59,345 nucleotides of DNA, taken from assembly GCA_030430255.1 (NCBI GenBank), contig JAUIGD010000001.1:1-59345 (forward strand), read 5' to 3'. The notes below the pieces were generated by a model. That model searched no databases, was not told the DNA's origin, and saw only the letters and a list, made by a program, of their open reading frames with translations. A program made the translations under genes and the position numbers. How positions within the stretch are numbered: position 1 is the first letter of the stretch; each line of letters begins with the position of its first letter. The DNA is from Verrucomicrobiia bacterium. GTDB lineage: Bacteria; Verrucomicrobiota; Verrucomicrobiia; Verrucomicrobiales; DEV007. Positions 1-59,345 of the stretch are shown in pieces.

Positions 1-132
1 TGAGGGTGTTGCCGTTGGGAACGGCTCGGGCAGGGTGTCTACCCAGCCGCTTCGCCGATCCCTGCCGCCGCCTACTCAGCATCAACGATCAGCGGCGCCT
101 CGCCTGCGGATGTGGTGATCGATCCGGTCTAG
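1..132 (+). repeat. MITE-like element, copy A (right-arm half, cut by the window edge)
   Basis: Aligns base-for-base with 5092..5224 (copy B), from tgagggtgtt...ggcagggtg... to ...gatgtggtgatcgatccggtCTAG. The terminal CTAG (129..132) contains the TAG stop of the minus-strand gene 129..548. Confidence 0.85.
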
Positions 133-548
133 CCCATCTGCCCCGGCGGACGCTTTTTGTCGACCACCATGACCCGCAAGGGGATGCGGGCCAGCATTTC
201 GCCGTCGGCGAGGACGTCGAGCGAGAACTGGCCGGCGCGGTCGAAGGGCAGCCCCTTGATGTTGATCACCTGATTGCGGGTGAGGAAGTAGGCGTCCTTC
301 GGCAGCTCGACGCGGATCTTGGCCGGCGGCAGTTGGAATTTGGCCTTCCCGTCGTCGTCGATGAAGCGGATCACCAGTTCGTGCTCGCCCTCGTCCCCCG
401 GCTGGAAACAGATGCGCATCGCGAAGGCGCAGGCGGGGTGGACGATGGGGACGCGGTCGGTGCAGATCGTGTCGAAGGTGCCCCAGACGTAGAGCTTGCC
501 GTCCTTCTCAAGGGCGGAGTCACAGAGGGTGGCGACTTGGACTTCCAT
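129..548 (-). CDS. hypothetical small protein (139 aa), no family recognised
   Basis: ORF 129..851 trimmed to the internal ATG (MEVQVATLCDSALEKDGKLYVWG...). The region upstream of that ATG is Ala/Arg/Pro GC-shadow. The start lies 13 nt after the mrdA stop on the same strand. Confidence 0.55.
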   Translation of the reverse strand: MEVQVATLCDSALEKDGKLYVWGTFDTICTDRVPIVHPACAFAMRICFQPGDEGEHELVIRFIDDDGKAKFQLPPAKIRVELPKDAYFLTRNQVINIKGLPFDRAGQFSLDVLADGEMLARIPLRVMVVDKKRPPGQMG

Positions 549-561
549 GGCGAAAGCCGGC

Positions 562-2904
562 TCAGCGGCGCCGGCGCCCGAAGCCGAAAATTCCGCGGCG
601 GCGCTCGGGCTCGGCGGCGGGCGCCGCCTCGGGCTCGCTGACGGCGGTGGCGACCGGCGCGTCGTCGCCGGAGCTCGCAGCCCTGCTCCCGCCGCTGCTC
701 GCCTCTGCCGTGCGCGCATAGCCCTCGAGTTCGCCGCGCCCTTTGAGTTTCTTGTAGTGGGCGTTGAAGAACTCGCCGACGAGCGGCGCGGCTTTCTTGC
801 CGCCGCTGATGTATTGGCCAGGGTCGCCCTCGCAGACGGCGGCGAAGGCATACTTGGGATCCTCGGCGGGGACGTAGCCGGCGAACCACGAAAGGTAGAG
901 TTTCTCGCCTTTCTGCACCCACTCGCCGGTCCCGGTCTTCCCTGCCATCGTCACGTAGTAGTTGCCCGCCGAACGCCCGGTCCCGGAACCCGCGTTCACC
1001 ACGTCGATCAAGCCCTGGCGCACGTACCCGAGGTTCTTCGGGGTCAGGTTCAGCGCGTTGCGGCTCTGCGGCTCGTAGGCCTCGACGATGTTGTTGTTCA
1101 GGTCTTGCACCTGCAGCACGAGCCGCGGTTTCGGCACGGAATAGCCGTTGCCGATCCCGGCCATCATCTGCGCCACCTGGATGGGCGTGGAGAGCACGTA
1201 GCCCTGGCCGATCGAGGCGTGGGCCAGGTAGCCGTGGCTGAAGGAGTGCCCGTAGCGCTCGCGCACGTTCGCCTCGGTCGGCATGAAGCCAGCCATCTCG
1301 GCGTTGAGCGGGATGCCGGTCTTCTCTCCGAAGCCGAACCGGTGCGCCATCGACGAGACGTTCTCCGCGCCGGTGCGGCGCCCGACGTTGTAGTACCAAG
1401 TGTTGCACGAGCGGCGCAGCGACCCGGCGACGTTCAGCGACCCCTCGCCGTTCTTGTTCCAGTTGCGGAAGATCTCGTTGCCGATGCGCACCGAGCTGGG
1501 GCAATCGATCCAGGTATCGCCATCGACCACACCGCTCTCCAGCGCCGCGAGCGCGACCGCCGGCTTGAAGGTCGAGGCGGGTGGATATTGGCCGCGGAAC
1601 GAGCGCGGGAACAGCGGCAGGTCCGGGTCTTCGCGCAGCTTCTCGAACTCCTCGGTGCTGATGTAGGGGATCCAGGTGTTGAGGTCGTAGGTCGGCTCCG
1701 ACGCCATCGCGTAGATGTCGCCGGTCTGGACGTCCATGATCACGAACGCGCCGCGGTCGGTGTAGCGGCGCAGGCAGTCCTCGGCCAGCTTCTGCATCTC
1801 CAGATCGATGGAGGTGATGACGTTCCTCCCCGGCCGCGGTTGGCGCACCAGCTCCTCCGCCAGTTTCTCCCCATCGGCGTTGAAGATGAAGTTCACGCTG
1901 CCCGCCCTGCCCTGCAGGTGCTCGTCGAAGGTCGCCTCCAGCCCCTCGCGGCCCTCCGTCGTCGCCCACAAGGGATCGCCCGACGCCACCGGCCCGGTCG
2001 GCGCTTTGGCCTTCGTCCCCACATAGCCGACGATGTGGCAAGCCACCTTGCTCTCCGGGTAATGGCGCTGGTAGGTCGGGAACAGTTCGAGCCCCGGGCC
2101 CAGGCGTTCCTGCATCACCTCCTTCTGGTTCGAGGACAAGCTGTCCCCGAACGGCAGCGGCAGCCAGCGGCGGTTGCGGTAGTGCTTGAGGATCACCTCA
2201 TCTTCGAGGGACCAATCTTTGCCCAGATAGCCAGCCGCCGCGCGCATCCGCTCGTGGGCGAACCGCAACACCTCGCGGTCGGTCGCGCCCTCGAGCTGGG
2301 GCAGCTTGAGCGCCATCGAGTAGGCGACCTTGTTCTGCGCCAGCGGCAGCCCGTTGCGGTCGGTGACCTGACCGCGCGGCGGCGGCACGCTCAAGGTCAG
2401 GGTGCGTGCCTCCGTGCGCGTCTCCCAGGAGGCGTCGATCGGCACCGACGGAGACTCCGGTTCGGGCTCGCGTCGCGAGACGCTCGGCAGCGGTGGGGGC
2501 TCGAACTCGGGGCGGTCCGCCACCGGCGTGTCCTCCTCCTTCTCCCCTTCGGTGTTCAGCTCCTCAGATCCGCCCTCGGCGGCCAGTTCCTCCGGCGTCA
2601 CCGGCAGGGCTCGCGGCACGGGCACTTCGCCTTCGGCGCCCTCCTCTACTTCCGGTTCCACCGGCAGCGCCCGCGGCACCTCGTCGGGATCGACCGGCAG
2701 CGCCCGCGGGACTTCCTCGTCCTCGGCGGGTTCAAAGACGGGCAGAGCTCGAGGTGCCGGTTCCTCTGCCTCCTGGGCGGGGGCGAGCGCGAAACCGAAC
2801 GCCCCGAGGACGGGGATCAAGGCGAGCAGAGGGGAGCGGTACACCGGGCAAGGTCGGGCGCCCGCCCGGGAAATCAAGCGCTCAAGCCCGGACGGGAACC
2901 TCAC
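562..2904 (-). CDS. mrdA: penicillin-binding protein 2 (peptidoglycan D,D-transpeptidase)
   Basis: Carries SxxK (ASTFKP), SxN (RSCNTWYY) and KTG (GKTGTGEW) motifs and an N-terminal TM helix. GTG start. The N-terminal linker has PRALPV repeats. Confidence 0.9.
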   Translation of the reverse strand: MRFPSGLERLISRAGARPCPVYRSPLLALIPVLGAFGFALAPAQEAEEPAPRALPVFEPAEDEEVPRALPVDPDEVPRALPVEPEVEEGAEGEVPVPRALPVTPEELAAEGGSEELNTEGEKEEDTPVADRPEFEPPPLPSVSRREPEPESPSVPIDASWETRTEARTLTLSVPPPRGQVTDRNGLPLAQNKVAYSMALKLPQLEGATDREVLRFAHERMRAAAGYLGKDWSLEDEVILKHYRNRRWLPLPFGDSLSSNQKEVMQERLGPGLELFPTYQRHYPESKVACHIVGYVGTKAKAPTGPVASGDPLWATTEGREGLEATFDEHLQGRAGSVNFIFNADGEKLAEELVRQPRPGRNVITSIDLEMQKLAEDCLRRYTDRGAFVIMDVQTGDIYAMASEPTYDLNTWIPYISTEEFEKLREDPDLPLFPRSFRGQYPPASTFKPAVALAALESGVVDGDTWIDCPSSVRIGNEIFRNWNKNGEGSLNVAGSLRRSCNTWYYNVGRRTGAENVSSMAHRFGFGEKTGIPLNAEMAGFMPTEANVRERYGHSFSHGYLAHASIGQGYVLSTPIQVAQMMAGIGNGYSVPKPRLVLQVQDLNNNIVEAYEPQSRNALNLTPKNLGYVRQGLIDVVNAGSGTGRSAGNYYVTMAGKTGTGEWVQKGEKLYLSWFAGYVPAEDPKYAFAAVCEGDPGQYISGGKKAAPLVGEFFNAHYKKLKGRGELEGYARTAEASSGGSRAASSGDDAPVATAVSEPEAAPAAEPERRRGIFGFGRRRR

Positions 2905-2974
2905 CAGCCCTCGTCGTACGCCCGCTCGAGCTGCGCGCGCAAGCGCCCCGCAGACGCCGCCTCTCCCGCCTAAT

Positions 2975-3007
2975 CTAGCCTTGGTCGATCACCAAGCTGC
3001 GGGCTAG
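2975..3007. repeat. mini-copy F of the MITE-like element (first 25 nt of the left arm flanked by CTAG on both sides)
   Basis: CTAGccttggtcgatcaccaagctgcgggCTAG compares with copy B CTAGcccgaatcgctcaccaagctccggg. The right CTAG (3004..3007) contains the TAG stop of gene 3004..3561. Confidence 0.6.
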
Positions 3008-3561
3008 CCCCGCCGGGCGCGCGGGTTGCCGCCCTTGTCCTTCTGCCACTCGCTGGCGCGGTCGCTGCTGCTCCCGCCGCCGCTGCGCGAACGGTCGCTG
3101 CTGCTGCGGTCGCTGCTGCGGTCGCTGCTGCGCGAGCGGCTGCTGCTGCTGCCGCGTTCGCTGCTGCCGCGCGGGCGGTGGTCGGACGCGTGGGAAGCGG
3201 TCGAGGAGCGCGAGCGCGATGACGACGGAGCCGAGCGGTGGCGGTGGTCGTCATCGTGGCGGTGCGTGTCGTGGCTGTGGTAGCGCGAACGGCAGGAGCT
3301 GCAGCCGCAGCTCGGGCCGTGGTGGTAGCGGTAGCCGCCGCCGTAGCCGAACGAGCCGAAGCCCCGGTAACGGGAGCGGCTGGAGTAATAGGGGTCCGTG
3401 TAGCCCACCTCCCACGGGTCGGTGTAGCCGTAGCGGGTGTCGTAGCCGGAGCCGTAGCGGTTGTAGCTCGCGTTCGGATACGGTCGATCGTCGTAGTAGC
3501 AGCTGCTGAGGAGGCAGGCGGCGAGCGCCGCGGCGAGGAGGCGGAGGGGAGAGAAACGCAT
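3004..3561 (-). CDS. lipoprotein, Tyr/Gly/Ser/Arg/His-rich low-complexity
   Basis: ORF 3004..4224 trimmed to MRFSPLRLLAAALAACLLSSC, a signal peptide with a Cys lipobox. The mature part is YG-rich, then His/Cys-rich, then an RS/SDRS-repeat tail. Confidence 0.6.
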   Translation of the reverse strand: MRFSPLRLLAAALAACLLSSCYYDDRPYPNASYNRYGSGYDTRYGYTDPWEVGYTDPYYSSRSRYRGFGSFGYGGGYRYHHGPSCGCSSCRSRYHSHDTHRHDDDHRHRSAPSSSRSRSSTASHASDHRPRGSSERGSSSSRSRSSDRSSDRSSSDRSRSGGGSSSDRASEWQKDKGGNPRARRG

Positions 3562-3688
3562 GGCGGGAGCTTGGACGGGGTTACGCGGCACCGTATTCGG
3601 CCCGCGGGCCATTTTCAGCCGGAGAATTGCGCCGCCGAGATTCTGCTGGCGCCATCGCCCAGCCGCGCCGTTTTTGGCGCGATCCCCC

Positions 3689-4318
3689 ATGCAGACCGCG
3701 ATCCACATCGAGCTGCCCGCCTGGTTGCGCGAGCTCTGGGCAGCCGCTCCCGAGCGCTTCCCCAGCGAGGCCGAGCGCATGGCCTTCGCGGTCGAGCTCT
3801 CGCGGCGCAATGTCGAGGCCGGCACCGGCGGCCCCTTCGGCGCGGCGGTGTTCGAGCGCGAAAGCGGGCGCTTGATCGCCCCGGGCGTGAACGTGGTCGT
3901 CCCCGCGCACACCTCGGTCGCCCACGCCGAGACGGTGGCCATCGCCCTGGCCGGGCAACATTTGCGCCGCTGGGACCTCGGCGCCGCCGGGGAGCCGGAG
4001 ACCGAACTCGCGGCATCGTCGCAGCCTTGCGTGCAGTGCTTCGGCAACGTCTGGTGGTCGGGCGTCACCTCGTTGCTGATCGGCGCCCGCGCCGAGGACG
4101 TCGAGTCGATCGCCGGTTTCAAAGAGGGGCCGCTACCCGAGCGTTGGGTCGACGAGCTCGAGGGGCGCGGGCCGCCGCTGCGCCCGGTGCGCGTCCGCCG
4201 CGACCTGCTGCGCGACGAGGCCACCGCCGCCCTGCGCCTCTACCGCGAGCGCGGGGGCGAAGTCTACAATGCGGGTTCGGCGCAACCTCGACCCGCCTCC
4301 GGGGTAACTCCCCGATAA
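3689..4318 (+). CDS. cytidine/deoxycytidylate (CDA-fold) nucleoside deaminase family protein
   Basis: Zinc motifs H-A-E (SVAHAETVA) and PCxxC (SQPCVQCFG). ORF 3560..4318 trimmed to the ATG at MQTAIHIE. Confidence 0.75.
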   Translation: MQTAIHIELPAWLRELWAAAPERFPSEAERMAFAVELSRRNVEAGTGGPFGAAVFERESGRLIAPGVNVVVPAHTSVAHAETVAIALAGQHLRRWDLGAAGEPETELAASSQPCVQCFGNVWWSGVTSLLIGARAEDVESIAGFKEGPLPERWVDELEGRGPPLRPVRVRRDLLRDEATAALRLYRERGGEVYNAGSAQPRPASGVTPR

Positions 4319-4351
4319 CATCATCGACCGCAACGTCACCTCCAACGCACC

Positions 4352-5044
4352 ATGACCAGACCCACCCGACACTCGCTCATCGAACGCTGGGACCGCCGCA
4401 AGGCGCTCACCGGCATCGGCCTCGGCGCCGCCGCCTTCCTCACGCCCGGCGCCTTCGCCGAAGCGCTCGAAGCCACGCCGCGCCAGACCGAGGGCCCGTT
4501 CTACCCGAACGAGATGCCGCTCGACACCGACAACGACCTCCTGGTGGTCGGCGACTCGCTCACCCCGGCGGTCGGCGACGTGACCCACCTGTCCGGCACC
4601 GTGAAGAACGTCAACGGTGAGCCCGTGCGCAACGCCCTCGTCGAGATCTGGCAGGTGGGCGCGAAGGGCGTCTACATCCACACCGCCGACGCCGCGGGGA
4701 AGGAGCGCGACGAGGGCTTCCAAGGCTACGGCCGCTTCAGCACCGACACCCGCGGGCGCTACTACTTCCGCACCGTGAGGCCCGTCCCCTACCCCGGCCG
4801 CACGCCGCACATCCACGCCGCGGTGAGCATCGGCGGCGACCGGATGCTCACCACGCAGTGCTACATCGCCGCCGAAGTGGAGCGCAATGCCAAGGACGGC
4901 ATCTACCGCCGCCTCGGCGATGCCGCGAAACGGGTGACCCTCGACTTCAACCCGCTGAAAGGCAGCGAGGCCGGAGAGCTGACCGCGCGCTGGGACATCG
5001 TCATCGGCCTCACGCCCGAGGACCCCGCGCCGCGGAGGCGCTAG
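4352..5044 (+). CDS. intradiol ring-cleavage dioxygenase family protein with a Tat-like signal
   Basis: Has the RRKALTGIGLGAAAF twin-Arg leader. TEGPFYP, RFSTDTRGRYYFRTVRPVPYPGRTPHIHA is typical of protocatechuate/catechol intradiol dioxygenases. Confidence 0.8.
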   Translation: MTRPTRHSLIERWDRRKALTGIGLGAAAFLTPGAFAEALEATPRQTEGPFYPNEMPLDTDNDLLVVGDSLTPAVGDVTHLSGTVKNVNGEPVRNALVEIWQVGAKGVYIHTADAAGKERDEGFQGYGRFSTDTRGRYYFRTVRPVPYPGRTPHIHAAVSIGGDRMLTTQCYIAAEVERNAKDGIYRRLGDAAKRVTLDFNPLKGSEAGELTARWDIVIGLTPEDPAPRRR

Positions 5045-5224
5045 CCCGAATCGCTCACCAAGCTCCGGGCTGTGGCTCGCCCTCGTTGACGCTGAGGGTG
5101 TTGGCGTGGTGACCGGCTCGGGCAGGGTGTTCACCCAGCCGCTTCGCCTGTCCCTGCCGCCGCCTACTCAGCATCAACGATCGGCGGCGCCTCGCCTGCG
5201 GATGTGGTGATCAATCCGGGCTAG
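5041..5224 (+). mobile_element. MITE-like palindromic element, full copy B (176-bp core flanked by CTAG/CTAG)
   Basis: About 16-bp terminal inverted repeats (cccgaatcgctcacca / tggtgatcaatccggg). Internal inverted gttgacgctgag / ctcagcatcaac. Same length as copy D (31057..31240). No ORF inside. The left CTAG holds the TAG stop of the dioxygenase gene. Confidence 0.8.
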
Positions 5225-5287
5225 GAGCCTGTCGGACTTACCCGTTCCGGCGCGAATCGTTTTAAAATTTGCCCAAATCGCCCCGCT
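5225..5287 (+). repeat. about 62-bp module shared with 28280..28341 (abuts the same end of the MITE)
   Basis: gagcctgtcggacttacccgttccggcgcgaatcgttttaaaatttgcccaaatcgccccgc nearly equals the reverse complement of 28280..28341. Confidence 0.75.
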
Positions 5288-5399
5288 GTCTCGTCGCTGA
5301 TCTCGGGAAAGGCAGAGCATGTCGCCACGCCAACGCGGCGAGCGCCGACGAGGGGGCAGGCCGCAGCCCGCAGCCCGGTGAGCGATCGAAGCCGCCCCC

Positions 5400-7061
5400 T
5401 CAGATCGAGACGGCGTAGCCGTCGCCCTCGCGGAGGGTGTTGCTGATCGTCTCGAACAGTTGCGGCAGCGGGTATGGCTTCTGGAGGAACGCCACCTGGT
5501 GTTCGTCGGCGGTCCGCTCGAGCGCCTCGCGCTCGGTGTATCCGGTCGTCAGGATGGCCTTCTGCCAGGGGCGACGCTGCAGCTCTTCGCGAAGGAACTC
5601 GGCGCCGTTGCCGTCCGGCAACACGCAGTCGCTGAAGATGAGGTCGAACTCGCGCCCGCCGGCGCCGCCCTCCACGCGGTCGAGCTGCTGCCGTGCCGAC
5701 GCCAGGTCGTAGGCGGTCGCGACGTGGTAGCCCTGGTTGCCGAGCGCCCGGGCGACGAACATCCGCACCTGCGGCTCGTCCTCGATGACCAGAATCTTGT
5801 AGCCCTCCCTCCCTGAAGCCTCGCCCCGCTCCCGCTCCGCCGGCTCAGCCTCCCCGCCCTGAACCACGAGCGGCAGGTAGATGTCGAAGCGCGCCCCGCC
5901 CCCCTCCCGCTCACCGACCGTGATCTCGCCGTCGTGTTGGGTGACGATCCCGTGCACGACCGCGAGCCCGAGCCCGGTGCCCATGTTCCCCTTGGTCGAG
6001 AAGAACGGTTCGAACACCCGCGCCGCCATCTCCTCCGGGATCCCGGGCCCGTCGTCCTCCAAGCTCAAGCAGAACCAGTCCGCCTCCGCGTCGCCCCCGA
6101 GCCCCAGCGCGCCGGCCTCGGACGCCGCGAGGCGCCGCGAGCGGATCGTGATCGCGCCGTTGCCGTCGAGGGCGTCGCGCGCGTTGACGGCGAGGTTCAC
6201 CAGGGCTTGTTCGAGCTGCGCGGCGTCGATCAGGCAGGGCGCCTCGCCCCCCATCAGTTCGACCTGGAGGCACACCCCCTCGCCGAGCACGCGGTCGAGC
6301 ATCGGCACCGTCCCGCCCACCACCTCGTGCACATCGCGCACCTGCCGCCGCAAGACTTGGCGGCGGGAGAACGCCAGCAGCTGGCGGGTCAGGCCCGCCG
6401 CCGCCCCGGCCGCCGAGCGGATCTCGCCCGCGAAGGCGCGCAGCTCCGCGTCAGCCTCACGCTCCGCGAGCCCGTCTTCGATCAGCTGTGCATAGCCGAT
6501 GATCGGCAGCAGCATGTTGTTGAAGTCGTGCGCGATGCCGCCGGTGAGGGTCCCGACCGCCTCCATCTTCTGCGCCTCGACCAACTGCGCGCGGACGCTG
6601 TCCAGCTGGTCCGCCTGCTCCGCGAGCGCCCGCTCGAGCTCGCGCTCGGCGCGGACCTTCTTCACCGCGACGCTGGTCAACGCCCGCAGCCCGGCTTTGT
6701 CGAAGGGCTTGATCAGGTAGCCCGCGGGGTTCGCCTCGGTCGCCCGCTCCACCACGTCGGCGTCGGAATAGGCGCTGGCGAACACACAGGGGACCCCCAG
6801 CTCCTCCCGCAGCTGCGCCGCCGCAGAGATCCCGTCGCGCTCGCCGCGCAGGACGATGTCCATGAACACGAGATCGGGGGATTCCGCCCGCGCCAGCTCG
6901 ACCGCCCTCTCGGCGTCGGCGGCGATGCCAACCACATCGTATCCGAGTTCGATCAGCAGCTCGCTCAGGTCCTCGGCGACGATCCTCTCGTCATCGACAA
7001 CCAGCAAGCGGGCGGGCGCTGGCGGCGGAGGGGGCTCCTTCGGGTCTTGTCGGTGGGTCAT
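5400..7061 (-). CDS. hybrid sensor histidine kinase / response regulator (REC-HisKA-HATPase-REC)
   Basis: N-terminal REC (LLVVDDE...VFMDIVL), H-box GIAHDFNNML, an HATPase region (NARDAL, DDGPGI, GTGLGL) and a C-terminal REC (ILVIEDE...IFSDCVLPDGNG). Confidence 0.9.
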   Translation of the reverse strand: MTHRQDPKEPPPPPAPARLLVVDDERIVAEDLSELLIELGYDVVGIAADAERAVELARAESPDLVFMDIVLRGERDGISAAAQLREELGVPCVFASAYSDADVVERATEANPAGYLIKPFDKAGLRALTSVAVKKVRAERELERALAEQADQLDSVRAQLVEAQKMEAVGTLTGGIAHDFNNMLLPIIGYAQLIEDGLAEREADAELRAFAGEIRSAAGAAAGLTRQLLAFSRRQVLRRQVRDVHEVVGGTVPMLDRVLGEGVCLQVELMGGEAPCLIDAAQLEQALVNLAVNARDALDGNGAITIRSRRLAASEAGALGLGGDAEADWFCLSLEDDGPGIPEEMAARVFEPFFSTKGNMGTGLGLAVVHGIVTQHDGEITVGEREGGGARFDIYLPLVVQGGEAEPAERERGEASGREGYKILVIEDEPQVRMFVARALGNQGYHVATAYDLASARQQLDRVEGGAGGREFDLIFSDCVLPDGNGAEFLREELQRRPWQKAILTTGYTEREALERTADEHQVAFLQKPYPLPQLFETISNTLREGDGYAVSI

Positions 7062-8520
7062 GGTTGGCTTCCTGCAATCGTTCGGTGTACTCGCTGGTGC
7101 GGAGGTCGAGGCGGAACCGGCTGCCGGCGTGGCCGTCGAAGGTCAGCTTGCCGTCGAGCTGCTCGACGAGCATCGTCACCAGCCGCATCCCCAGCGTCGT
7201 GCGGGCTCCGGGGTCGAAGTCCGCCGGCAGGCCGATGCCATCGTCGGCGACCTCGAGCACGAACCGCCCGTCGTCGCCGCCCCGGCCGGCCCGCACCCGG
7301 ATCGTGCCCTCGGCGCCCGGCGCGAAGGCGTACTTGAAACTGTTCGAGACCAGCTCGTTGACGATCAACCCGCAGGGCAGCGCCGTGTCGAGCCCGAGGC
7401 AGAAGCCGTCGTCGATCTCCACCTCCGCGCGCACCCGGCGCGCCGTCTCCCCGTAGAGCCGCCGGAGCTGATCGACCAAGACCCGGACGTAGCCCGCCAG
7501 CGAGATCTCGGAGATGCTCTCGGACTGGTAGAGCTTCTGATGCAGCAGCGCCATCGAGCGGATGCGCGTCTCGCTCTCGATCAGCACCGCGCGCGCCTCC
7601 TCCGACTCCAGCCCGCGGCACTGGATGCGGATCAGGCCGCCCAACACCTGCATGTTGTTCTTCACCCGGTGGTGGATCTCGCGCAGCAGCACCTCTTTCT
7701 CCCGCAGCGCGGCCTGCTCGCGGAGCGAACTCTCCAACTGCTGCCGCGAGTCCGCCAGGCGCCTGCTCATCCAGTTCATCGTCTCGGAGAGGTGGACGAT
7801 CTCCTTGCTGCCGCCGACCCGCACTTCGGTGGAGAGGTCGCCCGCCGCGATCCGTTTGGCGAAATCTTGCAGTCGGGTGATCGGCCGGGCGATCTGGCGC
7901 CCGAAGAAGAGCGATGCCGGGACGCCGAAGCAGAGCGCCACCAGCGCGAGGTACCAAGTGCGCCCGCGCAGCTCGCGCAGGTTCTCCCGGTAGTGCTCCA
8001 TCGACAGGCCGAGGTGCACCCAACCGAGCGGCAGGGAGGTGAGGTAGCTGATCTCGTGGCTGAACTGCAGCACCTCGTCTCCACCCCCACCCACCCGGGG
8101 CGGGATGACGACGGCCGAATCCTCCCCGCCCTCGAACTGCTTCCAGTCGCCACCGTCCGCGCCCTCCCACCCATCTGCGGTGTGCACCAGGGCGCTGCCG
8201 TCCCGCAGGGTCACGACGATGTACTCCAAATCCTCGGTGTCGTTCACCAGCGCGGCGCAGCGCTGCACCACCGCCGTCCGGTCGTCCAGCGCCAGGTCCT
8301 GGCTGATCGACCGCTCCACCGCGGCGACGACCAGCCGCCCCCGCTCCTCGAGCTCGCCGCGGCTGAGCTCGGTCAGGTAGTTCATCATCGACCACGCGAA
8401 CACCCCGACCGCCAAGACCACGATCGTGCTCGCCAGCAACATCGCGATGCTGACGATGCTCAGTCCGCGGCGGCGCCGCTCCGGCGCTGGACCGCGCGAG
8501 ATCCGGACACCCTCGCTCAT
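6991..8520 (-). CDS. membrane sensor histidine kinase (2 TM, periplasmic loop, HAMP, HisKA_2-type H-box)
   Basis: H-box EIHHRVKNNMQVL and NELVSNSFKYAF ATPase motifs, with two hydrophobic helices flanking a loop of about 150 aa. The start overlaps the upstream gene stop (ATGA). Confidence 0.85.
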   Translation of the reverse strand: MSEGVRISRGPAPERRRRGLSIVSIAMLLASTIVVLAVGVFAWSMMNYLTELSRGELEERGRLVVAAVERSISQDLALDDRTAVVQRCAALVNDTEDLEYIVVTLRDGSALVHTADGWEGADGGDWKQFEGGEDSAVVIPPRVGGGGDEVLQFSHEISYLTSLPLGWVHLGLSMEHYRENLRELRGRTWYLALVALCFGVPASLFFGRQIARPITRLQDFAKRIAAGDLSTEVRVGGSKEIVHLSETMNWMSRRLADSRQQLESSLREQAALREKEVLLREIHHRVKNNMQVLGGLIRIQCRGLESEEARAVLIESETRIRSMALLHQKLYQSESISEISLAGYVRVLVDQLRRLYGETARRVRAEVEIDDGFCLGLDTALPCGLIVNELVSNSFKYAFAPGAEGTIRVRAGRGGDDGRFVLEVADDGIGLPADFDPGARTTLGMRLVTMLVEQLDGKLTFDGHAGSRFRLDLRTSEYTERLQEANHDPPTRPEGAPSAASARPLAGCR

Positions 8521-9482
8521 GGCTCGCCCCCCCCTCCCGAGGCGGTCAGGCCGCCCCGCTCCCCGTCGGCGGCGACCACGATCCGCTCCAGGGCTTCGAG
8601 GTCCCCGGGCTCGAGCTTCGACATGCCGACGATGCCCAACAGGCTGAGCGCCTGCCCCGCACGCTTCCCGTCGCGGACACTGGGAACGATCCGCGTGCGG
8701 ACGAACTCCGACAGGCCGTCCGGCGCGACCGTGGTCGTGCCGATCAGGATGAAGGGGAGCTCGGGAGAGGTGCGCAAGGGCACCAGCCGGCGCGCGACTT
8801 GCGGGTTCAGCTCGACCGCCACCCGGTAGTCGCTCTCGCGCACCAAGCAGGCGGACGCCTTGCCGAAGAAGGTCGGCAGCAAGACCTCGTTGGCGACCGA
8901 CGCGCGCTCGGCCTCAGCGAAGAACCCGCCGGTATCGACCCCGCCCTCGGACGTGAGGAGGGTGTCGAGCCAGAGCTCGCCGATGCCCCTGTCGCGCCCC
9001 GAATACAACCGCACGGCGCCGCCGCGCAGATCCTCCAACTCGGTCCCGGGCGCCGCCAGAAGCACGAATCGCTCGAGGCGTTGGTCCGCGAACTGCACCA
9101 CCGTGTCGAGCCGCAGCAGAGCCCGCTGTTCGGGCGGGAGGCGCAGATAGGCCAAGGGGGAGAACTCGACGAAGTCGACCTCGCCGCGCATCACCGCCCC
9201 CATCAGTTGCTCCGGGGTGCGGAAGGTCGCGAAGGTGGGCTCGAACTCGCCCCAGTCCTCGAACGCCTCGCGGATGAGGATCTCGGTCGCCGCCTGCACG
9301 TCCTTCTCGCTCAGGTGCTCGTGCACCCTGACCGTCTCGATCGTGAACCCGACCCGCAGCTCCCTGCCGGCGGAGGCCTCCAGCAGCAGGTACCACAGCG
9401 CCAAGCCGGCGAACGCGACCAGCGGGACGCGCCCCCTCCGCCCGAGGTCCGGGCGCGCTTCGACTTTCGATCTGGGGTTCAT
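8517..9482 (-). CDS. PhnD/phosphonate-type periplasmic substrate-binding-like protein (paralog 1)
   Basis: TM/signal anchor, then an SBP-like fold. Shares the LPTFFGKASACLV motif with the adjacent paralog. 4-nt overlaps with both neighbours. Confidence 0.7.
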   Translation of the reverse strand: MNPRSKVEARPDLGRRGRVPLVAFAGLALWYLLLEASAGRELRVGFTIETVRVHEHLSEKDVQAATEILIREAFEDWGEFEPTFATFRTPEQLMGAVMRGEVDFVEFSPLAYLRLPPEQRALLRLDTVVQFADQRLERFVLLAAPGTELEDLRGGAVRLYSGRDRGIGELWLDTLLTSEGGVDTGGFFAEAERASVANEVLLPTFFGKASACLVRESDYRVAVELNPQVARRLVPLRTSPELPFILIGTTTVAPDGLSEFVRTRIVPSVRDGKRAGQALSLLGIVGMSKLEPGDLEALERIVVAADGERGGLTASGGGGEP

Positions 9483-10405
9483 TGCGATTCGAAGTCTTTC
9501 AACAGTTCGGCCACCGTCGCCCCTCGCCGGAGGCGGATCCGTTCGGCCACCGGGCGCATCCGTTCGAGTTCACCGGCGGAGATGCGCATCAGGCGCTTGA
9601 TCTTCATCAGCGTGAATCCCTGCGCCCCGTCCGGTTTGGTGTGCAGGCTGGCGGAGATGTCGGCGAACTCCTCGTGGTCCATCTTGCTGAAGTCGGTGCG
9701 GTGGACGAACAGCACGTTCAGCATCGGCGGCGACACCGCGATCGGCACCAAGGTCTTGCCGAGCTGCGGGTTGAGCTCGCTGAGGAGATCGAACTGGTGC
9801 CCCATCACCAAGCAGGCGTCGGCCTTGCCGAAGAACGTCGGCAAGACGAGGTCACCGGCCTCCTCGAAGTCGACGAGCTCGCAGCTGCCAAAGTGCTGGA
9901 AGGCGGGCGCGCCCACCTCTTCGACCAGGTGCTGGTCGAGCCACTCGATGCCGAGGTTCCAGTCGCCTCGCCCGCACAGGCGCACCCGCTTGCCCTTCAG
10001 CGATTCCAAGGTCTCCCCCTTCTTCGCCAGCAGCCGGTACTCGCTGGTCGGCCCCTCGTCGAGCACCACCACAGAGGTCACTTTCAATTGGGCGCGACGG
10101 CTTTCTGGCAGCAGGGCATGCTCGAGCGAGGACAGCTCGGTGATGTCGACCTCGCCCGCCCAGAACGCCGCCAGCACATCATCGGGCGTCTCGTACGGCC
10201 GCATCTCGACCTCCTGCCCGAAGCTCTTGAAGACCCGCTTCATCATCAGTTCGATGGCGATGCGGTAGTCTTGTGCCATCGCGGGGCTGCGGAAGCCGAG
10301 CACGTAGCCGACGGTCACGGGCTCCGCCGCAGCGCTCGGCGCCGCGCCAGCCGCGCCCATCAGGACCGCCGCGGCGATCGCTGCCTTGTAGGGGGGGGGA
10401 GACAT
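9479..10405 (-). CDS. PhnD/phosphonate-type periplasmic substrate-binding-like protein (paralog 2)
   Basis: Signal peptide AAIAAAVLMGAAGAAPSAAAEP and the LPTFFGKADACLV motif. A C9 tract occupies codons 3-5. Confidence 0.7.
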   Translation of the reverse strand: MSPPPYKAAIAAAVLMGAAGAAPSAAAEPVTVGYVLGFRSPAMAQDYRIAIELMMKRVFKSFGQEVEMRPYETPDDVLAAFWAGEVDITELSSLEHALLPESRRAQLKVTSVVVLDEGPTSEYRLLAKKGETLESLKGKRVRLCGRGDWNLGIEWLDQHLVEEVGAPAFQHFGSCELVDFEEAGDLVLPTFFGKADACLVMGHQFDLLSELNPQLGKTLVPIAVSPPMLNVLFVHRTDFSKMDHEEFADISASLHTKPDGAQGFTLMKIKRLMRISAGELERMRPVAERIRLRRGATVAELLKDFESQ

Positions 10406-10417
10406 CGGGGGGAGGGA

Positions 10418-12247
10418 TCAGGTTTGGAGGGCGTCCGCGAGCAGGTCGGAGAAGCCGGCGCCGACCGCAGCGTCGAGCTCGATCCGCGCCCGCACGGCGT
10501 CGTAGCGCGCCTTCAGCCCCTGCGCCCTGCTCAGCGCGTCCATGATCAGCGCGCGGAAGATCTCGTCCGCCTCCGCCATCCCGGCGCGATAGGCGCGGTC
10601 GGTGAGGTCGCGGTTCTCGGCCGCCGTCTCGGCCGCCGACCCCAGCGCCGCGACCCGGCCCTGGGCGACACCGATCTCGATGCACGACTTCTTCACCCGC
10701 ATCGCCAAACCCTCCTCGAGCAAGACCTGCTGGTGCCGCAGCTGCTCGAGGCGGGCGCGCGCCTCGGCGACTTGGTTCTTGGTGAGGAACCCCCGGAACA
10801 CGGGCATCTCGACGCCTACCCCGACGGTCCAAGCATTGAGGTTCTCATCGGTCGCCAAACCGCCCTCGTGGCCGTTCTCGATAGCGTGGATCTTGCCGAG
10901 GAACGCGACCTTCGGGGCGAAGCCAGCCCGCGCCTGCTTGACGCCCTGCCCGGCGGCGTCCAGACCGGCGAGCAACCGCTGCCAGTCGGGGTTGAACTGG
11001 TAGCTGCGCCCGATCAGCTCGGCCGTCCCGTGCGGCAGCTCCTCGTAGCGCAGCCGCTCCTCGGCAGGCTCGATCTTCGAGTCCCAGCCCAGCCCCATCC
11101 GGTGGGTGAGCGCCGCGCAGGCGAGTTCGTAGTTGCCGCGCAGTTGCTCCAGCCCCGACTGCAGCGCATCGACGACGACCTTGTTGCGCAGATAGTCCAT
11201 CTTCGTCACCTGCATCGAGCCCCCCTCGTAAAAGGTCTGCGTCAATTCGAGCGTCGCCACCATGCGCTCGTGGACATCCTCCGCGACTCCGACCAGCTCG
11301 CGCGCCAAAACCGCCCCGGCGTAGTAACGCCTCACGTCGGAGATGAGCTCGATGGTCTCCGCCCGCTCTTCTTGCCGCGCCGCCTCGACGCCCGCCAGCG
11401 CCGCCCGGCGCCGCCCGCGGCGCTCGCCGCCGTCTGCCAACAACCATTTGGCTTCCAATGCCACGCCGTAGGTGGTGCGGTCGGCGAGCTCGAACTTCTG
11501 CGCGGGGACTTCGAGATATTGGCTCGGCACCGAAAGCTGCTGGCTGGGCACCTGGATCGTCTGCGCCGGAACCCGCACCGTCTGCGAATCCACCGGCAAC
11601 ACAAATCCGGGCGAGCCTTGGTAGAGGGCTCCGGCCGGGACCTGGATCGCCGATGCCGGCGTCCGGATCGCCCCGCCGGGATATTGAAACTGCATCTCCG
11701 GCGTGGTGAACTGCATCTCGGGCGTGTGGACGCCGAGGCCGGGGAACTCGAAGGTCGGCGCCTCGCTGCGCAGGTGCGAGAAGCCGGTCATCGACAGATG
11801 CGGCCAGTAGGCCGCCAAGGCCTGCCGGTGTTGCGCCTCCGCGATGAGGCGGCTCGCCTGCCCGACTTTCGGCGCATGGCTCTCGGCCAGGGCCAACTCG
11901 ATGCACTGCTCGAGCCGCATCGATTTCCGCAACACCGCATCGCTCGCCTTCGCCCCCGCATACGACGGAACCGCTCCATGCATGCCGTTCAGATCCTCGA
12001 TCACCGCCGGCGACAGCGCCCGGTCCAACGGCCGGACTTGCGGTCGCTCCGATACCGCAGCCTGCTCCGTCTGCTCCGACACCGCAGCCCGCTCCTTCTC
12101 CACGCGATCGCGCTCGACCAACCGCCCCTGCTTCGCCCCCCTCCCGAAGCCGCGGGTCCCCGCATCGCACGATCCCGAAGCCACGATCAACGCCGAGATT
12201 GAAATCGTTATGGATCTAATAATAAACAGGTTGTGCGGATAGTTCAC
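10418..12247 (-). CDS. TolC-family outer-membrane channel protein (start uncertain)
   Basis: Two OEP-type helical repeats (LEQCIELALAESH..., ...RYDAVRARIELDAAVG) with an xVPxQ repeat insertion. The longest ORF starts at TTG 12295. GTG 12247 gives a signal-peptide-like N-terminus (MNYPHNLFIIRSITISISALIVASGSC). Confidence 0.75.
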   Translation of the reverse strand: MNYPHNLFIIRSITISISALIVASGSCDAGTRGFGRGAKQGRLVERDRVEKERAAVSEQTEQAAVSERPQVRPLDRALSPAVIEDLNGMHGAVPSYAGAKASDAVLRKSMRLEQCIELALAESHAPKVGQASRLIAEAQHRQALAAYWPHLSMTGFSHLRSEAPTFEFPGLGVHTPEMQFTTPEMQFQYPGGAIRTPASAIQVPAGALYQGSPGFVLPVDSQTVRVPAQTIQVPSQQLSVPSQYLEVPAQKFELADRTTYGVALEAKWLLADGGERRGRRRAALAGVEAARQEERAETIELISDVRRYYAGAVLARELVGVAEDVHERMVATLELTQTFYEGGSMQVTKMDYLRNKVVVDALQSGLEQLRGNYELACAALTHRMGLGWDSKIEPAEERLRYEELPHGTAELIGRSYQFNPDWQRLLAGLDAAGQGVKQARAGFAPKVAFLGKIHAIENGHEGGLATDENLNAWTVGVGVEMPVFRGFLTKNQVAEARARLEQLRHQQVLLEEGLAMRVKKSCIEIGVAQGRVAALGSAAETAAENRDLTDRAYRAGMAEADEIFRALIMDALSRAQGLKARYDAVRARIELDAAVGAGFSDLLADALQT

Positions 12248-12343
12248 GCGCAGAGGAAGGTTACGAACGACAAAGATACAGTAAATTATAACCAATTTCC
12301 ATAATTTTCATACTTGAGCGTCATCGTCTTTTTATTGCCCCGC

Positions 12344-13633
12344 ATGCGCCCGCCTGCGAGCGGTTCGTCCCCGCCCTCTCCCGCCCCAATGCTCGATTTC
12401 GCCGACTTGCCCTACGAGTTCGTCTCGCCGCGCCCCAATGCTTTGGTCATCGCGCTGTGCCGTTGGGCGAATCGCACCTTCGCTCTCCCCGGCAAAAATC
12501 ACCGCATCGCGGGGATCGAACTGTGGGGAGCCGACCGTTTCTCCACCGCCAGAGCAACTCCCGCTGCACGCTTTGTCCTGCTGCCCAACCACCCGACGCA
12601 CAGCGACCCCCAACTCCTGACCGAGGTGTGTCGGCGGCTGCGGGTCAAACCGGCCTTCATGGCCGCCTACGACGTGTTCGCCCGCTCGAAACTCAACCGC
12701 TGGGTCATGCGCCGCACCGGAGCCTTCAGCGTCGATCGCGAGGGCAGCGATCGCGCCGCGATGAAATGCGCCGGCGAGATCCTCGCCTCTGGCCGGCAAG
12801 CGCTGGTGGTCTTCCCCGAGGGCAACGTCTACCTGTGCAACGATCGCGTCACGCCCTTCAACGAGGGCGCGGCGTACATCGCGCTGCGCTCCCAAAAAGC
12901 GCTCGGCGCGGAGGTGCCGGTCTTCGCCGTCCCGGTCGCCCTCAAGTACTCCCACACGGACGATGTCCGCGACCCCGTGCGCACCGCGTTCTCGTCGCTC
13001 GCCGATCTGACCGGAACCCCGATGGCCGCAGGAGCGCCCTTCGTCGACGAGATCAAACGGGTCGGCACCGCCGCCCTCGCCCGCCGCCTCACCCAACGCG
13101 GCTACGTACCCGCCGCCGACGCCGACGCCCCGGCCGACCTGCAGATCGACCACGCCGCGCGGCAGCTGATCGAGGGCTTGGAGCGGAAGATCGGCCTCTC
13201 ACCCCGCCCCGCGGACACCCTCGCCACCCGCGTCCGCAAGGCGCGCGCCGCCATTCACGCCGTGCGCACCGACCCCGGACGCGAGATCGACCACCGGCCC
13301 GCGGCGAGCTGGGCCGACGAGGCGATCCTCGCCCTGCGCATCCTCGGCTACGCGGGGGGCTACGCCTCCGAGCGCCCCAGCCTCGACCGCATCGCCGAGA
13401 CGGTCGCCCGCCTCCGCGAAGACCTCACCTCGCGGCTCCACCCGCCCGACGGCACCCGGCGCGCCCTCGTCGAGATCGGCACCCCGATCGATCTGCGATC
13501 GCGCCTCGATGCCTTCGCCGCCGAGGCCCGCGAGGCCGTGCGCGAGCTGACCGGCGATTGTGAGGCCGCCGTCCAAGCGGGCGTCGACAGGCTCAATCAG
13601 GACAATGCCCTCCCCGGGGCGGAGTTCTTCTAG
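12344..13633 (+). CDS. lysophospholipid (PlsC-type) acyltransferase family protein with a long C-terminal extension
   Basis: HxxxxD (NHPTHSDP) and FPEG motifs. ATG 12344 chosen over TTG 12314. Confidence 0.75.
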   Translation: MRPPASGSSPPSPAPMLDFADLPYEFVSPRPNALVIALCRWANRTFALPGKNHRIAGIELWGADRFSTARATPAARFVLLPNHPTHSDPQLLTEVCRRLRVKPAFMAAYDVFARSKLNRWVMRRTGAFSVDREGSDRAAMKCAGEILASGRQALVVFPEGNVYLCNDRVTPFNEGAAYIALRSQKALGAEVPVFAVPVALKYSHTDDVRDPVRTAFSSLADLTGTPMAAGAPFVDEIKRVGTAALARRLTQRGYVPAADADAPADLQIDHAARQLIEGLERKIGLSPRPADTLATRVRKARAAIHAVRTDPGREIDHRPAASWADEAILALRILGYAGGYASERPSLDRIAETVARLREDLTSRLHPPDGTRRALVEIGTPIDLRSRLDAFAAEAREAVRELTGDCEAAVQAGVDRLNQDNALPGAEFF

Positions 13634-13735
13634 GCCGGATCGATCATCACCTCTGCAGGCGAGGCGCGTCCCAGTCGGGCAGGCGGCCGCTGCCCCCTTG
13701 CGCGATCGCCGATCCCGCAAAACGGTGGTTCCGAC

Positions 13736-14236
13736 ATGGTCGCCCCCAGAGACCCCCCACTGCCGCCCAACCGCCTCTTCCGCGAGTTCGAGAGCGGGCG
13801 CATGCCGCGCGCCGAGTTCCAGCGTGCCATGGCCGTCCACGCCCGCGAACTGATCGCCGAGATGGAGGAGGAACGCCGCAACCCGGTCGCCGCCTTCGTC
13901 GAGCACATCCGCAACCGGCGCGCCGCCACACGCCTCGCCAAAGCCCACGGCGAGGCGGCGGTGCGTGAGGTCTTCGCCACCCTCGCCGAGTTGCGCGACT
14001 TCCCCCCGGCCTCGCTGCTCTGGAATGCTAGCCACCGGCACGTCCCGCTCTACTGCTTCCTGCGCATGACCGTCGAGCCGCTGTTCCGCGTCCTGCACCT
14101 GCGGAGGGACGAGCGCGACACGCACATCGAGATCGAGCACCGCTTCTTCGGCAGCCAACAGTCCACCCGGGAACTCATCACCCTGCGCCGCGGTTGGCAC
14201 GGCAACCTGTACCCGGTCGCGAGGCGCCGAATCTGA
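13736..14236 (+). CDS. hypothetical protein (166 aa)
   Basis: Clean ATG ORF with non-shadow-like composition (MVAPRDPPLPPNRLFREFESGRMPRAEF...). No motif recognised. Confidence 0.5.
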   Translation: MVAPRDPPLPPNRLFREFESGRMPRAEFQRAMAVHARELIAEMEEERRNPVAAFVEHIRNRRAATRLAKAHGEAAVREVFATLAELRDFPPASLLWNASHRHVPLYCFLRMTVEPLFRVLHLRRDERDTHIEIEHRFFGSQQSTRELITLRRGWHGNLYPVARRRI

Positions 14237-14251
14237 GGCGCCGGCGCGCGC

Positions 14252-15190
14252 TCACCACAGCGCCCCCCACGCCGCCTTCACCATCAGGCGCTTCACCTCC
14301 GAGCGCGGCACCTTGACCCCGGCGCGGAGCGCCTCCCACGACGACGCCTCCAAGCGCGCGAGGGTGCGCTCGCCGATCAACACCGGCAATGCGGTCGCGA
14401 ACCGCAGCCGCCGCGAGCCGCGCAGCGCGGCCAAGTACTCGCGCCCCGCACCCAGGAGTTCGCCACAGCGGCGCCGCCACCGCACCGCCTCCCCCTCCCA
14501 CAGCTCGGCCCCCCCGGCGCCGCCCCCTCCCGGCAGGTAGCAACGTCCGGCCGCCAGGTCTTCCGGTAGATCCCGCAAAATGTTCAGCAGCTGCAGGCCC
14601 TTCCCATAGTCCGCGCCCAACCGCTCCATCTCCCCGGGGGGCAGCTTGGCGAAGCCGGAGCCGAACGCTTCGAAGCCCAGCTCGGTCCAAAACACCCCCA
14701 CACAACCCGCCACATCGAACGCGTACTCTTCGAGCTCCGCATCGCTCGCCAAAGTCGACACCGCGCCCGTCCCGCGCCCGGCGCCGAATCGCCGCAGATC
14801 GTCGCTCTGCCCTTTCACGATCTGCCCCAGCACCCGCCGCACGGGGTCGCGCTGCCCAGCGGGCAACCCGCCGAGCCACGCCAGGCAATCGCCGAAGCGC
14901 CCCAGCAGGGCCACCTCGCCAGGCTTCGCCGCACCTCGATAGTCGTCCAGCTCCGGCGCCGGCCCGCCCCCCTCCACCGCACGCCCCATCGCCGCGAGCA
15001 CCGCAAGGCGCTCCCCCGCCGGCACCGCCTCGGTGTCGGCCACCGTATCGGTCGCCCGAGCCAACAGGTAACCGAGGCTCGCCGCCCCACGCATGCGCCG
15101 CGGCAGGAAGCGGAGCGAGAGGTAGAAACTGCGCGACACGGAGCGCAACAGCGCCCCGCCCAACTCGCGTTCGTGGGCGGCGGAAGTCAT
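14252..15190 (-). CDS. squalene/phytoene synthase family protein (HpnC/HpnD-like)
   Basis: ORF 14252..15871 trimmed to MTSAAHEREL. Motifs SRSFYLSLRFLP, the Asp-rich ATDTVAD and RDLPEDL. Confidence 0.8.
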   Translation of the reverse strand: MTSAAHERELGGALLRSVSRSFYLSLRFLPRRMRGAASLGYLLARATDTVADTEAVPAGERLAVLAAMGRAVEGGGPAPELDDYRGAAKPGEVALLGRFGDCLAWLGGLPAGQRDPVRRVLGQIVKGQSDDLRRFGAGRGTGAVSTLASDAELEEYAFDVAGCVGVFWTELGFEAFGSGFAKLPPGEMERLGADYGKGLQLLNILRDLPEDLAAGRCYLPGGGGAGGAELWEGEAVRWRRRCGELLGAGREYLAALRGSRRLRFATALPVLIGERTLARLEASSWEALRAGVKVPRSEVKRLMVKAAWGALW

Positions 15191-15229
15191 TGATCGGAGG
15201 GTAGGACGATTGGATGGTCGCCCGCGCCC

Positions 15230-16369
15230 GTGCGCAAGCGAAGACTCTTGCCGCCCCACCTCTACATCCACATCCCCTACTGCCACCGCATTTGCCCCTA
15301 TTGCGGTTTCTACAAGCACACGCCCGCGGGCACCGACCACCGCGCCTTCGTCCGGGCGCTCCTCGGCGAGCTCGATCACCACCTCGCCTCGCTCGCCGCT
15401 CCCGGCTCCCCACCCTCCCCCCTCGAGACGATCTCCCTCGGCGGCGGAACGCCGACCGCGCTCTCGCCGGCCCACCTCGGGGAACTCCTCGCAGGCCTCG
15501 GCGCCCGCCTCGACCTCGCGGCCCTCGAGGAGTTCGGCATCGAGGCCAACCCGGCGACCTTCGACCGCCACAAAGCCGAGCTCATGCGGAGCGGCGGCAT
15601 CACCCGCGCCTCCCTGGGCGTGCAATCGTGGACCCCGGCCACCCTCACCACGCTCGGTCGCGACCACTCCCCCGCCGACGCCGAGCGCGCGTTCGGCGAC
15701 CTCCGCGCCGCCGGCTTCCGCTCGATCAACATCGACCTCATGTTCTCCGTCCCCGGTCAAAGCGCCGCCTCGTGGGGCGGCGACCTCGCGCGCACGCTGG
15801 CGCTCGAACCGGACCACATCTCCGCCTACAACCTCACCTACGAAGAGGACACCGAGTTCTTGGAGCGCCACCGCGGGGGGGAGCTCGACGCCTCCCCCGA
15901 ACGCGACGCGGACCTTTTTTATGCTGCCGTCGATTTGCTAGAAGAGAGCGGCTACGAACACTACGAGATCTCCAACTACGCCCGCCCCGGCCACCGGTCC
16001 GCGCACAACGCCGGCTACTGGGCGGGCCGCGACTACCTCGGCCTCGGCCCAGGGGCCTTCTCCACGGTCTGCGGCGAACGGTGGAAGAACCTCGCCGACA
16101 CGGCCGCCTACATCCGCGCGGTGGAGGCCGGCGCCTTCCGGCAGCTCGTCACCGACCACGAGACCCTCCGTGCAGAAGACCGGCGCACGGAGCGCATCGG
16201 CCTCGGCCTCCGCACCGCCGGGGGCGTCCCGCGGCGGCTGCTGGCCGGGCGCGAGGCGCAACTCGCCACCCTCCTGGAGCATGGCCTGGTCGCCTGGCAC
16301 GGCGACCGGCTGGTGCTGACCCGGCAGGGCAAAGGGCTCGCCGACCCGATCGCGGCCGAACTGCTCTGA
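15230..16369 (+). CDS. hemW: radical SAM heme chaperone HemW (coproporphyrinogen III oxidase-like)
   Basis: LYIHIPYCHRICPYCGF contains the CxxxCxxC radical SAM cluster. Length and C-terminal HemN_C-like region fit. Confidence 0.85.
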   Translation: MRKRRLLPPHLYIHIPYCHRICPYCGFYKHTPAGTDHRAFVRALLGELDHHLASLAAPGSPPSPLETISLGGGTPTALSPAHLGELLAGLGARLDLAALEEFGIEANPATFDRHKAELMRSGGITRASLGVQSWTPATLTTLGRDHSPADAERAFGDLRAAGFRSINIDLMFSVPGQSAASWGGDLARTLALEPDHISAYNLTYEEDTEFLERHRGGELDASPERDADLFYAAVDLLEESGYEHYEISNYARPGHRSAHNAGYWAGRDYLGLGPGAFSTVCGERWKNLADTAAYIRAVEAGAFRQLVTDHETLRAEDRRTERIGLGLRTAGGVPRRLLAGREAQLATLLEHGLVAWHGDRLVLTRQGKGLADPIAAELL

Positions 16370-16513
16370 CGGTCCTGCCGCAGGCTGCGGTTCGGTCCGC
16401 GCCGGGAGCACCGTCGCGCCCCCGCATGCCGTCGATCGAGGCACCCATCCGCACCGCCGCTCGATGCCGCCCGCGCTTGACGCCGCCCGCCTGCCCGCCC
16501 ACCGTCCCGCACC

Positions 16514-16999
16514 TTGGAAACTGAGACCGCTACCTTCTATTTCGGCGACCGCAGCGACAGAGCTGCGGTCGAGACCGGCTCCGCCTTCGCACCCAAATTC
16601 GGCGACGACGGCCTCATCCCCGTGGTCACCCAAGACGCGGCCTCCGGCTCCGTCCTGATGGTCGCCTACATGAACGAGGAGGCGCTGTCGAAGACCCTCG
16701 AGTGTGGCGAGGCGGTTTACTACAGCCGGAGCCGACAGTGCTTGTGGCACAAAGGCGCCACCAGCGGCCACGTGCAGCGGGTGGTCGAGGCGCGCACCGA
16801 CTGCGATCAGGACGTGCTGCTGCTGCGGGTCGAACAGATCGGGCCCGGCTGCTGCCACGCCGGCTACCGCAGTTGCTTCTACCGGCAGGTCCCCCTCGGC
16901 GAGGACGTCGTCCGCACCGCGGATGACGACGGCGTGGTCCAGCTCCAGTTCGCTGACGAACGCAGCTACGACCCGGGCGCCGTGTATTCGAAACACTGA
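16514..16999 (+). CDS. hisI: phosphoribosyl-AMP cyclohydrolase
   Basis: GLIPVVTQD...[12 protein letters not shown]...[16 protein letters not shown]...DCDQDVLL...CH.G..SCF. TTG start. Confidence 0.85.
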
Positions 17000-17003
17000 C
17001 CCG

Positions 17004-17699
17004 ATGCTCGACGACCTCAAGGCCACCGTCTGCGAGACCAACCGCGCCCTCCCGGGCACCGGCCTCGTCCAGCTCACTTGGGGGAACGTCAGCGGCATCG
17101 ACCGCGACCGTGGGATCTTCGCCATCAAACCCAGCGGCGTCGATTACGGGGAGTTGAAACCCGGGCACATGGTGCTCGTGGACCTCGAGGGGAAAGTGGT
17201 CGAGGGCGAACTCAAACCCAGCTCCGACACCAAGACCCACCTCGAGCTCTACCGCGCCTGGCCAGGCGTCGGCGGCGTCTGCCACACGCACAGCCCCGCG
17301 GCCACCGCCCTCTCGCAAGCCGGTCGCGAACTCCCCGCCTTCGGCACCACCCACGCCGACCACTTTTACGGCACGGTCCCGGTCTGCCGCGCCCTGCGAC
17401 CCGAAGAAGTCGCCGACGACTACGAGCGGGAGACCGGGCTCGCCATCGTCGCCCACTTCGCCGACCACCAGATCGACCCGCTCGCCGTCCCCGCCGTCCT
17501 GCAGCATTTCCATGCGCCCTTCACCTGGGGCAAGCATGCGCGCTCCGCGCTCGACAACAGCGTCGCGCTCGAAATGTGCGCCCGCATGGCGCTCGACGCC
17601 TGGGCGATCGCGCCGAGCACCCCGGCTCTCCCCGAGCATCTCCTCGACAAGCACTTCCTCCGCAAACACGGCCCCGGCGCCTACTACGGGCAGAAGTGA
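17004..17699 (+). CDS. araD: L-ribulose-5-phosphate 4-epimerase (class II aldolase fold)
   Basis: Near-collinear with E. coli AraD from memory (LTWGNVSGIDR, IKPSGVDY, KPSSDT.TH, HTHS, GTTHADHFYG, LDKHFLRKHG.GAYYGQ). ORF 16704..17699 trimmed to ATG 17004. Confidence 0.9.
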   Translation: MLDDLKATVCETNRALPGTGLVQLTWGNVSGIDRDRGIFAIKPSGVDYGELKPGHMVLVDLEGKVVEGELKPSSDTKTHLELYRAWPGVGGVCHTHSPAATALSQAGRELPAFGTTHADHFYGTVPVCRALRPEEVADDYERETGLAIVAHFADHQIDPLAVPAVLQHFHAPFTWGKHARSALDNSVALEMCARMALDAWAIAPSTPALPEHLLDKHFLRKHGPGAYYGQK

Positions 17700-17746
17700 G
17701 CCGCCCGCAGAAGGAAAAGACAAGCGTCCCGCGTGCCACCAAGGCT

Positions 17747-17772
17747 GGAGGGCGGAGCTCCGCCCCCGCCGT
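17747..17772. repeat. GC-rich REP-like palindromic unit (GGAGGGCGGAGCTCCGCC...)
   Basis: tggagggcggagctccgcccccgccg. Related units lie at 30942..30967 (reverse orientation) and 40816..40841. Confidence 0.6.
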
Positions 17773-17892
17773 CCCCGACCGAAAGCGTCCACCGCCAACT
17801 CACCCCCCTCGAAAGGCGAACCAAAACGCCCCGAAAACGCCCCATCCGTCCACGCGGACCATCACCAAACTCCGCGATCGCTTTCCCGTGCC

Positions 17893-17948
17893 GAGAAAAG
17901 AGGTGACGCCAGCCAGGAACCTCAACCCCTGAAAATGCTGGCGTCACC
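17893..17948 (-). terminator. intrinsic-terminator-like hairpin (12-bp perfect stem, T-rich tail on the minus strand)
   Basis: ggtgacgccagc (17902..17913) pairs with gctggcgtcacc (17937..17948). On the minus strand the stem is followed by tcttttctc. No minus-strand CDS lies upstream of it. Confidence 0.5.
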
Positions 17949-18107
17949 CCATATCCCCTCAACACAAACAAAGAGATGCGAACAAGCAGCCCTTTGTTTT
18001 ATTGAGCCAAAATATAAAGCAAACTTAAATAGTTGCGCAACTAGTTTTGGTTTCTTTTTCTTTCTATAGTTTTTGCGGGCGATGCGCGACCGCCCGCAGC
18101 CGCGACG

Positions 18108-18905
18108 ATGATTCTCCCGGATCTCCACCTTCTCACCGACCCGGAACCCGCCCGCCCAGGAGGGCTCAACATGGCCTTGGACGTCGTTTTGCTGGAGCAA
18201 GCAGCGCGCCCTTGGCTGCGGTTCTACCGGTGGGATCAGCGATCGCGCACCATCGGCTACTTCGAGCGGCCGTCCGGCCACACCGATTGCCCGGTGTTCC
18301 GCCGCCCCACCGGGGGCGGGACCGTCCTCCATGGCGGCGCGAATGACACCACCTTCGCCCTCGGGGTGCCGCGCCGGTGCGATTTCGCCAAGCTGCGACC
18401 GGCGACCACCTACACCCAGATCCACGCCGCCCTGCAGGCCGCCCTCGAAGAGATCGGGATTTCGGTTTCGTTGGCTCGAGCCGATCCACGACAGGAAGAC
18501 GAGGCAGCGGAAGACCACGCTCAGCGGTCGGGAAAAAAGACGGCCGGAGGAGCTCGCCGCCCCATCGATGCCGCCGGGGTGACGCCACCCACGCCAGATC
18601 CTGGGGAGAGAGATCCCGCCCCCGGCGAGCGCACCCCGCACACGGCCGGTGGCTGTTTTCAAAACCCGGTGCAATCCGACCTGCTCGCCGCGGACGGGGG
18701 AAAGATCGCCGGTGGGGCGCAACGCCGCAACCGCCACGGTCTCCTCCACCAGGGCAGTATCAAAGCCGGACTGAGCGGCGGCTTCCCCGAGCGCTTCGCG
18801 ACCGCACTCTGCCCGCGTTGGCAGTCGGCTCCGCTGCCCCGAACCGCCGTCGCCGCCGCACGCGAGCTCGCCCCGCGGCGCTTCCCCGATCTACGCGAAA
18901 CCTGA
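18108..18905 (+). CDS. lipoate-protein ligase / octanoyltransferase (BPL_LplA_LipB) family protein with a low-complexity insert
   Basis: RRPTGGGTVLHG, ...KIAGGAQRR...LHQGSI motifs. An acidic/Pro-rich insert of about 60 aa lies between them. Confidence 0.7.
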   Translation: MILPDLHLLTDPEPARPGGLNMALDVVLLEQAARPWLRFYRWDQRSRTIGYFERPSGHTDCPVFRRPTGGGTVLHGGANDTTFALGVPRRCDFAKLRPATTYTQIHAALQAALEEIGISVSLARADPRQEDEAAEDHAQRSGKKTAGGARRPIDAAGVTPPTPDPGERDPAPGERTPHTAGGCFQNPVQSDLLAADGGKIAGGAQRRNRHGLLHQGSIKAGLSGGFPERFATALCPRWQSAPLPRTAVAAARELAPRRFPDLRET

Positions 18906-18918
18906 ATGGACCCGCCCC

Positions 18919-19458
18919 CTATTCCGGCCCGTACTCTTGGAGAAACTCCGCCTCGATCCGCGCTTCTGTCTCCGCCCTCTCTTGTTGAAGTTCAGCCAAC
19001 TGACGGGCAAAAGCGCGCTGCCTCGCACCTTGAGAACTGCTTGCTTCCTCCCCGGTGTCTACGATTCGCGCGTCGAGAATCTCCAAATCGCGCCTCAGTG
19101 CTTTGATGCGTTCGGTGTCCGGCCGCCATTGTCCCAGCGGAAGCTGCGACAGGGAAGAGAACCCATCGGCGGTGACATCGCCGAGCGGCACGCGGTACCT
19201 CTTCGGCTCGCCCCGCCGCTGGAAGATGAGCTCTGACGAGGTTCTCCCGACAATGACCGCATCAATCTCGACACCCCCTTTGTTCACCAATCGCGCCTCG
19301 AAGGGGTAAGCCTTCGCCTCGGAATCGCCCCCGCCGCCGCCGCCTGGAGGCGAGGCTTTGAAAACTTTCGGCGCCTCCCCTTTGTCGGGGTCGCCGCAAC
19401 CGGCGAGCACGGCGAAAAGAGCTGCAGACAACAGGAATGGGGCTCTGGAGGTCGTCAT
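18919..19458 (-). CDS. lipoprotein, hypothetical
   Basis: MTTSRAPFLLSAALFAVLAGC has a signal peptide with an LAGC lipobox. Confidence 0.65.
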   Translation of the reverse strand: MTTSRAPFLLSAALFAVLAGCGDPDKGEAPKVFKASPPGGGGGGDSEAKAYPFEARLVNKGGVEIDAVIVGRTSSELIFQRRGEPKRYRVPLGDVTADGFSSLSQLPLGQWRPDTERIKALRRDLEILDARIVDTGEEASSSQGARQRAFARQLAELQQERAETEARIEAEFLQEYGPE

Positions 19459-19595
19459 ACTTCGCGTTCAGATACTGCCATACGCTACTCGTAGTTTTAC
19501 CGATCCCGCAAGTGATGTCACCGGCGGATCGCGAGGATGCACGCCGCATCGTTTTCTCACTTGGCCTCAGGCGACCGTTGCCGGACAATCCATGC

Positions 19596-21338
19596 ATGGC
19601 GTCCGCCCCGCCCCGCCCCCTCCGCCCGATCTTGGCCGTCGCGCTTCTGGGCATCGGCGGTGTCTCTTCAACCCCCGCGCAGGATCCCCCGCCGAGGCTC
19701 TCCAGCTGGAGCGAGACGGCCCAGCTCGAGTGGTGGCGCGACCACCCGGAGCCGGCGTCCCAACACGGCGGGCTCGCGACCTTGTGCGCCTCCCTGCGCC
19801 GCGCCCAAGAGCAACACGGCCTCGAGCGCGCGTTCGCCAACCGCCACTTCACCCGCTGGCTCACCCACGCGCTGTGGCTGTCGCTCTACCCGGCGCCCGC
19901 GGAGGCGGATCCCTACTTCGGCACCGCCGAAGCCCACGACGCCTTCCGCCGGGCCTCTGCGATCCCCGGCCTCGCCGCGCTGACGGTGCGCTCGATGAGC
20001 ACCCGCGACGCCCGCCCGCGCGCGCTCGAAGTGCTCTGCCGCATCGCCGCCGACCACCCCGGAGACCTCGCCGCCTACCCCGAGCTCGCGGTCGCCTTCG
20101 CCCTCGTGTGGGACCAACCGTTCCCCGAAGGGTGGCCGCACGCCAACGTCGGGATCGACGCCGTCCCCGCGGGCGACCCGGATCCGGCTGGACGCTTCGC
20201 CTTCACCGTCGCCAGCCACCGGGAAGACAAGCTCCTCCTCGACCCGCGCTCGCTATCGGTGCGCGAGCTCACCTTCGCCGTCGACACCCCGGTCGAGCTG
20301 CGCGAACTCGCCTACGTCCAGCAGGTCGAGATCGCCACCATCGCCAAGCTCGAGGGGCTCTACCGCGCCGTGCCCTACGACCACGGGCGCATCGCCGCCG
20401 AAAGCTATGGCTGGCCACACGGCCGCTACCGGCTCATCGACATCGGCAAGAAGGGCGGCATCTGCATGGACCAAGCCTACTTCGTCGCCCACACGGGCAA
20501 GGCCAAGGGGGTGCCCACCGTGCTGTTCACCGGCCAGGGCCGCTCCGGCGACCACGCCTGGCTCGGCTACCTGACGGGGCGCGGCCGATGGACGCTCGAC
20601 GCCGCCAAGTGGCGCGGCGAAAACTACCCGACAGGCCACGCCTTCGACCCGCAGACCTGGCGCCGCTTCACCGACGCGCAGATGGAGTACGCGGTCAAGG
20701 GATCCTCCGACAGCCCCTCCGCCGCCCGTGGCAAACTGATCCTCGGCTGGGCGGCGCTCAATGCCGGCCAACCCTTCTACCGCGACCTCCTGCGGGCCGC
20801 CCAGGCCGCCATGCCCCGCGGGTTCGAGGCCTGGGAACTGGAGGCCGAACTCCTCGTCAAAGCCGGTGCCGCCCCTGAGGAGAGGCGCGCCTTCTGGCAG
20901 CGCTGGGTGGCGAATTTCGCGGGCGAGCGCGACATGAAAGCGAAGGGGCAACGCGCCCTCCTCCGCGTGCTGCGCGAACTGGGTGACGACGACGCCGCCG
21001 ACCGGCTCGGGAGACAGATCGTCGCCGAGAACAAGTCGTCGCGCTTCGACCTCGGCATCGCGGTCGCCGCCGACGAGGTGTTCGCCCTCCAGGCGCGCGG
21101 CGAACATGAGGAGGCGGCGAAGGAATACGGCCGCGTGATGCGGCGCTTCAAGCGCGACGCCGGCGGCCATCTGTTCTACAACCTCGTCGAGCCCTACACC
21201 CGCGCCTGCCTCAGCGCCGCCCGGCGCGACGACGCCCAGGAAGCGGTCGCCATCGCCGGCGAGGTCCTCACCCCGCAGCCCGGCTCGATCCTCGACAACG
21301 ATTTTAGGGCGCTCCACGCCGAGGTCGATAGCCCATAG
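19596..21338 (+). CDS. secreted transglutaminase-like (Cys protease core) domain protein with a helical-repeat C-terminus
   Basis: ORF 19437..21338 trimmed to MASAPPRPLRPILAVALLGIGG. GGICMDQAYF...GDHAWLGY resembles the transglutaminase-core Cys/His. Confidence 0.6.
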   Translation: MASAPPRPLRPILAVALLGIGGVSSTPAQDPPPRLSSWSETAQLEWWRDHPEPASQHGGLATLCASLRRAQEQHGLERAFANRHFTRWLTHALWLSLYPAPAEADPYFGTAEAHDAFRRASAIPGLAALTVRSMSTRDARPRALEVLCRIAADHPGDLAAYPELAVAFALVWDQPFPEGWPHANVGIDAVPAGDPDPAGRFAFTVASHREDKLLLDPRSLSVRELTFAVDTPVELRELAYVQQVEIATIAKLEGLYRAVPYDHGRIAAESYGWPHGRYRLIDIGKKGGICMDQAYFVAHTGKAKGVPTVLFTGQGRSGDHAWLGYLTGRGRWTLDAAKWRGENYPTGHAFDPQTWRRFTDAQMEYAVKGSSDSPSAARGKLILGWAALNAGQPFYRDLLRAAQAAMPRGFEAWELEAELLVKAGAAPEERRAFWQRWVANFAGERDMKAKGQRALLRVLRELGDDDAADRLGRQIVAENKSSRFDLGIAVAADEVFALQARGEHEEAAKEYGRVMRRFKRDAGGHLFYNLVEPYTRACLSAARRDDAQEAVAIAGEVLTPQPGSILDNDFRALHAEVDSP

Positions 21339-21367
21339 CGGCCCCTGGCAAGCCGAGCGCTTCCCCG

Positions 21368-23659
21368 CTACCCCCCGTTCACCGCCTTCTCGAGCGCGGC
21401 GATGAACTTCGCCTTGGCCGCTTCGGGAGCGATCGCCGGCGGCGACAGCTGCGTCGGCAGCTCCACCACCTTGCCACCCTGCGATCCGAGGATCAGCGGG
21501 TAGTAGGGGATGTTGGGCTGTTTCAACGCGTCGAGGAACTCGCTGTAGACCCAGACATCATCGGTTTGGTCGGCGACCATCGCGACGACGTCGAGCTCTT
21601 TGAGCTTGTTGGAAATCTCTTCGGTGTGCAGAACAAACTGTTCATTGGTCTGGCAGGTCAGTCACCACACCGCCGTGTAGTCGATGTAGACGTCCCGGCC
21701 GTTGCGCACGTACTCGAGCGCCTTCACCGGGTCGAAGGGTTCGTAGGTCAAGCCCTCGACGACCTTCGGCTCCAGCACGCCAGCCGCCGCCTCCCTGCCC
21801 CCGGCCACCTTGCCACCAAACCACACGAACACACCGAGGCAACCCAGCGCCGCCAGCCGCCCGACCCAGCGCGTCGCCGGTTTCTTGACCGGCGTCGCGT
21901 AGCGACCGTAGATCCAGAGGCCGAACCCGAGCACCACCAGACCGAACAGCACCCAGTAGATCGCCCCCGCTTCGGTCACCTTGCCCAGCACCGCCAGCAG
22001 CCAGACCACCGTCGCGAACAAGGGGAACGACATGAACTGCTTGAACGACTCCATCCACGGCCCCGGACGGGGCAGCTTCTGGATCAGCGCCGGGAAGTAA
22101 GACAGCAACACGTAGGGCAGGGCCAAGCCCGCCCCGAGCGCGGTGAAGATGGCGAACGCGACCACCGGCGAGCCCGTCAGGGCGAAGCCGAGCGCCGGCC
22201 CCATGAACGGCCCGGTGCAGGGCGTGGCGACCAACACCGCCAACACCCCTGAAAAAAATGACCCGCTGTAGCCGTGCTTCGCCTGCAGGCCACTGCCGGC
22301 CCCGGTGAGCGAGGTCCCCAGCTCGAAAACCCCTGCGAGGTTGAGCGCGAAGACGAACATCACCGCGATCAGGAAGATGAGGAACCAGGGCTCCTGAAGC
22401 TGGAACCCCCAGCCCGCGCTGGCGCCCGCCGCGCGGATCATGAGCAACACCGCCACCAACAGCCACAGCGACAGCACCACCCCGGCGGCGAACACCCAAC
22501 CGTGCCGCCGGATCTTCGCCCGATCGCTGCCCGCCTGCTGCACGAAGCCGAGGATCTTGATCCCGAGCACCGGGAACACACAGGGCATGAGGTTCAAGAT
22601 GAGCCCGCCGAGGAACACCGCGCCGATCAGGAGGAGCAGCGGGAAACGCTGCTTCTCCAGGCCGCCGGCGAGTTCGGCGATCGCCTCGCGCACCTGGTCT
22701 GCGGCCGGCCCTTCCTTCGCCGGGTAGCGATACCCCCCCTCCGCGACGGCCGCCAGCGGTTCGCCCGGCGGCGCCCCCGGCGGAGGATCGATCTCGCCGC
22801 CCGCCGCCGCAGCGAGGCTCATGGCATCGATCCGCAGCGGGGTCACCCCTTCGCCGACGATAAACCCGCTCACCGTGTCCGGGATGCCGGAAGCCTCCTT
22901 GTGGTAGTCCAAGATGAGACTGAGCACCCCGTCCTCCAGCGCGGCGATCGGCTCGGGACCGGCGGCGGCCAGCCCGGGGAGATCGGGCAGGAAATAGACC
23001 TCGCCATTGTACTGGCCCGCATCGTCTTCGGGCACCTTGACTTGCAGGACGAGCAGCCCCTCGTCGTCAGCGATCGTGGCTTCGGCGGAGGCGATCCCTC
23101 CCGCCCCCGCCGCGAACGCCGCCTCCAACGCCGCGGCATCTCCGCTCGGGGCGACCGCGTCCGCGACCGGGAGCGACAGGGGCGCGACTTCGGTGGTGTT
23201 CGGGGGCGTGCAACCGTTCTCGTCGCAGGCCATCCAGTTGACCGAAGCGGAAAACGCCAGCGGACCGCCCTGGGGAAGGTCGTCCGGCGCCGTCACCTCA
23301 GCGATGAGGTACACCTCGCCCTCGTAGGTGTGGGAGACCATCGAGAAGGTCTCGGTGAATTTCTGCACATACCGGTGCGGCACCGGGTAGAGGGTCTCGC
23401 TCACGGCGAAACCCGCAGGGGCGGTCCAGTCCACCGTCGTCGGCTGCCCGGTCTCCCCCGGATTCGTCCAGTAGATGTGATACCCGGAGGCGATCTGCGC
23501 TTTGACCGCGATCTTGAACGCCGAACCCGGCGCCACCGATGCGACGTCGGAGAGCAGTTCGAAGCGCACCGGATCCTGGGCGGGCGCGACCCTCCCCGCG
23601 ACGAGGGCAAAAAACGCTGCGAGCGCGATCGACAGCAGGCGGGCCGGGGGGCGGGTCAT
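21368..23659 (-). CDS. dsbD: DsbD/ScsB-like thiol:disulfide interchange protein with an in-frame TGA (21662..21664) at the first Cys position of the C-terminal WCxxC; candidate selenoprotein (alternatively a fresh pseudogene)
   Basis: N-terminal DsbD-alpha-like domain (WMACDENGC). TM core with NLMPCVFP and ATPCTGP. The ORF ends ...YIDYTAVW-TGA, then the same frame continues LTCQTNEQFVLH... with no further stops for 97 codons to 21368 (track ORF 21368..21580 is in this frame). Confidence 0.7.
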
Positions 23660-23711
23660 CGCGAGGCAAGAGGGGCGGGCGCCCCGGATCATTCCCGGCC
23701 GGTGGAAAAAC

Positions 23712-23951
23712 TTAGCCGATGGCCTTGTGCGAGCCATCGCAGAACGCGCCGTCGCCGGAGCGTTTGCAGGCGCAGAACGCCACCGTCTTCTTCTCCTCGA
23801 TCGTCACCTTCTGCGGGCCGAACCCCGTCCCTTTGTGGCTGCCGTCACAGAAAGGTTGATCGGCGGAGAGCCCGCAGGAACACCACCAGTAGTCCCCCGG
23901 TTCGACCTCGATCACGCAGGGCTTGGTATCGGCAATTTTCGGTTCGTCCAT
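23712..23951 (-). CDS. CDGSH iron-sulfur domain protein (two CDGSH motifs)
   Basis: Contains PFCDGSHKG and AFCDGSHKA. 79 aa. Confidence 0.85.
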   Translation of the reverse strand: MDEPKIADTKPCVIEVEPGDYWWCSCGLSADQPFCDGSHKGTGFGPQKVTIEEKKTVAFCACKRSGDGAFCDGSHKAIG

Positions 23952-23971
23952 GGATTCGTGGGGTTGGAGGG

Positions 23972-27082
<3,111 letters not shown>

Positions 27083-27301
27083 GGTGGGTGGGCGGGAAAG
27101 GGGTCTCCTTCTGGGGTGAACGGTTCGGGTTGAATCCCTCTGGCCGCCGCGAAGCCGGGGCGAAAAGGGGACGCATCTAACAGCGGGATGCGGGGCTCCG
27201 CAAGCTGCCGTCGCGGTTTCCCGGAAACGGGCGAACGACCATCGATCGCCGGCGGCCGCTGGGCGCCGGCGTCGGGGCCCGGGGCGGAGGAACCCCCACC
27301 A

Positions 27302-28090
27302 CTACCTCCTCCCGGAGGTTCGGCCGAGCGTCTTCGGCAGCCGCCGCCGCGGCTCGTCGCTCACCTCGAAGGTCTCCTCGCCCCGGAACAGACGCCCGAC
27401 CCCCTCGCCGATCCCCTGGAAACCCTCCTTCACCCGGTCGGCCGCCCCGCCGACCCGCTCCCCGATCGCGGGGCCACCCACCACACCGCCGTCGCCGGGC
27501 ACCGCGCGGACCGCGCGCCGCCCCGGATCGGCCGGCGGCACCACCGGCTCGCGGTTGCCGTCGCGCGGGTGATACCACGACTGACGCACCACGCTGCCGT
27601 CTTCGCCCGAAACCTCGACCTCGCCCACATCGCGCCCGGCGCCGTCGCGGAGATAGAGGATCCAGAGCGGCGAGTTCCCCAGCGCCCCGGCGGCGAGCTG
27701 GTAGTCGATGGAGTCAAAACCCACCTTCGCCGCCGTCGCCACCCGGTTGGCGATGTTGAACGCCTCGCCGGAATCGACCCGCAAGCGCCGCATGTCGACC
27801 GGCACCCCGCCGCCAGCAGAATAGACCGTGTCGGCGACGATCCGGCCGTCGCGGACGACGAAGACCCGTTCGCCGTCCGCGACCCGGGTCGAAACTTCCC
27901 AAGCCTGTGGCTGATCCTGCCCCGACTCCCCACGCACCTGCGTCACCTGCTGCACCAGCGCGGCTCCGCGGCTCGCCTTCAGCGCATCCAGCGCCTGCCA
28001 CGCCGTCGAAGGGGTTTGGGCGGGAGCCTGCGAGAGCGCAAAAAGGATCGCAGCCAACAAGAACCAAGGGAGGAACTTCGAGCGTTTCAT
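27302..28090 (-). CDS. secreted hypothetical protein (two PepSY-like repeats, weak)
   Basis: Signal peptide MKRSKFLPWFLLAAILFALSQAPA. An AT-rich operator-like region lies upstream. Confidence 0.6.
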   Translation of the reverse strand: MKRSKFLPWFLLAAILFALSQAPAQTPSTAWQALDALKASRGAALVQQVTQVRGESGQDQPQAWEVSTRVADGERVFVVRDGRIVADTVYSAGGGVPVDMRRLRVDSGEAFNIANRVATAAKVGFDSIDYQLAAGALGNSPLWILYLRDGAGRDVGEVEVSGEDGSVVRQSWYHPRDGNREPVVPPADPGRRAVRAVPGDGGVVGGPAIGERVGGAADRVKEGFQGIGEGVGRLFRGEETFEVSDEPRRRLPKTLGRTSGRR

Positions 28091-28104
28091 TATTAAAAAA
28101 CTCT

Positions 28105-28127
28105 CTTAATTTTTGATAAAAATTAAG
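28105..28127. promoter_or_regulatory. perfect 10-3-10 AT-only palindrome (operator-like)
   Basis: CTTAATTTTTgatAAAAATTAAG lies 15 nt upstream of the ATG of gene 27302..28090. Confidence 0.4.
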
Positions 28128-28138
28128 ATCTGCAAGAT

Positions 28139-28161
28139 ATTTTTGATTCTTAATCAAAATT
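28139..28161. promoter_or_regulatory. second palindrome, 9/10 arms, sharing a TTTTTGAT core
   Basis: ATTTTTGATTcttAATCAAAATT lies 11 nt from the first palindrome. Confidence 0.35.
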
Positions 28162-28279
28162 TTCACCGATTCCGGGTCAGGAAGGGGAAACGCGGACAAG
28201 CGAGCTAAAAACTCTCGCCTCTGCCGTGGATCGCGGATCCGGGTAACTACGAATGGCGCTCGTTTAAGCCTGATCATCG

Positions 28280-28341
28280 GCGGGGCGATTTGGGCAATTT
28301 GTAAAACGATTCGCGCCGGAACGGGTCAGTTCGACGGGCTC
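28280..28341 (-). repeat. about 62-bp module shared with 5225..5287
   Basis: The reverse complement reads gagcccgtcgaactgacccgttccggcgcgaatcgttttacaaattgcccaaatcgccccgc. Confidence 0.75.
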
Positions 28342-28472
28342 CTAGCCCGGATCGATCACCACATTCGCAGGCGAGGCGCTGCCATTCGTTGACGCTGAGT
28401 AGGCGGCGGCAGGGATCGGCGAAGCGGCTGGGTGAACACCCTGCCCGAGCCGTTCCCAACGGCAACACCCTC
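28342..28472 (-). repeat. MITE-like element, copy C (right-arm half)
   Basis: The reverse complement aligns with copy A 1..132 and copy B 5092..5224. The terminal CTAG is at 28342..28345. Confidence 0.85.
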
Positions 28473-28585
28473 GCGATCGAACTCAGCCCGATGACCGACG
28501 GAGCCGATCAGTGGGCATGCTCGCCAGCCTGATTGAACCGACGAAGGGATGGATCGCCGAGGAACCCCGACGAAACCTGCGGCGC

Positions 28586-29014
28586 CTACTCGCCCCCGTC
28601 GTAGTTTTCGACCGCCTGCTTCAGTTCCGAAAAGGCTTTGTCCAGATCGTCTTGCTCGATGTTCTGCAGCGCCTCGGAGACGAGATCGCCCCCTTCGGCG
28701 GCGTTCTCCTTGCGCCGGTTCAGCTCCTTCTCCGCCGCGTCGATGATCTCCGAGCGGTCTTCCTCCGACACCTCAGACACGCGGCTCGCGACCGAGCGCG
28801 TGCCGCCGGGGGCGACGATCATGGATCCGTCTTGTGGCTGTGGTGGCGGGGCTGGGCGGCTCGGGCGGGTCGGGCGCGGACCGCTGGCCTCCGGTTTCGG
28901 CTGCGGGGTTTCGGCGACGGCGGGTTCCGGCTCCGGCTCCTTTCGCGTGGCGCATGAGCTGAGCGCCGCGATCGCCAGAGTGGAGCTGAGGGCGAGTGGC
29001 AGGAGGGAGCGCAT
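28586..29014 (-). CDS. lipoprotein, hypothetical (Pro-rich linker, acidic C-terminal helix)
   Basis: MRSLLPLALSSTLAIAALSSC has a signal peptide with a Cys lipobox. Confidence 0.6.
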   Translation of the reverse strand: MRSLLPLALSSTLAIAALSSCATRKEPEPEPAVAETPQPKPEASGPRPTRPSRPAPPPQPQDGSMIVAPGGTRSVASRVSEVSEEDRSEIIDAAEKELNRRKENAAEGGDLVSEALQNIEQDDLDKAFSELKQAVENYDGGE

Positions 29015-29127
29015 CGTGACGTGTGAATAGTTAAGGCGTATTGATTAGCACGGATCGTCGGCGGCGACCACTGCAAACCTCCGCCTTCACCTCGCGCTCG
29101 GGCGGGCCGGGAATCCGGCCGGCGCCC

Positions 29128-30558
29128 CTATGCCAAGATCTCGCGCACCACGTGCCCGTGCACATCCGTCAGGCGCATGTCGCGGCCGCTGAAGCGGTAG
29201 GTGCTGCGCTCGTGGTCGACGCCCAGCAGGTGCAGCATGGTCGCGTGCATGTCGTGCATCTCGAGCTTCCCCTCGACGACGCGGTAGCCGAACTCATCGG
29301 TCTGGCCGTAGATCGTGCCGCCTCTGACCCCGCCGCCTGCCATCCAGATCGAGTAGGCGAAGGGGTTGTGGTCGCGGCCGTTGCTGCCCTGCGCGAAAGG
29401 CGTGCGCCCGAACTCGCCGGCCCAAACAACGAGCGTCTCGTCGAGCATCCCGCGCTGCTCGAGGTCCGTCAGCAGCGCGCCGATGGGCTGGTCGACGGCG
29501 AGCGCGTTGTTGGTGTGGTTCGCCTTGAGGTTGTTGTGCGCATCCCAGCGGTCGCCGCCGCTGTCAGGGCAGGTCAGCTCGATGAAGCGCACGCCGCGCT
29601 CGACCAAGCGGCGCGCCATCAGGCACTCGGCGCCGTAGATCTGTGTCTGTTTGTTCGGGTGGTTGAGCCCGTACATTTCGCGGATGTGCTCGGGCTCGCC
29701 GGAGAGGTCGGTGAGTTCGGGCACCGAACTCTGCATGCGGTAGGCCATCTCGGAGTTGGCGATCGCCGACTCGATCGCGTCCTGGCCACCGGTGCGATCG
29801 AGGTGGATGGCGTCGAGCTTCGCCAGCAGGTCGAGCTTGCGCCGCTGGGCGGCGTCGTCGCGCTCGCGGCGGGCGATGTTCGCCACCGGCGCCCCCTGCG
29901 GGCGGAAGGTGGAGCCTTGGAACGCGGCGGGCAGGAAGCCGCTGTTGAAGTTGTCGAAGCCCCCCGGCGGCGTCAGGCCGCCGTTGATGACGACGAAGCC
30001 GGGCAAGTTCTCGCAGACGCTGCCCAGGCCGTAGGTGACCCAGGCGCCCATGCTCGGGCGCCCCTGCAGGCCGCTGCCGGTGTGCAGGAAGTAGTTGGCG
30101 TTGGTGTGCTCGGAGAACTTGGAGGTCATCGAGCGCACCACCGCCATCTTGTCGACGTGCTGCGCGCAGTGCGGGAAGAGGTCGCTGACCGGGATGCCGC
30201 TCTGCCCATGCGGTCTGAAGTCCCAAAGGCTGCCCAACATCTTGCCGTTGTTGTTGAACTGGGTGGGCGCGACTTTGAAGAACTGGCCGGGGTCTTTGCC
30301 GTTGTGCTCCCTCAGCAGGGGCTTGGGATCGAAGGAATCGACCTGCGAGACACCGCCGTCCATGTAGAGGAAGATGACGCTCTTCGCTTTTGGCGGGTGG
30401 TGCAAACCGGGGCCGAGCCCGAGTTCGACCGGGTCGCCGACGGCGGCGCCGGCGCGGCCGAGCAGGGCGTCGAAGGCGAACGCCCCGAAGCCGAAGCCGG
30501 AGGCCTTGAGGAGTTCGCGGCGGCTGATTGGGGCTTGGCGGTAGCGTCGGCAATGCAT
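29128..30558 (-). CDS. DUF1501 (sulfatase-fold) family protein with a Tat signal
   Basis: ORF trimmed to MHCRRYRQAPISRRELLKASGFGFGAF. Motifs FLYMDGGVSQVDSFDPKP, RDHNPFAYSIWMAGGG and FSGRDMRLTDVHG are typical of the PVC-group DUF1501 family. Confidence 0.8.
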   Translation of the reverse strand: MHCRRYRQAPISRRELLKASGFGFGAFAFDALLGRAGAAVGDPVELGLGPGLHHPPKAKSVIFLYMDGGVSQVDSFDPKPLLREHNGKDPGQFFKVAPTQFNNNGKMLGSLWDFRPHGQSGIPVSDLFPHCAQHVDKMAVVRSMTSKFSEHTNANYFLHTGSGLQGRPSMGAWVTYGLGSVCENLPGFVVINGGLTPPGGFDNFNSGFLPAAFQGSTFRPQGAPVANIARRERDDAAQRRKLDLLAKLDAIHLDRTGGQDAIESAIANSEMAYRMQSSVPELTDLSGEPEHIREMYGLNHPNKQTQIYGAECLMARRLVERGVRFIELTCPDSGGDRWDAHNNLKANHTNNALAVDQPIGALLTDLEQRGMLDETLVVWAGEFGRTPFAQGSNGRDHNPFAYSIWMAGGGVRGGTIYGQTDEFGYRVVEGKLEMHDMHATMLHLLGVDHERSTYRFSGRDMRLTDVHGHVVREILA

Positions 30559-30941
30559 GGTGGGGCGTCGGGGGCTGGCTTGTGGGAAAAACGGTGAGCC
30601 GCTCGGAGATCTTACCCACGCAACGGCAGATTTCGCCCGCATTTGGGATCGGGCAGCCGGGACACGGCGCGCGTCAGCGGGAATATTTGCCCGCGAATGG
30701 ATGCGGCGATGCGCGAATGGTTTGGGTGGCGGTGTGCGCGGTGGCGGAACGGTTTGCCCGTGGCGCGGGTGGATTTGCGGCAGCGCATCGGCGGCACGCG
30801 GGGACGCGTGCCCTCCGGCGCGGAGGCGGCCTCATCGGGGCCGCCCAACCGGGCCCGTGGGGCCATCGGGAAAATCGCGCGGCAGCGCGGGTAGGGCGCT
30901 CTCGCCGAGAGCACCGTCGGGCTTTGCCCGCGAGTCGCCTA

Positions 30942-30967
30942 CGGCGGAGACGGAGCTCCGCCCTCCA
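30942..30967. repeat. GC-rich REP-like palindromic unit
   Basis: cggcggagacggagctccgccctcca is the reverse complement of the unit at 40816..40841 with 1-2 mismatches. Confidence 0.6.
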
Positions 30968-31056
30968 GTGGGAAAGGGCGCTGCCGCGCGACCGTGGCAT
31001 CGGCGTCCCGCCGATGTCCGTGCCGGAGGCGTCCCGCCTCCGCGCCCGTGCAGCCC

Positions 31057-31240
31057 CTGGCCCGGATCGATCACCACATTCGCAGGCGAGGCGCTGCCAT
31101 TCGTTGACGCTGAGTAGGCGGCGGCAGGGATCGGTGAAGCGGCTGGGTGAACACCCTGCCCGAGCCGGTCACCACGCCAACGCCCTCAGCGTCAACGAGA
31201 ACAAGCCGTAGCCCGGAGCTTGGTGATCGATTCGGGCTGG
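31057..31240 (-). mobile_element. MITE-like palindromic element, full copy D (176-bp core flanked by CTGG/CTGG)
   Basis: 184 bp, the same length as copy B and collinear with it in reverse complement. TIRs are cccggatcgatcacca / tggtgatcgattcggg. The flanking 4-mers are identical to each other (CTGG) but differ from those of copy B (CTAG). Confidence 0.8.
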
Positions 31241-31351
31241 CCTCCCTCGCTCTGCTACCTCTCGCCGGACTCGAACACCCTCCCTCCAGAACGGAGCCCG
31301 TCCAGCCAAAGCATGCACGCCGATCCCATCCGACCATCCGCCCCCTGTCTC

Positions 31352-33265
31352 TCACTCCCTCTCCACCTCCGAAAACAGACTGGCGGTCGCTTTGGTGTAG
31401 ATCCCGTAGTGGCGCACCTCCTTCAGGCCGGCCGGCAGCGGGCGCTTCAGGGTCTGGCCGCCGACCTCTAGCAAAACTTCACCCGCGCCGAGGTCGACCG
31501 TCACCCGAGCGGTGAAGCTGTCGTCGATCTCGAAGTGCCCCGGCGCGGCTTCCCCCGCTGCGAGGTTCGCCCAACCGCCATCGAAGAGCACGTGCTGGTT
31601 CATGCCGATGGCGGTGCCCGCTTTGACGAGCCCGTCGTTGGTCGGGTCGGCGCCGAAGCAGAACATCGCGTTGCGCGTCCGGTCGGCGGCTGCGGAGCGG
31701 TATCGCACGCGGAAGGTCGCCTTCGCGTCGCCGGTGAGCGGCGGGTCGAGCGGGCGCAGGGCGAAGGCCTCGCCCGCGGACTCCAGGTGGGACATGCCGC
31801 CCGGCCCCTCGGTCACGGTGCCGCCGCGGACGAGCGGCCATTTGCCCGTTTTGTCCTCGCCATCGCCGAGCGGCGCGGCTTTGACCTTCGCCCGGGGGGC
31901 GCTGCGCCCGCGCTCGGGCTCGCTCTCCCACCACTCGCGCGGCCCCTCGGACTCGATGCCGCGCCACACCTCCATGAACTGCGCCCGCATCGCCTCGACC
32001 TTGTCCGGCAGCGCGGCGGCGAGGTCGCGCTCCTCGAAGGGGTCTTTCTCGATCTCGTAGAGCTGGAACTCGGTGAAGCTCTTGTCGGCGACGAGCTTCC
32101 AGTCGCCGACCCGCATCGCCGCGTGGCTCTTGTCCGGCGCGATGTGCGTGCGCCAGAACAGTGGCACCGCGCGCTCGACGCCCTCGCCGCGGAAGGCGGG
32201 GCGGATGTCGGTGCCGTCGATGGTGCGGTCGGCGGGGGCGTCGATGCCGGCGATCGCCAGCACGGTGCTGAAGATGTCCGAGCCGATCACCGGCACCTTG
32301 CTCACCGTCCCCGGCTCGATGTGACCGGGCCAGCGCACCATGCCGGGCACGCGGATGCCGCCCTCGTGCGAGTCGCGCTTGCGGCCGCGCAGGCCGCCGG
32401 TGGAGCCGCGCGTGCGCCCCTTGTCGGCGGTCCTGCCCTCGGGCCCGTTGTCGCTGGTGAAGAACACGATCGTGTCCCCGCTCAGGCCGAGCTCGTCCAG
32501 CGCCGCCATCAGCGCGCCGAAGGCGTGATCGATCTGGGTGATGTTGCCGTGGTGCTGGCGGATGCCCTCGTCGTCGATGTCCGCGTAGGGCGCCATGAAC
32601 GCCTCCGCCGACTCGATCGGCAGGTGCGGCTCGTGCGTCCACACCGAGAGCAGGAAGGGCTTCTCCTTGTCGCGGATCTCGCGCAGCCAACGCGTCGCCT
32701 CCGCGACGACGAGCGGCGCCGAGAAGCCCTCCAGCTCGCCGACCTCCTCGCCGTTGCGCACGAAGTTGCGCGGGTTCTTGTGGCTCGGCGCGGCGTTGTT
32801 CTGAGTCGCCATCCAGTGCTCGTAGCCGTGGTCGTCGGGCTGCGGTTGGCGCTCGTCGTTGAAGTGGCCGTTGAGGTGCCATTTGCCGACGTGGCAGGTC
32901 GCGTAACCCGCCCCTTTCAGAAGTTCGGGCAGCGTGACCTCGCTCTCGCGCAGGTGGGTCGGGTGCCCGCCGGGGATCCAACGCCAGACCCCGTTCCGGT
33001 AGGGCGTGCGCCCGGTGAGGATGGAGGACCGCGACGGCGAACAGACGCCGCAGGCGGAGTAGCACTGCGTGAAGCGCACCCCCTCGGCGGCGAACCGGTC
33101 GAGGTTGGGCGATTGGATCAAAGGGTGACCGTAGCAGCCGAGGTCGCCCCATCCCATGTCGTCGACGAGGAAGACCACGACGTTCGGCCGGTCGGCGGCG
33201 TTGGCAGGGACTGTCGCGAAGCAAAGGGCGAGCAGGGCGGCGGCGAGAGCGGTGACGGGCTTCAT
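31352..33265 (-). CDS. arylsulfatase (formylglycine-dependent) with an extra C-terminal beta-sandwich-like domain
   Basis: Contains VVVFLVDDMGWGDLG and the CSPSR FGly motif (GVCSPSRSSILTGR). ORF trimmed to MKPVTALAAALLALCF. Confidence 0.9.
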   Translation of the reverse strand: MKPVTALAAALLALCFATVPANAADRPNVVVFLVDDMGWGDLGCYGHPLIQSPNLDRFAAEGVRFTQCYSACGVCSPSRSSILTGRTPYRNGVWRWIPGGHPTHLRESEVTLPELLKGAGYATCHVGKWHLNGHFNDERQPQPDDHGYEHWMATQNNAAPSHKNPRNFVRNGEEVGELEGFSAPLVVAEATRWLREIRDKEKPFLLSVWTHEPHLPIESAEAFMAPYADIDDEGIRQHHGNITQIDHAFGALMAALDELGLSGDTIVFFTSDNGPEGRTADKGRTRGSTGGLRGRKRDSHEGGIRVPGMVRWPGHIEPGTVSKVPVIGSDIFSTVLAIAGIDAPADRTIDGTDIRPAFRGEGVERAVPLFWRTHIAPDKSHAAMRVGDWKLVADKSFTEFQLYEIEKDPFEERDLAAALPDKVEAMRAQFMEVWRGIESEGPREWWESEPERGRSAPRAKVKAAPLGDGEDKTGKWPLVRGGTVTEGPGGMSHLESAGEAFALRPLDPPLTGDAKATFRVRYRSAAADRTRNAMFCFGADPTNDGLVKAGTAIGMNQHVLFDGGWANLAAGEAAPGHFEIDDSFTARVTVDLGAGEVLLEVGGQTLKRPLPAGLKEVRHYGIYTKATASLFSEVERE

Positions 33266-33424
33266 GCACCGGGAGCCTCCACCCACCGCGCGGGCGGCGC
33301 AAGGACGGCGCCACCCCCGCTCTTGGAGATCCGGGCGGCGGCGGGCCGAGCGGGCGGGCCGGATGGAACCTGCAGCGAACGGGTTCCAGGTTCGAGGAGC
33401 CCAGCAGGCCCCTGGCCCGAATCG

Positions 33425-34516
33425 CTACGGCCGCAACTGCGGCAACGGTTTGGCCACCGGCCGCAACAGTTCAGGGCCGCCGAGCTTCACCTTTGCGGTC
33501 TCGCCCGGCTCGACCACCACGTGGGTGTACGCGCTCTCTGGGGTCGGGACCCGGAAGCCCCGCCCCCCACCATCCTGCGGGAAGAACTGAAACAGCGACA
33601 CTTGAACCGTGCCCGGCACGACCTTCTCGAACGCGAACTTGCCGCTCGCGTCCGTCTCGACGACCCCTCCTTGGCGGAACATGTCCGGGTAGCCAAACCC
33701 GTAGTGCTGGATGCCGAAGGTGACCTCGATCCCCTCACCCGGCTTCTCACCGAGCGCCACCTCGCCCTCGATGCGCCCCCACGGCTCCAACTCGATCTCG
33801 GGATCCGCCGCGAAGTCTGCATAGAACAGCGACGCCACCCCGCTTTCGTGCGCCACCACCACCGCGGCCGCGGGATCGGTCTCGCCCGGCAACTCGAACC
33901 GGCCCCCGGCGTCCGCCGCCACCATCGTCGGGCGCCGCCAAGCATCGCCCAGCTTGGCGGGCATCGGCTCGCCGAACCCCTCCAAGGCCCCGCCCTCCTC
34001 GAGCCGCACGTTGCGCTGCACCAACGCGACCCCGACCTGCGCCCCCGCCGCCGGTGTCCCGTCGGCGAGCAACACCCGACCTTTGCGCCGCGCATCCTTC
34101 TTCAGCTCGAACACCAACTCCTGCGAGCCCTTCCCCTTGTCGACCCAGAGGTGGCGATCCGGCACATAGCCATCCGCCTCCACCCGCAGCGCCAGCGGAT
34201 TGTAGGCACGCGCGAGCGGCTTGTCCCACACCCCCGCCACCGAAGCGGCCGCCGTATGCGGCTGCCACACCACGATCTCTTCGCCCGGGTGGCGCTCGGC
34301 AAACGACGGCTCCACCAGGATCCGGATCTCAACGCCAGAGATCACCCGGAAATCGGAGATCGGCTCGCCGCTCCCGGCATCGAGGCAGCGCACGCGCAGC
34401 AGCGCCCCACCATCGTCCGCCTCGGCGTCGAGCTCAGACAACTCCCCAGCTGCGGGAGAGGCCACACTTTGGATCCAACACAACGCTAGCGGGAGAAATG
34501 GAGACGCAAGTTTCAT
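33425..34516 (-). CDS. secreted hypothetical protein (carboxypeptidase-regulatory-like beta-sandwich repeats, weak)
   Basis: ORF trimmed to MKLASPFLPLALCWIQSVASPAAG. Repeated motifs GRVLLADGTPAAGAQV and GKFAFEKVVPG. Confidence 0.6.
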   Translation of the reverse strand: MKLASPFLPLALCWIQSVASPAAGELSELDAEADDGGALLRVRCLDAGSGEPISDFRVISGVEIRILVEPSFAERHPGEEIVVWQPHTAAASVAGVWDKPLARAYNPLALRVEADGYVPDRHLWVDKGKGSQELVFELKKDARRKGRVLLADGTPAAGAQVGVALVQRNVRLEEGGALEGFGEPMPAKLGDAWRRPTMVAADAGGRFELPGETDPAAAVVVAHESGVASLFYADFAADPEIELEPWGRIEGEVALGEKPGEGIEVTFGIQHYGFGYPDMFRQGGVVETDASGKFAFEKVVPGTVQVSLFQFFPQDGGGRGFRVPTPESAYTHVVVEPGETAKVKLGGPELLRPVAKPLPQLRP

Positions 34517-34885
34517 GCCCCTACGACGCGCAGGCCGCCCCACCCTTAGAAGACGGTCGGAAAAGACATCGCGAGCGCCATGGCGGCGGGCGTCCGCCGC
34601 AGGCTCCCCCGACCTCAAAACTTAAGCCCGCCACTTGGGGAATTTTCATAACGACCATATTACAAACTTCTCGAAGCAATCGTTTCTCGGCCATCATCAA
34701 TGCCTTCAAACGAACCCATCCCCACAAACAACCTATTTACCAACAACAATTTACGAGCATGGGAATAAGTTTTTCAGATTAAATTTTTTGGGATCCTTGA
34801 CTATCGCGTCAGCATTCCTCAGCCTTGGCAAAATTAAGTAATTTTAAGGAACCTCAACACCCCCTTTGCAGCCAACCAACCAACC

Positions 34886-35914
34886 ATGAGCCTGCGCGAG
34901 CACCTACGAAAAGTACTTCCCGACATCCTCCCCCCCGATCCAAAAGATGCCGTCAAGGGCACCGAACTGATCGAGCTGGTGAAACGCAAACTGGAGCAGA
35001 AATACAGCGACGCCACGTTGCGCTATCACTTCTCCATCATGTCGTGTGACCCCAGCGCCCCGATCGCCAAAGTGGAGCATGGGCAGGGATATTACCTACG
35101 CACCAACACGCTCACGGCGATGAAGAGCGCGCGCCACATGATCTCGCCCTCGCAGGCGACTTTCGGCGACGCCTTCGGCTACACGACCTCAAACGAGGCC
35201 TTGCTGCGGGCGAACAAATTCCGCGCCGTCGTCGCCCGCTGCGCCGAGGCCGAGGGCAAGTTCCCCTTCATCTTGGAGAACACCTTCGGCGAGGACGCGC
35301 AGTACGAGGATCTCTGGAAGTATCCCGATGTGATCTCGGTCACTTGGCAGATCGGTCAGCGCGCCGCCAACGGCGTGCAGTTCGACCGCGACATGCTGCA
35401 ACTGCAACGCAGCTTCGGATCGCAACCCTTCACGCTCCGCAGCATGAAGATGAAGCTGGAGGCGCGGCCGGACACCTACCGCGAGGACTTCTTCCAATGC
35501 CTCTCGAATTCGCGCTGGGCCCATTATGGTGAGCTGATCGTCGCCGAACCCATCGAGGGCGCCTCCCTCGTCGATGGCCTGAGGGCCCTGGGTGTCGAGT
35601 ATGGAATCGGCGTCACCAGCTTCGGCCTCACCGCTGAGGCGCTGGACGAACTGCCCGAACCGGGCGCCATCCGCCACTTCGGCGAGCGCGAGATGGAGGG
35701 GTTGAACAAACGCATCCGCCTCCAGCGCATCTCCGAGTCGCGCCCCCGCAGCGAACTCGGCTGGGCGCAGGTTCGCGAACTGCGCGAGAGCAACGAAGAG
35801 ATCGAATCCATGTTCGAGTGGCTCTCGCACAGCCTCGACCACGGCCAAGCTCAGCCCTTCGCCAATTTCCGTCCCTCCGGCAGCATCGCCGCCGCCGAAC
35901 CGGTGGAGGCATAG
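34886..35914 (+). CDS. orphan hypothetical protein; the N-terminal 75 aa look like a winged-helix (HARE/Mrr_N-like), the remainder is unassigned
   Basis: Clean ATG ORF preceded by 265 bp of about 40 percent GC DNA. The gene itself is visibly lower in GC than its neighbours. A strong terminator lies 137 nt downstream. Confidence 0.7.
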   Translation: MSLREHLRKVLPDILPPDPKDAVKGTELIELVKRKLEQKYSDATLRYHFSIMSCDPSAPIAKVEHGQGYYLRTNTLTAMKSARHMISPSQATFGDAFGYTTSNEALLRANKFRAVVARCAEAEGKFPFILENTFGEDAQYEDLWKYPDVISVTWQIGQRAANGVQFDRDMLQLQRSFGSQPFTLRSMKMKLEARPDTYREDFFQCLSNSRWAHYGELIVAEPIEGASLVDGLRALGVEYGIGVTSFGLTAEALDELPEPGAIRHFGEREMEGLNKRIRLQRISESRPRSELGWAQVRELRESNEEIESMFEWLSHSLDHGQAQPFANFRPSGSIAAAEPVEA

Positions 35915-35956
35915 GCATCCAGACCCGCGGATTGCACAGGCTCCGGCACCGCGACG

Positions 35957-35984
35957 ACGGACGCATTCAGACGGACGCATTCAG
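35957..35984 (+). repeat. perfect 14-bp tandem duplication (2 units)
   Basis: acggacgcattcag occurs twice, between the orphan-gene stop and its terminator. Confidence 0.9.
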
Positions 35985-36050
35985 CGGCCCAGCAAAGCCA
36001 CCCTCCGGACAGCGCCGAGCCCATCCACTTACCTCCCTCCAACCAACCTC

Positions 36051-36085
36051 CCCCACACCGCGACTCAGCGGTGTGGGGTTTTTTC
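36051..36085 (+). terminator. rho-independent terminator
   Basis: ccccacaccgc-gactca-gcggtgtgggg forms an 11-bp perfect stem followed by tttttt. Confidence 0.8.
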
Positions 36086-36130
36086 TTGGCGGGGACCACC
36101 CGCGCCGCGGTCGGCGCCGCCCCCACCGCG

Positions 36131-36159
36131 TTGACTTCACCTCACAACGACCGCATACT
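36131..36159 (+). promoter_or_regulatory. sigma70-like promoter candidate (TTGACT-17-CATACT)
   Basis: Read directly from the sequence. It lies 43 nt upstream of the ATG at 36202. Confidence 0.4.
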
Positions 36160-36201
36160 CTGACCCGAAACGCCCTCACGAACACGAACACCCTGATCCC
36201 G

Positions 36202-37077
36202 ATGCGCCTCCCGATCCTTTTGGCCGCCGCCTCCCTCACCACCCTGCCGATCGCCCGCGCGCAGGATGCGCCCCCCGTCGACGAGCCGACCCTGACCATC
36301 GACGCCGTCGGCGGCGATGACGAGGACGCCATCAAACTGATCGAGGAGAGCGAGCTCGATGTCCCGGGCGGTGACGTCGCACCGGCGGCGCCCGGCGGCG
36401 CCCCGCCCCCGCCCACCGGCGTCGGGTTGAACGGCCAGAATCAACGCGACCTCCCCGCCTCGCTCAAGGCGATGAACGAGGAGCAACGCCAGAAGCTCAA
36501 CAGCCTGCTGCAGGACGCCTCCACCTTCCTCGGCGGCATCCGGGTCCAAGAGGCGTTCGAGAAGATCGTCGAGGCCGAAGCTATGGCCCCGGACTTCGCC
36601 CCGGTCTACAATCTGAAGGGTGCCGCCTACACCAAGGTGCGCGACTTCGAGAAGGCCGGGATCGCGTTCGCCAAAGCGCTCGAGCTCGACCCGACCGCGT
36701 TCATGTCGCGCTTCAACCTGACCGAGATCCATTTCGTGTCCGGCAACTTCGCCGGCGCCGAGAAGTCGTTCGTCGAGATGCTCAAAATGAACCCCGCCAT
36801 GCCGGAGGGCACGCGGGCGCTCATCGAATTCAAAATCCTCATCTGCAGGCTCAAGCTCGGCAACCCCGCCGGCGCCGAGGAGGTGCTGCAGAAGTTCGAC
36901 CGCCTCGACGACCATCCCGGGTTCTATTTCGGCCACGCCGCGATCGAGTTTCACAACGAGAACGAGGACAAGGCGAAGGCCTGGATCGCCGCGGCCGGCA
37001 AGTGCTACCCGCCGAGCCAGATCGACGTCTACACCGACTCGTTCATCGAGGTCGGCTGGATCGAAAATCTCCAATAA
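36202..37077 (+). CDS. secreted TPR-repeat protein
   Basis: ORF trimmed to MRLPILLAAASLTTLPIARAQD. TPR-like AYTKVRDFEKAGIAFAKALELDP repeats. Confidence 0.75.
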   Translation: MRLPILLAAASLTTLPIARAQDAPPVDEPTLTIDAVGGDDEDAIKLIEESELDVPGGDVAPAAPGGAPPPPTGVGLNGQNQRDLPASLKAMNEEQRQKLNSLLQDASTFLGGIRVQEAFEKIVEAEAMAPDFAPVYNLKGAAYTKVRDFEKAGIAFAKALELDPTAFMSRFNLTEIHFVSGNFAGAEKSFVEMLKMNPAMPEGTRALIEFKILICRLKLGNPAGAEEVLQKFDRLDDHPGFYFGHAAIEFHNENEDKAKAWIAAAGKCYPPSQIDVYTDSFIEVGWIENLQ

Positions 37078-37083
37078 GGCCGC

Positions 37084-40000
37084 GTGGCCACCGCGGATTC
37101 CCGCACCCCCGCCCGCCCCTGGCAGATCTCCGTCGATACCGGCGGCACGTTCACCGACGCCTTCGGCATCGCCCCGGATGGGGCACGGTCGCAGGTCAAG
37201 GTCCTCTCCTCAGGCAAGCTCCGCGCCGCGGTCGTCGGCGCCGACGGGAAGAGCGTCACCATCGACCGCGATTTCGGCGCCCCGGAGAATCTGTTCTCCG
37301 GCTTTCAGCTATCGACCGCCCACCCCAGCGGGTCCCCACCCTATACGGTCACCGCATGGGATCCGGCCCCGAGGGAACTGCTGCTCGACCGCGAGTTCCG
37401 CGCCACCGCCGGCGCGGCGGTCGACCTCTCCACCGGCGAGGAAGTCCCGGTCATCGCCGCCCGCCTGCTCACCGGCACGCCGCCCGGCAGGCCTTTCCCG
37501 GACATCGCCGTCCGGCTGGCCACCACCCGTGCCACCAACGCATTGTTAGAGGGCAAGGGCACGCCACCGCTGCTCCTGCTGCCCGAAGGCCTCGGCGACC
37601 TGCTGGAGATCGGCGACCAGCGCCGGCCCGCCCTCTTCGCGCTGCGCCACGAGAAACGCCGGCTGCCGCTCGCAGCCACGGTTGAAGTCCCCGGCCGGCT
37701 CGATCGCGACGGCATCGAAGTGGAGCCTCCGGAGCCGGCAGAGCTCGCGGCGCGGCTCCGCGAACTGGATCTGCCGCCCGCGACCACACCCGCAGCGGTC
37801 GCCCTTCTGCACAGCTACCGGAACCCCTCCCACGAGGAAGCCGCGGCGGCGGCGCTGCGGGCGGCCGGCTTCCGAACAATCTCCATCTCCGCCCAGCTTT
37901 CCGACGCGCCCCGACTCCTGCCTCGCGCCGAGACGGCCGCCGCAGACGCCTACCTCTCGCCCGTGATGACACGCTTCAGCGAGGGGGTCCGCGCCGCGAT
38001 CGGCAGCGGGACGCTGTCCATGATGACCAGCTCGGGTGGCCTCTCGCCCGCGGCGGAGTTCCGCCCCAAAGACTCCCTGCTCAGCGGCCCCGCAGGCGGC
38101 CTGGTCGGCGCGCTCGCCGCCGCCGAGGCCGCCGGGATCGACGCCGACCTGATCACCTTCGACATGGGCGGCACCAGCACCGATGTGGCGCGGACCGGCG
38201 GCGGCAGACTCCCCTACCGCTTCGAGGGCAAGGTCGGCGCCGCCACCGTGCTCGCCCCCTCCCTGCGCATCGAGACCGTCGCCGCTGGCGGCGGCTCCAT
38301 CTGCTCTCTGAAGGCGGAGGGGCTGAGCGTCGGGCCCGAGAGCGCCGGCGCAGACCCCGGGCCTGCCTGCTACGGGCGCGGCGGCCCCCTCACCGTGACC
38401 GATGTCAACCTGCTGCTCGGCCGCATCGACCCCGACCGGGCCGGCTTGCCCCTCGACCCGGACGCCTCCCGACGACAGCTCGACGCGCTCGCCGGATCCA
38501 TGCGCGCCGCGGGCATCGAGGTCCCACCGGACGACGCGCTGCTGCATGGCCTGTTGCAGATCGCGGTCGAACGGATGGCGGAGGCGATCCGGACGATCTC
38601 CGTCCGCGAGGGCTACGACCCCGCCGAACACGTCCTCGTCGCCTTCGGCGGCGCAGGTCCGGGTCACGCATGCGCTGTCGCCGAAGCGCTGGGCATGCGC
38701 CAGATCCTGGTGCCCGGCGAAGCCGGTCTCCTGAGCGCTGCCGGCGTGGCCGCCGCCTGCCCCGAGCGCTTCGCCTCGCTCACCGTCCTCCGCCCCTTGG
38801 CGGCTGAACTCCCGAGGCTGCCCGACCGCCTGCGGGAACTGGAGGCCGCCGCCCTCCGCCAACTCGGTGCCGGCGGCGGGGTCGCCCGCCGCATCGCCGA
38901 ACTCCGCATCGCCGGCCAGGAGTCGACCCTCGAGTTCGAGGTCGGCGCCCCCGGCGACCTTCCACAGCAGTTCGCAACGCGCTTCAGGGAACTGTTCGGC
39001 TACCCGCCACCGGCGCGGAAGGAAGTCGAGCTCGTCGCCCTCCGCGTCTCCGCCCGCGCCCCGCGGGACGCCCCGGCCGCCCTCCGTTTCGGCCCTCCGG
39101 AGCCCCCTCCCAGCCGCCACCGGGTCGAGGCCGCGCCCTTCGCCACCCTCGTCATCGCCCCGGGGTGGTCGGCGTGCCGATCGGAAGATGGCAGCATTTG
39201 GTTAGAACAGGTGGCGGACGCCGCGGGATCTGCATCCCTGCCCGAGGGCCGGGAACGCGCCGCCAGCCCGCTCGCGCTCGACCTCGCCCGCGGGCGCCTC
39301 GGCGCCATCGTCGATGACATGGGCGCGCTGCTCAAACGCTGCGCCCTCTCCACCAACATCCGCGAACGCGAGGACTACTCCTGCGCCGTCCTCGACGCCG
39401 ACGGCCGACTGGCGATCAACGCGCCGCACATCCCGGTCCACCTCGGCGCCCTCGGCCTCTGCGTCCGGCGGGTCGCCGGCGAGCTCCCGCTCGGCCCCGG
39501 CGACATCGCCATCACCAACCACCCCGGATTCGGCGGCTCGCACCTCCCCGATATCACCGTCGTCGCCGCCGCCTTCGACCGCGACGGCCGCCGGGTCGCC
39601 TACCTCGCCAACCGCGCCCACCACGCCGAGATCGGCGGCATCGCCCCCGGCTCCATGCCGCCGTCGGCGCGCTCGCTGGCGCAGGAGGGGGCGGTCATCC
39701 GCCCGGCGTACCTCTACCGGAACGGCGTCGCCGCCTTCGAGACCATCTCCGCCCTCCTCTCCACCGGGTCCCACCCGACCCGCAACCTCGACGACAACCT
39801 CGCCGACCTCGGCGCCCAAGCTGCCGCCCTCCGCGGCGCCGTCCGCGCCGTCGAGGCCATCGACGGAGACCTCGTCCGGGCATCCCTCGCCCGGCTCCTG
39901 GCGCGCTCCGCCGAGCTCACCGCACGCCGCATCGGAGCGCTGCCGTTCACCGCCCGACACGCGGTCGAATCCCTCGACAGCGGCGCCCAACTGCACGTGA

Positions 40001-40785
40001 CCTTGCGCCGCGACCGCCGCTCGCTGTCGGTCGATTTCACCGGCACATCACCGACGCTCGGCGACAACCTCAACGCCACCCCCGCCATCGTCCGCAGCAC
40101 CGTCCTCTATGTCCTGCGCCTGCTCCTCGACGACGACCTGCCCCTCAACGAGGGCCTGCTGCACCCGGTCGAGATCACCCTCCCCGAATGCCTGCTCAAC
40201 CCCAGTTTCGGCGATGATCCCGAGAGCTGCCCGCCGGTCGTCGGCGGCAACGTCGAGACCAGCCAGCGCCTCGCCGACGTGCTGATCAAGGCGCTGGAAC
40301 TCCAAGCCGGTTCCCAGGGGACGATGAACAACTTCCTGTTCGGTGACGCGACCTTCGGTTACTACGAGACGGTCTGCGGGGGCGCCGGCGCCGGCCCGGG
40401 CTACGCTGGCGCCAGCGCCCTCCACACCCACATGACCAACACCGCGATCACCGACCCGGAGGTGCTCGAGTGGCGCTACCCCGTGCGGTTGCGCCGTTTC
40501 TCAGTGCGGCGTGGCTCCGGAGGCGAAGGGCGCTACCGCGGCGGAGACGGGGTCGTCCGCGAGTTCGAACTGCTCGCCCCGCTCACGGTTTCCATTCTCG
40601 CCGAACACCGCCGCGAGCGCCCGTTCGGGCTCGCAGGCGGCGCGCCGGGAGCGACCGGGGAGCAAAGCTGGACCGCCCCCGACGGGACCGTTCATCCCCT
40701 CCCGGCACGCTTTTCAGGGGAGCTCCCAAAGGGCGCCAAGGTGCGGTTGGAGACCCCGGGCGGCGGCGGCTACGGCCCAGGCTGA
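37084..40785 (+). CDS. fused hydantoinase A/B family protein (5-oxoprolinase-like, 1233 aa)
   Basis: N-terminus WQISVDTGGTFTD (HyuA) and C-terminal HyuB-like region (ITNHPGFGGSHLPD, ...RYRGGDGVVRE). GTG start 6 nt after the upstream stop. Confidence 0.85.
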   Translation: MATADSRTPARPWQISVDTGGTFTDAFGIAPDGARSQVKVLSSGKLRAAVVGADGKSVTIDRDFGAPENLFSGFQLSTAHPSGSPPYTVTAWDPAPRELLLDREFRATAGAAVDLSTGEEVPVIAARLLTGTPPGRPFPDIAVRLATTRATNALLEGKGTPPLLLLPEGLGDLLEIGDQRRPALFALRHEKRRLPLAATVEVPGRLDRDGIEVEPPEPAELAARLRELDLPPATTPAAVALLHSYRNPSHEEAAAAALRAAGFRTISISAQLSDAPRLLPRAETAAADAYLSPVMTRFSEGVRAAIGSGTLSMMTSSGGLSPAAEFRPKDSLLSGPAGGLVGALAAAEAAGIDADLITFDMGGTSTDVARTGGGRLPYRFEGKVGAATVLAPSLRIETVAAGGGSICSLKAEGLSVGPESAGADPGPACYGRGGPLTVTDVNLLLGRIDPDRAGLPLDPDASRRQLDALAGSMRAAGIEVPPDDALLHGLLQIAVERMAEAIRTISVREGYDPAEHVLVAFGGAGPGHACAVAEALGMRQILVPGEAGLLSAAGVAAACPERFASLTVLRPLAAELPRLPDRLRELEAAALRQLGAGGGVARRIAELRIAGQESTLEFEVGAPGDLPQQFATRFRELFGYPPPARKEVELVALRVSARAPRDAPAALRFGPPEPPPSRHRVEAAPFATLVIAPGWSACRSEDGSIWLEQVADAAGSASLPEGRERAASPLALDLARGRLGAIVDDMGALLKRCALSTNIREREDYSCAVLDADGRLAINAPHIPVHLGALGLCVRRVAGELPLGPGDIAITNHPGFGGSHLPDITVVAAAFDRDGRRVAYLANRAHHAEIGGIAPGSMPPSARSLAQEGAVIRPAYLYRNGVAAFETISALLSTGSHPTRNLDDNLADLGAQAAALRGAVRAVEAIDGDLVRASLARLLARSAELTARRIGALPFTARHAVESLDSGAQLHVTLRRDRRSLSVDFTGTSPTLGDNLNATPAIVRSTVLYVLRLLLDDDLPLNEGLLHPVEITLPECLLNPSFGDDPESCPPVVGGNVETSQRLADVLIKALELQAGSQGTMNNFLFGDATFGYYETVCGGAGAGPGYAGASALHTHMTNTAITDPEVLEWRYPVRLRRFSVRRGSGGEGRYRGGDGVVREFELLAPLTVSILAEHRRERPFGLAGGAPGATGEQSWTAPDGTVHPLPARFSGELPKGAKVRLETPGGGGYGPG

Positions 40786-40815
40786 GAGCCGGGGCGGAGC
40801 GAGAACGAACGCCGC

Positions 40816-40841
40816 CGGAGGGCGGGGCTCCGTCTCCGCCG
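40816..40841. repeat. GC-rich REP-like palindromic unit
   Basis: cggagggcggggctccgtctccgccg lies in the convergent intergenic region. Confidence 0.6.
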
Positions 40842-40935
40842 CGACTGGCCATTTGGAGAGGGCAAGCAACGCGTGGTGGAGCGCCGGCGGGACCCCGCGT
40901 TCCGCAGCCGAGGGATTCCTCCTCGGCAGGCGAGC

Positions 40936-42267
40936 TTACCGCGCCTTCCACAGCTTCCAGCACTCGAGGAAACCGGTCGCGAAGTCGCCGGGGCGACCGG
41001 CGACCCACTTGTCGATCACCTCTTCCGAAAAGAACTCCCCGGTCTCGATCTCGCTGGCCGGCCAGCGGAACGGCCCGCGGTGTTCGGCCCGGTAGAGGCG
41101 GACAAACTCCCACCCCGTCCCCTCGCAGGGCGCGATCCTGCCCACTTCCTCCACCGCCGCCTCCACGCCGAGCTCCTCGCCCAGCTCCCGCTCGGCGCAG
41201 GTCGCGTAAGCCTCACCGGCATCGAGGTGCCCGGCCGCGCTGGAGTCCCACCGCCCCGGCGCCGTGTCTTTGAGCCGCGACCGCTTCTGCAAGAATACCT
41301 CCCCGCGGCGGTTCAGGACAAAGAGGTGGACGGCGCGATGCTTGAGTTTCCCGGCGTGGACCTCGGCGCGGGTCGCCTGGCCGACCACCTCGTCGCGGTC
41401 GTCGACCACATCGAAGATCTCCTCGGCGCGCTGCGGCAGGTCCTTGAGCGGATGGGGGTCGACCGCGCGCGCGAGCGCCATCCAGTCGGCCAATGATAGC
41501 TCCTCGGCACGGGCCGTGGGCGATAGCGCAAGCTCCTCACACAAGTCCCCCCAACCCCGCCCCTCCAGGGGCAGGCGGCGCCCCATCTGCTTGCGGCGCT
41601 CGCCGAACCCGACCCGCACCAAGCGGTCGAAGGTCCTCCAATCGAACGGCGCGACACCCCCGGCATCACGGCGCCTCAACCGCACCACGGACGAGTCGAC
41701 CTTCGGCCGCGGGTGGAAGGGCTCGGGGGGCAGCGTACGCACCATCTCGACGTCCCACCACGCCCCGACGCGCAGGGTCAGCGGCCCGTAGCTCTTCGAC
41801 CGCGGCCGCGCCAACAAGCGCTCGGCGACCTCGCGCTGCAACATCAACACCGCCTCCGCGACCGGCGTCGGCGGGTCGAGGAACCGCTTCATGATCGCCC
41901 CGCCGCTCGAGTAGGGAAGGTTGCCGATGAACTTGACCGGCCCCTCGGCGTACAGCGGGCGCAGGTCGTGGCGCGCCGCGTCGGCGTGGACGACCTCGAC
42001 CCCGCCCTCGCCGGCGAACCGCTCGCGCAGATAGCCGGCCAACTTCTGATCGAACTCCACCAACACGAGCTTGCGGACGTTGCCCGCAAGGTGCTCGCTC
42101 AGGGCTCCGGTGCCCGGCCCGACCTCCACCACCACATCGTCGGGGCCGGCGCCGAGGTCGGCGACGATCGCGGCGGCGGCGGCCGGATCGGTGAGGAAAT
42201 TCTGCCCAAGCGCCTTGTTCGGCTGCACGCCGAGGCGCTCGAGCAACGCTTTGAGCCCAGCTGACAT
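40936..42267 (-). CDS. rsmA: 16S rRNA (adenine1518/1519-N6)-dimethyltransferase RsmA fused to a C-terminal Nudix hydrolase domain
   Basis: RsmA motifs: LGQNFL, VVEVGPGTGALS, FIGNLPY. Nudix box: GHLDAGEAYATCAERELGEELGV. The Nudix part is preceded by a KRSRLKDTAPGRWDSSAAGH YfcD/IDI-like segment that lacks the IDI Cys. Confidence 0.85.
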   Translation of the reverse strand: MSAGLKALLERLGVQPNKALGQNFLTDPAAAAAIVADLGAGPDDVVVEVGPGTGALSEHLAGNVRKLVLVEFDQKLAGYLRERFAGEGGVEVVHADAARHDLRPLYAEGPVKFIGNLPYSSGGAIMKRFLDPPTPVAEAVLMLQREVAERLLARPRSKSYGPLTLRVGAWWDVEMVRTLPPEPFHPRPKVDSSVVRLRRRDAGGVAPFDWRTFDRLVRVGFGERRKQMGRRLPLEGRGWGDLCEELALSPTARAEELSLADWMALARAVDPHPLKDLPQRAEEIFDVVDDRDEVVGQATRAEVHAGKLKHRAVHLFVLNRRGEVFLQKRSRLKDTAPGRWDSSAAGHLDAGEAYATCAERELGEELGVEAAVEEVGRIAPCEGTGWEFVRLYRAEHRGPFRWPASEIETGEFFSEEVIDKWVAGRPGDFATGFLECWKLWKAR

Positions 42268-42367
42268 CGGCGCACCCTTCGCGCCTCCGGCGGCACCGAT
42301 CAAGCCGCTGCGACCGCGCTCGATTCACGGCGCGGGGGCGCCCGGCTTGCGCTACAGTGGCGCGCTG

Positions 42368-42946
42368 ATGACGCTCGCGACGAAGATCACCGTGTTCCGG
42401 CTGGCGATGGTCCCGGTCTTCGTCGCCGCCTGCCTGCGCTATGCCGCGACGGTTTCGGCAGGGGCCCCGGTCCCGTTCTGGCGCTGGTTCGCCGTCGTCG
42501 CCTTCGCCTCCGCGGCACTCAGCGACGCCCTCGATGGCTACATCGCACGCCGCTACCACCAGCGCAGCCGCCTCGGCACCTTCCTCGATCCCATCGCCGA
42601 CAAGGCGCTCATGCTGTCGGCCCTGCTGGCCCTCAGCTTCGCCGACTGGGGCGTGAACCTGCCGCTCTGGTACGCGGCGCTGGTGATCGCCCGCGACCTG
42701 ATCCAGGTCTCCGGCGCCATCGCCGTCGGCCGCATCGCCGGCGACATCCGCGTCGTCCCCCACTGGACCGGCAAGCTCGCCACCGGCCTACAGATCCTCG
42801 CCATCAGCGCCGCCCTCCTCATGTTCCCCGCCGCGGCGGTGGGCGGCGCCGCGGCGGCCGCCGCGATCTTCACCACCTGGTCGGCCGTGCTCTACATCGG
42901 CGCCGGTCTCACCCAGCTGCCGGAACCGCTGCCCGCCGAGCCCTGA
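42368..42946 (+). CDS. pgsA: CDP-diacylglycerol--glycerol-3-phosphate 3-phosphatidyltransferase
   Basis: CDP-alcohol phosphatidyltransferase motif DALDGYIARRYHQRSRLGTFLDPIADK. ORF trimmed to ATG 42368. Confidence 0.85.
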   Translation: MTLATKITVFRLAMVPVFVAACLRYAATVSAGAPVPFWRWFAVVAFASAALSDALDGYIARRYHQRSRLGTFLDPIADKALMLSALLALSFADWGVNLPLWYAALVIARDLIQVSGAIAVGRIAGDIRVVPHWTGKLATGLQILAISAALLMFPAAAVGGAAAAAAIFTTWSAVLYIGAGLTQLPEPLPAEP

Positions 42947-43040
42947 GCGATCTTCCCCTTGATCTCGGCGGCGCACGCCGCTTGATACCGGCTCCCCACC
43001 GACGCCCCCCCTCGCCCCGCATCCACAACCCGCCCCGACT

Positions 43041-44426
43041 TTGCCCGCCCGCCTCCACAACCGCACCGTCGCCATCGTCGGCCGCCCGAACGTCGGCAAG
43101 TCCGCCCTCTTCAACGCGCTCGCCGGACGACGGATCTCCATCGTACACGACCAACCCGGGGTCACCCGCGACCGCATCACCGCCGAGTGCAAGCTCGCCG
43201 GCGCCCCCTTCACCATCATCGACACCGGCGGCATCGGCGCCAACCCCGACGACACCTTCGGCTCGGCGATCGAACAGGAGGCCGACATCGCCGTCACCGC
43301 CGCCGAGCTGATCCTCTTCGTCGTCGACGCCCACGAGGGCCTCACCCCCGTCGACCGCGAACTGGCCTCCTACCTCCGCCGCGCCGACAAAGACGTTTGG
43401 CTGGTCGTCAACAAGGTGGACGAGGACAAACACCGCGCCCTCGCCGACGAGTTCGCCGAGCTCGGATTCGGTGACTTGCTCGCCGTCAGCGCGGCGCACA
43501 AACGCGGCATCGGCGACTTGGCGAAAACCGTCGCCGACGCCCTGCCGGAACCCGGGGGCGACGCCGACGCGGCCGAACTCCTCAAACGGCCGATCCGCAT
43601 CGCCCTCGTCGGCCGCCCGAACGTCGGCAAGTCGTCGCTCGTCAACGCCCTCCTCGAAGACGAGCGCACCATCGTCAGCGACGTCGCCGGCACCACGCGC
43701 GACGCCGTCGATGTGCCCTTCTCCCACGGCGGCCTGGACTACGTCTTCATCGACACCGCCGGCCTGCGCTCGCGCAACAAGCAAGACACCTCGGTCGAGA
43801 TCTTCAGCGGCATGCGATCCAAAGCGGGCATCCGCCGCGCCGACCTCTGCGCCCTGGTCATCGACGCCTCCCAAGGGCCGACGGGGCAGGACCGCAAGAT
43901 CGCCGGCATGATCGCCGACGCGGGCAAACCCTGCCTCGTCATCGTCAACAAGTTCGACCTCTACCACCCGGACGCCCCGAAGTCGGAGCGGCTCGCCGCC
44001 GTCGCCGAGGAGGTCGCCGACGGCCTGTTCTTCATCCCCTACGCCCCGGTCGTCGCCGCCTCCGCGAAGACCGGCGAATCGGTCCGCCGCCTGTTCTTCG
44101 CCGTCGAGCAGATCCGCAAGGCCTCGTGGGACGGGCTCGGCACCGGCGCGCTCAACCGCCTGCTGCAGGAGGCCCTCGTCCGCAACCCGCCACCGGCGGG
44201 CAAGGGCGGCCGCCGCTTCAAGCTCCTCTACGCGACCATGGCGCAAGTGCCCGACCCCGACCGCCCCGTCCCCGTCGCCGACTTCATCCTCTTCTGCAAC
44301 AAGGCCTCGCTGCTGCCGCAGTCGTACGAGCGCTACCTCGAAGCCCGCATCCGCGCCGCATGCCCCTACACCGGCATCCCCGTCCGCTTCGTGTTCCGCG
44401 AACGCGCGCCGAAGAAGAAGGGCTGA
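43041..44426 (+). CDS. der: ribosome biogenesis GTPase Der (EngA)
   Basis: Two G domains (GRPNVGKS twice, DTGG/DTAG, NKVD/NKFD) and a KH-like C-terminus. TTG start. Confidence 0.92.
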   Translation: MPARLHNRTVAIVGRPNVGKSALFNALAGRRISIVHDQPGVTRDRITAECKLAGAPFTIIDTGGIGANPDDTFGSAIEQEADIAVTAAELILFVVDAHEGLTPVDRELASYLRRADKDVWLVVNKVDEDKHRALADEFAELGFGDLLAVSAAHKRGIGDLAKTVADALPEPGGDADAAELLKRPIRIALVGRPNVGKSSLVNALLEDERTIVSDVAGTTRDAVDVPFSHGGLDYVFIDTAGLRSRNKQDTSVEIFSGMRSKAGIRRADLCALVIDASQGPTGQDRKIAGMIADAGKPCLVIVNKFDLYHPDAPKSERLAAVAEEVADGLFFIPYAPVVAASAKTGESVRRLFFAVEQIRKASWDGLGTGALNRLLQEALVRNPPPAGKGGRRFKLLYATMAQVPDPDRPVPVADFILFCNKASLLPQSYERYLEARIRAACPYTGIPVRFVFRERAPKKKG

Positions 44427-44520
44427 GGCCGCCCCTAGCCCACTGTCGCGGGTTCATCCGCCGCAGGGCCGGGAGCGCCCCCCCGCGGCCCGCCCTGCCG
44501 AACCGGGGCCGATAATCTCG

Positions 44521-44530
44521 CGTTCAGCTT
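44521..44530 (+). promoter_or_regulatory. half-site CGTTCAGCTT matching the 3-prime half of the 20-mer box
   Basis: Exact 10-mer shared with 46715..46724 and 49921..49930. It lies 33 nt upstream of the response-regulator ATG. Confidence 0.25.
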
Positions 44531-44562
44531 GTTGCGGGTTCGATGGATTCCCCCCCCCGACC

Positions 44563-45240
44563 ATGCGCATCCTCCTCATCGAAGACTACGGCCCGCTGCG
44601 GCTCTCGGTCGCCCAGACCTTGCGCGAAGAGAACTTCGCCGTCGATGACACCGCCGACGGCGAGGAGGGGCTTTGGCTGGCCGAGACGAACGCGTACGCG
44701 CTTTTGGTCCTCGACCTGACGCTGCCGAAGATCGACGGCATGGAGATCCTTCGGCGGCGGCGCGCGGCTGGGGACAAGACCCCCGTGTTGGTAATGACCT
44801 CGCGAGACGCCGTCCCGGACCGGGTCGAGGGCCTCCGCACCGGCGCCGACGACTACCTCGTGAAGCCGTTCGCCATCGAGGAGTTCGTCGCCCGTGTCCA
44901 CGCCTTGGTGCGCCGCTCCCACAAGCGCGCCGCACCGCTGATCCGGGTGGGCGAGGTCGAGGTGGACACCTCGTCCCGCTGCGCGCGGCTCGGCGGCGAG
45001 CCGATGGACCTCACCGCCAAAGAGTTCGCGCTGCTGGAGATGCTGGCACAGCGGCCGGGCCGGGTGTTCAGCCGCGAGCAGCTCACCGAGGGCCTCTACG
45101 ATTTCGCGCACGAGGTCGAGAGCAACGTGCTGGAGGTGTTCGTGGCGCGGCTGCGCAAAAAGACCGAGGCTGGGGGGCGCCCGCGCCTGATCCACACCCG
45201 CCGCGGGGAGGGCTACCTGATGAAACCGCCGAACAGCTAG
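44563..45240 (+). CDS. OmpR/PhoB-family response regulator
   Basis: REC domain (MRILLIEDY...LVLDLTLPKIDG...KPF) plus a winged-helix trans_reg_C domain (LTAKEFALLEML...IHTRRGEGY). Confidence 0.92.
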   Translation: MRILLIEDYGPLRLSVAQTLREENFAVDDTADGEEGLWLAETNAYALLVLDLTLPKIDGMEILRRRRAAGDKTPVLVMTSRDAVPDRVEGLRTGADDYLVKPFAIEEFVARVHALVRRSHKRAAPLIRVGEVEVDTSSRCARLGGEPMDLTAKEFALLEMLAQRPGRVFSREQLTEGLYDFAHEVESNVLEVFVARLRKKTEAGGRPRLIHTRRGEGYLMKPPNS

Positions 45241-45244
45241 CAAC

Positions 45245-46744
45245 TTGCTGGATGCAAAACCGCACCGCCACACGCTGCGCCGCCGCATCACCGCGACGGT
45301 CTGCCTCTGCGTGCTGGCGCTGGCGCTGGCCTCCGGCGCGCTGGGCTACGCGGTGTTCCGCTGGCACCTCTACGACGAACTCGACCACGCCCTGACGGAC
45401 AAGCTCCGCTTCTTCGAGGGCGCCTGTGTGCGCAAGGCGGACGGCCGCACCGCGCTGGTGATGCCGGAGACGGTCTGGGACAGCATCAACGACCGCGCCG
45501 ACCCGGAGTATTTCGTCTACCGGCTGCCCTCGGGGCGGACGTTCTACCGCTCGCGCAGCCTCGAAGGCGCGGATCTGCCAGCACTGGGCATGGGCGGCCC
45601 GGCGCCGGCCTTCGCCGATGTCGAACTCCCCGGCGGTGAACGCGGGCGCTGCGTGGGCACGATGTTCACCGTCCCCGCCGCCGACGGCGCGCCGCCGTCG
45701 GGCGCGCAGATGCACCTGGTCGTCGCCCACCCGCAGGAGCACGTGCGTGCAGCACTCGGACAGTACCTGCGCCTCGCTGCGCTGGCGATCGGCTCGGCGA
45801 CGGCGCTGCTGATGCTGGCCGCGGCTTGGGCAGTACGGCGCAACCTGCACCCGCTCGACGAACTGACCCGGCAGATCGACGCCACGGGGGTGGGTGGCCC
45901 CGGCGGGCGACGCTTCGACCTGCCCGGCGCCCCGGGTGAACTGGCACCGGTCGTGGGGCGCCTCAACCTCCTCATGGACCGGGTCGATGCCGCGATGCGG
46001 CGCGAACGCGAGTTCACCTCCGACGCCGCCCACGAGCTCCGCAACCCGGTCGCCGCGATCCGCACCCAGCTGGAGCTCGCCCTGCGTCGCGAACGTTCGC
46101 CCGAAGACTACCGCGCGACGATCCGTTCCGTCCTGGAGGTCGACGTCCAACTCGGTCACCTGGTCGACAGATTGTTGCTTCTCGCGCGGCTCGAATCCGG
46201 CGAGGCAGCCGGCGGGACGGAACGCGAGGAGGTCGACCTCGAAGCGATGGCGCGCGCGTGCTGGGCAGAAGTCGCGCCGGCGGCGGAGGCGCGAGGCCTT
46301 CGTTGGCGCATCGATGTCGCACCGGGGTCCCGGCGCATCGTCTCGGCACCCGCGCTGCTCCAGATCGTCCTGCGCAACCTGTTCGACAACGCGGCCGAGT
46401 ACGCGCCCGGAGGCGGCGAGGTAGCGTTCTCCGCCACCCCCGATGGCGGCGGCGTCGCCCTGCGGGTCACCAACGCCGCGCCGGACCTCGACCCCGAACG
46501 TGCCGTGGGCTTGTTCCGCCGCTTCCACCGCGAGGATCCGGCGCACGACGCCCGCCCCGGCCACACCGGCATCGGCCTCAGCCTGTGCGCGAAGATCGCC
46601 GAGGTGCTCGGCGGCCGCATCGACGCCGCCGTCGAGGGCGATCGGCTGACCGTGTGCCTCCGGCTGCCGCCCCACCCACCCGGCGGAGAGAAAGGCAGGG
46701 CAGATTCAGATTCCGTTCAGCTTCCCGGCCCACGTTCTGCGTGA
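45245..46744 (+). CDS. sensor histidine kinase (2 TM, periplasmic loop, HAMP, HisKA, HATPase)
   Basis: H-box SDAAHELRNPVAAI, N-box LFDNAAEYAP and G-box GHTGIGLSL. TTG start 5 nt after the RR stop. Confidence 0.88.
   Translation: MLDAKPHRHTLRRRITATVCLCVLALALASGALGYAVFRWHLYDELDHALTDKLRFFEGACVRKADGRTALVMPETVWDSINDRADPEYFVYRLPSGRTFYRSRSLEGADLPALGMGGPAPAFADVELPGGERGRCVGTMFTVPAADGAPPSGAQMHLVVAHPQEHVRAALGQYLRLAALAIGSATALLMLAAAWAVRRNLHPLDELTRQIDATGVGGPGGRRFDLPGAPGELAPVVGRLNLLMDRVDAAMRREREFTSDAAHELRNPVAAIRTQLELALRRERSPEDYRATIRSVLEVDVQLGHLVDRLLLLARLESGEAAGGTEREEVDLEAMARACWAEVAPAAEARGLRWRIDVAPGSRRIVSAPALLQIVLRNLFDNAAEYAPGGGEVAFSATPDGGGVALRVTNAAPDLDPERAVGLFRRFHREDPAHDARPGHTGIGLSLCAKIAEVLGGRIDAAVEGDRLTVCLRLPPHPPGGEKGRADSDSVQLPGPRSA
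46705..46724 (+). promoter_or_regulatory. 20-mer direct-repeat box TTCAGATTCCGTTCAGCTTC (TTCAG-N6-TTCAG)
   Basis: 19/20 identical to 49911..49930. It lies 31 nt upstream of ATG 46756, inside the 3-prime end of the kinase gene. Confidence 0.45.
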
Positions 46745-46755
46745 TCCTCGAGGCC

Positions 46756-47802
46756 ATGCCGTCACCAACCTGCGTCCAACCTGCAGACCTCGCCCGCAAG
46801 GCGGCGGCCGCCTTGTGCATCGCCCCGCTGCTCGGGACGCCGCTGGCCGCGGACGAAGTGCGCTTCGAAGACCTCCCGACCGCGGTGCGGGACGCCGTCG
46901 TGGCCGCCGCACCCGACCTGGAGGTCGAGGAGGTGGAAACCCGTGATGGCGGCGGCTTCGAAGTCGAGGGCCGCCTGCCCAGCGGTGCGCGCGTGGAGTT
47001 GGGACTGGCGGCAGACGGAACCTTGCTCGAATGGGAGAACGACCGCGACGGCGACGGCCTATGCGACTCGGAGGAGAGCGCCCTCGGCACCGACCCCGAC
47101 GACCCCGATAGCGACGGTGACCTGTTCCCAGACGGCTTCGAGACCGATCTCGGCAGCGACCCGGGTGACGCCGCAGCCCAGCCACAGATCGTCACCATCG
47201 ACACCCGCCACGATCCCGGCGGGGCGCCGGTGGTCGTCATCTCAGTCCAAACCTTCGCCAGCGGCCTGTTCCAGCTTTCGCATTGCGCGGCGGACGGCTC
47301 CGATTGGACCGACGTCGGCGAACCCGAACCCGGCGACGGCGGCACCATCGAATTCGAACTGCCGCTGGGGGATGGAGCCAGCGCCGCCGGCCTGTTCCGG
47401 GTCGGCGTCGCGAGCGATCCGGCCGCGGGCGGCGGCGGTGATGGGGGCAGCGGCCAGACCGGCTGCGCTGCGCCCGAGAGCCTCGTCGGCAAGGAGATCG
47501 TGGCGGTCGATGAGAACGAGAGCCGCACCCTCTACTTCCGCGCCGGCGGCGAGGGCGAGCTGATCGAGCACGAAGGTGGCGGGATCGAGATCGTGCCGAT
47601 GCGCTACTCCGTCGAACGGCTCGGCCCCTGCCAGATCCGCGTGACCCTCACCTTCCCCGACGACGACGAAGGGGACGAATACGAGGAGTTCGAGTTCACC
47701 TTCACCGAGGCCGCGCGTGGCACCTTCCGCAGCCAGGACTTCGAAGACGGCAAAGGGGAAGACCCCGAGTCCGGCTCCTTCACCCTCGCCGACGCCGGTT
47801 GA
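46756..47802 (+). CDS. secreted protein: PepSY-like N-domain, thrombospondin-type-3-like Asp repeats, unassigned C-domain
   Basis: ORF trimmed to MPSPTCVQPADLARKAAAALCIAPLLG. LPTAVRDAVVAAAPDLEVEEVE..., then DRDGDGLCDSEESALGTDPDDPDSDGD. Confidence 0.7.
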   Translation: MPSPTCVQPADLARKAAAALCIAPLLGTPLAADEVRFEDLPTAVRDAVVAAAPDLEVEEVETRDGGGFEVEGRLPSGARVELGLAADGTLLEWENDRDGDGLCDSEESALGTDPDDPDSDGDLFPDGFETDLGSDPGDAAAQPQIVTIDTRHDPGGAPVVVISVQTFASGLFQLSHCAADGSDWTDVGEPEPGDGGTIEFELPLGDGASAAGLFRVGVASDPAAGGGGDGGSGQTGCAAPESLVGKEIVAVDENESRTLYFRAGGEGELIEHEGGGIEIVPMRYSVERLGPCQIRVTLTFPDDDEGDEYEEFEFTFTEAARGTFRSQDFEDGKGEDPESGSFTLADAG

Positions 47803-47965
47803 TCCCGCGCCGAACGGATCCCTCCCCCCCACCAGGAGCGCCTTCGCGGTTCCCCCCGCGGGGGCGCTCCGACCACCGCAATGCCCCCGTCCGCCGACTG
47901 GCTCTTCGCGACGCTGGCGCGGCCTCTGAGGAATCGCAGCAGACGCGGCCATTTCGGTTAGACTC

Positions 47966-49825
47966 GTGCAGATGCCTGAAGCCAGCAGGAAACACGCGTG
48001 GATCGCGGTCGGCGCGATCATCGCGATCGCGCTCCACCTCGTCCTGCGCTACGCGCTGGGCGCTGGGGACAGCACGGCCGCCGTACCGCTCTGGGCAGCC
48101 TACGTGTTCGGCGGCGTCCCCTTGGTGTGGGGGCTGCTGGGGAACCTCCTGCGCCGCGAGTTCGGCTCGGACCTGCTGGCGGGAATGTCGATCGTCACCG
48201 CGCTTCTGCTCGGCGAACTCCTCGCCGGCGTATTGGTAGTTCTGATGCTCTCCGGCGGCGAGGCGCTCGAGGCGTATGCGGTGCGCCAAGCATCCTCGGT
48301 GCTGGAGGCGCTGGCCAAGCGCATGCCCTCGGTCGCGCACCGCGCCGCGGGTACCGCCTTCGAGGACATCGCCCTCGACGAGATCCGCGTCGGCGATGTC
48401 CTCCACGTGCTTCCCCACGAAGTCTGCCCGGTCGACGGAACGGTGACCGAGGGACACGGCGTGATGGACGAGTCCTACCTCACCGGCGAGCCCTACATGC
48501 TGTCGAAGACGCCGGGTTCCCCGGTGCTGTCGGGAGCGTTGAACGGCGAGGCCGCCCTGGTGATCCGCGCCGAAAAACTGGCCGTCGATTCGCGCTACGC
48601 CAAGATCATGGAGGTGATGCGGGCCTCCGAGGAACGCCGGCCGCGCATCCGCCGCCTCGCCGACCGGCTGGGGGCATTCTATACCCCGATCGCGCTCGCC
48701 ATCGCCTTGGCAGCCTGGGGGCTCGCCGGCGACCCGGTGCGCTTCCTCGCCGTGTTGGTGGTGGCGACACCGTGCCCGCTGCTCATCGCCATCCCGGTGG
48801 CCATCATCGGTTCCATCTCGCTGGCCGCGAAGCGGGCGATCATCCTTCGCGACCCCGCCGCCCTGGAGGCGCTCGACCGCTGCCGTGCGGTGATTTTCGA
48901 CAAGACGGGGACGCTGACGTACGGGCGGCCGGAACTGATCCAACAGGTCACCGCTCCGGGCGCCCCCGCCCCTCCCGCAGAGGTGCTGCGCTTGGTGGCC
49001 AGCGCCGAGCGCTACTCCAAACACCCGCTCGCCGATGCCATCGTCCGCGCGGCGACCGCCGGCGGCGGCGACCTGCTCGAGGTCGGCGAGATCAGCGAAC
49101 GGCCGGGCGAAGGAATGACCGCCCGCGTCGCGGGGCGGGAGGTGCGCGTCACCAGCCGCAAAAAGCTCGCCGCCGAACTCCCGGCGGCGGCGGAAGCGCT
49201 GCCGCCACAGGCCGGTGGGCTGGAGTGCGTCGTGCTGGTCGACGGCAGATTCGCGGCGACCTACCGCTTCCGCGATGCACCGCGCGAGGGGACCGAACCC
49301 TTCGTGCGACACCTCGGCGGGTTGCACGGCATCGAGGCGGTCATGTTGCTCTCCGGCGACCGCGAGTCCGAGGTGCGCTACCTCGCCGGCGAGGTCGGCA
49401 TCGACGACGTGCGGGCCGACAAGTCCCCCGAGGAGAAATTGGAGATCGTGCGCGAGGAGAACACCGTCCGGCCTGTGCTCTACGTCGGCGACGGCATCAA
49501 CGACGCGCCCGCCCTGACAGCGGCGACCGTCGGCGTGGCGTTCGGACAGAACAGCGACGTGACGGCGGAAGCGGCGAGTGCGGTGATCATGGACAGCAGC
49601 TTGCGCAAGGTCGACGAGCTGTTGCACATCGGTCGGCGCATGCGGCGCATCGCGCTGCAGAGCGCCGTCGGCGGCATGGCGCTCAGCATCGCCGGCATGG
49701 TCGCCGCCGCCTTCGGCTACCTGCCCCCGGTGGCCGGGGCGATCGTCCAGGAGGGGATCGACGTGCTCGCCGTGCTCAACGCCTTGCGCGCGGCCTGGCC
49801 GCCGAAGTCGCTCACCGATTACTGA
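47966..49825 (+). CDS. heavy-metal P1B-type ATPase, TPCP-motif subtype, no N-terminal metal-binding domain
   Basis: Motifs [21 protein letters not shown] motif [11 protein letters not shown] and C-terminal TM QEGIDV. 619 aa with no CxxC HMA domain. Confidence 0.88.
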
Positions 49826-49910
49826 TCCCCCAACCCCTGGGCAAGAGTTCGCGCCATCGCCAATGCGCGGCGATCCGCGCTGGGAGGACGACCGACTTTC
49901 GGCCGCCCGT

Positions 49911-49930
49911 TTCAGTTTCCGTTCAGCTTC
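49911..49930 (+). promoter_or_regulatory. 20-mer direct-repeat box TTCAGTTTCCGTTCAGCTTC
   Basis: 19/20 identical to 46705..46724. It lies 139 nt upstream of ATG 50069. Confidence 0.45.
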
Positions 49931-50068
49931 GGGGGTGAGGCTCCTCCATCGAAAACCCCCATTTTCGGGATCGGATGCCATGAACCCTCACCACCGTGCG
50001 CTCGCAGCCACCCACCCCGACCCGGAAACCACGCCCCGCCCCCCACCAGACCCCACCCCAACCATCCC

Positions 50069-52237
50069 ATGAAGTCCACCAAACCCATCGCCGTCCTGCT
50101 CGCGCTCGCCGCCTCAGCGAGCGCCGGACACGCCAGCATCGCCTACGGCACGCTGAACAACTTCGACACCGTCAATGACACCGGGCACGAGTGCCACGGG
50201 TTCGAGATCGAGCTCGAGGACCTCCACGGCAGCGACATCGCGCACACCTACAATTACAACCACTACGGGGTCGCCAAGATCGAGGAGGACCTGTCCGACG
50301 CCGCGCACCCGGTGGCGATCGTGCGCTGGGAGAGCGCCAAGAACGCCGACGGCAGTTGGGCCGCATTCACCGCGATCCCTTCCGGCCCCATCGATCCGAC
50401 CAACGGCCACCAGTTCACCAACCCGAACGTCAACTTCGGCGGCGAGCACTTCGGCGTCGGCTACCGCCAGGCGCCGACCGCCGTGCGCTACTACTGGTTG
50501 ATCGACGACGGGGGCGGCAACTTGAGCCACAGCGACCCGGTACAGGTTTGCACCCCGCAATGGTACGTGAGCGGAGGCCGCGTCGGCGCCCGTGTCGAAG
50601 CCCCGGAACCACCCGAGGTCCACATCAAGGAGTTTGGGCCGGCGATCTGGGTCAAGGAGATCTGCACCACCAGCCACAACAGCCACGAGATCGAGCTGCG
50701 CGACCTCGTCTCCGACGACCCGGACGACGACGACGAGCGCAATTGGCGCAACGGCGAGCCCGATGAGGTCGAGGTCGAGTGGCACATCCTCCAGGTCGAG
50801 TACGCCGATGACGAAGGCGGCGGCAACGGCGAGTTCGACGGCGCGCCCGAAGACCTGGAGGATGGCGACGAGGTCGTCACCCGCCGCTTCGAGTTCTACG
50901 AGTACGTCGGGCCGCTCGACGTCGAATCGGGCGAAGCGAAGGCGGACAACGTCGGTGCCGACGAACTGCACGGCGACGGGGTCAAAGAGATCAACGATGT
51001 CGAGGTCGACCTGAGCGGCGTGGTCGTGGTCGGCGAGTACCTCGGCGCGCAGATGGCGGCCTTCGACGCCGAAGCCGGGCTGTCGCTGGTCGAGCAACTC
51101 CAGGCCGGCGAAGTCGGCACCGCCTACCCGAGCCGCCTCGTCGTCGTGCCCGGACCGCTCGCGTTCACCGCCGAGGTGGTCGGCGACCTTCCGGACGGGC
51201 TGAACTTCGACGACGGGAGCGGCATCCTCTCGGGCACGCCGACCACCGCGGGCGAGTTCACCTTCCGCATCGAGGCCACCGAGGACGGCGCCGACGCGCC
51301 GGTCGGGCGGAACTACACCATCGTGGTCGCCGAGGCCGGAGCCGAACTGCCCCCCCTCGGCCTGGTCGACACCAACGCCCTCCCCTACGGCGGCGGCAGC
51401 ACCTCCGGCGACGGCGCCTATGCGATCGGCCAGGTCGCCCCACTCGTCGCCGAACCCGCGCCGGGCTACGAGTTCGTCGGCTGGGAGGAGAAGGGGCAAA
51501 TCGTGAGCGAACAGGCGGCGCTGCTGCTGACCGTGGACGTCAACCACTCGCTGGTCGCCACCTTCGCCGTCGCCAGCTACGCCGTCACCGCCGACAGCAA
51601 CGACCCCTCTGCCGGCACGGCCTCCGGCGGTGGCGACTTCGCAGACGGCGCCCCGGTCGCCCTGACCGCGGCGCCCGCCGCCGGGCAGGTCTTCGTCAAC
51701 TGGACCGAGGGCGGATCCCAGGTCAGCGATGCCGCGACCTACACTTTCGACGCCGCGGCCGACCGCGTGCTCGTGGCGAACTTCATGCCCGAGGGCGGCG
51801 AGACCCGCGCCCTGAGCGTCGCAGCGCCCGCGGGAGGGGGCGGCACCGTCCTCGGCTCGGGGACCTACATTGCCGGATCGGAGGTGACCGTCCGCGCCCA
51901 CCCCGAGCCTGGCTACATCTTTGTCCGCTGGCTCGCCGGCGGTTCCACCTTCAGCACGGACCCGGCACACGCCTTCGCGCTCGACGCACCGGTCGACCTG
52001 AGCGCCGAGTTCGCGCTGATCATCCCGGAGGTCGCCATGGGCCACGACCCCGCCGGCGGCATCCGGATCGAGTGGCCGGCCGACCTGCCCGGCTGGGTGC
52101 TCGAGGAGGCGACCGGCGGCCTCGACGAGTCCTCCTGGAGCGCCTCGACCGCGCCCGTGCAAACCGACGGCGCCACCCGCCGCGCCACCGTCGAGCCCGG
52201 CGCCGCGCGCGCATTCTACCGCCTGACGCACCCGTGA
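50069..52237 (+). CDS. large secreted protein: His-rich N-domain, acidic linker, putative-Ig and InlB-B-repeat-like modules, RFYR-type tail
   Basis: Signal peptide MKSTKPIAVLLALAASASA. LPDGLNFDDGSGILSGTPTTAGEFTF. Three G.GTV/G.Y..G..V...A.P..GY.FV.W repeats. Ends ...ARAFYRLTHP. Confidence 0.8.
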   Translation: MKSTKPIAVLLALAASASAGHASIAYGTLNNFDTVNDTGHECHGFEIELEDLHGSDIAHTYNYNHYGVAKIEEDLSDAAHPVAIVRWESAKNADGSWAAFTAIPSGPIDPTNGHQFTNPNVNFGGEHFGVGYRQAPTAVRYYWLIDDGGGNLSHSDPVQVCTPQWYVSGGRVGARVEAPEPPEVHIKEFGPAIWVKEICTTSHNSHEIELRDLVSDDPDDDDERNWRNGEPDEVEVEWHILQVEYADDEGGGNGEFDGAPEDLEDGDEVVTRRFEFYEYVGPLDVESGEAKADNVGADELHGDGVKEINDVEVDLSGVVVVGEYLGAQMAAFDAEAGLSLVEQLQAGEVGTAYPSRLVVVPGPLAFTAEVVGDLPDGLNFDDGSGILSGTPTTAGEFTFRIEATEDGADAPVGRNYTIVVAEAGAELPPLGLVDTNALPYGGGSTSGDGAYAIGQVAPLVAEPAPGYEFVGWEEKGQIVSEQAALLLTVDVNHSLVATFAVASYAVTADSNDPSAGTASGGGDFADGAPVALTAAPAAGQVFVNWTEGGSQVSDAATYTFDAAADRVLVANFMPEGGETRALSVAAPAGGGGTVLGSGTYIAGSEVTVRAHPEPGYIFVRWLAGGSTFSTDPAHAFALDAPVDLSAEFALIIPEVAMGHDPAGGIRIEWPADLPGWVLEEATGGLDESSWSASTAPVQTDGATRRATVEPGAARAFYRLTHP

Positions 52238-52287
52238 TCCCGACCCAGCCAACCCCGCGGCCACCCGCGGTGTGGCCTGAACTCCCA

Positions 52288-53352
52288 ATGAAACCGGCCT
52301 TCGCTCTCGCCATCTGCCTTCCCGCCGTGGCCTCGGCGGATGTCGAACGCCACAAGTCGGAGGCCGCCTACCTCGCGCGCATCGCTGAACTCGGGAGAGT
52401 GCCGCTGGCCGAAGATTTCGAGGGCCGCGACTGGGACGGCGTGCGCTCGAACTACCCGACGCTGAACTACGCGCCAGCCGTCGCCAGCAAGCGCGTTACC
52501 TGGTCCTGCGCCGGGGCCGGGCTCTGGGCGCACCCCGGCCGCAGCGCCCTCATCAGCACCAACCGGAATTGGGGCCGCGGCGGGAGCTGGGGAATCTACG
52601 ACAGCTACCTCGCCGGCGCGCTGCGCGTCGCCTTCCCGGAACTCGTTTATGGCATCGGCTTCTGGGTCGACACCAACCCCGATCTGGAGGACGTGGGCGT
52701 GCTCTTCGAGGACCGCGTCACCACCGAGGATCCGGGCTACATGATGCCCGGCTACGGCGCGATGTACCCCGGCGACATCCACCCGACCGGACACGCCTTC
52801 GTCGGGTTCATCGACCCGGACGGATTCACCGAGGTCATCGTCGTCGGCACGCTGGAAATCAACGAAGAGGGCCGGCTCGAAGGCGGTACCGTGTACGGTG
52901 CCGACGACTTCACCTTCGCGGTCGGCGCCGGCTTTCTGCAGCCACCTTATGAGCGATGGCGCGGGGCGCACTTCTCCCTCGCCGAACTGGCGGACGCCGG
53001 GCTCGAGGCGAACCTCTGGGGGATCGACGCCGACCCGGACGGCGACGCTCTGGCCAACCGTACCGAGTACGCGCTCGGCACCGATCCCCGCGACGGCTCG
53101 GACGGGGGCGACGCCCTGTCGGCAGAGCGCCAAGGGGACGCGTGGCTGCTCAGCTACCGGTGCCGCAACGACGACCCGTCGGTGAGCTGCTCCCCCGAAC
53201 TGAGCATCGACCTTGCCACCTGGTCCGGGGGCGGCGTTGAAATCCTGGCCTGCGTCGACGGCGGCGATGGCTACGACGCCGTCACCGCCCGCGTGAGCGG
53301 ACTGTCCGCCGCGGGGCGCAGATTCGTCCGCTGCAGGGTTGCCTGGCAATAG
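52288..53352 (+). CDS. secreted hypothetical protein with DPDGD-type motif and RF(V/Y)R-type tail
   Basis: ORF trimmed to MKPAFALAICLPAVASA. DADPDGDALANRTEYALGTDP. Ends ...GRRFVRCRVAWQ. Confidence 0.7.
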   Translation: MKPAFALAICLPAVASADVERHKSEAAYLARIAELGRVPLAEDFEGRDWDGVRSNYPTLNYAPAVASKRVTWSCAGAGLWAHPGRSALISTNRNWGRGGSWGIYDSYLAGALRVAFPELVYGIGFWVDTNPDLEDVGVLFEDRVTTEDPGYMMPGYGAMYPGDIHPTGHAFVGFIDPDGFTEVIVVGTLEINEEGRLEGGTVYGADDFTFAVGAGFLQPPYERWRGAHFSLAELADAGLEANLWGIDADPDGDALANRTEYALGTDPRDGSDGGDALSAERQGDAWLLSYRCRNDDPSVSCSPELSIDLATWSGGGVEILACVDGGDGYDAVTARVSGLSAAGRRFVRCRVAWQ

Positions 53353-53435
53353 GATCCCGCGGCTCAGCGACCTGCACCTCGCCCTTCTTCCCCCTCCGAA
53401 AGGCCAATCTCCACCCACGACGGCAGTAACCCCCC

Positions 53436-55079
53436 GTGAACCTTCCCCCACCGATCCTCCCCGCCGCCGTCCTCCTCACCGCCCCGGGCGCGTTCGCCCA
53501 GCACCAGACAGCAACGCTCGACGAACCCCACACCGGGGGGGCGCTGCCATACTCGATCGAGATTCGCGAGGTGTCCCTCGCGCCCGCTGCGGTGCCGAAC
53601 CTCCACTCCGCGGCGGCCGCGATCTGGGAGGGGCAATGGGTGCTCCTCGCGGGCCGCACCAACGGCCTGCACGGGATGACCGGAAGGAATGCCTTCGATC
53701 CCGTGTTCGAGAACCGCGAGGTCTGGGTCATCGACCCGGAAGCCAAACAGAGCTGGAGCCGGCAGCTCGACGGGCCCGGCGGCGGCCTGACCACCGATCA
53801 GGTCGACTCGCTCAGCTCGGTGAACACGCAGTTCTACCAAGACGGCACCCGGCTGCTGGTCGTTGGCGGCTACGGTTACTCCCGCACCGCCGCCGATCAC
53901 CGCACCTATGCGACGCTCACGGCGATCGACCTCCCCGGGCTGGTCGGTTGGGTCAAGGGCGACGCCTCGTCCGCCGCCGATCACGTCGAGCAGATCTCCG
54001 ACAGTTTCTTCCAGGTCACCGGCGGCGGCCTCGAACGGATCGGCGACGAGTTTCAGCTCGTCTTCGGCCAGAACTACCCCGGCCGCTACCGGCCAAATTT
54101 CAACGGCACCTACACGCAGGGTGTGCGCCGGTTCAGGATCAGCGCACCGGGTGCACCGTTCGCCGTTCTGCCGGGATCGAAGCTGCAGTCCGGCGGCGAC
54201 AGCGCCTACCGGAGGCGCGACCTCAATATCGCACCGATGCTGGAGTACAGCTCGCCGGCGAACGGCGCCCCGGCGATCGCCGAGGCGGCCGTCGCCCTTT
54301 CCGGTGTGTTCACGACCTCCAACGGCGTCTGGACCATCCCCGTAACGGTCCGTGGCGGCGGTTCGCTATCGATGCCGGACCCGCTCGATGCAGCGACCTT
54401 GAAACAGGCGTTCCAAATCTACCACTGCGCCAAGATCGGCCTGTTCCACCGCGCGACGGGGGAGATGCATTTCCTGCTCTTTGGCGGCATCACCGTGCTC
54501 GAGCGCGACGCCGTCTCCGGCGTCTGGAACCGCGATGACAACGCCCCGTTCACCAACCAGTGCGGCACCGTGGTGCGGCATCCCGACGGCCGGTTCGAGC
54601 AGTACTTCCTCCCCGCCCGCTTCCCGGTGATCCTGTCGGGCGGCAAGGAGCTGCGGTTCGGCGCCAACGCCGAATTCCTGCCGTCTCCGCAGGTGGGGCA
54701 ACTGACCCGCAACGTGCTCGATCTCGCCGCCATCGAAGGCCGCACCGTGATCGGGCACATCTTCGGGGGCCTCGCCGCGGACGCCGGCAACGACGGCAAC
54801 ACCGGCTCGTCGGGGCGCGTGTTCGAGGTCGCCCTGACCCCGCTGCCCCCCGCCGCTCCCCGGCTCGACATCGCCCACGACGGCGAGGGGCTGATCTTGG
54901 TCGTCGAGCAGCCAGAGGCCGGATCCTCTTACCTGCTTGAGGAATCGCTCGACCTCGTGAACTGGGCGGCCGCCGCAACCCCGGTCGCAGCGGGCGCCGA
55001 GCCACTGAGCTGGACCGTTCCAGAACAAGGGGGACGCCGTTTCTACCGGATCCTCGCGGGCACGGTGTCGCAGCCGTGA
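53436..55079 (+). CDS. secreted beta-propeller-like (Kelch-like, weak) protein with RFYR-type tail
   Basis: GTG start with signal-like MNLPPPILPAAVLLTAPGAFA. Repeated ...LLVVGGYGY / ...FLLFGGI blades. Ends ...GGRRFYRILAGTVSQP. Confidence 0.7.
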   Translation: MNLPPPILPAAVLLTAPGAFAQHQTATLDEPHTGGALPYSIEIREVSLAPAAVPNLHSAAAAIWEGQWVLLAGRTNGLHGMTGRNAFDPVFENREVWVIDPEAKQSWSRQLDGPGGGLTTDQVDSLSSVNTQFYQDGTRLLVVGGYGYSRTAADHRTYATLTAIDLPGLVGWVKGDASSAADHVEQISDSFFQVTGGGLERIGDEFQLVFGQNYPGRYRPNFNGTYTQGVRRFRISAPGAPFAVLPGSKLQSGGDSAYRRRDLNIAPMLEYSSPANGAPAIAEAAVALSGVFTTSNGVWTIPVTVRGGGSLSMPDPLDAATLKQAFQIYHCAKIGLFHRATGEMHFLLFGGITVLERDAVSGVWNRDDNAPFTNQCGTVVRHPDGRFEQYFLPARFPVILSGGKELRFGANAEFLPSPQVGQLTRNVLDLAAIEGRTVIGHIFGGLAADAGNDGNTGSSGRVFEVALTPLPPAAPRLDIAHDGEGLILVVEQPEAGSSYLLEESLDLVNWAAAATPVAAGAEPLSWTVPEQGGRRFYRILAGTVSQP

Positions 55080-55303
55080 CCTCCCCGATCGGTGGCAAAC
55101 GGCAAAGCCTTGCCGAATTTGGCTCCGCTCGAGCCCTAAGGGCACGACGGGCAGATGGGGCATCGACGGGGAGGCGTCTCCTCGTCCGCCCGCTCCGCAC
55201 CCGGCAGGCCATCAGGGGCGTCCCGGTGGTTCGGCGCGCCGGTTTCATCGCGAGATCCTTCCGACGCTGCGCTCGTCAGGATGACACCGCACTTCCTGGG
55301 GAG

Positions 55304-55405
55304 GGCTGGGTGGACACCCCTGCCCGAGCCGGGCACTACACCAACACCCCTCAGCGTCAACGAAGGCAAGCCGCAGCACGGAGCTTCGTGATCGATCCGC
55401 GCTAG
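55304..55405 (-). repeat. MITE-like element, copy E (left-arm half)
   Basis: Aligns with 31139..31240 of copy D. The terminal CTAG (55402..55405) contains the TAG stop of gene 55402..55815. Confidence 0.8.
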
Positions 55406-55815
55406 CTGACCGGCGCGGAGCGGCGCGAACCCACCCACAACACCGCCGCCACTACCAACACCCCAGCTGAACCGTAGGCCAGGTCGAGCATCGTCTCACG
55501 CAGCGAGTGCTGCACGTCCGTGCCGAGCAGCTCATCGGAGGCGAACTCCGCCAAATCCCAACCCAGCGCGACCGTCCACCCGCCGGTCATCGCGAGCGCT
55601 AAGCGCCAGCCACCGGAGAGCGCGCCGAGCCAGCCCGCCGCTAAGGGGAGCAATGTCCACAGGAAGTAGCAGATCGCCGCACCGCCACAGAAATGCAGCA
55701 AGCCATCGCTCTGACCCCGGAGCCCGAGCCGCATGACCAGCTTGTGCCGCACCAGCACGGCGGCCGGTGCCCACCAAGCCGTCTCGCGCAGCAGCCGCCC
55801 GAGAAGCGCCGGCAC
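55402..55815 (-). CDS. small integral membrane protein, hypothetical
   Basis: Three or four hydrophobic helices. The GTG start overlaps the upstream stop by 1 nt (TAGTG). Confidence 0.55.
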   Translation of the reverse strand: MPALLGRLLRETAWWAPAAVLVRHKLVMRLGLRGQSDGLLHFCGGAAICYFLWTLLPLAAGWLGALSGGWRLALAMTGGWTVALGWDLAEFASDELLGTDVQHSLRETMLDLAYGSAGVLVVAAVLWVGSRRSAPVS

Positions 55816-57383
55816 TACTCCGCGCCGATACAGTAGAGGTGGCCGTGTCCGCGCAGGAGCAGCCGGTCACCCGCCACGGCGGCCGAAGCGTCGAAGTTCT
55901 CGTCGAGTTCGTTGGTCGCCACCACCTCGAGTTGATCGCCGGACTTGATGACCACACAGTTGCCGTCGCGCCCGACCAGGTAGACATGCCCGTTCGCCCC
56001 GACCGGCGAGGCGTAAACCCCATTGATGCCTTCTACCCGCTCGCGCGAGTAGTGGACGTCCCCGGTCTTCGCATCGAGGCAGGTCAGCAGATTGGTGTTG
56101 CCTTGGAAGAAATACAACCGCCCCTCATAGAGCAGCGGCGAGGGCACGTAGGGCGTCCCCTCATCGGCCGTCCACACGACGCCCTCCCCTTCGCTGAGGT
56201 CGCCCTTCGCCCCCAGCCGGATCGCGCGCAGCTTGGCGCCGCGGAACCCGCTCATCGCGAACACCAGTTCGCCGTCGGTGACCGGCGACGGGATCACATT
56301 GCCGGTGAGCCCCTCCGTCCGCCAGATCACATCCCCCGACTTCAAATCGTAGGCGCAGACTTGCGTCTCGCTCGCCGTCACCACTTGCGTCGCCCCCTCG
56401 AACTCGACCACCAGAGGCGTGTACCAGGCCGTGGCGTTGTCGCGCTCCTTCCGCCAAAGCTCGTCGCCCGTATCCGCGTTCAAGGCGACGATGAACGAGT
56501 CGCCCTCGTGGTCCCAGGGCACCACCACCACATCCCCATGCAGCGCCGGCGAAGCGCCCTCACCGAAGCCAGCCCGGGTGCGCATATCCCCGAGGTCCCG
56601 CTCCCAAAGCTTGTTCCCTTCCATGTCGAACGCGAAGATCCCGCGCGAGCCGAAAGACACGATCAGCCGCTCCCCGTCGGTCACCGGCGAAGCCGACGCA
56701 AAACCGTGGTCGCGATGGTGCCCCTCGTGCGGCACCTCCTCCTTCGCCACCTTCCTCCACAGTTCTTCCCCGCTGCCGAGATCGTAGCAGAGCAACACAA
56801 ACTGGTGCACCTCCGTCGGCTGGCCGCCTCCCCCGAATCCGCCACCGCCGCCGCCGCCACCGCGGCGCCGCCCCCCCCCACCGGAGAAGCGCTCCCGCAC
56901 CGCCGCGCGCATGGCCTCCTGTTCCTCCTCATTTAACTTCCCGTCCGAATCCTTGTCGTACTCCTTCATCCAATCCGGGAGCGGGCCGTCGAAATTGAAA
57001 CGCCGCCGCGGAGGGCGCCGGTCGGGATCCTCGGGTGCCGGTGCCTGCACAAATTGCGCGCCGGGTTCGAAGCCGCCCGTCGCGGCGGCGCCGGTCTCGG
57101 CTCCCGCCTCCGCGTTTCTCCCCGTATTGATCGCCGCCGCGAGATAGATCTTGCCCCCCCAGACGATGGGCGTCCCCGTCCCGCTACCCGGCGTGGCCAC
57201 CTTCCACAACACGTTCTTCTCTTCCGACCACTCCGTGACCAGCTCGCCTGGAGCCACGCCGTCCGAGGCGGGCCCGCGCCACTGCGGCCAATTCGAATCC
57301 CCGGGCGAACCGCCCTCGGCGAACAGGTGACATGGGGTGATGGCGAACCCGAAGAACAACGCGGCGAAGGTGGAGCGATTCAT
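55815..57383 (-). CDS. PQQ-like/BamB-like beta-propeller repeat protein with an EF-hand-like and poly-Gly insertion
   Basis: ORF trimmed to MNRSTFAALFFGFAITPCHLFA. NWPQWRGP and repeated ...SPV..G..V(Y/F)... blades. The insert contains DKDSDGKLNEEE and GGGGRRRGGGGGGGGFGGGG. Confidence 0.8.
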   Translation of the reverse strand: MNRSTFAALFFGFAITPCHLFAEGGSPGDSNWPQWRGPASDGVAPGELVTEWSEEKNVLWKVATPGSGTGTPIVWGGKIYLAAAINTGRNAEAGAETGAAATGGFEPGAQFVQAPAPEDPDRRPPRRRFNFDGPLPDWMKEYDKDSDGKLNEEEQEAMRAAVRERFSGGGGRRRGGGGGGGGFGGGGQPTEVHQFVLLCYDLGSGEELWRKVAKEEVPHEGHHRDHGFASASPVTDGERLIVSFGSRGIFAFDMEGNKLWERDLGDMRTRAGFGEGASPALHGDVVVVPWDHEGDSFIVALNADTGDELWRKERDNATAWYTPLVVEFEGATQVVTASETQVCAYDLKSGDVIWRTEGLTGNVIPSPVTDGELVFAMSGFRGAKLRAIRLGAKGDLSEGEGVVWTADEGTPYVPSPLLYEGRLYFFQGNTNLLTCLDAKTGDVHYSRERVEGINGVYASPVGANGHVYLVGRDGNCVVIKSGDQLEVVATNELDENFDASAAVAGDRLLLRGHGHLYCIGAE

Positions 57384-57506
57384 GGCGGTAGGAGTTGGAA
57401 CGATCAGCGTGGATGATGAGGTGCGGGATCCCCGATCATGGGGATCCGACGGCGAAGGTGCCCCCGCCGACCTTATCAAACGATGACCGCCGAGGAGGGA
57501 TCGCCG

Positions 57507-58103
57507 CTATCGCTTGCCTCCACCCAACAGCATCCCGAGGCAACCGGACTTGCCGGCGCCTCCAGCGGCGCTGCCGACACCGCCTTTGAACAGCATCCCC
57601 CCCAAGTCGTCGAGAATGTTTCCGTCGCCGTCCTTGTCGAGCAAGCCGCCGATCATCCCCATCCCACCGCCGCCGCCACCGCCGCCGTCAGAACCTCCGC
57701 CCTTCTTCATCAACGCACCCAAAATCAGCGGCGCGAGCATCGGGATCAACTTCGCCCCCATCCCCGCGCTGAGACCCAGCTTCTGATCCATCAGCTGCCC
57801 GGCTTCACCGCCGCGGTCACCGAGGATCCCGCCCAGCGACGCGTCGAGCGCCCCCTCGTCCTGCTTGTCGAAGTAACCGCCCAGATCGTCGAGCGCACCC
57901 GCGTCCGCATGCTGGTTCAGCAGCTCACCGACCCGCGTCTCGCCGCCCTCGTCCGCCTGGCGCTTCAAGCCGCCGAGGATCAACGGCCCCGCCGCCTCCA
58001 AAGCCCCCTTCGCCTGCTCCGGTTTGAGCCCGAATTTGGACTGCAGTTGCTCGGCGACGCCGCCGCCGAGAGAATCTTGAAGTTCGTCGTAAAAACTAGC
58101 CAT
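57507..58103 (-). CDS. DUF937-like Gly-rich protein
   Basis: ORF trimmed to MASFYDELQDSLGGGVAEQLQSKFGL.PEQAKGALEAAGPLILGGL, with a Gly-rich repetitive remainder. Confidence 0.65.
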   Translation of the reverse strand: MASFYDELQDSLGGGVAEQLQSKFGLKPEQAKGALEAAGPLILGGLKRQADEGGETRVGELLNQHADAGALDDLGGYFDKQDEGALDASLGGILGDRGGEAGQLMDQKLGLSAGMGAKLIPMLAPLILGALMKKGGGSDGGGGGGGGMGMIGGLLDKDGDGNILDDLGGMLFKGGVGSAAGGAGKSGCLGMLLGGGKR

Positions 58104-58147
58104 GGTCGTTGGGGTAGGATGTTGAGTTCCGTTGCGCCTCCACCGCC

Positions 58148-59026
58148 ATGCTGGAGCGCACCGGGGAGGATGTAAATGCAAATCGACGCCCCCTCCCCCA
58201 CCGCCCTTTACAAGCCGCCCTCCGCAGCTTGATTGCCCCCGTGCCCTCCCCTCTGACCATCGCCGACCGCGAGTTCCGCTCCCGACTGCTCGTCGGGACC
58301 GGCAAGTTCTCCTCCAACGAGACCATGCGCGGCGCCCTCGACGCCTCGGGCGCCGAGATCGTGACGGTCGCCCTGCGCCGCGCCGACCTCTCCGGCAAAG
58401 GGGACCCGTACGCCGACATCCTCAGCTACATCGACCGCGAGCGCTTCCTGCTGCTGCCGAACACCAGCGGCGCCAACACCGCCGAGGAGGCCGTCCGCTT
58501 GGCGCGCCTCGCCGAGGCGGCCGGGCTGCCGAAGTGGGTCAAACTGGAGATCCACCCCGACCCGCGCTACCTGCTCCCCGACCCGATCGAGACGCTCAAG
58601 GCCGCCGGGCAACTCGTCGCCGACGGCTTCACCGTGCTGCCCTACATCAACGCCGACCCCGTCCTCGCCAAACGCCTGCAAGACCTCGGCACCGCCACCG
58701 TGATGCCGCTCGGCTCCCCGATCGGCTCGAACCGGGGCCTCGACGCCCGCCGCCAGATCGAGATCATCGTCGAGCAGGCCACCGTCCCGGTCGTGGTCGA
58801 TGCCGGCATCGGCGCGCCCAGCCACGCCGCCGAAGCGCGCGAGCTCGGCGCCGACGCCGTGCTGGTCAACACCGCCCTCGCCATCGCCGCCGACCCCTGC
58901 CGCATGGCAAAGGCGTTCAAAGCCGCCGTCGAAGCCGGCCGCGAAGCCTTCGAGATCGGTCTCCCCCAGCCCGGCGATACCGCTCAGGCGACCAGTCCTT
59001 TGGCGACGTTCCTCAGCGACCACTGA
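58148..59026 (+). CDS. thiG: thiazole synthase ThiG
   Basis: Motifs [25 protein letters not shown]...[16 protein letters not shown] and [23 protein letters not shown]. The start may be later than ATG 58148. Confidence 0.92.
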
Positions 59027-59108
59027 GCAGGCGCAGGGCGCGGCGCCGCGACGCTTGCGCAGATAGTAAAGCGATCTTAAGTAACTCCCCCCGCAACGAG
59101 ATCGCCCG

Positions 59109-59345
59109 ATGACCCCGCTTTTCCGCAAATTGCTCGGCATGCTCTGGCCGCCGGTCATCCCTGTGGTGGCGCTGCTGCTCTTCTTCGGGGTCTCCGCCAT
59201 CTTCGCCGCCACCCGCCACGTCGACGACCCCGACCTGCTCGCCAAGTGGAGCGACCAGACGCGCTGGATCGGCATCGGCGTCATCTTCTACTTCGCCGCG
59301 AGCCTGATCGACTACCGCTGGATCCGCTGGGGGGCCCTGCCGATG
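59109..59345 (+). CDS. FtsW/RodA/SpoVE (SEDS) family protein, 5-prime partial (runs off the window)
   Basis: I translated this myself: MTPLFRKLLGMLWPPVIPVVALLLFFGVSAIFAAT...WIGIGVIFYFAASLIDYRWI. This is the typical SEDS N-terminal TM pattern. Confidence 0.6.
   Translation, partial: MTPLFRKLLGMLWPPVIPVVALLLFFGVSAIFAATRHVDDPDLLAKWSDQTRWIGIGVIFYFAASLIDYRWIRWGALPM

Follow-up and report, generated by a model that had tools for sequence, protein, structure and literature searches.

A probable selenocysteine codon at the gamma-domain nucleophile of an ScsB/DsbD-type membrane reductase from a Verrucomicrobiia bacterium

In a contig of a Verrucomicrobiia bacterium (GCA_030430255.1, JAUIGD010000001.1; the 59,345 nucleotides analysed are called the window) a gene for a thiol-disulfide reductase seems to stop in the middle of its last domain. 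The minus-strand frame reads ...RDVYIDYTAVW, meets a TGA at 21664..21662 and goes on with LTCQTNEQFVLHTEEISNKLKELDVVAMVADQ...IPYYPLI..., the residues right after the TGA in the minus-strand translation being LTCQTNEQFVLHTEE. The frame then remains open for 97 codons up to a TAG at 21370..21368. An earlier note, written from the letters alone, had proposed selenocysteine (Sec) at this TGA, and its account of the frame, the stop, the 97 open codons and an in-frame ORF at 21368..21580 agrees with sequence and translation. The question raised by the locus is whether the TGA ends the protein, is the product of decay or error, or is read as an amino acid, and as which one. The comparisons described here make it highly probable that it is a selenocysteine codon replacing the attacking cysteine of an ScsB/DsbD-type membrane reductase, and that this is a real selenoprotein gene.

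The coding sequence of the Sec-containing ScsB/DsbD-type reductase was placed at 21368..23659 on the minus strand (as are all features given below) by translation, Pfam, homologue alignment and synteny; it comprises 763 codons, one UGA(Sec) among them, plus the TAG stop. For the upstream ORF the note had given 21662..23737, of which the stop end stands while the start had to be moved. ATG 23737 was rejected in favour of ATG 23659 because it would overlap the upstream CDGSH gene and because hardly any sequence in the homologue alignment departs from the methionine at 23659 (M12 of the called protein), with which a typical signal peptide begins. The 70-codon ORF from an internal ATG (21368..21580) lies in frame with the upstream part and is the C-terminal part of the gamma domain, not a separate gene. 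It has no active site, and its counterparts in relatives were called as separate genes of 70-72 aa.

An open run of 97 codons is in itself unremarkable at 69 % GC (about p=0.14, an estimate). The composition downstream of the TGA is that of coding DNA (GC3 0.85, GC2 0.35), and a thioredoxin match (Pfam Thioredoxin_7, residues 652-700) spans the codon. In a scan of the whole window 21664..21662 was the sole in-frame TGA with coding-like sequence on both sides; a stricter first pass returned nothing, since the A/U-rich codons of the hairpin discussed below reduce the local GC3. Pairs of in-frame ORFs at 10418 and 49825 were rejected as ordinary neighbours with different domains. In the nearest relatives, L201 (GCA_028280355.1) and L203, which have the same TGA, the gene order agrees with that of the window: secA, the Sec-type ScsB gene, a large unknown gene and lplA. 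Neither scsC nor scsD was found among the neighbours of the window gene.

A changed genetic code does not account for the open frame. Genes of the window usually stop at TGA, as about 18 of the 30 confident ones do. The secA gene, two genes upstream, stops at TGA with its SEC-C motif ending 2 residues before the stop; thiG is also TGA-terminated, and the family models of both proteins reach their C-termini. Since TGA ends most other genes, secA and thiG included, it is not reassigned in this genome, as had been claimed from the start.

The product is, with high confidence, an electron transporter of full length with three domains, which belongs to the DsbD superfamily and has an ScsB-type N-terminal domain and Sec at the gamma nucleophile. 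The chain begins with a signal peptide (residues 1-26, MTRPPARLLSIALAAFFALVAGRVAPA, 23582..23659) with a hydrophobic segment at residues 8-26 and a predicted cleavage at an APA-QD site. The N-subdomain of the alpha domain follows at residues 42-159 (23183..23536; Pfam DsbD_N, E=2e-15) and holds the alpha redox pair C145 (23227..23225) and C150 (23212..23210), both invariant among homologues; the ScsB-alpha-like region reaches about residue 300. The beta (membrane) domain (21800..22645) shows 8 hydrophobic helices in a hydropathy scan and a Pfam DsbD_TM match at residues 343-556 (E=7e-18), and its redox cysteines C360 (22582..22580) and C481 (22219..22217) lie in the invariant motifs LMPCVFPV and ATPCTGPF. 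The gamma domain, a thioredoxin fold of about residues 630-763 (21371..21772), contains the motif W-U666-L-T-C669, in which the UGA codon (21662..21664) provides the putative U666 and 21655..21653 the resolving C669. Signal peptide and eight membrane helices together therefore put both soluble domains on the periplasmic side. The six redox residues, five Cys and one Sec, are distributed two per domain: C145/C150, C360/C481 and U666/C669.

The relation to known structures became visible with profiles, which were required since phmmer found no match of the whole protein to the PDB. A profile of the alpha region, built from truncated homologues, had the ScsB-alpha of Proteus mirabilis (6c29) as its sole PDB match (E=3e-10, profile positions 28-264); the match covers both alpha subdomains, and nDsbD was not matched. 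A second profile, built from 26 gamma domains, matched the DsbD gamma domains of E. coli and Neisseria (4ip1, 2fwe, 1uc7, 1vrs, 6dnl) with E-values of 2e-12 to 1e-9. Its alignment of DFTAdWCltCk with DLYADWCVACK puts the UGA exactly at the first Cys of WCVAC, so the supposition that the TGA occupies the place of the nucleophilic cysteine of the DsbD gamma WCxxC is borne out. Among NCBIfam models, PRK00293 DsbD scored 103 bits against a curated cut-off of 330, which makes the protein a member of the superfamily outside that subfamily; the best match, TsoB NF045694, likewise remained below its cut-off (141.9 bits vs 805). Within the DsbD superfamily Cho et al. 2012 (PMC3322552) defined an ScsB class, which the window protein fits by having alpha, beta with 8 membrane helices and gamma in one chain and a long two-subdomain alpha of ScsB rather than DsbD type.

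The ortholog alignment that the note had recommended was carried out, and homologues carry either TGA or TGC/TGT at this codon. Among the best 120 protein clusters, 71 end exactly at ...D[FY]TAxW (42-62 % identity, mostly from Verrucomicrobiales MAGs) and 42 more distant, full-length ones possess WCxxC. Among the GTDB reference genomes, five Verrucomicrobiales/Akkermansiaceae MAGs (L001, L004, L024, L030, L039) have TGA at this codon, and about 50 other genomes, comprising Opitutales, Akkermansia, Luteolibacter, Haloferula, proteobacteria and acidobacteria, have TGC or TGT. Furthermore, metagenomes were scanned with a DNA pattern aimed at the TGA form, and in about 116 of the at least 120 loci obtained a thioredoxin domain that is intact and highly diverse comes after the TGA. 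Among the metagenome matches listed, 67 extend far enough upstream, of which 64 have an ORF of at least 550 aa and 63-66 the DsbD membrane Cys motifs; the GC content of the listed TGA-bearing loci ranges from 34 to 71 %.

Downstream of the TGA dN/dS is 0.08-0.39 and does not exceed that of the 97 codons before it (0.11-0.42). Conservation also extends over the 27 codons that separate the TGA from the internal ATG, the resolving Cys included. The downstream domain had been said to show no sign of decay, and conservation and purifying selection confirm this. Two properties of a selenoprotein gene are thereby present, namely an in-frame UGA aligned with a catalytic Cys (TGA vs TGC/TGT, first Cys of WCxxC) and coding conservation past the UGA in at least 116 intact loci.

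The third such property, a SECIS hairpin shortly past the UGA with G(U) in the apical loop, is found at the level of the family, that of the window itself being weak. In nearly all TGA forms a hairpin is present whose 5' arm begins at +21/22, where a conserved Asn-Glu has its Glu codon; among these hairpins are CGAGGC-GGUC-GCCUUG, UGAGAAG-CGUGU-CUUCUCA, GAGAGC-CGUGU-GUUCUC and GAGCGC-GUG-GCGCUC. With a fixed search rule, which asked for 4 or more perfectly matched bp and a start at +20..+24, it was detected in 93 of 107 unique Sec forms, each of the 93 having G-U in the loop, as opposed to 14 hairpins and 7 GU loops in 49 Cys forms. At seven other offsets in the same genes a GU-loop hairpin occurs in 0-11 of 100, and in shuffles in 2.9 %. 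Local folding differs as well, with a z-score of -1.18 in the Sec forms as against -0.13 in the Cys forms (p=2e-8), although the Sec forms are lower in GC; such p-values are inexact because the sequences are phylogenetically related. Four registers of the 3' arm exist among the clades. In the two register classes tested 97-99 % of cells are paired vs at most 65 % with slid partners, percentages that are inflated because the classes were selected by hairpin presence; the compensatory double changes at 3 of 7 and 2 of 5 pairs are real despite this selection, and the hairpin thus covaries.

In the SECIS of E. coli fdhF it is an apical-loop G-U, located at a similar distance, that SelB recognises, and the part of G23/U24 in SelB binding is established. 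Like the family described here, fdhF has its hairpin past the UGA within the coding sequence, and its GGUC loop recurs in the largest clade. However, the loop lies at +27..+32 in the family and at +22..+25 in fdhF, and the family hairpin differs by its short stems (4-8 bp) and its four 3'-arm registers, with no Rfam family covering it.

In the window the candidate apical hairpin is GAACA-GUU-UGUUC, or GAAC-AGUUU-GUUC, at 21631..21643, as judged from fold and clade conservation, and corresponds to +22..+34 counted from the U of UGA. Its position is that of the family-wide hairpin with G-U in the loop. Taken alone it is a weak structure, with -2.9 kcal/mol and z=-1.7. However, 12 clade members have the same 17 nt in this region, and their genomes range from AT-rich to 69 % GC: the window reads AAU GAA CAG UUU GUU CUG, the same as its AT-rich relatives, at a genome GC3 near 0.88, and the hairpin forces the rare codons AAU, GAA, UUU and GUU. 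In its register class 96.9 % of cells are paired, with compensatory change at 2 of 5 pairs. The pairing positions given in the earlier note were right (GGUGUG 21671..21666, CACACC 21628..21623, GAAC-AGUUU-GUUC 21643..21631), and of the possible SECIS-like pairing mentioned there the small hairpin lies at the place where the family has its covarying hairpin. The outer helix GGUGUG:CACACC closes the minimum free energy fold of the 58-nt context but was rejected as part of the element, because this context folds no better than shuffles (z=-0.5) and 2 of the 6 pairs are lost in L201 without compensation. At the site itself, Rfam searched with permissive settings yielded nothing beyond a chance SAM-Chlorobi match on the other strand (E=0.92).

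Genes for the Sec machinery were sought in the window and in 200 fetched loci. Neither selA, selB, selC nor selD is present in the 59-kb contig, all of which is covered by the window, and neither a tRNA nor an Rfam match was detected there. In the 200 fetched loci ARAGORN detected 5 tRNAs and no tRNA-Sec, and selA, selB and selD were not found; tblastn of all loci with approximate E. coli SelD and SelB queries returned only CysN (L161) and LepA (L094). A search of the flanks of Sec loci for second selenoprotein genes, defined as in-frame TGA near Cys conserved between loci, gave only off-frame shadows of conserved genes. As background, complete Sec sets have been reported in marine Planctomycetes of the same superphylum (PMC4807772); the main text of Peng et al. 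2016 makes no phylum-level statement on Verrucomicrobia.

Which other readings of the codon have to be weighed? TGC or TGT becomes TGA by one base change, and L203 carries a nearby assembly frameshift at 2x coverage, both of which would suit decay into a pseudogene, or an error of sequencing or assembly, at what was or is a TGC/TGT codon. Against this stands the same TGA in more than 120 independent assemblies, with the downstream part intact and under selection, and this reading may be regarded as effectively refuted. Relatives truncated at the same point with a degraded downstream frame had been named in the earlier note as evidence to the contrary; their proteins are called short at the same Trp, but what follows is intact and selected. 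A true stop would leave an alpha-beta protein without gamma, with 21368..21580 encoding a small protein or nothing at all. This is what gene callers and the NCBI annotation agree on, which record 'DsbD domain-containing' proteins of 613-683 aa and then the 70-aa ORF. However, the 70-aa product would lack an active site, the 27 codons in front of it, including the resolving Cys, are conserved, and the whole downstream stretch has a dN/dS as low as the upstream one; in addition, from what is established for the DsbD cascade, a DsbD without gamma is unable to pass electrons to alpha. A true stop is therefore very unlikely. Because the TGA is conserved and the sequence behind it intact and under selection, neither pseudogene nor sequencing error nor true termination can explain the family in general.

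That translation continues into the downstream domain is clear, but this by itself would also fit decoding without selenium: a near-cognate or suppressor tRNA might insert Trp or Cys, or the Sec machinery might insert Cys at low selenium, the product being an ordinary or an inactive thioredoxin domain. The failure to find Sec machinery in the contig or the fetched loci points in the same direction. On the other hand, the codon stands exactly at the catalytic Cys, the usual site of Sec/Cys exchange in thioredoxin-fold selenoproteins, and a fixed-distance hairpin with a G-U loop, the element recognised by SelB in E. coli fdhF, is specific to the TGA forms. TGA terminates other genes, and generic read-through fails to explain the long retention of the codon in genomes of 34 to 71 % GC. 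Selenium-free decoding is accordingly held to be improbable, and Sec remains the preferred assignment for UGA 21664..21662, where its actual insertion is suggested by codon position, exchange with Cys and hairpin.

For the Sec form the following course of events may be envisaged. SelB carrying Sec-tRNA(Sec) would bind the short mRNA hairpin which starts 21-22 nt past the UGA and exposes G-U in its loop, and upon this binding the ribosome would insert Sec instead of terminating. The protein is predicted to transfer electrons from cytoplasmic thioredoxin to C360/C481 in the membrane, from there to U666/C669 of the periplasmic gamma domain and then to C145/C150 of alpha; this path is proposed because it is established for DsbD and ScsB. 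The alpha domain might in turn reduce periplasmic proteins, for instance those of the ScsC, TlpA or peroxiredoxin type. Compared with a thiolate, the selenolate at position 666 would be the stronger nucleophile in the attack on the alpha disulfide and also the better leaving group, and a kinetic advantage of Sec may lie in this step.

In its overall design the window protein resembles the ScsB proteins of Caulobacter, Salmonella and Proteus (6c29), which share alpha-beta-gamma order, 8 membrane helices, a two-part alpha and its two conserved Cys. In contrast, the gamma motif is CxxC in all described ScsB and UxxC here, and the alpha motif is Cx4C, whereas most relatives have Cx3C. E. coli DsbD (2fwe, 1uc7, 1vrs, 4ip1) has a homologous gamma domain, with the UGA falling on the first Cys of its WCVAC, and the same layout of six redox residues, but the alpha domain of the window protein is ScsB-like and not nDsbD-like. 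TsoB, a rhodanese/DsbD fusion-like selenoprotein (NF045694), has the DsbD membrane and thioredoxin parts as well as selenoprotein status in common with it. However, the rhodanese domain of TsoB and its UxxxxU motif, which holds two Sec, are absent from the window protein, where a single UxxC is present.

UxxC thioredoxin-fold selenoproteins are the commonest kind. The DsbD-gamma model of CDD is presumably cd02953. Whether a Sec form of the DsbD type had been described before was a point raised in the note, and at the domain level this is the case: a UxxC 'thiol:disulfide interchange' selenoprotein of the DsbD-gamma type was listed in 2008 in the GOS ocean metagenomes. That entry and the window protein share UxxC in a DsbD-gamma-type thioredoxin domain, a match by description and not by sequence comparison, as sequences of the Trx-like 2 family are absent from the GOS supplements; many Cys homologues, few Sec forms and a marine distribution are also common to both. 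A UxxC 'thiol:disulfide interchange protein' has further been listed in Geobacter and Syntrophus (PMC1794560, PMC13188914), the Geobacter entry being filed under PF13098 and perhaps a different protein. What the earlier reports offer is either a thioredoxin-like domain seen in short reads or a bare name; the full ScsB-type alpha-beta-gamma chain, the abundance in Verrucomicrobiales and the hairpin, all seen in the family of the window gene, are not stated in them. The DsbD/ScsB literature does not mention a Sec form, and literature on selenocysteine together with ScsB, CcdA or DsbD yielded only a 2026 review mentioning TsoB; in the table of this review TsoB is the sole entry that has DsbD membrane or alpha domains.

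Current understanding is thus not overturned, because the UxxC kind is the commonest and an entry of DsbD-gamma type already stands in marine selenoproteome lists. A wider reading is more doubtful and is offered tentatively: the Sec form may predominate in ScsB of marine Verrucomicrobiales and allied lineages, and the full-length membrane transporter has perhaps never been explicitly described. If so, the DsbD disulfide cascade would here contain a selenium relay, the first natural one. Public annotation systematically splits or truncates the protein. As a corollary, selenium supply would gate periplasmic reducing power, with an alpha-beta protein lacking gamma being made when Sec is not inserted.

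The main value of the locus lies in the correction of annotation and in a natural Sec/Cys pair within a well-understood redox relay. At least 71 clusters and more than 100 metagenome contigs are recorded with a truncated 'DsbD domain-containing protein', often accompanied by an orphan 70-aa ORF, and none of the NCBIfam models flags this ScsB-like family as selenoprotein; a model combined with the hairpin signature would fix the annotation of Sec-type ScsB. DsbD and ScsB are among the best-characterised thiol-disulfide relays, and gamma domains that differ in Sec or Cys would allow the benefit of selenium to be tested in a defined step of electron transfer.

The candidate SECIS hairpin of the Sec forms, which are homologues of the ScsB/DsbD-type reductase with TGA at the first cysteine position of the gamma-domain WCxxC, lies at +21 to +40 after the UGA. 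Its 5' start is constant among these loci and its 3' arm occurs in four pairing registers (i+j = 56, 57, 58, 60) that differ by clade; the hairpin seems to have been rebuilt without indels within the coding frame. Across the family, the residues that follow UxxC at codons +6 and +7 from the UGA (21646..21641 in the window) are Asn-Glu in almost all Sec forms, and mostly Asn-Lys in Cys forms (TGC/TGT). Since the Glu codon GAR provides the 5' foot of the hairpin in Sec forms, the choice of amino acid here appears to be constrained by the RNA element. A subclade of TGA forms represented by loci L004 (4849 onward) and L083 has Asn-Tyr or Asn-His instead of Asn-Glu. There, the +22 hairpin is absent and a long hairpin of 10-13 bp with the loop GGUUC starts near +33, so that the presumed SECIS is shifted downstream. 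Strong hairpins at the position of the usual Sec-form hairpin were also found in two TGC forms (Panacagrimonas, Reyranella), L078 (4888 onward) and L080 (2050 onward), exemplified by CGAGCGC-AUC-GCGCUCG with -10.7 kcal/mol; they may be remnants of a SECIS once present there, or a product of chance.

The thioredoxin-domain tail beginning at an internal ATG forms an ORF of its own in the window (21368..21580, minus strand). In the nearest relatives, L201 (12044..12256) and L203 (6901..7119), it is annotated as an own gene of 70-72 aa, and the database entry for the main reductase gene is a 'DsbD domain-containing protein' of 650-680 aa. Such split calls look like a systematic annotation artefact caused by an unrecognised Sec codon. 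L203 carries a frameshift just 5' of the TGA (about 6720..6840) on a contig labelled with 2x coverage, and the correct frame is picked up again at IDYTAVW-TGA-ATCKTNEQF. The frameshift probably arose in assembly and does not reflect decay of the gene.

The alpha-domain redox pair of the window reductase, C145-C150 (23227..23210, minus strand), is a Cx4C motif (ACDENGC), whereas Proteus mirabilis ScsB and the consensus of the reductase's relatives have Cx3C.

Sizeable ORFs at 17078..17932 (+), 17922..18749 (-), 27302..28105 (-) and 53430..55079 (+) lack any Pfam family, and GC3 gives no confidently coding frame at 17.0-18.1 kb. A CDGSH-type iron-sulfur protein gene (23712..24005, minus strand; Pfam zf-CDGSH, E=5e-18) is placed between secA and the reductase gene; the syntenic locus L201 has no CDGSH gene and a secA-to-reductase gap of only about 120 nt. 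Convergent with the reductase gene is a 658-aa ORF (19362..21338, plus strand) of strong coding composition that has no match among Pfam families; it has positional counterparts of 588 aa in L201 and 572 aa in L203.
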